From NCBI GenBank assembly GCA_963695875.1, contig CAVOID010000003.1:288001-352000 (forward strand): a stretch of DNA of 64,000 nt, read 5' to 3'. The notes under the pieces are model-generated. The model ran no database searches, was not told the DNA's origin, and saw nothing but the letters and a program-made list of their open reading frames with translations. How positions within the stretch are numbered: position 1 is the first letter of the stretch; every line of letters starts with the position of its first letter. Positions 1-64,000 of this stretch are shown here, piece by piece. Position numbers and translations under genes: made by a program. The DNA is from an uncultured delta proteobacterium (GTDB taxonomy: Bacteria; Desulfobacterota; Syntrophia; Syntrophales; UBA2185).

Positions 1-1584
1 CATGCGCGCATAGCCGTCAATGGCACGCAGGGGGGCACGCAGGTCGTGGGAGACTGAATAGCTGAAACTCTCCAGTTCCTTGTTGGCGGCTTCAAGCTGG
101 GCTGTACGTTCTGCAAGGGTCTGTTCTGCCTGCTTTCGCTTGGAAATATCACGCACAAACACAATAGACCACCTTTTAGTGGCAAGAAAGGTAACGCTGA
201 TCTCGACATCAAAGATCTGACCGTCCTTCGTGAGATGCCTGCTTTCGAAGCGATCAGACCCGCTCCCGATGATCCTCTGCATATGGCGTTCCGTTTCATC
301 CGTTTTTTCGGCGGCTTCAAGGTCGGGGATAGATAGCCTCAGCAATTCCTCGCTGGTATATCCGCTCATTCGGCAATAGGCCTCGTTAACGTCTAATAGT
401 CGGCCTCTGTCATCCACAAGCCAGAATCCATCCGGGGTGGTGTTTAATATAGTCGAGTACTGGTCGGCATGAGCGCGAAGCGCCTTCTCTGCTCGCTCGC
501 GTTCCGCCTCCTTTCGCTCTAATTCCCCGGCCATGTCATCAAATGCCTTTGTCACCAGGCCGAGTTCATCTTCGCTGTAACTTAATCCGGTACGGACTTT
601 GAGATCGCCGCGTGCCAGGCGTTTTGTGGCATCCGCCAGTTTGTTTAGTCTTTGCAATATTATAACGTTGCCTAGGAACCAGGCTAAAACTATAGCAATG
701 ATGAAAGCAAAACATAGAAGTGCCATGCTTATCAAAATTGTATTTCTGGCATGAGAAAGCGCCTGCTCCTCGGGGATGCCGACGCGCATGAAAAGGTATG
801 GTAATGCACTATCTTTCAGGTAAAATCTCTTATATGCATAGAGGCGCTTAGTTCCATCGACCCCCACATCAGTGAAAACCCCTTCTTCAGGTTGAGCCGA
901 CATATGCTCGATCATTTCAGGCCGATCAAGCTCTCCTATGTACTTTTCCGGCTCTTCAGAGCGGTACAAACGTATATTTTTGTGATCAAATATTCCAATT
1001 ACGGATCCTTCAGGCAAATTTGTCTTTGTAAACATCTTACCGTAGTGCGCTAGATTAAAGGCAATTACAACAACACCCCTGAACTGTCCTCCGGAGCCTG
1101 TAATAGGGTAAGCAAAATGAAGTACCGGCTGCTTAATTATAGTTCCTATGACTTGTTCTCCCACGGAAAAATCCATCGTCCTCAGTATGTCCTGAAAAAA
1201 CTTTCTGTTTTTCACGTTATATGGGGTAAAAGGCATAGAACTGGAGAATATGGTTCCTTCAGCATTTGCTGCGAATATGTTTCCATAAACCGGATTTTCC
1301 TTAATGAATGAACCGAAGAGCTTATCACAAGCTGAGGCATTCTGATTCTGTACGGCGGGTGCTTTAGCAAGGGTGATGAGTAGTTTCCGGGTGCTTTCAA
1401 CTGTATGTTCATGGTCGATTGCCAGACTTTGCACCACCCTTATGGCGCTGTCCTTAGCATCCTCTATATCGTGATACTGACGCTCTAATCCTGAATAGAT
1501 GACAATTGCCAGTGCGGGGAAAACTGATATGATTACCAGTAGTAGCAGTTGACTTCTGATTGATCTGAAAAATGAAAATCTCAC
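1..1584 (-). CDS. Membrane sensor histidine kinase (TM-dCache-like-TM-HAMP-PAS-HisKA), truncated by window edge
   Basis: Hand translation from GTG at 1584 ([32 protein letters not shown]), PAS segment [27 protein letters not shown]-box [26 protein letters not shown] at the edge. Absent from the ORF track because there is no stop in the window. Confidence 0.9.
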
Positions 1585-1913
1585 GCTGCCTCTTTGATAA
1601 GAAAGGGACATATTCTTAGTACATATACTACATTTTGAGGTTGAATTGCATATTGTTTATTGCCAGTAGAAATTCCCCTTCTTAGATCAGTTCATCCATT
1701 CCCTGATGGATTACTAAGGTATTTGGAGCGAACAATTAGGTCTCTCTCCGATGTTCTGCGGATATGCGCTTTGATACAAATATGTACGTAAAATGAAAAC
1801 TAGTCCTTTACTGAAGATTTACGTAATGTTATGTTACAAAAGCAAAGTGGCTACAGATAATGAAAAAGTTTTATATTTTTTTAATCAAACAAAATAATAC
1901 AGGAGGTGGTAAA

Positions 1914-3074
1914 ATGGTAAGAAAGATTAGAGGCTTAGGGTATTTGCTGGTGTTCTCGCTTTTGGCTTCTATGATTTTGATGGGGTGCGCCACTCAGAAG
2001 GCCAGCCCTTTCGTCAAGGCTGGAGACCTCAGCATGAAGCTGAAATCGGGGAAGTATGTTCAGAATGCGAATAATTTCGATATTATTTTCGACAAGACCG
2101 GATCGATGGGGAGTGACTATGGCGGGGTGCAGAAGCTTGTCATTGAAAAGTCCCTCGTCAGTAAATTCAACAGTTACATTCCCGATTTGAGCCTCAACGG
2201 GGGCCTGCGGACTTTTGGCCAGAACTATACAGATTTTGATGTCACAAAATTAGAGTATGGGATTGTAAAGTACGACCCGGAGAGCCTTGACGGGGTTATA
2301 CAGAAATTGAGAACTCCGTTCGGGGAGAGCCCGCTCGAAGCGGCAATCCTGGCGGCAGGCAATGACCTGAAAGGTCTGCAGGGCAAAAGTGCGCTTGTAA
2401 TATTCACAGATGCAGTAGATATGGGCGACGCGCCGGTGAAGGCAGCAACGAGTGTAAAGAACCAGTATGGCGATAATCTATGCATCTACACCGTCCAGAT
2501 AGGAAATGACGTACAGGGAGGCAAAATCCTCGACCAGATCGTAAAGGCCGGAGAATGCGGAGTCTCTGTAAAGGGTGACGACCTTGCAAACGACTCAGCA
2601 ATGAGCGATTTTGTGGAAAGAATATTCCTGTCCACCAAGACAGCCAAGGCACTGCCGCCACCGCCGCCGCCAGTACAGGAGATGAAAAAAGCGCCTGAGG
2701 TTGAGCAGAAGATACTTGAGAAAGGTCGAGCCACACTGGATGTCGAGTTCGACACGGGGAAAAGTGTTGTAAAGCCCAGGTACTATAACGACATACGGAA
2801 CGTTGCCGAAGTGATGAAGAAATATCCGGATCTGAAGATTGTTATTGAAGGGCATACAGACAATGTTGGGGGAGAGAAATACAATCTTAATCTTTCCCAG
2901 AAGCGTGCGGAAGCGATAAAAGATGTCATGGTAACCAAATTCAATATCGAAGCCTCCCGGCTAACGACAAAGGGTTTTGGTTATTCCAAACCTATTGCGA
3001 GCAATTCGACCAAGGAAGGAAGACAGAAAAACCGGAGGGTTGAAGCGGCTGTAGAATATACCGTGGAGAAATAA
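1914..3074 (+). CDS. Lipoprotein with vWA domain and C-terminal OmpA-like peptidoglycan-binding domain
   Basis: AGGAGG RBS before ATG 1914; lipobox LMGC; MIDAS-like DKTGS...FTDA; poly-Pro linker; OmpA motifs IEGHTD, NLNLSQKRA, GRQKNRRVE. Confidence 0.88.
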   Translation: MVRKIRGLGYLLVFSLLASMILMGCATQKASPFVKAGDLSMKLKSGKYVQNANNFDIIFDKTGSMGSDYGGVQKLVIEKSLVSKFNSYIPDLSLNGGLRTFGQNYTDFDVTKLEYGIVKYDPESLDGVIQKLRTPFGESPLEAAILAAGNDLKGLQGKSALVIFTDAVDMGDAPVKAATSVKNQYGDNLCIYTVQIGNDVQGGKILDQIVKAGECGVSVKGDDLANDSAMSDFVERIFLSTKTAKALPPPPPPVQEMKKAPEVEQKILEKGRATLDVEFDTGKSVVKPRYYNDIRNVAEVMKKYPDLKIVIEGHTDNVGGEKYNLNLSQKRAEAIKDVMVTKFNIEASRLTTKGFGYSKPIASNSTKEGRQKNRRVEAAVEYTVEK

Positions 3075-3100
3075 TGCTTCTTCTCTGATCCTCATAATAT

Positions 3101-3144
3101 AGAAGGCCTCTCAATAGCTGCAGAACCCGACCGAGAGGCCTTCT
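3101..3144 (+). terminator. Stem-loop after OmpA gene
   Basis: AGAAGGCCTCTC...GAGAGGCCTTCT inverted repeat. Confidence 0.5.
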
Positions 3145-3217
3145 CTTCTAAAGAAATTTTTTCTTCACAAAGGCCAGGGGTGATGATTTTACCTAACGGC
3201 CTGGGAAGGAGAATCAT

Positions 3218-3670
3218 ATGTTTAAGGAATTCAAAGAATTTGCGATGCGTGGCAGTGTAGTCGATATGGCTGTCGGCATTATCATCGGTGCTGCTTTCGG
3301 AACCATAGTAAAATCTCTGGTTGATGATATTATCATGCCGCCTATAGGACTTCTCCTGGGTAATGTTGATTTCTCTAATCTCTTCATGGTCATAAAATCG
3401 GGGAAATTAGCAGGCCCCTATACTACTCTTGCCGATGCAAAGGTTGCCGGCGCAGTTACCATGAATGTTGGTCTGTTCTTCAATACGGTCATAAGCTTTC
3501 TCATTATCGCATTTGCTGTGTTTCTTATCATCAAGCAGATCAATGCATTGAAAAGAAAAGAGGTAGCTGAACCGGCTATACCTACCACAAAGGAATGTGC
3601 CTATTGTTTATCGGTCATTCCTATAAAAGCATCTCGCTGTCCCCATTGTACATCTGAATTGAAGGCTTAA
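3218..3670 (+). CDS. mscL: Large-conductance mechanosensitive channel with C-terminal Cys4 zinc ribbon
   Basis: [30 protein letters not shown] signature; tail CAYC-x10-CPHC. Confidence 0.95.
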
Positions 3671-3741
3671 ATAAACGGCAGAGTGAGCAGCGCTGAGATA
3701 TAGAAAAGGCAGAAAAATATATTAAATCTAATTGTAAAAAC

Positions 3742-3782
3742 AAAAGGCAGAGTCAATAATAGCTCTGCCCCTTTTATTTTTT
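3742..3782. terminator. Bidirectional intrinsic terminator between convergent genes
   Basis: AAAAGGCAGAG...CTCTGCCCCTTTT flanked by A/T tracts. Confidence 0.6.
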
Positions 3783-3811
3783 GCAACAAACTTAATATAA
3801 AATACAATGTA

Positions 3812-4726
3812 CTAGTCTGAGACTAATGCATGTACAAAACAGAAAAGGGCCAACAGTTTCCCAGCAGAAGAACCGTCATTGAGGGAAAGATACTTTCTTT
3901 CTATTTCATTTTGCGCAAGATGCTCTATGATCTTATAGCCGCGTTCTAATAAAAATGATCCTATATTTCCTTTCTGTATTCCAAAGTGGGTTGGCTCGCC
4001 AGGATAATTTGATTTCATCATCTCCCTTACCTTCTTCACGCGATGATCGTTCTGCAGCTCAGGCGACAAAGAAGCGTAATCAAAGCAAATGGAGCTGCCG
4101 ACAGGTGAATTCATTTTTATGGTGCTCAGGGTATCATCGATAACCTTGGCCGATAGGTAATATGTAACTCCTTCCCAAACAAAAAGTACCTGTCGGTTTT
4201 TTATGAACCCTGCCTTAGCCAGGACGTCTCCAATGTTGTCCGTATTGAAGTTGATGGAAACAAAAACGAGTTGCTTCGGCATGGGAACCTTTGCTTGATA
4301 GAGTAATTCCTTTTTGCGCTGCTGCGTCGGTTGACTATCTAACTCGAAGATCCGCGTGTCCCTGATAAGGTCTTTGAAACGATAAGGACGGCTGTCATAG
4401 CCTGCGCCCATGAATACGATCTGAGGAATGTTTTCCCGCAAAGCTTGTTCTACAATATCGTCAAAAAAAGCCGTTCGCGCAATTAGGAATTCATACATCC
4501 CAGGGATGATCCTTTTTTTAATTACCGATTCCCTGATGGCGGGATCTCTCAACGCGTTTTTGCGATCTTCGGTAAGGAATATTTCTGCGAGGTAGTCAGG
4601 TCCTCTAATCTCTATTCTCTCATCAAGCGCCGCAAGGGCGCGCAACGTGGCTGCTCCCATCGCTGTTTCCGATGGTTTATGTTCAACGGACATCTTGCTC
4701 GTATCTAATTCCTGCTGCTCGGACAT
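3812..4726 (-). CDS. SAM-dependent methyltransferase, LCM (leucine carboxyl methyltransferase)-like family
   Basis: SETAMGAATLRA, ARTAFFDD, QIVFMGAGYDSR, FELD, WEGVTYYL motifs. Confidence 0.88.
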   Translation of the reverse strand: MSEQQELDTSKMSVEHKPSETAMGAATLRALAALDERIEIRGPDYLAEIFLTEDRKNALRDPAIRESVIKKRIIPGMYEFLIARTAFFDDIVEQALRENIPQIVFMGAGYDSRPYRFKDLIRDTRIFELDSQPTQQRKKELLYQAKVPMPKQLVFVSINFNTDNIGDVLAKAGFIKNRQVLFVWEGVTYYLSAKVIDDTLSTIKMNSPVGSSICFDYASLSPELQNDHRVKKVREMMKSNYPGEPTHFGIQKGNIGSFLLERGYKIIEHLAQNEIERKYLSLNDGSSAGKLLALFCFVHALVSD

Positions 4727-4801
4727 TACTATTCCTGTTGTGCTACATTCGGCACTGAAATTCCTTATAGTTAAGTATACTGCCCCTGGAATTTCATATT
4801 C

Positions 4802-5341
4802 TCAATCTAATTTTTCCAGGTCGGCTTCGGCATTCAGGATAAGGTTGATATGCTTCCCCACAGTGAATCCCCCGGGGAATTCATAGTTCCACGTCATCCC
4901 GAAAGCTTCCCGTTGAAGGTAAGTTGTAGCGGCAAATCCCATAGTAGTATAAGAACCGGTTTCATCTGTGAAATAGGTTGGGCCGAAGTATTCAGCATGA
5001 AGGAGAACCGGCCTTGTGACACCGTGAAGTGTGAGGTCACCATGAACCTTGAAGCGGTTGCTTCCGGCCACTTCGCTTTTAGTACTCTTAAAAAGAATAT
5101 GCGGATATCTTTCCACATCGAAAAAATCGGGACTCCGGAGATGATTGTCTCTGGGTTCTACGCCGGTGAAAATGCTGGCTGCCTCTATCTTGATTTCCAT
5201 GGATGTACTGGCTATATCCGACGCGTCAAAGTTGATAAAACCGGAGATATTGTTGAACTGACCGTGAACATCGTTGATCATCATGTGGCGTACAATGAAG
5301 TGAGCCACTGTATGATCTTCATCAATAGTCCATTTTGCCAT
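4802..5341 (-). CDS. YceI-family lipid/polyisoprenoid-binding protein
   Basis: WTIDEDHT..FIVRHMMI..VHGQF, RDNHLRSPDFFDVERYP, GDLTLHGVTRPV. Confidence 0.92.
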   Translation of the reverse strand: MAKWTIDEDHTVAHFIVRHMMINDVHGQFNNISGFINFDASDIASTSMEIKIEAASIFTGVEPRDNHLRSPDFFDVERYPHILFKSTKSEVAGSNRFKVHGDLTLHGVTRPVLLHAEYFGPTYFTDETGSYTTMGFAATTYLQREAFGMTWNYEFPGGFTVGKHINLILNAEADLEKLD

Positions 5342-5594
5342 AGGTAAACTCCATTATAATAATTGACAAAAGTAAACGGCCTTCAAAATCAAGGCCATCA
5401 AGTGTGAAGTATATATTGTAATATACATCTTTTCTAAAATGTTTGGAAGTGAGGACTTCAGTCTATGATAGATGACTTTCTTATAAAGTTTTCAAAATTA
5501 GGTTTTCATGAAAATTAAAGAATGCATATGATCTCGATGGAGTTTACATCCGCGACTGTGGGGGCCAGGCCGACGGTTGGATTCTCGTGTCCGA

Positions 5595-5765
5595 GACTGT
5601 GTCGCAATGTCATTAATGATGGAGTGAAACGGCCGAAGCCCTGTCCTGATCAGAGCGAGGGAACTCTTGAGATTGCTACGGGCTGCGCTCTCGCAACGAC
5701 TTCTTCGGATTGCCACGCTCCCTATATTTATACCCGCAATGACAAATAGAGGTTATGACGCAGCC
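5595..5765. repeat. Degenerate MITE-like element with REP-like internal palindromes
   Basis: Imperfect terminal IRs GACTGTGTCGCAAT (5595) and GTTATGACGCAGCC (5752-5765); internal GATTGC...CGCAAYGAC units twice. Confidence 0.45.
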
Positions 5766-5828
5766 ACTGCGGAGGAATGACAGGGGAGGTGGAAATAACA
5801 AGGAAAAAATGGAATGACCGGGTGCATT

Positions 5829-5868
5829 TTTAACAAAATCTTCATCGTTCTTTAACATATTTGTAACA
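5829..5868 (+). promoter_or_regulatory. Pho-box-like array of 11-bp-phased direct repeats upstream of pstS
   Basis: TTTAACA (5829), CTTCATC (5840), TTTAACA (5851), TGTAACA (5862), exact 11-bp spacing. Confidence 0.65.
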
Positions 5869-5943
5869 TTTAATATGTAACTTAAAAGAAGAAATAATGG
5901 ATCTTTATATTCATAAGAAAATAAAATCATAGTGGAGGGAAAA

Positions 5944-6795
5944 ATGGTGAAAAAATTATTGTTGGCAAGTATGATATGTTTAGTTCTTAGTATTAACATT
6001 GCGGTTGCCGCGGAAAATGTTGTCATTAAGGGATCGACAACGGTTTTGCCTATCGCGCAGGCGGCATTAGAGGCCTATATGAAAGCGCATCCCGGAGTAA
6101 ATATCTCTCTTTCCGGCGGCGGCTCAGGGGAGGGGATCAAGGCCCTGATTGATAAATCTGCGGATATCGCAACGTCTTCGCGGGAAATAAAAGATAAAGA
6201 AGTAGAACTGGCAAAAAGTAGAGGTATTAATCCTGTGGCATATACAGTTGCCATTGATGCACTTACGCCCATTGTCCATCCGAAGAATAAGGTAAATGGA
6301 TTGACTATTGACCAGTTGAGTCAGATCTATCAGGGCAAGATTAAAAACTGGAAGGAAGTCGGTGGGGATGATCTGCAGATCGTTGTTGTTTCGAGGGACA
6401 GCAGCTCCGGTACCTTTGAAACCTGGGGGCATCTGGTTCTTAACAACGCAAAGGTAACTCCAAGAGCCCAATTGCAGGCTTCGAGCGGTGCTGTCGTTCA
6501 GGCCGTCTCAAAAAACAGGTATGCCATCAGCTACGTCGGTATCGGATACCTTAACAAATCAGTCAAGGCATTGACCGTCAATGGTGTTCCGGCTTCGGCA
6601 AAAACAGCACTTTCCAAGGAGTACCCCATAGCGAGGTCTTTATACATGTATACCAACGGACAGCCCGAAGGTGTTGTTGCCGATTTCATCAAATTTGTGT
6701 TGAGTCCCGCAGGTCAGAAGCTTGTAGCCAAAGAGGGATTTATACCTCTAACGGCTGAGGCCAAAGAAAAACCATCAAAAAAGGGTAAAAAATAA
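5944..6795 (+). CDS. pstS: Phosphate ABC transporter substrate-binding protein
   Basis: Signal peptide; IKGSTTV, GGGSGEG, SRDSSSGT, YPIARSLYMY. Confidence 0.95.
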   Translation: MVKKLLLASMICLVLSINIAVAAENVVIKGSTTVLPIAQAALEAYMKAHPGVNISLSGGGSGEGIKALIDKSADIATSSREIKDKEVELAKSRGINPVAYTVAIDALTPIVHPKNKVNGLTIDQLSQIYQGKIKNWKEVGGDDLQIVVVSRDSSSGTFETWGHLVLNNAKVTPRAQLQASSGAVVQAVSKNRYAISYVGIGYLNKSVKALTVNGVPASAKTALSKEYPIARSLYMYTNGQPEGVVADFIKFVLSPAGQKLVAKEGFIPLTAEAKEKPSKKGKK

Positions 6796-6803
6796 AAAAT
6801 CCT

Positions 6804-7691
6804 ATGTCCAGACATCTGAAGGAAACCATCATCAAGGGTATCTTCGCTGTTTTTGCCTTTGCATCAGTGCTTATTCTGGCGCTTATCGTTGTTTTCCTTT
6901 TCCGTGAAGGGATCCCCATATTCAAGGAAGTATCCGCTATGGATTTCATTTTCGGAAAGGAGTGGTACCCTACATATGATCCTCCCTCTTATGGGATATG
7001 GCCCTTGATCATAGGTTCCGTGATCGTCACTATATTTTCCTGTCTGCTTGCCGTTCCTCTGGGGGTTCTTTCTGCCGTGTATATTTCTGAGATTGCCCCC
7101 GCTTCCATCAAAGATGTTGTAAAGTCGATTATTGAGCTACTGGCGGGGCTTCCTTCAGTAGTACTCGGCTTCTTCGGCATGGTTGTTGTGGCCCCCTTTC
7201 TTCAGGAGACCTTTGATCTGCCGACCGGTCTTAACATTGTCAATGCTTCCGTCATCCTGGCGATCATGGCCATACCCACGATTTCAAGTATTTCTGAGGA
7301 TGCCCTTTATGCCGTACCCCGGGAGTTCAAAGAGGCATCATATGCCCTCGGTGCGACGAAGTATGAAACCATTGCCAAGGTTATTGTGCCGGCTGCCTTG
7401 TCAGGAATTTCCACGGCGGTGATCCTCGGTATGGCAAGGGCCATCGGTGAAACCATGGTTGGACTGATGGTGGCCGGGGGTGCGGCGGCCATACCGGAAA
7501 GTATCTTCGATTCAGTCAGGCCGATGCCGGCGAGCATTGCCGCGGAGATGGGGGAAACCCCGTTTGGAAGCGGGCATTACCACGCCCTTTTTGCCACCGG
7601 TATTGTTCTGTTCTTTATGACCCTGATTTTTAATATCATTGCCGATTATATCTCCCAAAAATTCAAGGAAACGGGATCAGCGACTTTGTAA
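6804..7691 (+). CDS. pstC: Phosphate ABC transporter permease
   Basis: ELLAGLPSVVLG, EASYALGAT, ARAIGETM. Confidence 0.95.
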   Translation: MSRHLKETIIKGIFAVFAFASVLILALIVVFLFREGIPIFKEVSAMDFIFGKEWYPTYDPPSYGIWPLIIGSVIVTIFSCLLAVPLGVLSAVYISEIAPASIKDVVKSIIELLAGLPSVVLGFFGMVVVAPFLQETFDLPTGLNIVNASVILAIMAIPTISSISEDALYAVPREFKEASYALGATKYETIAKVIVPAALSGISTAVILGMARAIGETMVGLMVAGGAAAIPESIFDSVRPMPASIAAEMGETPFGSGHYHALFATGIVLFFMTLIFNIIADYISQKFKETGSATL

Positions 7692-7699
7692 GGTATAAT

Positions 7700-8600
7700 A
7701 TGAATACAAAGGCAATTACGGAATCACATTTTCAAAGGACGTCCATGAAGTGGCGGTATTTCCGGCAGCATATGTTTTTTGCCGTCGTCCGAATGTCGGC
7801 ACTGCTGATTGCTATGGCCCTTGGCGGTATTCTCATTTATGTCTTTGTGAATGGCATATCTGTCATTAGCTGGGACTTTCATCACTCTCCCGCCGACGGA
7901 TTCCATGACCAAAGGCGGGATCATGCCTGCCATTCTGGGTACCCTTTATCTGACAATAGGCGCAATTGCCGTGGCGCTACCTCTTGGCGTGGTGTCCGCA
8001 ATCTATCTTACGGAATATGCAAAACAGGGGAAATTCATCAGACTGATCCGCACCGGCATTAATTGCCTGGCCGGAGTACCTTCCGTGGTCTTTGGATTGT
8101 TCGGACTTGGGTTCTTCGTTGTTTATCTTCATTTCGGATCATGCATTCTCTCCGGCGCTCTGACACTCGCGGCCCTTATTTTGCCCACGATTATCGGTGC
8201 GTCTGAAGAGGCCTTGAAAGCGGTTCCGCAAATGTTTAGGGAGGCGTCGCTCGCCCTCGGCGTATCCAAATGGCAGACCATTTATAAGATTATCCTGCCG
8301 ACTGCATTGCCTGGAATACTTACGGGATCAATCCTCGGCATCGGCAGGGCAGCGGGTGAAACGGCGCCGATCATGTTTACGGCGGCGGCATTTTTCACGG
8401 CGAAGCTCCCCGGCTCCATTTTTGATGAAGTCATGGCTCTTCCCTACCATATCTATGTTCTTGCTACAGCAGGCACCCACATAGAACAGACGAGGCCGAT
8501 TCAATATGGGACGGTGCTGGTGCTTGTCGGACTTGTGCTGGGAGTTGATCTTATTGCCATTGTCATCAGGGGTTATATGAGGAAGAAAAAAAGGTGGTAA
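7700..8600 (+). CDS. pstA: Phosphate ABC transporter permease (frameshift near 7880, probable sequencing error)
   Basis: ORFs 7700 and 7851 join; [32 protein letters not shown]. Confidence 0.92.
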
Positions 8601-9364
8601 TTGTGGACGGTAACAGTATAATCGAATTAAAGAATGTAAATTTCTTCTATAATCATCTCAAGGCGCTAACCGATATAATCATGGATTTTGAAAAGAACCG
8701 GGTTACCGCCCTGATTGGACCTTCCGGTTGCGGCAAATCCACGCTGCTCAGGGTACTCAATCGCATGAATGACCTGATTGATGGAACCAGGGTCGAGGGG
8801 GAAGTCCTTTTTGAAGGCAAAAATATTTATGATCATGATGTTGACCCGGTCGATGTCAGGAGACGGATCGGCATGGTTTTTCAGAAGCCGAATCCTTTCC
8901 CGAAGTCAATATTCAACAACGTCACCTATGCGCCAAAGCTTGCAGGGATGACTAAGAAGAGTGATTTGGAATTCCTTGTTGAAGAAAGCCTGAAACAGGC
9001 AGCCCTGTGGGATGAGGTGAAGGATATCCTGGATAAATCGGCGATGACCCTCTCCGGGGGGCAGCAGCAGCGCCTGTGCATTGCCAGGGCGCTCGCTATG
9101 AAACCGGATGTCATCCTCATGGATGAGCCGACATCGGCGCTTGATCCCATATCGACGGCAAAAATTGAAGATTTGATCGATGAGTTGAAAAGAAATTATA
9201 CCATTATTATTGTTACGCATAACATGCAGCAGGCAGCGCGGATCTCATCGAAAACAGGGTTTTTCTATTTAGGTAAACTAATAGAATATAAGGCCACGGA
9301 AAAGATTTTTACCAATCCGGATGTGAAACAGACAGAAGATTATATAACCGGAAGGTTCGGATGA
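8594..9364 (+). CDS. pstB: Phosphate ABC transporter ATPase
   Basis: [41 protein letters not shown]. Confidence 0.97.
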
Positions 9365-9530
9365 TCACATTTGGTATCCTGTTAAATACAGCCCGGCGGA
9401 TGTCAGAGCGAATCTTGTCATCACGCGAAGGGCAGGCTCCGGGAGAAATCCTTGTCTTGACCGAAGGCGGAGAGCTTCACATTAAACAAATATTTTAATT
9501 TATCGCTTTGTATATTAGGGAGATAACACA

Positions 9531-10220
9531 ATGGCGGAAAAAAGGCATACCAGTACCCACTATGAACAGGAACTGCGGGACGTCAAGGAAGGTCTTCTTT
9601 ATCTGGGAGCACTCGTAGAAAAGGCGATTGAGCTGGCGATAAAGGCCCTTATGGATAGAGATACAGAGCTCGCCCACAGAGTAATTTGTGATGATAATGC
9701 CATCGATCAGCTTGATGTTGAGATTGAAGAAAAGTGTATTCGCATTCTGGCTTTGAGGCAGCCGACTGCACGTGACCTGAGGTTCATCACGACGGCCATT
9801 AAAATCAACGGCCATCTGGAGAGGATCGGCGATATGGCGGCTAATATTGCCGAGAAGGCGATTATTTTAAGTGAAGAACCGCCTATGAAACCTTATATCG
9901 ATATCCCCAGGATGTCAGAAATTGCCCGGCGGATGATCAAGGAAAGCCTCGATGCTCTGGTGAATGAAAATACAGACTTAGCGCAGAAAGTCAGAATGGA
10001 GGATGAAACCATCGATAGCCTCAATGAGCAGGTGTTCAGGGAACTCCTCACATTCATGCTGGAAGATCCAAAGAAAATACACAGAGCTCTCATTATTATG
10101 CAGATTTCCAAGAGTCTCGAGCGGATTTCGGATCATGCGGTGGGCATTGCGGACATGGTCGTGTATATGGTCACAGGGAAGATCGTCCGGCACGAGCCAA
10201 CCTGTAAGATTCAGGAGTGA
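9531..10220 (+). CDS. phoU: Phosphate signalling protein PhoU
   Basis: QPTARDLR, LERIGD, LERISDHA. Confidence 0.96.
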   Translation: MAEKRHTSTHYEQELRDVKEGLLYLGALVEKAIELAIKALMDRDTELAHRVICDDNAIDQLDVEIEEKCIRILALRQPTARDLRFITTAIKINGHLERIGDMAANIAEKAIILSEEPPMKPYIDIPRMSEIARRMIKESLDALVNENTDLAQKVRMEDETIDSLNEQVFRELLTFMLEDPKKIHRALIIMQISKSLERISDHAVGIADMVVYMVTGKIVRHEPTCKIQE

Positions 10221-10224
10221 TGGA

Positions 10225-11989
10225 TTGAAGAGCCGCCTATTCTTCCGAATATTTGTGAGCTACGTTGTGATTGTGCTCCTTGCTGTCGCTGTCATGGGAT
10301 TGATGTTTGCCCGGCAGATCAAGGGTGAGTTGATAGAGGAGATTAAAAATGACCTGATGAGCCATGCACGGATAATAGCTTTCTTGTCAAAAAGTGAAAT
10401 TGAAAAGAAGTTATCTTCTCTGGCGGATATATCCCGCTCACGCGTCACCCTGGTTGGCGCTACGGGCTGGGTTCTTGCGGATTCAGAAAGAAATGTGGCG
10501 GAGATGGATAATCACCTGAACCGCTCGGAAATACAGGAAGCGAGGATCAAAGGACAGGGAGAAGCTATTCGTTACAGCCACACTCTTGGTGTGGATATGC
10601 TCTATATTGCTTTTCCTATCAAAGAGGGCACAGAACTAAAGGGTTATATTCGCTTGGCCCGTCCGCTTTTTGAGGTGAAAAAATCTCTTGATCAGCTATA
10701 TGGCCAGATTTATAAGATCATTCTTATCGTCATTATACCTTCTTTGCTTATCGCTTTATTAGTTTCAAAGAAATTCGTGTCTCCCATCCTGAAGGTGGAA
10801 TCATTTACCCGGAAAGTATGCAATAAAGAACTACCCGGGACCCTTTTGATCGAATCGAATGACGAGATCGGTCAGCTTGCAAAAAATATCAATTGCATGG
10901 TTCTCGAACATCAGGAACAGATACGATTTGCACATGAAGAGAAAGGTAAACTGGAATCCGCCTTTGCGAGCATGACGGAAGGTGTCCTTGTGCTCAACAG
11001 CCGGAATCGTATTGAATTTCTGAATAAAGGTTTAAAGGATATACTAGGCAAGCAATACGTTACTGACATTATTAATAAGACGCCACTTGAGGCATTTCTG
11101 AATGCTGAGCTGGAGGATGCCCTCGATCAATTCAGGGAAACGAAAACTCCGGTCTCCCGGGAAATTACCTTTGGTGATGAAAACCCGATCATTATGGATG
11201 TCACTATCTCAGCTATTCACGGGCCTTCCGGGGCAGAAGAAAAAACAATGATGGTCTTTCATGATGTTACAAGGCTCAAAAAACTGGAAAAGATACGTGA
11301 GGACTTCGTGGCCAATGTAACGCATGAAATCAAGACTCCTCTTACGGCAATTATCGGATTTATTGAGACCCTTCAAGGGGGAGCTATTGATGAGAAAGAA
11401 AATGCCGGGAAATTTCTTAAAATAATTTCGGAGAATGCCCATCGCCTCGACCGTCTTGTGGATGACCTTCTGACTCTTTCAAGCATAGAACTAGGAGAGA
11501 TGAAGTTACGCCTCAGAAGGGGTATCGCTTGGCGTAGTTGTTGAAAATGTCCTGCCTGTGTTCGAAGCAAAGGCCGCAGAGAAGTCCCTGACTATCGATA
11601 AACACATCCCCGAGGGGCTTCCGTTGATCCTGGCCGATAGAGACAGGGTGTCACAGATTCTCTTAAATATTCTCGATAATGCCGTAAAGTTCACACCGGA
11701 TGGCGGACAGGTTTCCATCACTGCGTCCGATGACGGCAAAGGTTCTGTGGTTGTGAAAGTCATTGATACCGGCATCGGTATCCCGAAAAGTGAAATTCCC
11801 AGGCTGGGAGAACGTTTCTACCGTGTGGACAAGACTCGCTCAAGGGAATGGGGTGGTACCGGTTTGGGACTGTCAATTGTGAAGCATCTGATGAAGGCAC
11901 ATCATGGGAATATTGAGATCGAAAGTCAAATGGGTAAAGGTGCCACAGTTTCTCTTTATTTCCCAATTTTTCGAGGAATTAAGGCCTAA
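10225..11989 (+). CDS. phoR: PhoR-like sensor histidine kinase (HAMP-PAS-HisKA-HATPase; frameshift near 11515)
   Basis: DNHLNRSEI, DFVANVTHEIKTPLT, NILDNAVKFT, ERFYRVDKTRSR.WGGTGLGLSIVKH; follows phoU. Confidence 0.85.
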
Positions 11990-12005
11990 AATTGTAAAAA
12001 AACGC

Positions 12006-12055
12006 AGGAAACGAGGTTATTTTTATAAAAAAAGCTTCGTTTCCTTTATTTTTTT
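12006..12055 (+). terminator. Intrinsic terminator after phoR
   Basis: AGGAAACGAGG...CTTCGTTTCCT followed by a T tract. Confidence 0.55.
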
Positions 12056-12176
12056 AAAAAATTTGCTACGAATGCCTTGACATGAAGAAATTTGTGTTTA
12101 TGTTATGTCCAAACAAAGGCTTACGATTATTTTTTAAAATTCTAAAAATATAAATATAGAAAGGAGAAGTTGGAGC

Positions 12177-12470
12177 ATGAAGATCAGACCATTACAGGAT
12201 CGAGTGATTATTAAAAGATTAGAAGAAGAGCAGAAGACAAAAGGTGGTATTATTATTCCCGATACAGCCAAGGAAAAGCCTATAGAGGGTGAAGTTGTTG
12301 CCGTAGGCAAGGGAAAAACAACAGAAGATGGCAAATTGATAAAACCGGATGTCAAAGCCGGAGACAGGGTTCTCTTCAGCAAGTATGCGGGCACGGAAGT
12401 CAAGATAGACGGCGTCGAGCATCTTATTATGAGAGAAGACGATATTCTCGGAATCATTGAAAAGAAATAA
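12177..12470 (+). CDS. groES: Co-chaperonin GroES
   Basis: [33 protein letters not shown]. Confidence 0.98.
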
Positions 12471-12497
12471 CCTGATAATAAGGAGGATATTAGATAG

Positions 12498-14133
<1,636 letters not shown>

Positions 14134-14158
14134 AAGTTTATTAATCCTATCGGCAAGT

Positions 14159-14195
14159 AAAAAGCCTCCTGCTTTTTCGGCAGGGGGCTTTTTTA
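14159..14195 (+). terminator. Intrinsic terminator after groEL
   Basis: AAAAGCCTCCTGC...GCAGGGGGCTTTTTT. Confidence 0.8.
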
Positions 14196-14310
14196 CTTCT
14201 GCTTGAAAGAGGGTCATTTCTATGATAGCTTCATCAACCGTTGATTATTCAGTGGTTACCTTAGAGATAGTATCGTCTTATCAGCAACGACCAATATTGA
14301 GGAGTGCCAA

Positions 14311-17092
14311 GTGGACTATAAAGACACGTTAAATCTGCCGAAAACGGATTTCCCCATGAAAGCGAACCTTTCCAGGAAGGAACCGCAATTGCTCAAAATG
14401 TGGGAGGATATGAATATTTACGAAAAGATCAGACAGACATTAAAAGGAAGGAAGACCTATATCCTTCATGACGGGCCTCCTTATGCAAACGGAAACATTC
14501 ACCTTGGTACGGCACTGAATAAGGTGATCAAGGATATGGTAATCAAATCGAAAAATATGTCCGGGTTCGACAGTATTTATGTACCCGGCTGGGACTGTCA
14601 TGGACTTCCCATTGAGCATCAGGTCGAGAAGGAACTGGGCAACAGAAAGCAAGAGATGTCCCATGCAGATATCAGGCGGTTCTGTCGGGCATTTGCAAAT
14701 AAATATGTAGGTATCCAGAAGGAGCAGTTCAAGCGTCTCGGGGTCTTTGGGGAATGGGACAATCCCTATCTTACCATGTCTTATGATTATGAGGCAGCGA
14801 CTGTAGAGGAGTTTGGGAAGCTCTACTTTAACGGCGATGTCTATAAAGGGAAAAAGCCGGTATACTGGTGCGCGTCCTGTAAAACAGCCCTGGCGGAGGC
14901 CGAGGTTGAATACAGCGACCATAGAACGCCTTCCATTTATGTAAAATTTCTAATGATCTCTGATATATCGGCAGTTCGTTCGAAACTGGCGGGGCAGATC
15001 GTAAGCATGGTTATATGGACAACGACTCCCTGGACGATACCGCCTAACCAGGCGATTGCCGTGCACAAGGATTTTATCTATGTCGCAGTAAAGGTGAATG
15101 GCGAGACATTGATCCTCGCGAAGGAACTCCTGGATTACTGCATGGACGCCTTTGGCTATAAAAGCTATAAAGTCCTGGACGAATTTCCCGGTTCCGTTCT
15201 GGAGGGTCTTAAGTGCAAGCATCCATTGTACGAACGTGAGAGTCTCATCATCCTTGCTCCTTTTGTCACGCTTGACGCGGGAACGGGCTGCGTGCATATC
15301 GCACCGGGTCATGGACAGGAAGATTATGAGATAGGAATGAAATACTGTCTGGACAATTACGCGCCTGTAGATGACGATGGGAGATACACCTCCGATGTTA
15401 AATACTTTGCCGGGCAGTTCGTCTTTGATGCTAATGATGCGGTCATCAAGAAATTGGATGAGGTCGGCGCTCTGCTTGGCCATATCGACATTGAGCACTC
15501 CTATCCTCACTGTTGGCGATGCAAGAATCCCATCATATTCCGGTCTACCGAGCAGTGGTTTATCTCGATGGAGAAAAATAACCTGAGACAAAAAACTCTT
15601 GATGCAATTGACAAAGTATATTGGTTGCCGGCATGGGGCCGAGACAGAATATCCGGAATGATTAAAGCTCGCCCCGACTGGTGCATCTCCAGGCAGAGGT
15701 TGTGGGGAGTGCCGATTACCATGTTTTCCTGCGACCATTGTAAAAGCGACCTCATGACAGAAAAGATTATGATGCATGTTTTAAAACTTGTTAAAGAGTT
15801 TGGAGCCGACGTATGGTTCGAGAGGGATGCAAAGGACCTCTTGCCGGCAGGAACCCTATGTCCTTCATGTCAGGGAGATAAATTTACAAAAGAAACGGAT
15901 ATACTCGATGTGTGGTTCGATTCCGGCGTAAGTCATGCCGCAGTTTTGGAGAGACGGCCTTATCTAAGTTCCCCGGCGGATATGTATCTTGAAGGCAGCG
16001 ATCAGCACAGGGGATGGTTTCATTCCTCCCTCCTGGAATCTGTGGGGACGAGGGGACGTGCTCCCTATAGGACTGTTCTAACTCACGGGTTCGTTGTTGA
16101 TGGCGAGGGGAAGAAGATGTCCAAATCCATGGGCAATGTCATTGACCCGGAACGAGATCATCGATAAGCATGGTGCTGAAATATTGAGACTCTGGGTTGC
16201 TGCCGAAGATTACACACAGGACATCAGAATTTCTGACGAGATACTTGCCCGCCTTGTGGAAGCCTACAGGCGTATTCGCAACACGAGCCGTTTCATTCTG
16301 GGGAATCTCTATGACTTTGAACTCAGCAGTATGGTTTCCTATCGTGATATGGAAGAAATTGACCGCTGGGCCCTTCATAAACTTCAGGAGATTATACAAC
16401 GGGTCAGAGAAGCCTATAACCAGTATCATTTTCATTTAGCATTATTTACGTTGCATAATTTTTGTACCGTCGACCTGAGTGCCCTTTACCTTGATGTCCT
16501 TAAGGACAGGCTGTATACATCCAGGGCGGAATCAAGGCAGCGGCGGTCGGCACAAAGTGCCATGTATATCATTCTTGATGCCATGACGCGCCTGCTCGCT
16601 CCCATACTATCGTTTACTGCGGAAGAGATATGGATATCCTTACCCTCTTATGATGGGAAAGAAACCTGTGTTCACCTGACTCAATTTCCTGAGTCGAATC
16701 CCGGGTATATGGATATGAATTTGGCTGAGGGCTGGAGCACTATGATCGCACTCAGAGGAGAGATCTCCAGGGCAATTGAAATAGCCAGGAAGAACAAAGT
16801 AGTCGGGCACTCTCTTGATGCCCGAGTGGATATTTCCCCGCCCGGAGATCTCCGGTCATTTTTGGAGACGCATCTCGGAGATTTAAAAACATTGTTAATC
16901 CTTTCCCAGATCAATATTGTGGAGGAGGGGGATATCAAAGACCCTTACATAAGTACAGAATTCGCAGGATTGACTATCGGGGTGACGAAGGCACGGGGTA
17001 AAAAATGTGACCGGTGCTGGGTGTACAGTGAGACGGTAGGCGCGAACCGGGAACATCCGGTCATTTGTGATAGATGCCTTTCGAACCTTTGA
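14311..17092 (+). CDS. ileS: Isoleucine--tRNA ligase (frameshift near 16153)
   Basis: HDGPPYANGNIHLG, WCISRQR, EGSDQHRGWF, KMSKS, C-terminal CDRC..CDRC zinc finger. Confidence 0.97.
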
Positions 17093-17099
17093 TCACGAT

Positions 17100-17190
17100 A
17101 AGCCCTCTCACTTGATTAGGAGAGGTTTGGGAGAGAGTGAAAATACTATTCATCACTCCCTCCCTCAAATCCCCCCACCTTGGTGGGGAA
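17100..17190. repeat. REP-like palindromic intergenic element
   Basis: CCCTCTC...GAGAGG/GGGAGAGAGTGA...TCACTCCCTCCC and CCCCACC..GGTGGGG stems. Confidence 0.4.
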
Positions 17191-17209
17191 AGTTTTTGCG
17201 GAGGGTTAT

Positions 17210-17710
17210 TTGAAGAACAAGTATATCATTCTTTTTGCGACGGTGGCAGTGGTTACCCTGTTCGACTTTATCACCAAGGCCTACATCAGTTCTACCATGT
17301 CCCTTCATGAATCATTTGTTGTCATTGAGGGGTTTTTAAATATAACATATGTCAGAAATCCAGGAGCCGCCTTCAGTTTTCTTGCAGATGCACCGGCAAT
17401 GTTCCGGTCAATTTTTTTTATGTCAGTAACAGTTTTAGCTATCGTACTCGTTCTTTATTATATTGCTAAAAGTAAGATTGAAGAGCAGTTTATGATATTT
17501 TCCCTATCCCTGATCCTGTCCGGTGCTGTGGGTAATCTTATTGACAGGGTACGCTTTGGAGAGGTTGTTGATTTTATTGACGTATATATAAGTTCTTACC
17601 ACTGGCCTGCATTTAATGTCGCCGATTCAGCTATTACTGTTGGAGCCGTCGTCATGATCCTGCAATTGACCAGAGGAAAAAAGAAGCAAGGCGGTCCCAC
17701 ATCCGTGTAA
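17210..17710 (+). CDS. lspA: Lipoprotein signal peptidase II
   Basis: NPGAAFS, GAVGNLIDR, VVDFID, FNVADSAI; follows ileS. Confidence 0.96.
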   Translation: MKNKYIILFATVAVVTLFDFITKAYISSTMSLHESFVVIEGFLNITYVRNPGAAFSFLADAPAMFRSIFFMSVTVLAIVLVLYYIAKSKIEEQFMIFSLSLILSGAVGNLIDRVRFGEVVDFIDVYISSYHWPAFNVADSAITVGAVVMILQLTRGKKKQGGPTSV

Positions 17711-17734
17711 TGCAGATTGGATAAGATTGTTTTA

Positions 17735-19106
17735 ATGAAGTTTATCTTCCATATAAAAAGGTTCTTATCGAGACTGCTCTCACCGCAGAGGCTTTTCATC
17801 TTCAGTTTCGCTTCAGTGATCCTCATTGGGGCTATTCTCCTGTGGCTGTCTTTTTCGTCCGGCAGTGGTCATATAACCTTTATTGACGCCCTTTTCACAT
17901 CTACCTCGGCGGTTTGCGTCACCGGTCTTACCGTTCTGGATATCGGCAAGGATCTTTCATTATCCGGACAGATTATTACGCTGTGCCTGTTTCAGATCGG
18001 CGGTCTGGGAATCATCACATTCTCTGTTGTTCTTTTCGGACTGATGGGCAGAGGCATTTCCTTTAAAGGAAGGGATATCGTCCAGTCAACATTTCTCCAT
18101 ACCCCGCGCAGGGATTTTATTGTAATCATGAAATGGGTTTTTGGGCTCACCTTTATTATTGAAGCCACGGGGAGCTTTTTCCTGTTTATCCGGTTTTACC
18201 AGGATTTTTCTCCGGGTCAGGCTTTATATTATGCTGTGTATCATGCTATTTCGGCCTTCAATAATTGCGGGTATTCACTCTTCTCGGAGTAACTTAATAC
18301 ATTATCAAAGTGATTTAGTTGTTAATCTCACCATCATGGGCCTGATCATCCTGGGAGGTATAGGCTTTATCGTACAGTATGAAGTCATCTCATGGTGGAG
18401 GGGTTTTCAGAAAAAACTATCTGTTCATTCAAATATCGTTCTTATAACGACGGCGTGCCTGATCCTGAGTGGCGCCGCATTTTTTTATATGTTTGAAGTG
18501 AATCATATTCTCAAAGATGCTTCCATAAAGACACAGATACTTACATCCTTTTTTCAATCTGTCACCCCCCGGACTGCGGGTTTTAGTACAGTGGATATCG
18601 GCCACCTGACAAATCCGACGATACTTGTCTTAATGATGCTGATGTTTATCGGTGCCTCTCCGGGTTCAACAGGGGGAGGGATCAAGACGACGAGTTTTGC
18701 CCTTCTTCTTTTGATGATCTGGAATCGACTGAGAGGACAAGAGCAGGTGAATGTCTTTAACAGGACCATACCGGGGGAGATTTTAACACGCACTATTGCC
18801 ATTATCTTCGCGTCTGCCTTTTCGGTTACTCTCATCACATCAATTCTCTTGCTGATCGGGGGCGTGGGCAATTTGCCTCCTGTAGAGAGTCGTCACTTTT
18901 TTGTGGAATATCTGTTCGAAACGGTATCCGCCTTTGGCACGGTGGGCCTGTCTATGGGCATAACACCGAACTTAAGTACCGGTCAGAAACTGGCGATTAT
19001 CCTCATTATGTTTGCGGGAAGGGTTGGACCGCTGACCCTTGCTTTTTCCTGGTATTCCCCTAAAGGGGGGTTAACATATGCAGAAGAGTCTGTTATGGTA
19101 GGTTGA
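17735..19106 (+). CDS. ktrB: KtrB/TrkH-family K+ uptake membrane subunit (frameshift near 18287)
   Basis: SAVCVTGL, SAFNNCG, PRTAGF, GASPGSTGGGIKTT, SAFGTVGLS, GRVGPLT. Confidence 0.9.
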
Positions 19107-19118
19107 GGGGGTTTTATA

Positions 19119-19766
19119 ATGAAACGAGTGGTTGTGATCGGATTGGGCATTTTTGGATCTAATATCGTCAAAGAATTATATGAAAACGGATTTGAAGTCA
19201 TTGCCATTGATAAGGATAAAGAGGCTGTTCATCGTGTAAGAGATTTTGCTACCAAGGCAATTGTTGCCGATGGTAGAGATAATGAAGTCATGGATCAGAT
19301 TGGCATTCATGAGGATGATGTAGCCGTCATTTCCTTCGGTGAGGATCTTGCGGCCAGTACTCTTATCACCCTTCACCTGAAACAGATGAAGGTTAAGAAC
19401 ATTGTTGTTAAGGCCCCCAATGAAGAGCATAAGCTCATTCTGGAAAGGGTAGGTGCAACGGATGTCATTATCCCCGAGAAGGAAGTTGCCAGCAAAGTTG
19501 CTAAAAGTTTGATCTCTCCGAATGTCCTCGATTGCCTTCCCCTTTCCGAAGGTTATATGATATTTGAAATAGCGCCTCCTAATAGTTTTTTAGGGAAAAG
19601 CATCGGTGAACTTGAGTTAAGGAGCAAATATCATATCGAAGTTATCGCCGTTAAAGACGTTCTGACTGACCAGATTCATATGGTGCCGCCGGCGAATTTT
19701 ATACTCAAGGACGGTGAAATACTTGTTGTCATTGCGAAAGAAAAGGATATTCAGAAGATAAAGTGA
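19119..19766 (+). CDS. ktrA: KtrA/TrkA RCK regulatory subunit
   Basis: VIGLGIFG Rossmann motif, RCK_C domain; directly after ktrB. Confidence 0.88.
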   Translation: MKRVVVIGLGIFGSNIVKELYENGFEVIAIDKDKEAVHRVRDFATKAIVADGRDNEVMDQIGIHEDDVAVISFGEDLAASTLITLHLKQMKVKNIVVKAPNEEHKLILERVGATDVIIPEKEVASKVAKSLISPNVLDCLPLSEGYMIFEIAPPNSFLGKSIGELELRSKYHIEVIAVKDVLTDQIHMVPPANFILKDGEILVVIAKEKDIQKIK

Positions 19767-19773
19767 GGTTTTT

Positions 19774-20070
19774 ATGAGTGTCATCGTTGATTTTTCTATT
19801 TTCCCGATCGGTAAAGAGGAGAGCGTAAGTAAATACGCATCAAGGGCAGTAAAAATTATCAAAGACAGCGGCCTGCCTCATCATATCAGGCCCATGGGAA
19901 CGTCCATCGAGGGAGAGTGGGATGAGGTAATGGCTGTTGTGAAGAGCTGCATGGAAGAGCTCTAAAGAAGGACTGTAACAGACTGTATATGACTATGAAG
20001 GTAGACTGCCGGCAAGGCGAGTCTCGGGCGCATGGGAAAAAAGGTAAAGAAGGTAGAGTAAGATTATTAG
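19774..20070 (+). CDS. MTH1187/YkoF-family thiamine-binding protein (frameshifted; end approximate)
   Basis: VDFSIFPIG.EESVSKY, PMGTSIEGEWDEVM, then RLYMTMKVDCR in the next frame. Confidence 0.8.
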
Positions 20071-20156
20071 AGCTTCACAAAAGGTCTTCATCGTGGCTCA
20101 AATATTTTTCGCATTATGTGATGTCGTACAGTTCACAGGCTCCATTTCTAATTGTC

Positions 20157-21997
20157 TTAACTGACGATTAATGCTTCCTCGGGGCAAGTCATGACCGTGT
20201 CATCCTCATTCTTAATCACCTCTGTCGCAAGGAAAGCGTTGGGCAATATGTTGTTGATGTAATACCTGGCGCACGCGATCTTCCCTTTATAGAATGTTGT
20301 ATCGACTGCATCGGCGGATATGTCATCGAGCTTCTTCTTCGCAATCAGTGCTTGCTCAATCAGACACTCGGCAACCTGGACCTGGGAGCAGACGAACAGC
20401 GCTTTTATCGCATACAGGGGTATGAGTGACCTTTTTCCCCCCATATTGTCATACCAGGAATCATAAGTTGCTTTTACTACCTCCAGGCACTGGTAGCCCC
20501 TGGCCAAGTCACGCATCTCCTTCTCGAACCCGGGGGCATTCCGGTTAGCGTCGATGAATTCCTTTATGGTCGCCATCCAGTTCGCAAAAGAAGAGCCTTC
20601 CTTCATACGCATCTTCCTCCCAACCAGGTCGTTTCCGTGAATGAAAGAGGTCCCTTCCCAGATCGACAGGATTTTTGAATCCCTGAGATATTGTTCGACC
20701 GGATATTCCTGGGTATAGCCGACCCCTCCGAGGACCTGGATTGCCTGGGAAATAATTCCGAGGCAGGCCTCACTGCCGTAGCATTTTACCAGCGGGGTGA
20801 GTATTTCAGCCAACTCGCCGAATTTCTCCGGCCCTCGCCCTGTCGCTGGAGTTGGCCTGAATATCGAGATAATAGAATGCCTTGAATACCATGGCCCTGA
20901 TGCCTTCGACGTGCGCCTTCATATCAAGGAGCATCCTGCCTGACATCTTCATGCTTTATGATCGGAACGCGGTCGGCGTTCTTCATCCCGAACGGTCTTC
21001 CCTGGATGCGCTCCGTGGCGAACTGGGATGCGAAATAGTATGCCGCGGCCGCCTGGGTGTTGGCATTGTGACCGGTGGCGATCCGGGATTCATTCATCAT
21101 GTGAAACATCATGGCCAGGCCCTGGGAATGGCCTTTTTCGTCCGGCGGGGGGCCGAGGCGGATTCCGCAGCATTCGTCGTCATCGCCGAAATTGAGGAGC
21201 GCCGTAGCCTGGGCATGGAGTCCCATCTTGTGCTCCAGGCGTGCTGTCTTGACATCATTGGGTTTGCCAAGAGTCGCGTCCGTCGTTGACCCAGATTTTG
21301 GGAACGATATAAAGTCCGATGCCCGGCAGATCCAGGAGCACCGCCCTCCGGACGTGCCAGCACCATGTGAATAGTATTTGTACAATGACCGCCATCCCCT
21401 CCGGTGATGAACATTTTGGTACCTTTGATCTTGTATATGCGCGGATCATCGGTGAGATAAGCTCTCGTCGTAATATCACCCACATCTGATCCGAAGTTGG
21501 GTTCCGTCAGGCACATGGTTCCCTGCCATTCACCGTTGAGCATCTTTTGCAAGAACATGGATTCATCTTTTTCTGTGCCGAAGCGCAGAATCAGATTAGC
21601 TGCACCGCTTGTCAGTTTAATGTAGGATGTCAAAGCCGGACATGCGGCCTGGTTGATCTCAGAGACGGCCTTGTAAAGGATGAGGGGCATACCGGTTTCA
21701 ATCTTTATACATTCGCTGCTTGATCCCCATCCGTTTTGCTGAAGAAACTTGTATGCCTCCTTGAAGCCCGGTGAAGGTGTCACTATACCGTTCTCCAGCT
21801 TGGCTCCCGTTTTATCTCCGACGGCGTTTATGGGGTTTACGATCTCCCGCGCGACCTTGTAAACTTCATTCAAAACAATATCGATATCGTCGATGCCAAA
21901 ATTTTCCTTGAATCGGTCGCATGCGAATACCTCCTCAGACGGGCAGCCATTCCTTCAGAATAAATTTCAAATCTCTCAAGTCATACCTGAATTCCAT
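20157..21997 (-). CDS. Acyl-CoA dehydrogenase, long form (several frameshifts)
   Basis: Start MEFRYDLRDLKFILKEWL; GTMCLTEP..GSDVG, GTKMFITGG, EHKMGLHAQAT, QVLGGVGYTQEYPVEQYLRDSKILSIWEGT across ORFs 21109, 20924 and 20157. Confidence 0.88.
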
Positions 21998-22083
21998 TAT
22001 TCTCTTCTCCTGTTCTGGCGCGAACCCGCCCGTCCAGAGACTTGAGATGCATAAAGTTGGAGCGATGTATTTATCCTGTGTTC

Positions 22084-23241
22084 CTATACTCTGTTCGGGA
22101 CATAACCGAGGGCGGCATTGGCCACGATCATGGTATGCATGTTGGATGTACCCTCGAGCGTTTCAAACTGCTTTGCATCCCGGAGGAAGCGTCCGCAGGG
22201 GTATTCCTCGGAGTAGCCGTACGAGCCATGAAGCTTCATGCATTCATTGGCCGCATGGACGACGATCTTTGCACCGTACAGCTTGGACATCGAGGTCTCC
22301 ATCACGTTCGGAAGGTTCTTGTCCTTCAGCCAGGCCGCCTTGTAAACCAGGGCCGCCAGCGATTCGTGCTCCATCTTCATTTCCGCGATCTGCTGCTGGA
22401 TCAACTGGTATCTGCCAATTTGTTTGCCGAACTGCATCCGTTCATTAGCATACTTGATGGAGGCTTCAAGGATGGCGCCGGACAGGCCCAGGGCACCGGC
22501 CGAGCAGCCCAGGCGGGTTGTATTCAACTGCGCCATGCAGATCTGGAATCCTTTGTTTACCTGTCCGAGAACGAGATTCTTCGGAACCTTGACATCCTCA
22601 AAGGTGATTTCCGCCGTATCGGAGGCCCACAATCCGACTTTCTCGTGAAGCTTCCTGCGGGCGATTCCGGGGAGGCTATAGTCCATTATGAGGCAGGTGA
22701 TCCCTCGGGCACCGGCGTCCTTGTCTGTTTTCAAATAAAGGAGTCCATGATTGGTTATAGTCCCGTTCGTTATAAAGATTTTAGTCCCATTGACGAGATA
22801 GTAATCCCCCTTATCTTCCGCTCGGCATCTCATACTTGCGACGTCAGAACCGATGTCCGGCTCTGTCATGGCAAAGCTGCCTATATATTCTCCTTTGACA
22901 AACTTCGGGATATAATATTGTTTTTGCTCCTCCGTTCCGAATTTCTGGATAGTCAACGCCGGGCCCCAGCACTGCATGTTGAAGGCCATCCGCCAGGAGG
23001 TATGGACCCTTGCGACCTGCTCAATTGCCAGACAGCCCTCAATGAAGCCCATGCCGTTGCCGCCGTATTCTTCTTCTATACAGAAGCCGAAGAAACCCAA
23101 GGCGGCCATTTTCTCGAATATCTCCCTGCGCCAGTACTGGTTCTTTTCATCCTCCTCCACGTATGGCTTGATTTCATTGTCGGCGAAATTCCTGGCTGTG
23201 TCCTGAATCATTCGCTGTTCTTGTGTCAGTGCAAAATCCAT
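22084..23241 (-). CDS. Acyl-CoA dehydrogenase (short-chain/butyryl-CoA type)
   Basis: FAMTEPDIGSD, NGTKIFITNG, ERMQFGKQIG, LHGSYGY, EGTSN. Confidence 0.95.
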   Translation of the reverse strand: MDFALTQEQRMIQDTARNFADNEIKPYVEEDEKNQYWRREIFEKMAALGFFGFCIEEEYGGNGMGFIEGCLAIEQVARVHTSWRMAFNMQCWGPALTIQKFGTEEQKQYYIPKFVKGEYIGSFAMTEPDIGSDVASMRCRAEDKGDYYLVNGTKIFITNGTITNHGLLYLKTDKDAGARGITCLIMDYSLPGIARRKLHEKVGLWASDTAEITFEDVKVPKNLVLGQVNKGFQICMAQLNTTRLGCSAGALGLSGAILEASIKYANERMQFGKQIGRYQLIQQQIAEMKMEHESLAALVYKAAWLKDKNLPNVMETSMSKLYGAKIVVHAANECMKLHGSYGYSEEYPCGRFLRDAKQFETLEGTSNMHTMIVANAALGYVPNRV

Positions 23242-23274
23242 AGTTGCATCCTTTCTATATTCATTCTAAAGATG

Positions 23275-24541
23275 TCATGGCCTTTCCACGATCATGCAGA
23301 TACCCTGTCCGCCGCCGCCGCAGATAGTCTCGAGTCCGTAACGGGCATTGGACCTTTGCATTTCATGGAGCAGCGTTGTAAGTCTCATCGTGCCGGTTGC
23401 GCCGACCGGATGGCCGAGTGAGATACCCGATCCATTCACATTCACCTTTTCTTCTATGTCTTTCTCGCTGAGCCCGGAGAGCCTTGCGTCGGCCAATGCC
23501 TGGACTGCAAAGGCCTCCTGCACCTCTATGAGATCCATCTGATCGATATTCAAACCCGCCTTCCTGAGAGCCTTGGCAACGGAGACAGGTACCGCCGGGT
23601 ACGTCAATGTCGGATCCGTGGCGGCAATGCCGCACGACCGGAAGTATGCCATTGGTTTGATACCGAGTTCTGTTCGTCTTTCTTTCAGATGCGAGGACAA
23701 CGACGGAAGCGCCGTCGTTCTCGGAAGAGGAATTGCCGGCGGTGCATACCCCATCCGGATAAACTGGCCTTAGCCTGGCAAGCTTTTCCATGGTCGTTTC
23801 GCGCCGGGGTCCCTCGTCTGTATGGAAAAATATGATATCCCCGCTTTTCCCCTTTCCGACAGGAACGGCAACTATCTCATTCGCGAATTTCCCGGCATCC
23901 CATGCAGCAATAGCTTTTTGGTGGCTGTGATATGCCCACCTGTCTGCCTCTTCACGGGTGATATTTTCCTTCTTGGCCGCAATCTCCGCCCAGGACATCA
24001 TCGAGTTCAACTCACCGTAACGGTGAATGGGCTGAGACATCACCCTGCCGCGCTGAATCCTGTCGTACAGGGGAATGCCCCACATCGCGAGGGCCCCATG
24101 GCCACGGGGCATGTAGCCGTATTTTTCGTGGCTCTTTCCGCCGAGGCCCCACTTGATGTCACCCGGGATGTAGACTTCAGCCTGGCTCATGCTGTCCATG
24201 CCTCCCGCAACTATGATCTCGGCGTTTCCGGTCTGTATCTGCAGAGCGCCGTAGAATACGGATTCAACTCCTGAACAGCAGCGCCGGTCGATTACGACGC
24301 CCGGAACCGTATCCGGCCAGCCCGCATCAAGGATTGCCATCCGGGAGCCGTTGGCGCATTCCCCGTTCTGGTAGGACGTCCCCATGATGACATCATCAAC
24401 CGCAGCAGCTTCGATACCGGCCCTCTTGACAGCCTCATTCAAAACGAGGCTGCCGAGTCGGTAGACTGGAATATCTTTCATGGCTCCACCGTAAGCGCCT
24501 ATAGGTGTGCGGACACAGCTCAAAATGACTACATTTTCCAT
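23275..24541 (-). CDS. Thiolase (acetyl-CoA C-acyltransferase; frameshift near 23685)
   Basis: RTPIG, RRCCSG, TAGNSS..NDGA, QEAFA, GHPVGATG, CGGGGQG. Confidence 0.93.
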
Positions 24542-24574
24542 TTTTCATTACCCCGTATGTTTTTGGAAGCCTCT

Positions 24575-25468
24575 CTAGAAATTAAGATCCGTCCGCGGCT
24601 TCTTCTCGCCGGATGTATAGTCGTACCAGCCCTTGCCGGTTTTGCGGCCCAGGTCACCGGAAGCCACCATTTTTTTCAGAATCAGAGAGGGCGCCCATTT
24701 CGGGTCTTTAAAGTTTTCCCACAGGGTCTCCGCCACGGCCAGGCCGATCTCCAGGCCGACAAAGTCACCCAGTTCGAACGGACCCATCGGGTGGTTAAGA
24801 CCGAATTTCATGGCCTTGTCGATGTCTTCAATGGTTGCGACGCCTTCCGCAAGGCATCTGTAGACCTCATTACGAAGGGCGGCATTAACCCTGTTGACCA
24901 GAAAGCCAGGTCCGTCTTTTACGTAAACCGGAACTTTGCCGAACTTTTCGGCCAATTCCTTGATTGTCGCGGCGGTTTCTTCCGAGGTTTTCAAACCCCT
25001 GATCACCTCGACCAGCTTCATGACCGGAACGGGGCTGAAGAAATGCATACCGGCAAATCTTGCCGACCGCTTGGTAGAAGCGGCCAGCTCGGTGATCGGG
25101 ATAGAGGAAGTGTTGCTGGCGAATATGACCTCCGGCGGGCAGAGTTCGTCCAGTTTTCTGAAGAGCTCTGTTTTGGCCTGCTTGTTTTCGAATATGGCTT
25201 CGATTACGACGTCGCAGTCCCTGGCCGATGCTAGATCGACAGTCGGTGTGATTCTGATCAGCGTGGATTTTTTTTCTTCCTCGCTGAGTTTTCCTTTAGC
25301 AACGCTGTTCCGGAGATTTTTCTCTATTGTTGCCAGGCCCTTCCGGACAAATTCATCCGTAGTATCATGCATGGTCACCGTGAAACCTGCGACTGCCGCA
25401 ACCTGGGTGATTCCGGACCCCATGAAACCTGAACCTACGACCATGACCTTCTTTATAACCATTTTCAT
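24575..25468 (-). CDS. 3-hydroxyacyl(butyryl)-CoA dehydrogenase
   Basis: GSGFMGSG, EAIFE, SNTSS, GMHFFSP, PGFLVNR, HPMGPF, GRKTGKGWY. Confidence 0.95.
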   Translation of the reverse strand: MKMVIKKVMVVGSGFMGSGITQVAAVAGFTVTMHDTTDEFVRKGLATIEKNLRNSVAKGKLSEEEKKSTLIRITPTVDLASARDCDVVIEAIFENKQAKTELFRKLDELCPPEVIFASNTSSIPITELAASTKRSARFAGMHFFSPVPVMKLVEVIRGLKTSEETAATIKELAEKFGKVPVYVKDGPGFLVNRVNAALRNEVYRCLAEGVATIEDIDKAMKFGLNHPMGPFELGDFVGLEIGLAVAETLWENFKDPKWAPSLILKKMVASGDLGRKTGKGWYDYTSGEKKPRTDLNF

Positions 25469-25545
25469 CATCCCTCCGTTCCTGGCATCACTTTGAATGA
25501 AGTGCCGGACAAAACGCAAGCCCCTTTATTTTGCATACATCTTCC

Positions 25546-27173
25546 TTATCTCCACTTTATTGATCTTTCCCACACTGGTTCGGGGAATGGCATCGACGAA
25601 CTCGTAGCGATCGGGAATGCCGTATTTCGGGAGCTTTCCTTCATCGGAACATCTTCTTCAAGTATTCTTTCATCTCCTCGCCAGTCACCTTGCCTTTGAA
25701 TTCCGCTTTCAGGGTGAGAACCACCAGCGGTCTTTCCCCCCACTTCGGGTCCGGCACGCCGATCACGGCGGCCTCGGAAACTGCGGGATGCATGCTGACG
25801 AGGTTCTCCAAGTCGATGGAAGAAACCCATTCTCCTCCTGTTTTGATGACGTCTTTCAGGCGGTCTGTGATCTGAACATATCCCTGGTCGTCAATGTATG
25901 CCACATCACCGCTGTGGAGCCAGCCGTCCCTCCAGAGGTCTTTCGATTTCTCAGGGTCCTTATAATAAGATTGTGTCAGCCACGGCGCCCTCATCACCAG
26001 TTCTCCCGTAGTCTTTCCATCGTTGGGGAGGGGCTTTCCCGCAGTATCGACAATCTGCACTTCCACCAGGGGCGCAGGAAGACCAGTCTTGACAAAGATG
26101 TCGAGCTTCTTGTCTTCATCCAAATTCAACATAGTGCTTTTGAGACTGGCTCCTGAGATGAGCGGACAGGTCTCCGACATCCCGTAAGCGGAATAAATCT
26201 GTATCCCGAGTTCCATGGCCGCCTTAGCCAATGCCTTGGGCAGGGCCGCCCCGCCGATGACCACTTTCCACTTTGAAAGATCCAGTTTTTTCGCAATAGG
26301 ATTTGTAACAAGCATATGTATAATCGTAGGAATGCAGTGAGAGAAGGTGACTTTCTCACCAATAATGAGTTTCAGCAGGACCTCCGGTTCGTAGCGTCCC
26401 GGATAAACCTGTTTTACCCCCAGCATGGTAGCCAGATAAGGTACGCCCCAGGCGTGGACATGAAACATCGGTGTGAGAGGCATATAGACGTCATCTGATC
26501 TGAACCGTCCCGTCGTCTCGTAAGCACCAACATTTACGCCCATTGCCAGTGTATGCAGAACAAGCTGGCGATGGGTGAAGTGGACCCCTTTGGGATCACC
26601 CGTGGTTCCTGTGGTGTAAAAAATCGTTGCCCGAGTGTTTTCATCGAGATCGGCAAAATCATAGGACGCCGACGCTGCTTGCAGCATTTCCTCGTATTCG
26701 GCATCGATCCTTGCTTTTGTTTCCGGCTTTTTCCCGTCATCCGTCAAAAGAATGACTTTTTTCACCGTCTTGAGGTGACCCTGGATTGCCTCCAGGAGCG
26801 GGAGAAAGTCCTGACTGACGAGGATGACCGAATCTTCGGCATGGTTGATCGTATAGATCAGTTGCGCCGGAGAGAGCCGCCAATTGAGGGTATGTATGAC
26901 CGCACCCATCATGGGAATCGCAAAAAAACATTCCAGGTACCGGTGGCTGTCAAAATCCAGTACGCCGATGACATCACCCTTGCCAACCCCCAGGGCAGCA
27001 AGTCCGTTAGCCAATCGATGAACTCGCTTATGCATGTCTTCATAACGATACCGGACCTTATCCCGATAGACGATTTCCTGGTTCTGTCCGTAGATGACAC
27101 CCGTGGCCAGAATTTTCTTGATGATCAGAGGATACTCATAGCTTTCTCCAGGTTTGTAAATCTTTGCCTCCAT
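25546..27173 (-). CDS. AMP-forming fatty-acid--CoA ligase (frameshift near 25650)
   Basis: [52 protein letters not shown]. Confidence 0.93.
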
Positions 27174-27294
27174 AATAGTCCTCCTTTGAACTTGTTAATG
27201 TTGTAATATGAAGCTTTGTTCCCTGACAACGCGTTGAGACAAAAGTTTACTGAGTAAGGTGATTAAATGTTGCTGAGCATCAAGCAACTGTGTG

Positions 27295-27312
27295 ATAACG
27301 AGCGTTCGTTAT
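27295..27312. promoter_or_regulatory. Palindromic candidate TetR operator in divergent promoter region
   Basis: ATAACGAGCGTTCGTTAT near-perfect dyad between the ligase operon and the TetR gene. Confidence 0.6.
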
Positions 27313-27520
27313 TCACGAACTCTTAAATCAAGACATGATTAATGTCAACCCCTTTTTTTAATTGAGAGTTTTCATGTCATCTCTTTAAGGAAAACATTTT
27401 CGGAGCTTGACTTCTTCATTTACCTTGATATATTTCTACCCGAATTAAAGCTATAGAACATTGAATGGTCGGGTCCCCCCGAAGCTGCGATGATAAAGAG
27501 ATATCAATGGGCGGTGAAAA

Positions 27521-28132
27521 ATGAGCAAATCAATCAAGACTCAAATTAAAGACCCGGCACTCATCCGGCAGAAGCACCTTCAAATAGCAAAAATAGCAAG
27601 CAAGCTTTTCATTAAAAAAGGGTATGCAAATACAAGCATGCGGGAGATATCTAAAGCCACCGGGATTACCATAGGAAACCTATACGATTACATAACCAAA
27701 AAGGAAGACGTTCTTTATCTGGTTTTCGATGCATTCTACAGCACATGGACTAAGAATCTGGATAAGCACGGCGTTTTTACCATTGATGATCCGCTTGAAC
27801 AACTGCGCACCGCTCTCCGCAAGATGTTGGAACTCGTGCACGACTATCGAGATATGGCCCTCCTGATGTATCGCGAGAGTAAACATTTGCCAAAAAAGAT
27901 TCTTAAGGAAATTTTACACAAGGAAACAGGGTTTGTTGAATGCTTTGAGACGATTTTGAAAAGAGGTGTCGAAAAGAAGGTATTCAATGTAAAAGACCCG
28001 TCTTTTGCAGCAAATATGATTGCCTATCAGATTGCTTTTGAGGCTTTGCGGGGGTGGAATCTGAGGAAGAAATATACTGATCAGGAGATTATGGATAACA
28101 TCGAGGAGATAGTCTTAAAATCAGTTTTATGA
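27521..28132 (+). CDS. TetR/AcrR-family regulator
   Basis: LFIKKGYANTSMREISKATGITIGNLYDYITKKEDVL HTH. Confidence 0.93.
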   Translation: MSKSIKTQIKDPALIRQKHLQIAKIASKLFIKKGYANTSMREISKATGITIGNLYDYITKKEDVLYLVFDAFYSTWTKNLDKHGVFTIDDPLEQLRTALRKMLELVHDYRDMALLMYRESKHLPKKILKEILHKETGFVECFETILKRGVEKKVFNVKDPSFAANMIAYQIAFEALRGWNLRKKYTDQEIMDNIEEIVLKSVL

Positions 28133-28249
28133 AGCAAACTGTAACGGAGTAAGTTCGGTGGTTTTTATGAGTCTGTCTATGCATTCGCAGAGTGTCTTCC
28201 CTGTGATCTTTCCTCAGATATTGTGCCACATGAATTTGTGGAACAGGCG

Positions 28250-30343
28250 TTATCTCAAGACAATTGTGGCGTCAACGGCAACCATGGCGCCGTTTTCAGT
28301 GACAATCAGTGGGTTTATATCAATTTCTTGAATCCGGGGATACTGAATGCCGATATCGCCGAGGAGAATAAGTATTCGAGCTAGTTCTTCCCTGTTGACC
28401 GGCGGCTCTCCCCGGAAACCATCGAATATCTTCTGTCCCCGCAGGCGCTTGATAAGCCCCAGAGCATCCTCAATGCTCAATGGGGCCGGAGCAAAAACCG
28501 CATCACTTAATATCTCCGCCATGATACCTCCAAGCCCTAACATGACACAGGGACCAAACTGGATGTCTCGCAAAAGCCCCACTATCAGCTCGATTTTTCC
28601 TTTCACCTGCCTGTAGACAATGATCTTGCCATGGCCGTTCATCTTCTCCATTAAGGTTTCAAATGAGCGTCGAGCAGCATCTATGCCGGTGATGTTCAGG
28701 TGAACCAGGCCAACTTCTGTTTTATGCAGGGTGCCTTTTTGCAGACCCTTCATAACCACGGGGAAGCCTAGTCTCATGACGATTCGTTCACACTGAGCTG
28801 CGTCGGCTACCAGCTCCTCTTCGACGATCGGAATGCCACACGCCTTGAGAATGCGTTTGGAGACGTGCTCATCCAGAGGTCCAACAGCTTTTTTAAGTAC
28901 GTCACGGAGCTCACCAGAAAGTGCCGCAGTTTTCGCCCTCTTCGGCAGGGGGGTAGTGATTTCAGAGCGTATTGGGCGATGGAAGATGGCAGCCAAACAT
29001 TCCACGGCGCGTGATACTTCACGGAAGACGGGAATACCAAAGGACAGGGCCTCTGTCATAAAATTAAAAATCTCTTCGCGTCCACCCAGCAGCCATATGA
29101 ATGCCGGCTTGCCGGCGGCCCGGGTTTGCTCCGCCAGGTCTGCGACATTGAGTCCAATCCGGAAATTTCCGGCATAGGTGTGCAAAAATACAGCATCAAC
29201 ATTGGGGTCATCGAGCACAGCTGAAAGTGCCATACTGTATACATCAATGTCGCCTCCGCCATGCTTTTCAATAGATGGCCAGAGATCCACAGGGTTTGAA
29301 ACAGGCATCCAGTCGGGGAAAAGCCGTCCTAAAGCATCCTTTGTTGCGGGAGAAAGTTCAGCTACGGACAGTCCGTGTTCTTCGATGAAATCTGCTGAGA
29401 TGATACCTGATCCGCCGCTGAATGTAAGAATGGCAATACGGCCCCGTCGACCAAGGGGTCTGGATACAGCAGCCAAAGACCGGCAGAGATCTATCATCTG
29501 GTGAAAGTCTCTAGCCTCGGTGATACCGACCTGGGCCAGGGCACCTGAGATGATTTTATGATTTCCCGCCAGTGATGCCGTGTGGCTCATTGCCGCTTCG
29601 GCTCCTTTTTTGCTCTTTCCCCCGTGAAGGACGACGATGGGCTTTTCGCTTTGCCGGCACAGGTCAATAAAGAGTCTTCCATCAGAAAAAGACTCCAGGT
29701 AAAGCCCAATGACCTCAGTATTCGTGTCCTTTAACAGGTAAGCCAACAAATCGCATTCATTCACATCCATTTTATTGCCTATTGAGCACACCTTACTGAT
29801 ACCCGTAATATGATGAGTCATTATATCGGTAAGGAAACCTGCAGAAAGCAATCCACTCTGGACCACAAGTGATACGCCGCCCGGAAGTAATCCATGCTGC
29901 AAAGCCAGCGGGTCCATGAAGGAAAAGGCGTAGCCGCTAACGGCGTCGACAAGCCCCATGCAATTGGGCCCCCAGAGGCGAATCCCGGTTTTCTTGGATA
30001 TATCTTTCAGTGATTGCTGCAGGGAACTGCCGTCCTGACCGGTTTCTGCAAAACCCCCTGATTCAATCATAACACCCCGTACCCCTTTGGCGGCGCATTC
30101 CTCTATAGTTGCCGGTACGAGCCTTGCCGGGACAAAGACAATAGCAAGGTCAACATGACCCGTGATGGAGTTGATGGACGGATAGCAGGGAAGTCCCTCA
30201 ATCTCCTGATAACGGGGATTTACGGGATATATATTCCCCGTATAGCCGGTCAACAGATTCTTTAGGATGGCATACCCACCCTTACGCTGGTTCGGCGTTG
30301 CGCCTACAACGGCAATTCCTTCCGGGTTAAAAAAGAAGTCCAT
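28250..30343 (-). CDS. ADP-forming acetate/acyl-CoA synthetase, fused alpha-beta
   Basis: IAVVGAT, GPNCMG, catalytic SHTASLAG, NPVD, LHKTEVG ATP-grasp, EIDINP. Confidence 0.9.
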   Translation of the reverse strand: MDFFFNPEGIAVVGATPNQRKGGYAILKNLLTGYTGNIYPVNPRYQEIEGLPCYPSINSITGHVDLAIVFVPARLVPATIEECAAKGVRGVMIESGGFAETGQDGSSLQQSLKDISKKTGIRLWGPNCMGLVDAVSGYAFSFMDPLALQHGLLPGGVSLVVQSGLLSAGFLTDIMTHHITGISKVCSIGNKMDVNECDLLAYLLKDTNTEVIGLYLESFSDGRLFIDLCRQSEKPIVVLHGGKSKKGAEAAMSHTASLAGNHKIISGALAQVGITEARDFHQMIDLCRSLAAVSRPLGRRGRIAILTFSGGSGIISADFIEEHGLSVAELSPATKDALGRLFPDWMPVSNPVDLWPSIEKHGGGDIDVYSMALSAVLDDPNVDAVFLHTYAGNFRIGLNVADLAEQTRAAGKPAFIWLLGGREEIFNFMTEALSFGIPVFREVSRAVECLAAIFHRPIRSEITTPLPKRAKTAALSGELRDVLKKAVGPLDEHVSKRILKACGIPIVEEELVADAAQCERIVMRLGFPVVMKGLQKGTLHKTEVGLVHLNITGIDAARRSFETLMEKMNGHGKIIVYRQVKGKIELIVGLLRDIQFGPCVMLGLGGIMAEILSDAVFAPAPLSIEDALGLIKRLRGQKIFDGFRGEPPVNREELARILILLGDIGIQYPRIQEIDINPLIVTENGAMVAVDATIVLR

Positions 30344-30677
30344 AAAAACCTCGTTCTATATTTACAATCCTTTTTCCTCTTTCCCTCGTGTGGTCCGTAA
30401 GCATAAACCGCCGGCATCAAGCAGCATCCTTACTTGTGTCTCCAGCAAGTTGATTTCTAACCCGCACTATAAGCTGTAACTAACATATTCCGTGTTTCCA
30501 CCTTTTGATATTTGTCAAGGGGAATAGTGGCGCATCCATGAATCAGCGGAGCGCTGATAACGAAAAAAGTCGGGAGGACAAGATTGTCTTTGCTTATACT
30601 GACCATTAAGGCGTTATGATAGCTTTACGGTATTTAAAAAATAATCTATCATATTGGCCATATTTATTTCAAGGCAT

Positions 30678-32660
30678 TCATATATCAACACGAACTGGCA
30701 ATATGACTGTTGTGATACCAATCCACTGCAGCCGCCGTTGTATGGCAAAAGCAGTTTCATTGTGGAGTATCTTCTGGAAAGGGTTCTCCTGACGAAAGAT
30801 CAGTTTTCCGGTGAATACAGTGGATCTCGGATATTCCTTTGCAAGAGACTCGCACAACTGCGTAGCAGTATCAGCCACGTCAGTTCCTATTCCCATTCTG
30901 TAATCAGCGGGGAATCCATAGGAACGTACAAGCTGAACGTATTTTGTCAGATCATTCTGTACAGATTCTTTTAAGGCATCTATTTCCGCTATACCTTTAA
31001 ACGATCCTGAATCTATTTCTCCCACACTCACAAAAATGAAATTTTTGTAGAGCTTGGGAAATTCCCGGACAACTGAAAGCCACACGTGGAGACCAAATCC
31101 GCTGAAACCCCTTACAAGCAGGATTGCTGTTGCCTCCTTCGGGTCTAATGGTTCATTATTGGGACGACTACCTTTGGGGAGTTCAGATAGAATCTCTTCC
31201 AGTTGACGGGCCCCTCGACGGACTTTCCTGTAGTGCCTCTGGATTAAATAACATATCCCGATTACTCCTGAGGTTATAAGGATAGTCACCCAGCCACCTT
31301 CATCGAACTTCTCATAAACGGTAATGAAAAGTATCGTAAGGCAGAGGACCAGGCCAACGATATGCACTGCGATGTGTCTTTTCCAGGCTTTATCCTTCTC
31401 CCTGTTTCGGAAGAAAAAACTTGCCATTCCATACTGGGACAGCGTGAAGGTTAGAAACACGTTGATGGAATACATAACAACAAGGGCAGAAACAGAACCA
31501 TTTGTATATAACAGCAGTAACAGGGCGGCACCACCCATAAGCAGGACACCATCCTGCATGGAGAGGCGTTCAGATAATGATGCAAAACGGCGAGGAAGCC
31601 AGGAGTCAATGGCCATGTTCGCCATTACGCTCGGCCCTCCTGCAAACCCGGACTGCGCGCCAACAATGAGGAGGGCTCCCTCGGAGAGAATTGTAATCAG
31701 AGCAATCCAGCCGCCGAGGGGCCAGTTACCGAAGGTAAGATCAGCAAGGACGGCATTCAAAGTTCTGCCCTCGACAGGCATTATCTGGAAGAGAGAATAG
31801 CAGAAAAGTAGACCTGCTGCGGTGATTGCGAGCGATGTAGCCAGGTATAACATTGTTCGCTTACCCGTCTGAACTTTCGGCTCACGCATGATCTGCATTG
31901 CATTGGAAACCGCTTCAATGCCCGTATAGGTTCCTCCGCCCAGAGAAAAAGCCCTGAGTGAGATCGCCAGCATGCCTATGTATCCGATTGATGAAATGTC
32001 CTGCCTGAAATTCCACTTGAATGTATCCGCAACTGGTCCGATCTGGTTCGCGTGGCTTAATAATCCGTAACCGATGAGCAGAATGTGGGTTACCACGAAG
32101 GTGATAAAAATAGGCGTGAGGACTGTTACAGACTCTTTCATTCCCCTCAAGTTCATGACAACAAGGAGGAGGATTAAAGAGACCACGAAGATCAGTTTGT
32201 ATTTGAGATAGACAGGGGGTAGAAAACTAAAGAGGGCATCGCCACAGGAAGCAAGAGATACTGTGATAGTCAATACATAATCGACGAGAAGGGCGCATCC
32301 GGATATAACGCCTGCATTTTTACCGATCATATGGGTGGAGACAATATATCCACCGCCTCCGTGGGGAAAATGCTCAATGATGCGGGTATAGGCGTAGGAG
32401 ATGATAAAGACTGTGAAAGCGGTTGCCAAGGCCAGGAAGACAGCAAGATAGCTGTGGGGACCCAGGGCCTTAAATGCCTCTTCCGGACCGTATGAGGAAG
32501 AAGACAGGCCGTCGGCTCCGAGGCCGATCCATGCGAGGACGGGGATGAGAGATATCTTGTGAAATATTGAAGGTTCGTGGATATCTCGAGGCGGGCCGAT
32601 TAATCTACGGCGGAACTTCGCAAAGATGTTTAATCTGTGCTCCGAATCATCAGAGTTCAT
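30678..32660 (-). CDS. APC-superfamily transporter, KimA(YdaO)-like putative K+ importer
   Basis: GADGLSSSSYGPEEA, GGGGYIVS, LLVDYVLTITVS, TGIEAVSN; 12 or so TM segments plus a soluble C-terminal domain. Confidence 0.75.
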   Translation of the reverse strand: MNSDDSEHRLNIFAKFRRRLIGPPRDIHEPSIFHKISLIPVLAWIGLGADGLSSSSYGPEEAFKALGPHSYLAVFLALATAFTVFIISYAYTRIIEHFPHGGGGYIVSTHMIGKNAGVISGCALLVDYVLTITVSLASCGDALFSFLPPVYLKYKLIFVVSLILLLVVMNLRGMKESVTVLTPIFITFVVTHILLIGYGLLSHANQIGPVADTFKWNFRQDISSIGYIGMLAISLRAFSLGGGTYTGIEAVSNAMQIMREPKVQTGKRTMLYLATSLAITAAGLLFCYSLFQIMPVEGRTLNAVLADLTFGNWPLGGWIALITILSEGALLIVGAQSGFAGGPSVMANMAIDSWLPRRFASLSERLSMQDGVLLMGGAALLLLLYTNGSVSALVVMYSINVFLTFTLSQYGMASFFFRNREKDKAWKRHIAVHIVGLVLCLTILFITVYEKFDEGGWVTILITSGVIGICYLIQRHYRKVRRGARQLEEILSELPKGSRPNNEPLDPKEATAILLVRGFSGFGLHVWLSVVREFPKLYKNFIFVSVGEIDSGSFKGIAEIDALKESVQNDLTKYVQLVRSYGFPADYRMGIGTDVADTATQLCESLAKEYPRSTVFTGKLIFRQENPFQKILHNETAFAIQRRLQWIGITTVILPVRVDI

Positions 32661-32725
32661 AAAGTTAGATACGTGCCGTAGGTTTATTTCCTCAGGTTTA
32701 TAATCCTGGTATAGGGTAAAACTCT

Positions 32726-32962
32726 TTACGCTATAGGGTTTTCTATATGAATACCCTCACCGACCTGGCCGCAAAGGAAACCGTGCTTTCCATTGAGGTG
32801 TGTACCCTGTTCATCATATATTCTGATTGAAAAATCTTCGGTGAGTACCTTGAGATTAAGTGTTTTGCCATCTGCGATTGTTATCTGTATCGGCTTGCAA
32901 TGCGTGGGAAGATTATCAGTATCACTGTCCTTAAAGGACAGTTCGATGTTTTCCGGGTTCAA
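32726..32962 (-). CDS. Small hypothetical protein (5' end uncertain, possible frameshift)
   Basis: Protein-like composition, co-oriented directly upstream of the transporter. Confidence 0.45.
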   Translation of the reverse strand: MNPENIELSFKDSDTDNLPTHCKPIQITIADGKTLNLKVLTEDFSIRIYDEQGTHLNGKHGFLCGQVGEGIHIENPIA

Positions 32963-33189
32963 TTGTTAGTGTGGCGGTTTGCAGTGAAAATACCCCTCCA
33001 CTTTCATTTCCATTGAAAAGAATAGTGTAGTTAAAATGCCGGCTGATATTTGTTATCGTTAATTTGGAAGCCATTGGTGAGTATTATAAAATGGGCCGCA
33101 GATGGTGTCAAATGAAAATGGGGTGAGTATGCCATCCAATCGGTATGTTTGCACTTTGTCAGTTATCAGAATGATCCTGGATATCAGAT

Positions 33190-33562
33190 TCAATATCCCA
33201 GAAGCACCTGCCGTACCATCTTTAGCAGATCTTCACCTTTGAAAGGTTTGGCAAGGAAATATTGACCACCGACAATGTGGCTTGCAGGCACCTCGCTTGA
33301 CTTAACGGCACCTGTAAGAAAAATGATGGGAATCTTACATGTAACAGGGTCATCTTTTATTTCCTCCGCAACGCTGGACCCGTCCATGTCCGGCATTATT
33401 ATGTCCAGTATGACGGCGTCGGGTTTCAGCAGTTTACATTTTTGCAATCCTTCCTTGCCAGTGTGAGCAGTATAAACTTCATAACCACTTAGTCTTGAGC
33501 CAAGATTCCACTATTTCAACTACGTCAGGATCGTCATCAACAACAAGAATTCTTTTTTCCAT
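33190..33562 (-). CDS. Stand-alone response regulator receiver protein (frameshift near 33490)
   Basis: GAGGAGG RBS; MEKRILVVDDDPDV, PDAVILDIIMPDMDG, IPIIFLTG, AKPF. Confidence 0.85.
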
Positions 33563-34281
33563 AACGCCTCCTCATTGATATTTAATGACCATGAATCCTG
33601 TAACGAACGCACTCCTCGTGGCTTACTGTGTGGTAAATGGGCTAACGTTTAATGTTAATATCCTTTAAGGATCGTATTTTCTCCGCACTTTACTACGGAG
33701 ATCTTCAATATCAGATTAGGTATTATTGGAATCTCTAACTTCTTAAAATGGTTAAAATGATTATATGAGATTGCAGAGTGTTGTCAAGTTTATATTTACA
33801 TTGACAGATTCCGTTTTTATGAACTCAGAAAGAAATGATAAAAATATTGACAAAGCATAATAGGCCATGTTAACTCGCATCGAATATTATTGGCTTGGAT
33901 TCTTTTTGGATTGTTGGCGGTTATTATTTGTGCAAGATAAAATGATGGATTGTGTAAAGATGATTTTAAATGAAAAGGGAATCCTGAATGCCAGTAATAC
34001 CCTATAGAGCCGGATTTTGTAATACTGAAGCTTGGCCAGTTTAGCTGGAAAAGCATAGTAAGTTTTTACGTTTGATTTTATGCCAGCCTGTGGTTCAATA
34101 CTGAATCGCATTGAACATATTTGGAACATTTTTATTGTTTCTGAACCTGAAATCAATACTTTGAAACGCTTGACGACTAGCGAAAGACCGTAATGTCAGA
34201 GATTTCTTAATGTGTGGTTCTAGTCATGACCATTACGAGGTTCTTCGCAATTATATAATGTCATATATTAAAGGAGAAGAG

Positions 34282-36691
34282 ATGATGTGTAAAAAAAATG
34301 TGTTTCTCAAAGCAGGCATTTTAGCGTTCCTTTCCATTTTGTTTGCAACCCCTATTTTTGCAAGCGAAGCGGAGCTGAACATTCCTGTATTAAGCGCACA
34401 GCAGAATCATCTGGTTGATGATCGGATTTCTGATTTGCTTCGCCGGAATGGTGTTTGGCCTTTATCAATATTCCAAGGTCAAGAAACTCCCGGCCCACAA
34501 ATCCATGCTGGATATATCTGAGATCATTTTCCAGACCTGCAAGACCTATCTGATTCAGCAGGGCAAGCTGCTGATCGTTCTTGAAGTATTCATCGGTGCC
34601 TGTATCGTTTACTATTTCGGCGTCCTTCAGCACATGGGCATGAACGGCGTCCTTATTATTCTGGCCTGGTCCGTCGTGGGTATATTAGGTTCATACGGAG
34701 TCGCCTGGTTCGGTATCCGGATGAATACTCTGGCCAATAGCCGGATGGCCTTTGCTTCCCTGGAAGGCAAACCGATAAAGCTGCTCAATATTCCTCTTAC
34801 CGCCGGCATGAGCATCGGGGTCCTCCTGGTTTGTGTGGAACTCATCATGATGCTCGTCATTCTGGTCTTTATGCCCCGTGACGTGGCCGGCGCATCCTTT
34901 ATCGGATTCGCGATCGGAGAGTCGCTTGGCGCGAGCGCGCTGCGTATCTGCGGCGGTATCTTTACGAAGATCGCCGACATCGGTTCTGACCTCATGAAAA
35001 TCGTCTTCACCATCAAAGAGGATGACCCGAGAAACCCGGGCGTCATCGCCGACTGTACCGGAGACAATGCAGGTGACAGTGTCGGACCGACTGCCGACGG
35101 TTTTGAAACCTACGGCGTTACCGGAGTCGCCCTGATCAGCTTCATAGTCCTCGCCGCATTTCCGCAATATCAGGCGGAACTGCTTGTGTGGATCTTCGTT
35201 ATGCGTATCCTGATGATTATTACCTCGATCGGCTCCTACTTCATCAACAAGGTCGTCTCAACCGCGGTCATGGGGGACAAAGAGAAGGTTAACTTCGAGG
35301 CCTCTCTGACATCGCTCGTCTGGATTACATCGATTATTTCGATCATTGTGACCTTCGCCATCAGCAAATGGCAGCTCGGTCATTACCCGGATAACCTGTG
35401 GTTCAAGCTTTCGATTATCATCAGCTGCGGTACACTCGCGGCGGCGCTGATCCCGGAACTCGTCAAGGTATTCACGAGTTCGAAATCCAAGCACTGCGCC
35501 GAAGTGGTCACGGCGGCACGTGAAGGCGGCCCTTCTCTCGATATCCTTTCCGGCTTCGTCGCCGGTAACTTCAGCGCCTTCTGGCTCGGCATTTCCATAG
35601 CCGCACTGATGTTCGTTGCTTACTATACCAGCACATTCGGGCTCTCCAACTTTATGGAATATTCGTCCGTCTTCGCGTTCGGTCTTGTGGCCTTCGGTTT
35701 CCTCGGAATGGGCCCTGTCACGATTGCAGTCGACAGCTATGGTCCGGTTACGGACAATGCCCAGTCCATTTATGAGCTGTCTCTGATTGAGACTATCCCG
35801 AATGTTGAAAAGGAAATTGAAAAAGAGTTCGGATTCAAACCCCGTATGGATGTAGCCAAGCACTATCTGGAAGAGAATGACAGTTGCGGAAACACCTTCA
35901 AGGCGACAGCCAAGCCGGTTCTCATCGGTACGGCCGTCGTGGGGGCCACGACCATGATTTTCTCCCTGATTCTTCTGCTCCGAAAGGCCCTCGGAATCCA
36001 GCCGGAAATGATCTTGAACCTGCTGAATCCCTACACACTGCTCGGATTCCTCTGCGGCGGAGCCGTTATTTACTGGTTTACCGGTGCATCCACCCAGGCT
36101 GTCACAACCGGTGCTTACAGAGCCGTCCAGTATATCAAGAAGAACATCAAGCTTGACGATGCAGCCAGCCTCAGTGCTTCCACGGAGAGCTCCAAGGAAG
36201 TCGTCAAGATCTGCACCCAGTATGCGCAGAAGGGTATGTTCAATATCTTCATCGCGATATTCTCCTTCGCCCTGGCCTTCGCATTCTTCTCCGCACCTGT
36301 TTCCGGACCCGAGGCCGCTTCCTTCTTTATCAGCTACCTGATCTCGATTGCCGTATTCGGTCTCTTCCAGGCGATTTTCATGGCCAATGCCGGCGGATGC
36401 TGGGACAATGCCAAGAAGGTCGTTGAAGTTGATCTGAAACAAAAGGGAACACCCTTGCACGCTGCTGCCGTTATTGGCGACACCGTCGGCGATCCCTTCA
36501 AGGATACATCTTCGGTCGCTTTGAACCCTATCATCAAATTCACAACACTGTTCGGACTTCTGGCAATGGAAATGGCCATCGCTCCGGGGATGAGAGAGAG
36601 CGCCGGAATCGTGGGCATCGTATTCTTCCTTATTGCACTGATCTTTGTCTGGAGATCCTTCTATGCGATGCGAATTCCACTCGATCAATAA
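34282..36691 (+). CDS. hppA: Membrane-bound ion-translocating pyrophosphatase, K+-independent type (frameshift near 34412)
   Basis: GGIFTKIADIGSDL, EDDPRNPGVIADCTGDNAGD, DSYGPVTDNA, GNTFKA, GGCWDNAKK, GDTVGDPFKDT. Confidence 0.93.
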
Positions 36692-36756
36692 ATAGGAATT
36701 GTGACTGCTTAAAAGAAAAAGGCTGCATTAAAATATTTAATTTTAACTTTAACCAG

Positions 36757-36787
36757 AGGGGGCTCGTAACACCGGGCCCCTTTTTTA
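36757..36787 (+). terminator. Intrinsic terminator after hppA
   Basis: GGGGCTCG...CGGGCCCC followed by TTTTTT. Confidence 0.75.
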
Positions 36788-36810
36788 ATTCTGAGACTTG
36801 CTCTTTTTGA

Positions 36811-37010
36811 AAGCTCCTCACCCACGGGGCGAGGCTTCCCGGAAAGGAAGATATGCTAACATTTACTCCTCATCCCGCCTGCAAAGTGGGGCTTGCGGGA
36901 TGGGTTCCCGGTCCATGCTGAGCTGAAGAAAAAATCGTGGTCGAATAAACCCGAGCAAGCGAGGTGGGTCTAAGAGTCTCAGGTTTAATTCCCCGTAACT
37001 TACAGCGGGA
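36811..37010. repeat. Degenerate palindromic intergenic repeat / MITE remnant
   Basis: Paired units AAGCTCCTCACCCACGGGGCGAGGCTT and TCCCGCCTGCAAAGTGGGGCTTGCGGGA, plus TTCCCCGTAACTTACAGCGGGAA. Confidence 0.4.
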
Positions 37011-37174
37011 ATGTGAAAACAAACTGATTCGCTTTGTTGGGTATTAAAGTGTTTGCTTTTGCCGAGGAAAAGAAGAAAGTTTTTGATAAAAGTGCGAGGC
37101 TCCTTATAATTGAGCAATCAATTATCAATAACTGAAAAAAATGGAATTTAAACCGAATTACTTCTCCGCATCTT

Positions 37175-37474
37175 TTATACTCTCTTCCTTGATTCTTCCT
37201 TCAGCTTTTCGAGTTCTTCCCTGTATTGTTCAGCCTGGGCCTTGACCATTTCAATTTCTTCCTTAGCCTTTGCCAGACTTTCCTCTTGCCTTTGCCTTTC
37301 TTCCCTGAGTTTATCCTGGATCTCATCGAGGCCGATATAGACGGCAAGGATTCCACCAAGTATAAAAACAATAGGGAGTCCACCCTTCAGCATGGTAATA
37401 AAATCAGCAAACCAGAAAATTAGACCTAAGAGTCCGATAATTACTGAAACACCGCCGCCAATAAGCAACGTCAT
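37175..37474 (-). CDS. Hypothetical membrane protein (2 TM plus coiled coil)
   Basis: AGGAGG RBS; two hydrophobic helices followed by an E/K/Q-rich helix. Confidence 0.8.
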   Translation of the reverse strand: MTLLIGGGVSVIIGLLGLIFWFADFITMLKGGLPIVFILGGILAVYIGLDEIQDKLREERQRQEESLAKAKEEIEMVKAQAEQYREELEKLKEESRKRV

Positions 37475-37863
37475 GGCTTAACCTCCTTTTTCATAATTAA
37501 TTCATAATTTAGTGCGTTTGCAATAAATTGTCATAAGGTACTAATATACAGGAATATTTGGTTGCTGCATAGCATAAAAAGTATGTTCAAGCAAGATGAA
37601 AGTCCAAAAAAAACAAGGGAATATATAGATAAATAAAGAAAAAAGAATATCGGAAATCGGGAAAATATCCCTTGACATTATTATTGATGATCTCGTAAGA
37701 AGTCGCAAATATGGTAGATAGGCAGCTTTGTAAAAATCAAGAATATAAACATAAATTTTGAAATGTCATTCCCGTCCCCGCCTCTGCGGGGATAAGTTTC
37801 ATGCTTTGTAGTGCTAAAAAACGGGTCTGAGTATTTATGATGAAATTTATTAGGAGGGACTAA

Positions 37864-39011
37864 ATGGTGAAAACAATTTTTAAGACAATTTGTGTGCTAT
37901 GCTTTGTTTTTATTGTTGCAGGAAATTCCTGGGCGGCGGAGCCGATCAGGATAGGGGCCCTGTTTGCGGTAACCGGTCCTCCCTCATTTTTGGGTGAGCC
38001 GGAGCGTAACACGGCCAACATGATGGTCGATCAAATTAACAGCAGGCCGGCGGCATCAAAGGGCGCATGCTGCGACTGGTGGTCTACGATACACAGGGCG
38101 ATGCTACCAAGGCGGTACAAGCGGCCAATCGACTCATCAAAGAGGACAAGGTAATCGCCATTATCGGTCCCAGCACGACCGGTGAGACAATGGCCGTTAT
38201 TCCCGTTGTCGGAGGCGGCGGGTATCCCGTTGATTTCCTGCGCTGCTGGAATCAAGATTACAGATCCGTTAAAGAAATGGGTCTTCAAAACCGCCCAGAA
38301 CGACTCTCTTGCTGTGGAGCGTATTTATGAGCATCTTAAAAAACGGAAGATGAATAATGTTGCCATCCTGACGGTTTCCGACGGTTTTGGCTCGTCAGGA
38401 AGGGAACAGTTGAAGCTCCGTGCTAAAGATTTTGGTATTACCATCGTATCTGATGAAACTTACGGTCCAAAAGATACAGACATGACTGCCCAACTGGTTA
38501 AGATACGCGGCGGCAAGGCACAGGTGTTAATCTGCTGGGGAACAAATCCGGGCCCTGCCATCGTTGCGAGAAATGCCAAGCAGTTGGGACTTAATATGCC
38601 GCTATACATGAGCCATGGCGTCTCTTCCAAGAAATTTATAGAGCTGGCCGGGGATGCATCCGAAGGGATTACTCCTTCCTTCGGGCGGGTGATTGTTGCA
38701 AATCTGATTCCGAAATCTGACCAGCAAAAAAAGTCGCTTCTTGCTTATGTAAATGATTACAAGGAGCATTTTAAGGTGGAGGGGGATCATTTTGGCGGTC
38801 ACGCGTGGGATGCTGTTATGCTACTTAAAAGATGTCATTGAACGTGCCGGGAGATTCTCCGGACGCCATTCGTAAGGAACTGGAAAACACCCGCAATTTT
38901 AAAGGCATCGGTGGTATATTCAGCTATTCTCCTCAAGACCATGCTGGGTTGACAAAGGATGCCTTTGTTCTTGTGACGATTAAGAATAAGAATTGGATGT
39001 TGGTAAAGTAG
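37864..39011 (+). CDS. Branched-chain-amino-acid-type (HAAT) ABC substrate-binding protein (several frameshifts)
   Basis: IRIGALFAVTGP.SFLG, AIIGPSTTG, WVFKTAQND, LYMSHGV, GHAWDA. Confidence 0.88.
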
Positions 39012-39039
39012 TGTTTAAAATTTGGTAGATTGTTTCCTG

Positions 39040-40018
39040 AATAAATTAGTGAAACTGTCATTTTGGGTATAAATATAGGTAAGGTGTTGCTGGAAAGGAG
39101 AAATAATTATTGAAAGCTTAATATATTTGATAGGTTATTATTGAGACTAAAGAATAATATTAAAGTGGTTCAATATTATGAAAAAAAAGTTGTTTAAGGT
39201 GCGGTTCTTTTGATGTCAAATTATATGGGCGTACGCGCAGCGGCTATCAGAGATTTAGATGCAAGAGATGTAATTACACTTACACATTTCATAATCACAA
39301 GAACAAGCTGCACAGAGAGAAGAAGAATTTTTTATTATGGGTCACAGAAGGATATTCGGTCAGGCAATTAGTCTCGATAAGCAGTCACGGGATCTGGAAA
39401 ATAAACCAAATAAAGAAGTATTGGTTGGCAAGATCTCCGGCTAGACGTGCTTTTGATTTAAGCGCGATCAGGTATTTGCAGTTTGATGGCACGTATTTCA
39501 AGCATGAAAACTGTCTAATGCTCTTAATGGATAATGCGACAAGCAAGGTCATCGCACATAAATACCATCATCGAGAGAACTATGAATCTGCATACCAAAT
39601 GTTTAAAGAGATGAACGATGGTGACCTTAATCCGGAAGCAATTACAATCGACGGCAACACCAGTGTAATTCGGGCATTGAAAGCTGTCTGGCCGGATATA
39701 ATTATTCAGAGGTGCATAACGCATATACAGAGACAAGGGTTGGCGTGGCTGAGGAGATATCCAAAGATTCAAGCGTCAAAAGATTTAAGAAGGATACTGT
39801 TAACTATAACCGAAGTTAAAGACAGAAGAAGGAGAGACATATTCATCACGGAATTTTGAGGAATGGGAAAAGCATTACGGCCAGATTGTGCAAGCTCTTC
39901 CATCAACTCATAAAGTGTATGGCGATTTACAAAGGACCAGGAGCTTAGTTCTGCATGCTTTGCCGAACATGTTTCATTATCTTGATAACAAACAAAGAGG
40001 GAATCTTATTAATTGAGA
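39040..40018 (+). mobile_element. IS256-family (IS1249-like) transposase remnant, frameshifted and C-terminally truncated; ends approximate
   Basis: From 39178: Zn ribbon CLRC...GRTRSGYQRFRCKRC, QFDGTYF, ITIDG, IQRCITH (CxxH of Mutator/IS256 DDE); ends at MFHYLD without the final catalytic Glu segment. Confidence 0.75.
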
Positions 40019-40142
40019 TTTGCTATCAAGATTTTTCCTTCCGAAGAGATGATATCTTTTGCCTCAGAGGACATGCAATACAGAAAATGATCTACCAATA
40101 GTTCATATTAATGTCTTTTTCTACTTGTCACTCTATATTCCC

Positions 40143-41028
40143 ATGGAAGTTTTTGAGCAGATCCTGCAATACACTCTCTCCGGCCTCTCCACCGGCGCTA
40201 TCTATGCCCTTATAGGGCTGGGCTTTGCCATCATTTACAATTCCACCAGCATAATCAACTTTGCCCAGGGGGAATTTGTAATGCTAGGAGGAATGCTCAC
40301 CTTATTCTTCCATGTCACTTTGCAGATTTACTCTGCCTTTTGCCGTTATTCTTGCTATTCTGGTTTCTACAGCTGTAGGTGCCCTATTCGAACGACTTGC
40401 CATCAGTCCCCTCAAGGATGCTGAACCAATTATTCTTGTTATTATTACCATAGGCGGAAGCATCCTCATACGTGGGATTGCCATGCTCCTTTGGGGAAAA
40501 GATACATATGCCCTGCCCATGTTTTCCGGAAACGAGCCGATCGTTTTGTGGGGAGCCACGATTATGCCGCAAAATCTCTGGATTTTCGGTATCACGCTAA
40601 TAATTATCATGGCCAACCGGCTTTTTTTCTACCACAGTATAATCGGTAAAGCGATGCGTGCCTGTTCTTTCAATCGTGTGGCATCAAGCCTTGTTGGGAT
40701 TGATGTTAAGCACATGGTGTTTTTTTCTTTTGCAGTCAGCTCGGCCATGGGAGCTGTGGCTGGGATCATTATTGCACCGCTTACTATGACTTCATACGAT
40801 GTCGGCATCATGCTCGGACTGAAGGGATTTTGCGCTGCCATCATCGGGGGTATGAGCACCGGTATCGGAACTGTCGCCGGCGGGTTGATTGTGGGCATTC
40901 TGGAATCTCTGGGAGCAGGCTTAATATCCTCAGGTTATAAAGATGCCATCGCCTTTATCATTCTCCTCCTTATTCTATTTATCAGGCCTCAGGGATTGTT
41001 CGTAAAGGGGGAGACGGAAAGAGTATGA
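40143..41028 (+). CDS. HAAT ABC permease LivH-like (frameshift near 40320)
   Basis: GAIYALIGLGFAIIY..INFAQGEF, GKAMRA, KGFCAAIIGG, RPQGLF. Confidence 0.9.
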
Positions 41029-41044
41029 AACTTACGACGGATGT

Positions 41045-42014
41045 ATGAAACACGAACTGCTTAAATTTTTTATATTTACCGCTGTCATCCTTATCGCACC
41101 GGTGTTTCTCAGCGGCGGTTATCTGATGAATGTGCTCATATTCGTCGGTATCTATACTATTTTAGCCGTGGCGCTGAACCTGTTGCTGGGACTTGCCGGT
41201 CAAATTTCTCTGGGACAGGCGGCTTTTTTCGGCCTCGGCGCATATATCTCCGGTGTATTGACGGCAACACACGCCGTTAATCCGTGGTTCAGTATGGTCA
41301 TCGCCATCGTTGCCGTGGGCATGATTGCCTTTATTGTCGGTTTTCCCATCCTTAAACTCAAAGGACATTACCTCGCCATGGCGACCCTCGGCATGGGAAT
41401 CATCGTGTACATAATATTTAACGAGACTGTCGATTTGACGGGCGGCCCTTCAGGTCTGCCGGGAATTCCCCACCTTTCTTTCGGCGGGATTATTTTTGAC
41501 AGCGACTTGAAGAATTATTATCTAATTTGGTTTTTTACCATTGTGGTCATTCTTCTGTCCGTCAATCTGGCAGCATCAAGGATCGGGAGGGCTCTTCGGG
41601 CTATTCATGACTCTGAGGTGGCTGCCCGTATCATGGGTGTTAATGCAAGACTGCTCAAGGTGCAGATTTTTACCATTTCCGGTATGTTTTCTGCCCTGGC
41701 GGGAAGTCTTTACGCCCATACAGTGACCTTTATATCGCCGACGTCTTTCGGATTTAATGTCTCCATAGAACTGCTTACCATGGTAATCATCGGAGGCCTG
41801 GGCAGTATATACGGGTCTTTCCTGGGTGCGGCCATATCTGACCTTGTTGCCGGAATTTTTCAGGACATTTCAGGACTACGATATTATCGTTTATGGCATC
41901 ACTCTGATCGTGATAACCATGTTTATGCCGGGTGGTCTGGTGCGGGGTGTACCGCTTCTGGTCAGATCCCTGTTTAGGAGGAGGCGACATCTGCCCCTTC
42001 CGAAAAAAGGGTAG
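41045..42014 (+). CDS. HAAT ABC permease LivM-like (frameshift near 41835)
   Basis: GLAGQISLGQAAFFG, LKGHYLAMATL, SRIGRALRAIHDSE, IIGGLGS. Confidence 0.9.
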
Positions 42015-42033
42015 GGATAGAGAGGATTTCAGG

Positions 42034-42787
42034 ATGCTAAAAATAGAGCGCATGACCAAAATCTTCGGTGGTCTTAAAGCGTTAGATGATGTCTCTTTTT
42101 CTATTTCAGCGGGCGAGATTACGGGTATTATCGGTCCCAACGGAGCCGGCAAAACAACCCTGTTCAACATTATAACGGGTATCTATAGCCCCACATCGGG
42201 CAGGGTCTTTTATGAAGGGAAAGATATAACCGGCTTTCCGCCGGAAAAGCTTGCCAGACTCAGCATGGTGCGCACATTTCAGGGTATTGAATTGTTCGGC
42301 CAGATGACCGTTCTCGAAAACGTCATGGTTGGTCTCCATACAAAGTCGCGAAGCGGCATCATTGCATCGGCTTTTAAATTGCCCGGACATTTGCGGGAGG
42401 AACGCCGCATCAGGGAACAGAGCCGCTTCCTGGCTTGAATTTGCCGGTATCACAGATCTGGCACATACGGAAGCGGCTAATTTACCCTTCGGCAAGGGGA
42501 GACTGCTGGAGATTGCCCGTGCCATGGCGATGGAGCCGCACATTATCCTCATGGATGAACCGGCGGCAGGTCTCAACAGCAGGGAGACTTCCGACCTTGC
42601 CGAGCTGATTAAAAAAATAAAGGATTCAGGGGTCACGGTGGCGCTTGTCGAACATGACATGGAACTGGTTATGGAAATCTGCAGCCGGATTGTTGTTCTC
42701 AATCTCGGGCACAAGCTTGCGGAAGGGACACCGCGGGAGATTCAGGAAGATGAGAAAGTGATCACCGCTTATCTGGGAGAGGATTGA
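42034..42787 (+). CDS. HAAT ABC ATPase LivG-like (frameshift near 42422)
   Basis: FGGLKA, GPNGAGKTT, RTFQ, DEPAAG, VEHDM, AYLG. Confidence 0.9.
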
Positions 42788-43531
42788 TGCTGAAAGTTAA
42801 AAACATCAACACATATTATGGGAAACTGCATGCCCTGAAAAATATCTCCCTGCATGTCAGTGCCGGGGAGATCGTTGCCCTGATCGGAGCCAACGGCGCC
42901 GGCAAGACAACAATTCTGAATACCATCTCGGCTGTTATCCCTCCTGCGAACGGCGAAATACATTTTGACGGTGCTGTAATCAACAACCTGTCTCCGGATA
43001 GCATAGTCAGGCTCGGCATCTCCCAGGTTCCCGAAGGCAGGCAGATTTTCAAACCCCTTTCCGTTGAGGATAATCTTGAACTTGGCGCGTATCTCCGCTA
43101 TCGGGCCGGAGAAAAAAGAAAAGAAATCATGCAGGATAAGGAAACAGTCTACGCGCTTTTCCCGCAGCTTCAGGAAAGACGGAAACAGCTTGCGGGGACC
43201 CTGTCGGGAGGCGAGCAGCAGATGCTGGCCATAGGCCGGGCTCTCATGGCAAAACCGAAGTTACTCCTGCTGGATGAACCGGCCATGGGACTTGCTCCCA
43301 TTTTGGTTCAGGAGATATTTCGGGTGATCGAGGAACTCCGCAGGCAGCAGGGGACTTCCGTGCTTCTTGTGGAGCAGAATGCGCGGGTAGCGCTGAAGGT
43401 CTGCTGATCGGGGATATGTCCTGGAGACGGGTAAGGTGATTCTTGAAGAGACCGCATCCGAGCTTCTGGCGAATAAGGATGTGCAAAGGGCATATCTCGG
43501 CAAGGATAAGAAGGAAATCTGGGAACGTTAG
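42787..43531 (+). CDS. HAAT ABC ATPase LivF-like (frameshift near 43400)
   Basis: GANGAGKTT, VPEGRQIF, LSGGEQQML, VEQN, then ADRGYVLETG..AYLG. Confidence 0.9.
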
Positions 43532-43583
43532 AAGAAGAAGCTTTGCAATTTTTCAAAGGTTATGAATATAACCGGAGGTGGTT

Positions 43584-44885
43584 ATGAAAATCTGGGACGC
43601 CAAATATGAATGTATGCCGCGGGAAGAGCTGGAACAGCTTCAACTGGAAAGGCTGCAGGCAACTCTCAACAGGGTTTATAAAAATGTGACCTTCTACCGC
43701 AAGATGTTTAACGAATCGACGATAGTACCCGAGGATATGCAGGCCCTTTCCGGTCTGGCAAAGATACCTTTTACCACCAAGGAAGACCTGAGGATGAACT
43801 ATCCCTACGGTATGTTTGCCGTGCCCCTTAGAGAGGTTGTCCGGGTACATTCATCATCAGGGACAACGGAAAAACCTGTCGTCATCGGCTATACAAAAAA
43901 TGACATCAAAGCCTGGACGAACCTGGTAGCCCGCGTTATGACGGCGGCCGGGGTCACCCGCGACGATATGGTGCAGATTACGTTCAGTTACGGCCTTTAT
44001 ACGGGAGCCTTCGGGTTTCATTACGGGGCAGAGGCAATCGGCGCAAGCGTGATACCTACAGGCACGGGCAATACGGAAAAACAGATAATGATCATGCAGG
44101 ATTACAAAACAACGGCCCTCGTCTCCACGCCGACTTACGCCATAACCCTGGCGGAGAGGATGGAGAAGCTTGGTGTTAACCCGAAGGGACTATCGTTGAG
44201 AGTGGGACTTTTCGGGGGAGAACCGCTGTCGGAAGCCATGCGCGGGGAGATTGAAGCGAGGCTCGGCATCACTGCCACGGATAATTACGGCCTGTCGGAA
44301 ATTATCGGCCCGGGAGTGGCGGGGGAATGTGAATATAAATGCGGCATGCATATCTTTGAAGACGCCTTTATCCCGGAGATTATCGACCCGCTGACGGGTA
44401 AACAGTTGCCAGCCGGCAGTGTGGGAGAGCTTGTTTTGACCACCCTCACGAAAGAGGCCTTTCCCTTGATCCGTTATCGTACCGGAGATCTTACTTCTCT
44501 TGAGTATGACCAGTGCAAATGCGGGAGAAGTATTATCCGGATGAATAAGACTGTGGGACGTTCTGATGATATGCTCATCATCAAGGGCGTTAACGTGTTC
44601 CCTTCACAGATAGAGACTGTATTGATTGCAATTGTGGGAACAGAACCGCATTATCAGATCGTGGTTGACCGGAAGGGCGCTCAGGATTTATTGGAAGTAC
44701 ATGTTGAGGCCGCGGAAGGTACGTTCTTCGATGAAATGAAGAGGCAAAAAGCTTTTTTAGAGATGGTCGAAAAAAAGATAAGATCGGTGATCGGAGTAAC
44801 TGCCACAGTGAAACTGGTTGGGCCTAATACGATTTCCCGTCATGAAGGTAAGACGGGAAGGGTTGTGGATAGGCGTAAGATTTAA
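43584..44885 (+). CDS. paaK: Phenylacetate--CoA ligase family protein
   Basis: PFTTKEDLR.NYPYG, HSSSGTT, YGLSEIIGPGV, RYRTGD, GRSDDMLIIKGVNVFPSQIE. Confidence 0.88.
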   Translation: MKIWDAKYECMPREELEQLQLERLQATLNRVYKNVTFYRKMFNESTIVPEDMQALSGLAKIPFTTKEDLRMNYPYGMFAVPLREVVRVHSSSGTTEKPVVIGYTKNDIKAWTNLVARVMTAAGVTRDDMVQITFSYGLYTGAFGFHYGAEAIGASVIPTGTGNTEKQIMIMQDYKTTALVSTPTYAITLAERMEKLGVNPKGLSLRVGLFGGEPLSEAMRGEIEARLGITATDNYGLSEIIGPGVAGECEYKCGMHIFEDAFIPEIIDPLTGKQLPAGSVGELVLTTLTKEAFPLIRYRTGDLTSLEYDQCKCGRSIIRMNKTVGRSDDMLIIKGVNVFPSQIETVLIAIVGTEPHYQIVVDRKGAQDLLEVHVEAAEGTFFDEMKRQKAFLEMVEKKIRSVIGVTATVKLVGPNTISRHEGKTGRVVDRRKI

Positions 44886-44889
44886 TCCC

Positions 44890-44960
44890 TTCGGAATCCA
44901 GTAAACTGTCTGGATTGATCCGGAATCCAGACGCCTTCCCCGCGAAAGCGTGAACCATTA
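44890..44960. repeat. REP-like palindromes after paaK
   Basis: GGAATCCAG...CTGGATT, CCGGAATCCAG, CCCGCGAAAGCG. Confidence 0.4.
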
Positions 44961-45211
44961 AAACTCCTGGACTTCTTCTTAAGCCCTGTCTGATCCTCAC
45001 TTTCAGCTACTTATCTACGCCCATTGTTTTACTAAGAACTTATTAATAATTCATTGAAAGCATCAAGCGTGACCGATTCGTTTATGTAGCACTTTTCACC
45101 CCGTTATGCTCAAGAGCGAGCAATGAAAAAATGAAATACGCCGCTTATTGGCAACACCTACAACTGCTCAGTGGTGGGCAATCTCAGAATTGATGATTAT
45201 GGATTGAAAGA

Positions 45212-45268
45212 GAGTAACGCCATGATGAGCCGCGACTGTAAGGAGTCTGCTCCATCATGTGGTTAGCA
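45212..45268 (-). other. attC recombination site 1 (57 bp)
   Basis: Minus strand TGCTAAC-CACAT-GATGGAGC...GCTCATC-ATGGC-GTTACTC: R''-5-L''(8 nt, extra base)...L'(7)-5-R'; 13 nt after the HNH stop. Confidence 0.85.
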
Positions 45269-45281
45269 GGTCCTCTATCAT

Positions 45282-46301
45282 TCAATCAAGATTCCGGTAC
45301 CATTCCAAAAAGTCCGGATCTTCTGTGTTGATGCCAACCCCAAAACAGAAATTTCTTTTCTTGCGAATCCTCTTGAATTCTTCCAACCCCGGATATGGGA
45401 TTCTAACCCGTTCCTCCCCCTTGTATTCAACACGATGAGTTCTCCACGACATATCCATGTAGGGACCAGACTGGACAACAAGCAAGCCTTCATCTAGACG
45501 AAAGCTTCGGTCTACGAATTGCCGCACTCTGTCGCATATGAAATTGGCCGCTCGCGTCAGTTCCAATACCAGGTCTTCTACAAGCTTGACGTGGAAGATG
45601 AATTCTCTGAACAGAGTTTCATACCTTTCCTCGTCCCACTCAGGAATATGGTAGAACTTTCTTGTCCAATATACGTCGTTGGTCTTTTCCGAGTATCTGT
45701 GGAAGGTATTCTGAAAGTCCTGCAAAACACGTCTGAAGTTTTCAAAGGAGTCTTCAAGCTCCGGGTATCGTTTCGGCCAGATTCTTGAGAAAATCCATTC
45801 TCTGAGGGATGACAGGCTTTCATCCACATCAACCCATAAAGTGGGATGATCGCCTCCGAGGATATGGGAGGTCCATGCCTTCCACTTCGCGACGTGTGCT
45901 GATTTCAGCCACGTGTCAACGTAGGTGGCGTAACGTTCGTCGTCGTGTTGTCTTTGCTGATCATAGGTAGTTAACGACTCCCGGACCCAACCCTCATGCA
46001 AAGCCTTTATTTCCTTCAGGTACTCGATTGAGTACATATGGTACTGATCGTCAATTATCTTGTGGTGTATTCTGCACAGCAGTATAAGATTGTCGTATTT
46101 GTTAAGCTTGTCTTCTGGGATCGCCGGGTCTCCTCTTGGACCATCAGAACTCTCGGCGATAATGTGACACTCTTCTCCAATCAACGATTCGTCATCTGTT
46201 TCGGTGGCATCCATGACCAGCTCTTTGCGACAGTCAGGCATTGCACAGCGGTTGCCGGAACGCCCCCACAACATCTTGTGTGTCTTAAGCGTAATGCTCA
46301 T
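45282..46301 (-). CDS. Gene cassette: N-terminal HNH endonuclease plus unrecognised C-terminal domain
   Basis: LWGRSGNRCAMPDC, GEECHII...GPRG, NLILLCRIHHKIID. Confidence 0.85.
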   Translation of the reverse strand: MSITLKTHKMLWGRSGNRCAMPDCRKELVMDATETDDESLIGEECHIIAESSDGPRGDPAIPEDKLNKYDNLILLCRIHHKIIDDQYHMYSIEYLKEIKALHEGWVRESLTTYDQQRQHDDERYATYVDTWLKSAHVAKWKAWTSHILGGDHPTLWVDVDESLSSLREWIFSRIWPKRYPELEDSFENFRRVLQDFQNTFHRYSEKTNDVYWTRKFYHIPEWDEERYETLFREFIFHVKLVEDLVLELTRAANFICDRVRQFVDRSFRLDEGLLVVQSGPYMDMSWRTHRVEYKGEERVRIPYPGLEEFKRIRKKRNFCFGVGINTEDPDFLEWYRNLD

Positions 46302-46353
46302 ATATCTTCAGTCCTTGTCTGCTAACATTTAATATACCAAACTGGTCGAAGGA

Positions 46354-46409
46354 GAGTAACAACGGGGTCAGCCGGGTGTTTGCGCATCGGCTGCACTGAC
46401 CCATTGGGC
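46354..46409 (-). other. attC recombination site 2 (56 bp, R'' variant AAT)
   Basis: Minus strand GCCCAAT-GGGTC-AGTGCAGC...GCTGACC-CCGTT-GTTACTC. Confidence 0.72.
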
Positions 46410-46462
46410 TATCATCTTTTTTGCTACATCTCCTTCTTTTGGACTTGGTCACGCATCAATAT

Positions 46463-46834
46463 TTAGTGGTTCTCAAAGGCTGTTTTCAATTCGGTTTCTG
46501 AGGGAGGGTATATGTTGTACCAATCGTGCTTATAGACTCGCTCCCTTTCCTTGTCAATCACCGAACGATCAAGAGGGATGTCATGACCGGGGGTTCCTCG
46601 CTTTTTCCCCACCACAATAGAGGTGAGAGCAGGAAGCTTGTTGTCAAGACAGTAATAGGCAATATGTCCCAGAATTTTGTCGAGTACTCCTTGAGCTTTC
46701 TTCTTGTACATAAGTACCGAAAGTTCTTCATATGTAGTTGTCTGTCTTTTTATGGCCATTCCAACAAGGATTTGCCATGCCTGAACGGCTCTTGCCGCAT
46801 GTTGTGAAGACGGGTTAAATAACTTCATGTTCAA
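46463..46834 (-). CDS. Gene cassette: small hypothetical protein, putative winged-helix-like DNA-binding fold
   Basis: GAGGGGG RBS; TTYEELS...LGHIAYYC...LPALTSIVV.K..GTPG pattern; bracketed by attC sites. Confidence 0.75.
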   Translation of the reverse strand: MNMKLFNPSSQHAARAVQAWQILVGMAIKRQTTTYEELSVLMYKKKAQGVLDKILGHIAYYCLDNKLPALTSIVVGKKRGTPGHDIPLDRSVIDKERERVYKHDWYNIYPPSETELKTAFENH

Positions 46835-46887
46835 TCCCCCTCAGATTAAACTCGTAATCTTTAAGCCACTCCCAATTCCTCACTTGA

Positions 46888-46945
46888 GTACAACAAAAAG
46901 ATCACCGGCCCGAGGAACGAGGACAGGTGGATTTATTGGTTATGT
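46888..46945 (-). other. attC recombination site 3 (58 bp)
   Basis: Minus strand ACATAAC-CAATA-AATCCACC...GGTGATC-TTTTT-GTTGTAC; the TAA stop of the upstream ORF lies inside R''. Confidence 0.82.
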
Positions 46946-47814
46946 GCTATCTTTCCTCACCAAACGCTTGGCGTCACAGATCAGTGCCACCGCCGCATCA
47001 GGACCGCGCTTAATATCTTGCATCTCAATCATTCGCTCAGCAACCCACACCGACGCTCTGCCAACTGTGAATAGTGTTCCAGTGAGAGCAGACCAGACAG
47101 GCCCGCCGAGAGTGCACCGATGCATACGCCGGCCCCCACGGATATTAATCCTTCCCAGCTAAAGATCGAACTCAATGCTCCCGTCGTTGTCTTGAGCCCA
47201 TGTTTGCGAATCGACCACTCATAGTCTTCAATCCTGCGCGCGATAAGATCCCTTGCATGTTCAACAGACTGTGCCGACAAACTGTATTCAAGCCAGAGCC
47301 TAAGCTCCCGGTACTTTCTTATAGCTTCCTCGTCGCTACGAAACTCGAGTATTTGTTCCCAGGATACGTGGTCTTCGATGATTTCGGGCAGATTTTCCAG
47401 CGCGGCTTGGTAGACCAAGGTGTTGCCGGATGGATAATCTAACAAGTAACGTTCCTGCCTTTCGTAGACCGGCGTGACGGAATACCCAGATAGCCTATAG
47501 CACTCCACTCTAACTCGAACGAAAACCTCATCGAAAATGTTGGACATATCATCCGCCGTAAACGCCGAAATAGGCCTTTTTAATTTAGGGCTGTTAAAAA
47601 GGAGTTGTTTTTTTATTGTCTCAAATTGCGCTTCAAAATATTCGTCGATTTTGGGGAAATCGAATTTAACCCATGATGGGATATTGTCGCGACGGTCCCA
47701 CCAAGGCGGAACATAGATACGGTCAAACATTAAGGCTGCTCTCTTGGTGACTCGCGGTTGTGGATATGCGTATCTCTCGCCTGGCACCTGTATGCTATAT
47801 TTTGGGTCGCTCAT
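46940..47814 (-). CDS. Gene cassette: hypothetical protein with Gly-rich hydrophobic C-terminal hairpin (probable frameshift near 47110)
   Basis: ORF 47029-47814 joins ORF 46940-47125, whose stop sits in the attC R'' box. Confidence 0.7.
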
Positions 47815-48312
47815 ATGATCACACTTAATATACGAACTTCGTAAAACATGTAAATTTGTTTAATACTGCTCTGCAGGAGTTGCTTCCAGAGTTTCCAGAA
47901 GGCATTTTTGAACAAGGACAGCTAATGAACACTCGCCAGTTACGCTTGTTCATTTCAACGTGAAATCTACATCAATCATTCTTGATATGTCTATTATTTC
48001 TTTCAGGAAGGATGGCGCGTCCTTTAAGCAGAAAAAACAAATCTTCAAGATTTGCACGTTTCAACCCGCATTCAATGACATCGTCTGGTGGTCCCTCTTA
48101 CTGCTTTGTATTTTGAATTTGTTTACCCTTTCTTTGTCGTTGGTTATCTCTTATTAGGAAGAAGTTAGGCCTTATGCAGCTTTAGTTATTAAGTGATAAT
48201 AGGAAAAATAATGCTTGATTAAAATAAAATCTTCAATTAGTTAAAAACATTATGCAAAAAATCATACCATACTGTATATATGTATAACTTTTAAAGGAAT
48301 GGAGAATGGCAA

Positions 48313-48687
48313 GTGGTAGAAATTGATTTTGAGAAAGGCAAAGGACTTTTACCGGTTATCGTTCAGGATTATGAGACAGGAGAAGTTCTGATGCTTGCCT
48401 ATATGAATCGCAAGGCATGGCTGGAAACACTGGAGACAGGGAAAGCTACATACTGGAGTAGGTCGAGAAATGAGCTGTGGGTTAAGGGAGAAACTTCAGG
48501 TCATGTCCAGATTGTCAAAGAAATCTTAGTCGACTGCGATTCTGATACCCTTTTGCTGAAAGTCCAGCAGGTAGGCGGTGCTGCTTGCCATACAGGGTAT
48601 AAGTCATGCTTTTATAGAAAAGTTACGAATGGAAAGACGGAGATCATAGGAAAACCTGTTTTTAAGCCGGAGGATGTATATAAATGA
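48313..48687 (+). CDS. hisI: Phosphoribosyl-AMP cyclohydrolase
   Basis: [37 protein letters not shown]. Confidence 0.96.
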
Positions 48688-49556
48688 AGAAATTGAAGCT
48701 GGGAATACCGAAGGGAAGCCTGGAAGCCAAGACGGTGGACCTTTTCAAAATGGCCGGCTGGCGTATTTCATACGATGAGAGGAGTTATTTCCCTGATATT
48801 GATGATGAGGAGATCTCTTGCACGCTTGTGCGTGCGCAGGAGATGTCAAGATATGTGGAGGATGGGACTCTGGATCTGGGTCTTACGGGGAAAGACTGGA
48901 TTATCGAGAATGACTCAAATGTCGTCGAAGTCCAGGATCTGATTTACTCGAAGGCATCGGTAAGACAGGCACGGTGGGTTCTGGTAGTCAGAGAAGATTC
49001 CCCTATCCGGGCTCTCGAAGACATGGAAGGAAAGAGAATTTCGACGGAGCTGGTCAAATTTACGGAAAGGTATTTCAGGGAAAGGAATATCAATGTTCAT
49101 GTCGAATTTTCCTGGGGTGCAACGGAGGCAAAGGTTGTTGAGGGCCTCGTAGATGCCATTGTGGAGGTTACTGAAACAGGAAGCACGATTAAGGCCAACA
49201 AATTAAGGATAGTTCATGAACTGATGAAGACCAATACGAAGCTCATTGCCAATACCGATGCATGGGATGATCCCTGGAAACGAAAAAAGATAGAGCAGAT
49301 CAGGACACTGCTGAATGGTTCATTGCTGGCCATGGGTAAGGTAGGTTTGAAGCTGAATGTGTCCAAGGAGAATCTCGGGCGGGTTGTTATCCTCCTGCCA
49401 TCTCTGAAGGCGCCCACGATATCCGGGTTATACTCGAATGACTGGTATGCGGTTGAGACAATAGTGAGCGCGAACATCGTGCGGGATTTAATCCCCCTGC
49501 TTCAGGAGGCTGGAGCCGAAGGTATTATTGAATATCCCCTGAATAAAGTTATCTGA
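48684..49556 (+). CDS. hisG: ATP phosphoribosyltransferase, long form
   Basis: [38 protein letters not shown]-terminal regulatory domain. Confidence 0.96.
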
Positions 49557-49570
49557 AAGGCGTGAAAATA

Positions 49571-50158
49571 ATGGCGCGTAAAGCAAAGATACACAGGAAA
49601 ACAACGGAAACAGACGTATCGATAGAGATTAATCTCGATGGCGCCGGTAATGGAAAAATATCCACCACAATCAGCTTTATGGATCATATGCTTAATCTCT
49701 TTGCCCGGCACGGTCTCATTGATCTGGCTGTAAACAGCAGGGGTGATACGCATATTGATGACCATCATTTGGTTGAGGATATCGGCATATGCCTTGGCGA
49801 CGCCGTTAAGAAAGCTATCGGTGATAAAAAAGGAATAGCCCGTTACGGATCGGCAACCGTTCCCATGGATGAAAGCTTGTGCAGTGCGGTACTGGATATT
49901 TCAGGAAGACCTTATCTGATTTACAATGTGGATTTTAAGAGCAAAAAAATCGACAAATTTGATTACTCTCTGTTAAGGGAATTCTTTAAATCTTTTTCAG
50001 ACCATAGCGGAATGACCTTGCATATTAATCTTATTTATGGTAAGAACAACCACCATATAGCAGAGGCGATTTTTAAGGCCTTTGCACTTGCCTTGAGTAA
50101 AGCAGTGACCATTCACGGCCGTATAGAAGGCATCTTATCCACTAAGGGAAGCCTGTGA
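49571..50158 (+). CDS. hisB: Imidazoleglycerol-phosphate dehydratase
   Basis: RKTTETD, DHML, DDHHLVED, PMDE, NNHHIAEA.FKA, STKG. Confidence 0.97.
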   Translation: MARKAKIHRKTTETDVSIEINLDGAGNGKISTTISFMDHMLNLFARHGLIDLAVNSRGDTHIDDHHLVEDIGICLGDAVKKAIGDKKGIARYGSATVPMDESLCSAVLDISGRPYLIYNVDFKSKKIDKFDYSLLREFFKSFSDHSGMTLHINLIYGKNNHHIAEAIFKAFALALSKAVTIHGRIEGILSTKGSL

Positions 50159-50179
50159 TCAGCATTCTCCAAAAAGGAG

Positions 50180-50985
50180 GTGGCAATATCCGGAGAGAAT
50201 CATCCAGGTATTTTAAATCGGTTTAGCCATCTCTTTCTTTTATGTTTCATTCTTATTATAGTTTCCGGTTGCCATTACGCAAGTGGTGTATCTACTACTC
50301 TTAAAGATGACGGGAAGGTTGTCTTTAAGCGTATTGCCGTAGTCCCTTTCCAGCGAATCAGTCCGGAAGAAGCAGACATCAAGACAGTGCGCTGTCCTGT
50401 GTGCGGCCTGATCCTTAGGACCGAAAAATTTCCCCAGGGTTCAGAGAAAGTTGTTGAAGATATCTTTTTTGAACGTCTCACAGAGATGAAGGTATTTACT
50501 CTCATACCACCGGAGAGAGTCGGGGGTATTTACGAGAGAATTACCGGCGGTCTTTCTAAGGCGGATTCATAGAAATTTTGAAGAAGGTCGGCGATGAACT
50601 GGAAGCAGACGGGATTATGTTAGGTTATGTATACCGCTACAGGGAAAGAAAGGGATACGCATACTCAGCTGAGAAACCGGCATCGGTTGCCTTTGAAATC
50701 CATCTGATCAGGGTTAGCGATGGAGCCGTTGTGTGGAAGGGTATCTTCGATAAGACACAAACGTCGTTGATGGAGGATATGCTTCAGATTTCTTCTTTTT
50801 TAAAAGAACGGGGAAGGTGGGTTACTGCGAAGGAATTGACAGCAGAAGGTATGGATGAGGTATTGAGAGAAATTCCCCAGGTCGCGGAAGAATTGACCCA
50901 GATACGATCAAGGGTATTCGTATGGAGTACTGTAATGGAATTTTCTGTGAGCCGGAAGATCAAGAATGTTCGTGTTGGGAGTTAA
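50180..50985 (+). CDS. Hypothetical lipoprotein (frameshift near 50570; 3' end uncertain)
   Basis: Lipobox VSGC; RIAVVPF, CPVC, ADGIMLGYVYRYRER.G, PASVAFEIHLIRV.DG..VW. Confidence 0.7.
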
Positions 50986-50988
50986 ACA

Positions 50989-51722
50989 GTGATCATTATA
51001 CCGGCAATCGATTTAAAAGATGGCCGGTGTGTGACGGCTTGCGCAGGGAGATTTCCGTCGTGTTACGGTATATTCAGAAATCCTGTTGAGATAGCAAAAA
51101 GTGGCAGGAAAATGGAGCAGACGCGTATACATGTCGTTGATCTTGACGGTTCACTTGCCGGTTCACCGCAGAACAGGGATGTAATCCGGAAGATCGTCGA
51201 AGAAATCGAGGTGCCGATCCAGGTGGGCGGTGGAATAAGGGAGATAAAAACCATCGATGACCTATATAGGCAATAGGCGTCCATTGGGTAATCCTGGGAA
51301 CAATGGCCCTGAGAAAATGAGACTTCGTAAGGGAAGCATGTGATGCTTACGCGGCAGGATTATTCTTGGTATTGATGCGAATGACGGAAAGGTAGCAGTT
51401 CAGGGGTGGACGGAACAGACGTCGGAAACTGTTATTGATATCGCGACGACGCTTACGAAGGGTATGGTGCTGGACGCGATAGTCTATACGGACATTAAAA
51501 GAGATGGCATGGAGACGGGCCGAATGTAGAGGCGACCAGAAACCTTGCCCAGCTCTGTTAAATATACCGGTGATTGCATCAGGGGGCGTCTCAAGCATGC
51601 AGGATATTGAGGAGACTTCTTGACGTGGAGAATGTTCGGGGTAAGTGGGGTTATTATCGGTAAAGCCTTCTACTCAGGTGCCGTATCTTTGAGAGGAAGC
51701 GATAGAACTTTCGAAGTATTAA
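50989..51722 (+). CDS. hisA: ProFAR isomerase (multiple frameshifts)
   Basis: IIPAIDLKDGRCV, IHVVDLDG, QVGGGIR, YTDIKRDG, VIASGGVS, GVIIGKAFY. Confidence 0.9.
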
Positions 51723-51797
51723 ATTTCTGTGAAAACACATTCTTAAAGCGCCACCGTTCAGGTGGAGAGGCTTCACATAAAAAAGGGAGGAGCAGTA

Positions 51798-52141
51798 ATG
51801 GAAAGACTGTATTTTTTGCAAAATTGTAAATGGTACAATACCGAGCAGCAAAGTTTATGAGAATGACGAGGTATGGCCTTTGATGATATACATCCTATGG
51901 CTCCCGTCCATGTCATTATTATTCCGAAAAAACATATCCCGACTCTCCTGGATGTGACAGCCGCAGATATTAGCTATGTGAGTTCCATGGTTACTGCTGC
52001 ACAGGAAGTAGCACGGATTAAAGGTATTGATAAAAGAGGATTTCGCATTGTTATAAATTGTAATAAAGAAGGGGGACAGGTCATTTTCCACCTGCATATG
52101 CATGTTTTGGGGGGAAAAAACTAAAGGATGAACTGGCCTGA
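51798..52141 (+). CDS. HIT-family nucleotide hydrolase (frameshifted)
   Basis: DCIFCKIV, AFDDIHPMAPVH, GQVIFHLHMHVLGG. Confidence 0.9.
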
Positions 52142-52210
52142 TTCTGGGAATCTTGACAAATGATTGAAATGACTTAAATTAGTGTAGTTAGAAGTGATAT
52201 AGGTGATCTA

Positions 52211-52660
52211 ATGGAAATTGATGCAAAAGGTTAATGTGAAATGGTTTTAGCGGCCAAGGCAAAGGATAAGGTTAGATTGTCTGCGATACGGATGATTAAG
52301 ACAGGCATTCATAACAGGGAAATAGACCTGAAGAGAAAAATGATGAATGCAGAATTTCTGCAGTTGTTGTCACTATGGTGAAACAGAGAAAGGATTCCAT
52401 CGACCAATTTCAGAAAGGGTGGAAGAGACGGATCTGGTTGAAAAGGAAGAGGCGGAACTGAAGGTTATCCAGGAGTTCATGCCCGAGCAGATGTCGGAGG
52501 AAGACATAGATGCGGAAATTCGAAATGGTCATCAAGGAAGTCGGCGCTGTTAGTATAAAAGACATGGGGAAGGTCATGAAGGTTCTCATGCCGAAATTAA
52601 CCGGCAAGGCTGATGGAAAAATGGTCGGGGGACAAGTTAAAAGAAAAGTTGTCATCCTAA
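52211..52660 (+). CDS. GatB/YqeY domain protein (multiple frameshifts)
   Basis: AAKAKDKVRLSAIRMIK, KQRKDSI.QF.KG, EEAELKVIQEFMPEQMS, DMGKVMK. Confidence 0.85.
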
Positions 52661-52702
52661 AGGTACAGGGTAAGTTCCGGCAGACTAAAGAGGACGACTA
52701 TC

Positions 52703-54486
52703 TTGAAAGGACATATTTCTCCAGATAAGATAGAGGAGGTAAAGAGAAGAGCAGATATCGTTGATCTGGTTTCAGAATATGTTACCCTGAAAAAAGGGGG
52801 AAGGAATTTTCTCGGGCTCTGTCCCTTTCACAAGGAAAAAACGCCTTCTTTTACGGTAAACCGTGACAAGCAGATATTCTACTGCTTTGGATGCGGGGAA
52901 GGGGGCAATGTCCTTGACGTTTTTGATGAAAATGAACAGCATGTCATTTCCTGAGGCAGTAAGGCATTTGGCGGGAAAGACAGGCGTTGTCATACCGGAA
53001 AGAGTTTTAACCCGTGAAGAGAAGGAACGAACCAGTGCGAGGGATGAAATTAACCGGATTAATCAAATGGCGGCGAAATATTTTTCCGAGAATCTTTTTT
53101 CGCAGGCAGGAAAAGGGGCACGGGAGTATCTAAGGGACAGAGGAATACAGGATGAGGTAGTCAAAGAATTTTGCCTCGGCTTTGCCCTCGATGGATGGAG
53201 ACATCTCAAGGAATACTTTGAAAAGGCAAAAGTTTCCTTGAAACTTGTTGAACAGGCGGGTCTGATCATTCCAAAAACAAACGGAGGCGGGTCTTTTTAC
53301 GACCGGTTCCGGGGGCGATTGATTTTCCCTATTGAGGATGTCGGCGGTAATGTTATTGCGTTTGGCGGCAGGATTCTCGGTGATGGCGAACCAAAATATT
53401 TGAATACTTCCGAATCACCCGTGTATGTCAAGGGGAAAAATCTCTATGGTCTGAACCGAACGAAGGAAGACATTCGTCAGAAAGGATATGCCATCCTTGT
53501 TGAAGGGTATTTTGATTTAATTACCCTGTGGAGTGCGGGCATCAGGAACGTTAGTTGCCACCCTCGGGACAGCTTTGACGAGAGATCATGTTGATCTGAT
53601 CAGGCGATATACGAGGCAGGTGGTTGCCTGTATTCGATCCTGATATTGCGGGGAAAAAGGCTCTGGCGCGGAGTATTGAACTGTTTCTTTCCGGGAATGT
53701 ACACGCAAAGGCTGTAGTGCTTCCTGAAGGCTATGATCCGGATAAATATGTAAGGACATATGGAAGTGAAGCTCTCATGGGGATTATCGACAGCGCCCAG
53801 TCTATGGTCGATTACTATATTGAAAATTTCATCGGAAGAGTTGCTACGGTTGAGGAAAAGAGAGATGCATTGAGAGAAGCGGCCTTTTTTATTGTCAATA
53901 TTGACAATATAAGTGAGAGAGATTTATTCATAAGAAGGGTATCGGAGAAATTAGGTTTAAATCAGGAACTTTTGACAAAAGAAGTTAATCGCGCATTGAA
54001 AGTTTCGATCGGAAAAACAGCAATGCTTCAAAAGAGCGAAATATGGAAATTGACATGGTCGAGTTGAGTCTTATCCATATCATGCTGGAATATCCTCATA
54101 AGATTCCTGAAATTGCCAACGAGAATATCCTTGATTGTTTTATGAGTACGAATTTAAAATCACTTGCAGAAAAGCTGAAAGATTCTTTTGAAAAAGAGGG
54201 TCCAGAGGGTTTTGATGCATCATTGTTCATACAGAACATTGATAATGAAATTATCAGACAGAAGCTTCTTAAAAAAATGATCGATGAAAATCCCTATGAT
54301 GAAGGGATCATTGATCGTGTTATTACGGATACGATGAAACAGATTAAACGGAAGTGGTATAAAGAAAAAAGCGGGATTTTGAAAAGGGAGATTAGAAAAG
54401 CAGAGGAAAGCGGCAATCATGAATTGTGTAAAAAACTTTTAGAGGAAAAGGAAAGGTTATTAAGAGAAGAAAAAACATTATTATAA
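52703..54486 (+). CDS. dnaG: DNA primase (frameshifts near 52915, 53552, 53625 and 54030)
   Basis: [52 protein letters not shown] motifs; precedes rpoD. Confidence 0.94.
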
Positions 54487-54542
54487 AAATAATCTGCGTT
54501 CCGATTTTTTTTATTTTGAAAATAACACCGGGAGAAACCAAT

Positions 54543-56292
54543 ATGGGAAAAGAAATAGAATCAGAAGAATTTAAAAAATTGGTATCATTGGGCGAATCGA
54601 AGGGTTTCTTAACCTATGATGATGTTAATGATTTGCTGCCTTCTGACATCATATCTTCCGATCAGATCGATGATATCATCATGCTCTTTGGTGAGAAAAA
54701 TATAGATATTATTGATACGGACAAAGGAGAAAAGCTCGTTGTTAAAAAAGTCACAGATGAAAGGATGGCAGTTAAAGAGGAAGATATTCTTGATCTGATG
54801 GCGACTGTAGGAAAGACCGGTGATCCGGTCAAAATGTACCTCCGCGAGATGGGACTTGTATCCTTACTCTCCAGGGAAGGAGAGGTTGAGATCGCCAAAA
54901 AGATCGAGGAGGGAGAGAAGGATGTTATGGACTCCATCTTTGGTATAGCAGCATCAGTCAAGGATGTGGTGGATATTGGAGTGAAATTAAAGAGCGGTGA
55001 TGTCCGCATAAAGAGTATTGTGGCCAATCTTGAGGATGAAGATGGTTTTGTTGAAGAGGATATGCATAAGGAACGGGTCCTGAAGCTGATCGACAGAATA
55101 ACTGCTTTAGACAGGAAAAATGACACCCTTAAGAGAAAACTTAAATCAAAAAACATTAAAAAGAAAGAAAAAAGTGTTATCGAGGAGGAACTTGCAAAAA
55201 ATACAAAAAACATTATTCGCCTATGCAGAAAAGTCAAGTTTAGCAAGAGGCAGATAGAAAGAATGGTCTCGAAGCTGAAGAATTATGTGGCGGAGGGAGA
55301 AGTAGGCAGAAAATGGAATAAGCAGGTGTAAGGAAGAAACGGGATTGCCCCTCAAGGAGATGGAAAAAGCATGGGAGCGAGTAAAAAAATTACCTGCCGG
55401 TCGCGTAATCGATAAAGACACAAGAGTATCTATTCAGAAGTTAAAAGAATGTGAAGCTATTGTCAGGGAAGCGAGAAAGAAGGCATCTATAATTACTCAA
55501 GAAACGGAACTCTCTTTTGCTGCTTTAAAGAAGGTTGTCACTTCCATAGAGAAGGGAGAAAGAAGGGCGGAGAGAGCTAAGAGGAAGCTGGTTGAGGCAA
55601 ACCTTCGGTTGGTTGTAAGTATCGCCAAAAAATATACGAGTAGAGGATTGCAGTTTCTGGATCTGATTCAGGAAGGAAATATTGGTCTGATGAAGGCTGT
55701 TGATAAATTTGAATATCAACGGGGATATAAATTTTCTACTTATGCCACATGGTGGATCAGACAGGCAATAACGAGGGCGATTGCCGATCAGGCAAGAACT
55801 ATTAGAATTCCCGTGCATATGATTGAAACAATAAACAAGCTGATTCGAACATCACGTTACCTGGTACAGGAATTGGGCAGGGAACCAAATCCTGAGGAGA
55901 TTGCAAATAAGATGGAGTATCCTTTGGAGAAAGTGAGAAAAGTTTTAAAGATTGCCAAAGAACCCATATCTCTGGAAACGCCGATAGGTGAGGAAGAGGA
56001 TAGTCATCTGGGTGATTTTATAGTTGATAAAAAGATTATCTCTCCTTCAGAAGCTACGATAAGTATGAATCTTGCGGAACAGACAAGAAAAATATTATCA
56101 ACATTAACTCCGAGAGAAGAAAAAGTGCTTAGGATGCGCTTTGGAATCAGCGAGAGAGTCGATTATTCATCAGAGAGGGAAAAAAGTCACTTGGAGATCA
56201 ACAGGGAGCGAAACAGGCAGATGGAGACAAATGCGGTTAGGAAGTTGAGAAATCCGTCAAGGAGAAAAGTATTCAGGCCTGCAGTGAAATAA
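54543..56292 (+). CDS. rpoD: Primary sigma factor sigma-70 (frameshift near 55300; diverged region 4.2)
   Basis: Region 1.1 [77 protein letters not shown]. Confidence 0.95.
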
Positions 56293-56296
56293 ATAT

Positions 56297-56324
56297 TGAC
56301 AAGGATTAAGTATTAAGTATAAAA
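56297..56324 (+). promoter_or_regulatory. Sigma70-type promoter for the tRNA
   Basis: TTGACA at 56297 followed by TATAAA about 45 nt upstream of the tRNA. Confidence 0.55.
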
Positions 56325-56369
56325 ATTACCTTTGTACCTAAGGCATATAGTTCAGTAAAAAATAATGAG

Positions 56370-56442
56370 GGGCCCATAGCTCAATTGGAAGAGCCACCGG
56401 CTCATAACCGGTAGGTCCCTGGTTCGAACCCAGGTGGGCCCA
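56370..56442 (+). tRNA. tRNA with CAU anticodon, probably tRNA-Ile2 (lysidine); CCA not encoded
   Basis: GGGCCCA/TGGGCCC acceptor stem, D arm TAGCTCAATTGGAAGAGC, ACCGG-CTCATAA-CCGGT, GGTTCGAACC; lacks initiator features; position after rpoD. Confidence 0.93.
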
Positions 56443-56604
56443 TCATATAATTCGAAGGCCGGGAGGTCAAAATTTTATACTGAGTAAAAGGCATATTGTA
56501 TTATGTATTGTAGAACCTCTTGCCAAAGTAAGATTTGTATGTGTTATGGAAAGACACCCGCAGGTAATTCACTAAGGGATCAAAGGAAAAATATCCTCAA
56601 AATA

Positions 56605-56635
56605 AAATGCACCACATGTTGGTGCATTTTTTTTA
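56605..56635 (+). terminator. Intrinsic terminator downstream of the tRNA
   Basis: AAAATGCACCA...TGGTGCATTTTTTT. Confidence 0.7.
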
Positions 56636-56716
56636 TTTTCGGTATGGAGTATGGTTTCAAAAATGTATTTATGGATATGGCCGCCGGTCAATAAATTGGG
56701 ATGAAAGGAAAGATTT

Positions 56717-57440
56717 TTGGACAAACAATTATCATATTTAATTGAGCTTCAAAAACTTGATCTGAATATAGACAAGATTAACGTTAAGAAAAGGGAATTG
56801 CCTGAAAAGATTGCGCAGATGGATGAGGAATTCAGGACATACATTGCGAACATGGATGAAAGCAAAAAGAAATTTGAAGAATTGAATAAGCGTCATGGTG
56901 AAAAGGAAGATAAGCTAAGAAGAGGAATTGATACCCTCAAGAAGACAAAAGAACGTCTGCTCGAGGTTAAGACAAATAAGGAATATCAGGCAATCTTGAA
57001 AGAAATTGAGACGATAGAAAGCAAAAACAGCCAGAACTGAGGATGAAATTATTTCCGCATTGGAGGAGTTAGATCATGTCAGGATTGAATTAAAAACAAA
57101 AGAAAAGGATTTTGATGCTTATAGATTACAGTATGAAAAGGAAAAGAAGAAGATAGCGGAAGAGATCAGTCAGCTTGATATCGATTTATCAGATTGTATG
57201 CAAATAAGTAGTGATCTCAGGAGGCAGATTCGTAAGGAACTTCTCAAAAAATACGAAACCATCAAAGGTAAAAGAAATGGCCTGGCCGTGGTATTGGTAT
57301 GGAAGGAAGTATGTGGCGGCTGCCATATGAATATTCCTCCTCAATTGTATATTGAATTACAAAGATCCACAGATTTACTGTCCTGTCCGAACTGCAACAG
57401 GATCATATACTGGTTTAATCAGGATAAAACAGATGGCTGA
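56717..57440 (+). CDS. Coiled-coil protein with C4-type zinc ribbon (frameshift near 57033)
   Basis: LIELQKLD, VKTNKEYQA, CGGCHMNIPPQ, CPNCNRI. Confidence 0.88.
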
Positions 57441-57456
57441 AGGCTTTATGAAAAAA

Positions 57457-57572
57457 CCGATATTCGCGTTACGATACATTCATCCCCGTATAAAGCACGG
57501 GGCAGGCTGTGCAGCATATCTCTATGTACGCCTCATTCCTCGGTGTTTGCGTGCCTTGCCTCTGGATTTTCT
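57457..57572. repeat. Degenerate intergenic repeat (REP/MITE-like)
   Basis: CCCCGTATAAAGCACGGGG stem and GTACGCCTCATTCCTCGG...GCGTGCCTTGC motif; recalled from deltaproteobacterial intergenic repeats, not verified. Confidence 0.35.
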
Positions 57573-57621
57573 AAGAATCTGTCCATATTCTGTTTAATTT
57601 TCATATTTTTGCGAGGTTATA

Positions 57622-58035
57622 ATGTCTGATCTTGCTTTAAATCTCTATACTGATGGAGCATGCAGGGGAAACCCCGGTCAGGGCGGCGCAGGAGCCGTTC
57701 TGATGGATGACAGGGGTAATATTTTCGCTGCCATAAAGAATTCATTGGGGCTATGCACGAATAATATTGCTGAATATAAAGCACTGATTCTTGGTTTGGA
57801 AGAGGCGTTAAAGAGGCAATGCCGAAAGTTGCATATCTTTCTTGACTCAGAACTTCTGGTTAATCAGATCAACGGTACATATAAAGTGAAGAATGAAAAC
57901 CTGAAGGTATTGATGCTTGATGTGAGAACATTACTGTCCCGCTTTGAGAGTTATACCGTGGAACATGTAGATAGAAGTGAAAACCACGTAGCGGACAGAT
58001 TGGCCAATGAAGCCATTGATGAAGCAACAATTTAA
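57622..58035 (+). CDS. rnhA: Ribonuclease HI family protein
   Basis: YTDGACRGNPG, TNNIAEY, DSELLVNQ, N..ADRLAN. Confidence 0.9.
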   Translation: MSDLALNLYTDGACRGNPGQGGAGAVLMDDRGNIFAAIKNSLGLCTNNIAEYKALILGLEEALKRQCRKLHIFLDSELLVNQINGTYKVKNENLKVLMLDVRTLLSRFESYTVEHVDRSENHVADRLANEAIDEATI

Positions 58036-58226
58036 AAACACTAAATCCTTCATTCGAAGCCTTGACCAATTACAAAATCCAAACATCCGAAATATTTATG
58101 AATTTTGATATTCTAATTTAGGACTTTGTTTAGGTCTTGGGAATTTGTGATCAGAGTTTTCCTATTTGATATTTATATTAAGATCGACTAAAATACTCTT
58201 CCAACAAGCTTCAATGGTTATTTAAA

Positions 58227-58607
58227 GGTGTTGGAGCAGATCAGATGATCGCTGGCCCGGTCTTGCGGGCTGGAGGAAAGTCCGAGCTCCACAGGGCAGG
58301 ATGGTCGCTAACGGCGACTGGGGGTGACCCTAAGGAAAGTGCCACAGAAAATATACCGCCTGCCATTGGCGGGTAAGGGTGAAAAGGCGAGGTAAGAGCT
58401 CACCAGTTTCCCGGGTGACCGGGAAAGCTTGGTAAACCCCATCCGGAGCAAGACCAAATAGGAGAACATTAAGAGCGGCCCGCTCGACGTTCTCGGGTAG
58501 TGTCGCTTGAGGCAGCAGGCAACTGTTGTCCCAGATGAATGATCATCACCGCCTTTCGGGTGACCGGAAGGCGGAACAGAACTCGGCTTATGATCTGGTC
58601 CGACACC
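58227..58607 (+). ncRNA. rnpB: RNase P RNA, bacterial type A
   Basis: GAGGAAAGTCCGAGC, GAAAGTGCCACAGAAA, GGTAAACCCC, ACAGAACTCGGCTTA; P1 GGTGTTGGAGCAGATCA/TGATCTGGTCCGACACC. Confidence 0.97.
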
Positions 58608-58625
58608 GATTAAATTCCAGCTACC

Positions 58626-60268
58626 ATGCGAATACAAAATCACATGATACAGTTTATTTTGCTTTTTATTCTTATTCTGGGTTCAGCAGGCGACGGTTTT
58701 GCCTATAATTCTAATCAGGCCATGGAAGAGGCGGATACATATCTCGAAAAGTGGGCAATATCTTGAAGCTGTGAAAGCCTATCAAGATATTTCAGACCTT
58801 TCCCCCGATCCTGAAATGAAAGCAGGCGCTGAACTCAAGATGGGAGATATTTACGGAGAGTTTCTGAAAAATCGTGCCCGGGCACTGGAAAAGTATACCG
58901 TCGTGATAAAGAAATACGGGAATAGCAAACATGCCGCGAATGCCTACTTTAATTCTGGAATGATCCTGTATGAGAAAGGCCGTTACAAAGAGGCCCTGAA
59001 TCAATTCAAAACATACATCAAGAGATATCCCAGTGAGTATCGAAGAGAGGCTGCGGAATTTATGATGGAAATATGTTCTAAGCCTCCTGCCGCAATAAAA
59101 GAAAAAAAGCCAGCCCTTAAAACAGCAAAAGATGGAATTATCAGGGTCTTAATTATGGCTGGTGTCCGGGAGATACGTGTGGACTCGCCTGCGTTATTTG
59201 AAGTAAGAGACGGCGATGAGAGAAGAAATCCTGATCAAGGTTCGAGCAGCTACCATAGACATTTCGGGAGGAATTATAAAGCTTAATGATAGTGAAATAT
59301 CGCACGAAAGGCTGGTTATCATTCCGTCTGATAGTAATATGCTGAGTTTAGGGAATGATTCATTCAGAGGTAAATTTAAGCTCCGTAGGGGTGTCGATGA
59401 TAGGCTGGTTGTTGTTCCGTCCAATGACAACGATCCAAATTTGAAAGGCAATCCTTACAGGGGTAAAATCAGGCTCCAAAGGAGTGCCATTGGCGGCATG
59501 GATGTGATTAATGTCCTGGATGTGGAAGCGTATCTTTACGGTGTCGTCCCAAAGGAGATGTCCCCTCAATGGCATACGGAGGCATTGAAGGCCCAGGCAA
59601 TTGCAGCGAGAACATATGCCCTCGATCAGAAGGAAAAAAACAAAGACAGAGACTATGACATTATCGCCGATACGACATTCCAGGTCTATGGAGGTGCGGG
59701 AGCAGAATCGGGGAGATCCAACCAAGCTGTGGACGAGACAAAAGGAATGGTACTCTTCTATGACGGTCAACTGGCACTTACTTATTTTCATGCGAACAGT
59801 GGTGGAATGACGGAAGATGCGAAACGTGTGTGGAGCACTGATATCCCCTATCTTAAGATGGTTCGCGATGTTTATAGTATAAAGGCCCCGAATTGTTCGT
59901 GGACACTGTCACTTAGTGTCGATAAAATCAGAAAGGCCCTAAGTAGTAAGGGCCTTGAGATTGGATTAATCGAAAGGCTTGTTCCCGTTGAAGTTAGCCC
60001 TTCCGGCAGGGTAATGAAGATCAAGATATTCCATGGTGGAAAGGAGGCCATACTAAACGGCAATGACTTCAGGAGTAAAATTGATCCCACGTTGATCAAG
60101 AGCACTTTATTTACAATAGTCAAACAAGGGGATGAAATCCGATTGGAGGGAAGGGGATATGGCCATGGTGTCGGTATGAGCCAGTGGGGTGCTAACATTA
60201 TGGCCGGCGAAGGATATTCGTACGATGATATCCTAAAACATTACTATCGAGGAGTGGAAATAAGGTGA
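58626..60268 (+). CDS. TPR/BamD-like plus SpoIID/LytB domain protein (frameshifts near 58750 and 59220)
   Basis: Signal peptide, TPR-like helices, YLYGVVPKEM, EALKAQAIAARTYA, QVYGG, GRGYGHGVGMSQWGA, ILKHYY. Confidence 0.88.
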
Positions 60269-60355
60269 CTCGTTGACTTTAATTTTCATTGATCATAGTT
60301 GTAATGGATTTACCCTTCATATCTTATGAAGTATTAAGTTATGCAGTTGATGACA

Positions 60356-61039
60356 CTACTGGCTGATTTCTGAATATATTTTTTCTATCGCTTCTATAAT
60401 GTTGCCTGATTGCATGATTGGCCTGCCGATAGCTATGAAGTCCGTTTCCATTCTGACCGCTTCCTTTAAAGATGAAATTTTAACTTGATCATGTCTGTCC
60501 TGATACCATGCAGGTCTTATTCCTGAGCAGATCTTTTTTAACGGGTTATCCTGGAGATAATTTAAATCTTTGACGGAGCAGAAGATATATTCATAATTAT
60601 TCATTAGGGCGATATTTGAGAAGGCCTTCACAATGTCATCTGCAGTTCTTTCATAGATCCATTTCACTTCTAAGTCGGTGAAGGAAGTAAGTATCGTTAC
60701 ACCTGCAAGATGTTTTAAAAGGCCGGCATTCTTAGGCCTAAAGTTCGATGAACAGTGGATTGTAACAATATCTGCACCTGCATCAGTCAGTTTACTGATA
60801 CCGTTTTCCATTGTGGAAGGGATGTCATGAAGCTTCACATCAGCCATAACATTAAGTTTGTAATCAGTCCTGAGACGTGAGATGATCTTTATGACATCTC
60901 CGCTGTATAACATATCACTGACCTTAACTCCCCATATCATGCCATTTCCCATGGCTTTTGAAAGACTGCTGAATACTCCCTTTTCTTCAGCATCTTGAAA
61001 GCTTAATCCATCCACCGCCACAATGATTTTCGGAACCAT
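60356..61039 (-). CDS. pyrF: Orotidine-5'-phosphate decarboxylase family protein (divergent)
   Basis: IIVAVD, ADVKLHDIPST catalytic motif, VTIH, GVTILTS, GIRP, DQ, IGRPI. Confidence 0.8.
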   Translation of the reverse strand: MVPKIIVAVDGLSFQDAEEKGVFSSLSKAMGNGMIWGVKVSDMLYSGDVIKIISRLRTDYKLNVMADVKLHDIPSTMENGISKLTDAGADIVTIHCSSNFRPKNAGLLKHLAGVTILTSFTDLEVKWIYERTADDIVKAFSNIALMNNYEYIFCSVKDLNYLQDNPLKKICSGIRPAWYQDRHDQVKISSLKEAVRMETDFIAIGRPIMQSGNIIEAIEKIYSEISQ

Positions 61040-61153
61040 AATCTCCCCCTATTTGGTTTGAGGAATTATAAGCATTAACAACCTTCGAGCAATTTCAGGT
61101 CTTGTATATGTATCGGTACGTTTAAGTATTGTCTTTAATTTCATAATTTATTG

Positions 61154-61182
61154 TTGACATAGAAGTATGCTTTACCTATAAT
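61154..61182 (+). promoter_or_regulatory. Perfect-consensus sigma70 promoter
   Basis: TTGACA (61154-61159), 17-bp spacer, TATAAT (61177-61182). Confidence 0.8.
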
Positions 61183-61417
61183 CCACTCGCAAAATACTTG
61201 TAAAGACCATGTATTCAAATACATAATGTTGCCCATGTTAAATTCGACTTATGCATAAATAAATTAATAACAGTATAAATCTGGCGTTCTTGAAAACACT
61301 GTAAAATCTCTTTATTCGTAAAAATCTTTTACTCTTGATACATATTTTTAAATTAATAAAAAATAACATAAAAGATTAAACGGAGGTCACTTTTTCACTA
61401 AATTCAAAAGATAAACG

Positions 61418-61590
61418 GCGCCAGTTCTTCTGGATTCAGATTCCACCATACAAGGAGCTGGGCGCGCTACTTGTCAACCTTCAGAGGTATTGGTGAGTCC
61501 CTCTGCAAGGGAATCATGCTGACTCCCTCCAGAATCCTTCCGATCCCAGGATCGGTCATCTCGGTTGTAAGGGGCAGAGTAATGAGGCGC
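61418..61590 (+). ncRNA. Candidate structured RNA or leader element (unassigned family)
   Basis: GC-richer island in an AT-rich spacer with five or more hand-found helices; downstream of a consensus promoter. Confidence 0.4.
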
Positions 61591-61907
61591 AGGTTTTGGA
61601 AACATAAAGTCATAGAGGATCGAAAGTTTAGACACAGAGCATTGAATATGATCACCTATGTAAAGTTGTAATCCAAGCAAATTTAATGTCAAAGTATGCA
61701 GGATACTTGATGCCTCATAAAATAAGTTGCGACTGACCGCTTTTGGGGATTAAAGATAATAATTAAATAAGCCGATAAAAATTAAGGTATTTCTATGTTT
61801 TTTTCACTGAATGTTTCAGGCAGTTAATGTTTAATGCCTCTTTAGCTTATTGATGTAGCGGGGGCATTAGGTCATCTTTATTGAAGATGATGCCGGGGAG
61901 TCTGAAA

Positions 61908-62867
61908 ATGAAGAACATAAAATTGGTTGTGAGAAATGATTCAATATCAGAAAATATTGAAGAACTGAAGGAAGAGTCACAGATTTGGCCAATGGTTGGT
62001 TTGTCTGTAGGTAGTTTTATTCAATTAATTTCAATGGATCAGCAAACCTGTATCTTGGAAGTTTATCATAGTATAAATAAAAAGGGGACTTTTTATTTTA
62101 TTGAGGGTTCACTTTATAATGCTATTTGCGGTGAGCTTGAAGGTGAAGAAGCCGCCATGGAAATGATTTCCTGGGAGAAGGTTAGAATTAATATTAATAA
62201 TAATTTGAACACAAATGATGTTGCAAGGAAGATACACAAGGGGCTTATGTCTCTTTTGATGGAGAGTTCGAGGCGCAAGGATGAATCAGAATGGGACCGT
62301 AATCTTAAAGGGTCAGGGAAGATTGCTGAAAGAGATAAAAATGATCCCGATACCATGGCCATACTGGATGATAAGGAAAAGATTAGTGCTCAGGACAGCT
62401 TCAAAATGAAGTTGGATGAAAGTGTGGAAATCTGTAAGAGGGATATGGGGAATGCGCTAATTTCAGTGAGCGTGATATCAATGACTAATGGAAAGTCTTT
62501 AGGGGGCTATAATTCAAGTCCAGAAACAGTAATTCTCTTTAACGAGATTACGAATTTTATAAAGAAAATATTAGAGAAAAGTTCGTCCGAAACACTGGGA
62601 AGGTATTACATTGTGGATCTTCTAAAAGATAACCAAATGCTTTTTTCTCTGCTTTGCGGCAAATACGAATACCAGTTGGGCATAGTATTTGATAGCACTG
62701 AAATTCAGCTTGGTCTTTTCTTGAATGTCATTATACCAAAAATTACCAAAGTTTTTGAAGATGCAGTGTTCATACTAGGTCATGGAAGTAGTTCAGGCAA
62801 GGGATCCATAGAAGGAGCTTTTATTAGCATGCAGGGGGATTTAAATGGCCATGAATTTCGTGTGTAA
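61908..62867 (+). CDS. DUF4388/PATAN domain protein with C-terminal Roadblock-like domain
   Basis: GLSVGSFIQLISMDQQTCILEV..KGTFYFIEGSLYNA..GEEAAMEMISW..LMSLLMESSRRKDE; C-terminus homologous to the next gene. Confidence 0.78.
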   Translation: MKNIKLVVRNDSISENIEELKEESQIWPMVGLSVGSFIQLISMDQQTCILEVYHSINKKGTFYFIEGSLYNAICGELEGEEAAMEMISWEKVRININNNLNTNDVARKIHKGLMSLLMESSRRKDESEWDRNLKGSGKIAERDKNDPDTMAILDDKEKISAQDSFKMKLDESVEICKRDMGNALISVSVISMTNGKSLGGYNSSPETVILFNEITNFIKKILEKSSSETLGRYYIVDLLKDNQMLFSLLCGKYEYQLGIVFDSTEIQLGLFLNVIIPKITKVFEDAVFILGHGSSSGKGSIEGAFISMQGDLNGHEFRV

Positions 62868-63037
62868 TATTAAACTTATTTAATGACATGCGCAAAGCAA
62901 CTCAGGTTTCTTAACGCTTTTTATAATTCTGTCATAATCGGGAAGGATAAAAGAGTAATGAAGGGGGGGAGGATAAATTGGAGAAGGTTTGACATATGTT
63001 TTAAGGATGATAAAACAAAACGAAAAGGAGGAAGAAG

Positions 63038-63413
63038 GTGAACATACAGAAATTAAATGATTGTCTGGAGAACTTGAAAACGAGATTTAGGAGAGGGACT
63101 TATTGCATCTAGTATAATTTCAATGGCTGATTTTCAGACATTAGTGGCAACGGAGAAGTCGAGCCCTGTTGCTGCTTCTCTCTTTGGTGAGATTACGAAT
63201 TTTATACAGACTTCACTTGCTAAGGGACCCTATCCGCAGATTGGGAAATTTTATTACTTGGATCTTGTTGGGAATAAGGGGCTTATCTTTATTCCGCTTG
63301 GTGACTACCAGTGGGGGATATCGATTGACACTAAGAAGTGCAAACTCGGGCTTCTCCTGAATATTATTTTACCTACAATGATTACTAACTTTGAAGAGGC
63401 GGTCACATCTTAA
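63038..63413 (+). CDS. Roadblock/LC7 (MglB)-like small protein (frameshift near 63083)
   Basis: GGAGG RBS, GTG start VNIQKLNDCLENLK, then DLGEGLIASSIISMADFQ...YYLDL...LGLLLNIILP. Confidence 0.7.
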
Positions 63414-63431
63414 TGACCTAAGGAGGTAGCA

Positions 63432-63614
63432 ATGGGAGAGAAATTGGTACGTATATTTGAGATTGTTACAGAGCAGGCAGGTTTTAAAGGAAGGTTGGAA
63501 CTCGCTACTAAGGCGGGTATGACTATGGCTCAAGCAGCGGAGATGAAGGATACAGAAGAACTTGTAAAAAAATTGAAGGCTGCGGCAAGCGATATAATCG
63601 ATAAAGGATTATAA
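63432..63614 (+). CDS. Small helical hypothetical protein
   Basis: AAGGAGG RBS 18 nt after the upstream stop; MGEKLVRIFEIVTEQAGFKGRLELATKAGMT. Confidence 0.78.
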   Translation: MGEKLVRIFEIVTEQAGFKGRLELATKAGMTMAQAAEMKDTEELVKKLKAAASDIIDKGL

Positions 63615-64000
63615 TAGAGCCTTATAGTTAAGAAAGGTCTGAAATTAAGTATAGGTGTGTTCCCCGGGACACAACCCAGGTCTTAAGCTCCAGTGATCTT
63701 GGGGAATTATACCTAAGATGGATGTGACATAATTAAGGCATGTTTTTCCTCATGTTTTTCCCATATCCTGTCTCTTGCCGCTTTATGTGTTGCAGACAGG
63801 TAGGAAGAGCCAGTAACGTATTGAGTAATAATGCTGGTTTTGTAAAAGCTAAGAGGTACGGTGTGCCAACATTAAAGATTGTGGCATGAATATCCGCCGC
63901 GTAGCTTGTCTACAGACTGGCATTGGGTAGGGTGAAGGTGCAAAGCATCAGGAGCCTTCCACTGGCAATATTTGTCACTACAGGCGCGAAGAACAGGGTT

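Follow-up and report, generated by a model that had tools for sequence, protein, structure and literature searches.

Between paaK and hisI, the chromosome of this uncultured bacterium carries three co-oriented minus-strand genes, each followed by a site that resembles the attC recombination site of an integron, and the locus raises the question of what kind of element stands there and how it came to do so. We analyzed the window (the whole stretch of 64,000 nucleotides, on contig C3) within a metagenome-assembled genome of 2.86 Mb that is 82.6% complete. In our reading, the 3.3-kb insert is very probably a chromosomal integrase-less integron cassette array (CALIN) of three cassettes, which a long-form integron integrase (IntI) would have captured and which now appears to be decaying. 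The array is a real CALIN, an element of a kind already known. As CALINs are common and well described, the element itself is unsurprising; new here are two attI-core-like motifs, a frameshifted ORF3 and a 64-nt module that starts exactly at the attC1 crossover. The setting is as follows:

43578..44885, plus strand: paaK, left neighbour of the insert
44886..48202, minus strand: the lineage-specific insert as a whole, bounded by paaK and by the promoter region of hisI

On the minus strand, the array runs from attI-like core 1 through the ORF3 cassette, attC3, the ORF2 cassette, attC2, 16 nt like the start of module B, attI-like core 2, the HNH cassette and attC1 to module B and repeat A.

The first step is to ask whether the three sites are attC sites at all. 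The layout of an attC site is R''(..AAC)-spacer-L''...L'-spacer-R'(GTT..), in which L'' exceeds L' by one base. On the minus strand, attC1 (45268 to 45212) reads TGCTAAC-5-GATGGAGC...GCTCATC-5-GTTACTC, with L''/L' pairing at 7/7 positions plus one extra base, and attC3 (46945 to 46888) reads ACATAAC-5-AATCCACC...GGTGATC-5-GTTGTAC, with pairing at 6/7 plus the extra base. The layout of attC2 (46409 to 46354) is the same and its L boxes agree with the consensus CAGCCGAT...CCGGCTGA, while its R'' is GCCCAAT instead of ending in AAC. The same layout recurs, extra base included, in 22 sites that adjoin integrases in relatives, with 94% of cells paired. Geometry alone is nevertheless weak evidence, because a script for strict attC geometry fits 676 places in the genome (0.118 per kb per strand), 12 of them in the window.

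We therefore give more weight to two covariance models, both with filters off and run on both strands of the whole window (128 kb): R1, from 22 attC sites in IntI-adjacent arrays of 12 genomes, and R2, from 96 attC sites of relatives, with no site in either taken from the window. Both are our own models of one attC subtype, and the E-values given here are rough.

45212..45268, minus strand: attC1; R1 32.0 bits (E 1.8e-6), R2 26.1 bits (E 3.3e-4); crossover G|TT at 45218|45217
46354..46409, minus strand: attC2, degenerate; R1 13.3 bits (E 0.41), R2 13.2 bits (E 0.63); rank 3 in the window both times
46888..46945, minus strand: attC3; R1 28.7 bits (E 1.7e-5), R2 27.0 bits (E 1.9e-4); stop codon TAA of the intact ORF3 inside R''

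The top three matches in the window are, with each model, exactly the three sites that the preliminary description had named as an integrase-less attC cluster with cassettes, and its coordinates and geometry for them proved correct on re-reading. The next match scores 10.6 bits with R1 and 10.3 bits with R2, and the remaining 10 geometry matches in the window do not score with R1. With both models attC1 and attC3 are significant; attC2, taken alone, is without significance over the whole window. A sequence-only HMM run on the whole genome also recovers the three sites (E 0.0027, 0.071 and 7.2). Where this could be examined, the models are strand-specific, with 96/96 matches in 38 loci lying on the cassette strand of their locus, and attC matches are co-oriented with ORF2 homologues in 29/29 cases and with ORF3 homologues in 25/26. 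The 22 seed sites of R1 were selected for complementary L boxes, under a rule to which attC1 and attC3 also conform. In the IntI-adjacent array of the same-genus genome G001 neither model finds a match, so the models cover one attC subtype and their negatives elsewhere carry little weight; a direct-repeat search in the arrays of the two congeners (G001 and G002) gave no common attC repeat. An Rfam scan of 44000-49000 (E <= 5) returned a chance mir-278 match only, and no attC family was noticed there.

Could the sites instead be ordinary gene-end hairpins, such as terminators or REP-like repeats, that fit attC by chance? The abundance of the bare geometry would allow it, as would the single-strand DNA folding energies, which are ordinary against shuffles (z -1.5, -0.7 and +0.8). 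We give this explanation hardly any credence: models derived from integrase-adjacent attC sites put the three at the top of the window, each of the three genes is carried as a cassette elsewhere, and one cassette boundary is common to two other genomes, G113 and G032. All three belong to the attC type that integrons of this order of bacteria use.

The second step concerns the genes between them. For the ORF2, ORF3 and HNH families alike, the same gene is found bounded by attC in unrelated arrays, as is expected of integron cassettes.

45282..46301, minus strand: gene of cassette 3, 339 aa, with an N-terminal HNH nuclease domain (Pfam HNH_2, E 1e-4) and an uncharacterised C-terminal domain of ~220 aa
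46319..46326, minus strand: G|TTAGCAG, which marks the 5' boundary of the HNH cassette and is exactly complementary to R'' of attC1
46463..46834, minus strand: gene of cassette 2, ORF2, 122-123 aa, no family, weak AGT/ATL-like fold; attC-bounded in other loci
46940..47814, minus strand: gene of cassette 1, ORF3, a distant relative of DUF6236 with a C-terminal hydrophobic hairpin rich in glycine; the ORF as called spans 47029-47814, and the conserved frame of the tail 46940-47110

The boundary of the HNH cassette bears out an argument of the preliminary description: GTTAGCAG (46326-46319) is exactly complementary to CTGCTAAC (45269-45262), and a unit that opens with G|TTAGCAG and closes with an exactly complementary R'' has the form taken by a circularised cassette. 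Homology to the HNH gene of G032, which adjoins a TrlF-family ATPase and has no attC match there, begins exactly at the GTTAGCA boundary; the G113 alignment reaches ~11 nt further upstream, with 7/11 matches. In G113 (contig C4), the HNH homologue has 91% amino-acid identity, is the first cassette, ~650 nt from a 449-bit IntI match, and has an attC of 37.8 bits behind it, whose R'' is TGCTAAC and whose R' is GTTAGCA. A more distant homologue in G043 (30% identity) has a 35.6-bit attC.

The ORF2 family extends across many phyla at 50-90% identity, and its homologues have an attC match within 30 nt downstream in 5/48 other loci, one of them in a Luteimonas array of 14 matches. For ORF3, a match lies within 60 nt downstream of the homologue in 10/36 loci, three of the ten being near-identical copies. 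ORF3 is frameshifted near 47101-47112, such that the alignment with its homologue P0002 changes frame, residues 1-238 of P0002 falling in one and residues 236-286 in the other (98% identity); the frameshift may be an assembly error. The conserved C-terminal frame ends at TAA 46942-46940, within R'' of attC3, and an ORF stop inside R'', as noted in the preliminary description, thus holds for the intact reading of ORF3 and not for the called ORF, which stops at 47029. ORF3 and the AbiGi cassette of contig C10, both 261 aa long, are unrelated; kinship between two 206-aa ORFs at C10 and C11 was likewise rejected.

The third step is the integrase. According to the available text of its 2016 description, a CALIN comprises two or more attC sites that share a strand and lie under 4 kb from each other, with no integrase nearby (PMC4889954). 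The three sites here are spaced 1.09 and 0.48 kb apart on one strand, with R1 and R2 serving as surrogates for the model of IntegronFinder, and searches of contig C3 with TIGR02249, PF00589 and, by tblastn, the IntI of G001 were all blank. The reported absence of a tyrosine recombinase from the window stands, since the genome has 6 PF00589 matches and contig C3 has 0. Across the genome, the best TIGR02249 matches break up around model positions 188-242 and reach 82 and 66 bits, where the cut-off is 265 bits, and tblastn with the G001 IntI finds 27%-identical Xer-like genes only; an intI gene with the IntI-specific insertion, which would mark a complete integron, was not found in this genome. 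IntI scores above the cut-off in 111/301 genomes of the order, both congeners included. An IntI may sit in the missing part of the assembly; the proposal that the locus is serviced in trans found no backing, as no IntI was detected in the assembly at its 82.6% completeness.

The array could be the remnant of a complete integron that once stood at this locus and lost intI by deletion, and it does keep attI-like cores. Loss of the integrase is one proposed origin of CALINs in the available text of PMC4889954, and the genome's own main array, on contig C10, also has no IntI, while the congeners' arrays with the same downstream DNA-alkylation-repair gene adjoin one. Two observations make such a deletion improbable in our judgment: both congeners are empty at paaK-hisI, their integron standing elsewhere, and contig C3 gives no intI pseudogene signal by HMM or tblastn. 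In the reading that we favour, the cassettes would have been taken up by a long-form IntI of ~430-470 aa, the type that both congeners encode, with the bottom strand of attC, in its folded form, recombining with attI-type sites; the array would later have parted from its own integrase, or outlived it, and may be mobile only with IntI in trans. Its attC sites, at 13-32 bits versus 48-73 on C10, suggest decay, and further probable signs of it are the R'' of attC2 without AAC, a head junction without G|TT and the frameshifted ORF3.

The surroundings of the insert bear on how it arrived. Both same-genus genomes have ~158 nt between paaK and hisI and lack the insert altogether, and homology picks up again near 48203. 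The three genes are accordingly no invariant syntenic block, such as the preliminary description had said would speak against a cassette array. It had also called the interval a hotspot, which the relatives do not show: apart from the empty congeners, genome G004 has an unrelated 2.5-kb insert at paaK-hisI that shows no attC match, no attI-like motif and nothing in common beyond the hisI promoter region, so that cassette turnover at this position is not supported. The ends of the insert carry three elements:

45075..45163, no strand assigned: repeat A, dispersed, ~88 nt, tail of the insert; copies in this genome at C3:218464, C4:49581 and C11:223722
45155..45218, minus strand: module B, conserved, ~64 nt, starting at the attC1 crossover
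47945..48113, no strand assigned: head repeat, dispersed, upstream of the array; copies in this genome on C11, C5 and C4, and in relatives

Module B has seven copies in 6 genomes; every one begins at (G/A)TTAC, the sequence before it being unrelated, and at 4/7 an R1 attC match ends at the module start. Public contigs from 4 peat runs carry homology to module B or to attC1, one or the other, and diverge at 45215-45219, at the G|TT of attC1, an indirect hint of recombination there. In these public runs, whose best containment was 0.19 of sampled words and which included no RNA run among those listed, no contig crosses the insert, and the HNH body, the ORF2 body and the frameshift site are uncovered. 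Repeat A is present in many relatives at 77-93% identity; none of repeat A, module B and the head repeat was found in 42 IntI-adjacent or related loci.

These repeats raise the possibility that the array came as one block, by homologous recombination or transposition through its end repeats (repeat A and the head repeat), in which case its units would still be integron cassettes and the locus itself no integrase target. Of the alternatives considered here we find this the least implausible, and still unlikely. It would account for the second cluster of this genome, on contig C4, where repeat A and a relative of the head repeat also flank two attC sites with an attI-like core variant at the head, and for the fact that the insert takes the place of the congeners' entire intergenic spacer rather than of a single GTT. 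Against it, neither a transposase nor a target-site duplication nor a terminal inverted repeat could be seen at the insert, repeat A also occurs at places without attC, and the head repeat with an attI-like core was rejected as a conserved platform, the core being present in 0/3 further copies (L065, L073 and L074). The junctions within the array also speak against it, in that an attI-like core lies immediately before each of two cassettes, an arrangement that suggests the work of an integrase:

46326..46337, minus strand: attI-core-like motif 2 (GTATATTAAATG); its final G is the G of G|TTAGCAG, the HNH cassette start
47822..47833, minus strand: attI-core-like motif 1 (GTATATTAAGTG), 7 nt upstream of the start codon of ORF3; the motif is not followed by an intact G|TT
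47827..47854, minus strand: sigma-70-like promoter match TTTACA-16-TATATT, overlapping motif 1; 10/12 consensus positions

The 12-mer family GTA[TG]ATTAA[ATG]TG has 4 copies in the genome, and 2 of them lie in the array, each directly before a cassette. The motif occupies the attI position at 7 long-form IntI loci (at 6 of these, 531-583 nt from the edge of the IntI match) and is absent from 8 short-form IntI loci; on contig L131 it stands in front of an ORF3 homologue. At 11/12 positions the two motifs of the array match the long-form attI-position core, the head copy being without G|TT; the comparison for motif 2 includes G001 (L038), where the attI core lies 143 nt before the IntI start codon and motif 2 agrees at 11/12 positions. 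The junction at motif 2 can be read as a GTATATTAAWTG|TTAG site. From position and similarity, we infer that the two motifs are putative attI cores. Expression of the first cassette would probably start from the promoter-like element that overlaps core 1, a prediction to be read beside a promoter scan that overall does not rise above shuffles (4 found versus 6.1 expected).

A bolder extension of capture by a long-form IntI is that module B and the attI-like cores serve as functional docking points around the chromosome, with copies on C3, C4, C5 and C11, at which one such IntI, resident or visiting, builds several small satellite arrays at a distance from the main integron; we regard this as doubtful. 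If it were true, these CALINs would be active outposts of the integron, not debris, and the hybrid attC1, whose R'' is common with the G113 cassette while its core is different, would record recombination at R''.

Several described systems come close to the array. Like the CALINs of PMC4889954, whose available text reports that attC similarity is particularly low in them, it has three co-oriented attC sites without intI nearby and cassettes of unknown function, and its attC sites are mutually dissimilar and low-scoring. Unlike them, it retains attI-core-like motifs at two places, the head and mid-array, and ends in a 64-nt module that is also found behind the terminal attC in other genera; neither feature was found mentioned in the available text, which states that most integrons have no known attI site. 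Insertion of cassettes at attG sites in the genome, with the SALINs and small CALINs that accompany it, is covered in the available part of Loot et al. (bioRxiv 10.1101/2022.09.11.507474), and offers a similar route to small integrase-less clusters away from the integron, such as the single attC sites on contigs C5 and C14 of this genome; the junctions here differ in resembling attI cores of the local type, not a bare GWT. Complete integrons of the same order (for example G113:C4, G001:C462, G238 and G263) have the same attC subtype and attI core motif, and G113 the same HNH cassette, whereas no intI was found here in the window, the contig or the assembled genome.

What the cassettes do can be proposed for one of them. 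The HNH protein, which has 2202 homologues, matches PDC-M68A (1e-34) and HNH effector profiles of the CBASS and Shedu types in PADLOC, over residues 2-118 only, and is most likely a stand-alone nuclease of the defence-effector type; an Atlas search with its C-terminal domain gave a best score of 0.88, to clusters without a name. ORF2 yields nothing at E <= 0.001 in Foldseek, with the top 18 rows being alkyltransferases at E ~1, and its predicted structure weakly suggests a small protein resembling the alkyltransferase DNA-binding fold. ORF3, for which a fold search from a weak model (pLDDT 65) without the C-terminal 80 residues gave no chain at Z 5, appears to be a protein with a hydrophobic tail. 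Neither ORF2 nor ORF3 matches a PADLOC defence model at E <= 0.1, and a defence role for them would be a guess. The proposal that the cassettes carry defence genes is thus sustained for the first ~115 residues of the HNH protein and not for the other two. Integron cassettes that encode phage defence are the subject of the available part of Kieffer et al. (bioRxiv 10.1101/2024.07.02.601719), and the HNH cassette would resemble them as a single-gene nuclease with a defence-effector-type domain; the array differs in that ORF2 and ORF3 match no defence model.

The order to which this bacterium belongs is mostly uncultured, associated with sediment and peat, and rich in integrons, as the proportion of sampled genomes with IntI indicates. 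For the long-form IntI group, the array yields a candidate attI core, GTAKATTAAWTG|TTAG. Its three cassette families (the HNH nuclease, the ORF2 protein and the DUF6236-like protein), each also present in arrays of other genomes, are candidates for function screens.

By the definition in PMC4889954, the three-ORF block of the studied genome (G000; 2.86 Mb in 16 contigs, 82.6% complete) is a true CALIN, attC sites grouped together with no integron integrase, which confirms the reading of the preliminary description. One attC-like site follows each of the three ORFs, and on re-reading the DNA we found the sequence and geometry of these sites to be as that description states. The genes of the locus are as follows.

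Genes of the locus (window positions)
43578-44885, plus strand: paaK, one bracket of the three-ORF block
45282-46301, minus strand: HNH gene, 339-aa product with an N-terminal HNH domain
46463-46834, minus strand: ORF2, 123 aa
47029-47814, minus strand: ORF3, 261 aa
48313-48687, plus strand: hisI, the other bracket

Because the paaK-hisI gap is only 158 nt in the congeners G001 and G002, we take positions 44886 to ~48202 to be a lineage-specific insert. In G004, from another genus, the gap holds an unrelated 2.5-kb insert (G004:C29:9851-12356; locus L022 1743-4358) that encodes a 298-aa acyltransferase-like ORF, gives no match with either of our attC models (R1 and R2, below) and, apart from the hisI promoter region, has no sequence in common with the window. 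paaK and hisI do not adjoin each other in the family's more distant members. The preliminary description suggested comparing this interval for cassette turnover; these comparisons demonstrate presence versus absence of the array, but not turnover at the locus.

Geometry alone is weak evidence for attC. Scripted, the exact geometry of the preliminary description (..AAC separated by 5 nt from an L'' of 8 nt; then an L' of 7 nt separated by 5 nt from GTT; 6 or more of the 7 L pairs formed, plus one extra base) matches 676 places in the whole genome, or 0.118 per kb per strand; 12 of the matches are in the window, attC1 and attC3 among them; the folds of the three sites are no more stable than those of shuffled sequences. 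We therefore built a positive control from relatives' integrons. In array-side DNA by their integron integrase (IntI) genes, the geometry rule found clear attC sites that resemble one another and lie on the strand expected, and 22 of these from 12 genomes, none from the window, formed the seed alignment A1, in which pairing extends to 94% of cells (partly a product of selection at the L boxes, but not at the four inner pairs). The covariance model R1 was derived from A1 and searched against the entire window with filters off.

R1 matches in the window (R1 and R2 were built in this analysis and are not IntegronFinder's; E-values are rough)
45212-45268, minus strand: attC1, 32.0 bits, E 1.8e-6
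46888-46945, minus strand: attC3, 28.7 bits, E 1.7e-5
46354-46409, minus strand: attC2, 13.3 bits, E 0.41

The next best window match with R1 reached 10.6 bits. R2, built from 96 R1 matches at 38 loci with window sequence excluded (all 96 on the cassette strand of their own locus), gave 26.1 bits for attC1, 27.0 for attC3 and 13.2 for attC2, followed by a match of 10.3 bits, so that the proposed sites hold the top three window scores with both models. As the remaining ten geometry-rule matches received no score, the models do not merely re-find geometry. Taken on its own attC2 is weak, with AAT in place of AAC in R''; its L boxes agree with the consensus (CAGCCGAT...CCGGCTGA).

The cargo of the array is cassette cargo. 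ORF2 has 480 relatives, mostly ~122 aa and, among those listed, 63-93% identical, with 50 genome loci across many phyla; an attC match begins no more than 30 nt after the gene in 5 of 48 searched loci (L082, L086, L088, L093 and L107, with L093 and L107 being dense arrays), and all 29 attC matches at ORF2 loci are co-oriented with the gene. For ORF3 (37 relatives, typically 285-300 aa), 10 of 36 metagenome loci, including the near-identical copies L139-L141, have an attC match beginning no more than 60 nt past the gene, and in four of them it begins at the very next base; 25 of 26 matches are co-oriented.

The search for relatives of the HNH protein gave 2202. The copy encoded at G113:C4:2860-3876 has 91% amino-acid identity to that of the window. 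The gene lies ~650 nt from an IntI match (449 bits, 4530-5468), divergent to it, and has after it an attC scoring 37.8 bits (R'' TGCTAAC, R' GTTAGCA). The two cassettes are 85% identical at the nucleotide level, and their homology starts just before GTTAGCAG and continues through R'' (CTGCTAAC; window 45262-45268; locus L177), directly after which it stops; the L''-loop-L' cores of attC1 and the G113 attC are unrelated. Related HNH genes therefore have different attC cores joined at R''. From these alignments attC1 looks like a hybrid. Homology to the HNH copy of G032 begins exactly at GTTAGCA and, since with both relatives it begins at or just before this sequence, the earlier argument for a cassette boundary at the head of the HNH cassette is sound.

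From the crossover onwards, attC1 is followed by module B (window 45155-45218), a conserved sequence of ~64 nt containing the inverted repeat CAACTG..CAGTTG. All seven copies (six genomes, four genera) begin (G/A)TTAC with unrelated DNA upstream, the R1 attC match ends at the module's start in four of them, and in several genera the left edge is the exact G|TT crossover of the preceding attC. The other copies are at G000:C5:119366-119427, G004:C119, G018:C192, G040:C49, G007:C1 and G017:C162; a 16-nt B-like start also follows attC2. Contigs from four public peat metagenome runs, which are short, come from other organisms and were matched at 90% likeness, match either module B or attC1, with divergence at 45215-45219, a pattern that fits recombination at G|TT in nature. 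Repeat A (45075-45163) lies on one flank of the array and a head repeat (47945-48113) on the other; both are short dispersed repeats, with many, mostly intergenic, copies at 75-93% identity in this genome and across the family. Both may be MITE- or REP-like, and repeat A has a weak terminator-like hairpin.

As first described, there is no intI or other tyrosine recombinase near the array, with none found by TIGR02249 or PF00589 on contig C3. Genome-wide, the best TIGR02249 scores were 82 and 66 bits, on other contigs and interrupted around the IntI-specific region; the six PF00589 matches all lie on contigs other than C3, and tblastn of the G001 IntI recovered just Xer-like genes at 27% identity. 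Of 301 genomes sampled in the order, 111 have a TIGR02249 score above the cut-off, G001 and G002 among them, and the IntI open frames form two size groups, ~330-360 aa and ~430-470 aa.

The 12-mer GTATATTAAATG (46326-46337), whose last base is the G of G|TTAGCAG at the HNH cassette start, shares 11 of 12 positions with the stretch that precedes the first G001 cassette, 143 nt ahead of the start codon of IntI. The same motif occurs 531-583 nt from the IntI match edge at six further long-form loci (G238, G263, G147, G075, G012 and G098). It was missing from that position in G002, G060 and G115, and from 8 short-form loci; at the attI position, GTAKATTAAWTG|TTAG belongs to the long size group only. 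The family GTA[TG]ATTAA[ATG]TG has just four copies in the genome. The second, GTATATTAAGTG (47822-47833), precedes the start codon of ORF3 by 7 nt, overlaps a promoter-like TTTACA-16-TATATT and has no GTT after it; the metagenome ORF3 homologue at L131 has the motif at the same place before the gene. We read the 12-mers in the window as putative attI-core remnants. An orphan attI-like site, GTATATTAATTG|TTAGAC, at G000:C11:219967 (locus L178 3968) includes ~35 nt similar to the attI region of G098, with neither an IntI nor an attC match within 6 kb; downstream are plus-strand ORFs, the first acyltransferase-like, and a repeat A copy ~3.7 kb on.

The main array of the genome is at G000:C10:75566-78138 (locus L059 9566-12138), with four attC sites of 48-73 bits and a weak fifth, each immediately downstream of an ORF on the plus strand (149-261 aa; one is AbiGi-like). 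At its head are Hsp33 and split Pif1-like helicase genes but no IntI, and the DNA-alkylation-repair gene downstream is shared with G001 and G002, where it comes after their IntI-linked arrays. The integrase of the ancestral integron seems to have been lost, or to be unassembled. A second integrase-less cluster (G000:C4:49581-53036; locus L063 4582-8037) has two minus-strand attC sites (R2 37.9 and 30.3 bits), ORFs of 433, 104 and 343 aa, and the attI-like core variant GTGTGTTAATTG|TTAT at its head; like the window array, it has repeat A beside it, along with a head-repeat relative on its flank. It adjoins a HepT/MNT-like gene pair. Further attC matches are on C5 (two) and C14 (two or three).

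Of the defence cargo originally proposed, a role for the HNH protein is plausible, while ORF2 and ORF3 are unsupported. Residues 2-118 of the HNH protein match PADLOC PDC-M68A (1e-34), CBASS-type HNH effectors and SduA; its C-terminal ~220 residues gave no named match. The G032 homologue (G032:C61; locus L021 3-4350; 80% amino-acid identity) is directly upstream of a gene for a 1022-aa TrlF-family PHP/ABC-type ATPase (NF045780, 651 bits), possibly forming a candidate two-gene defence pair, and no attC match was found at that locus. The ORF2 structure model (pLDDT 80) has O6-alkylguanine-DNA alkyltransferase/ATL proteins as its best Foldseek rows, but at E ~1. ORF3, with a hydrophobic glycine-rich tail and no match in the fold search, is distantly related to DUF6236: matches at E <= 1 were obtained with 15 of 23 family members, of which the best (2.3e-5) is below the cut-off. 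Compared with every close homologue, ORF3 carries a frameshift near 47101-47112, a spot covered by no public contig; the homologues' last 51 residues are encoded in the other frame, which ends with TAA at 46942-46940, within R'' of attC3. Because this downstream frame is 98% identical to the homologues, the frameshift stems either from decay that is very recent or from misassembly.

Possible origins of CALINs are discussed in PMC4889954 and bioRxiv 10.1101/2022.09.11.507474, and a CALIN is in itself an already known kind of element; what is unusual in the window array is solely its attI-like cores, module B and the hybrid attC1.
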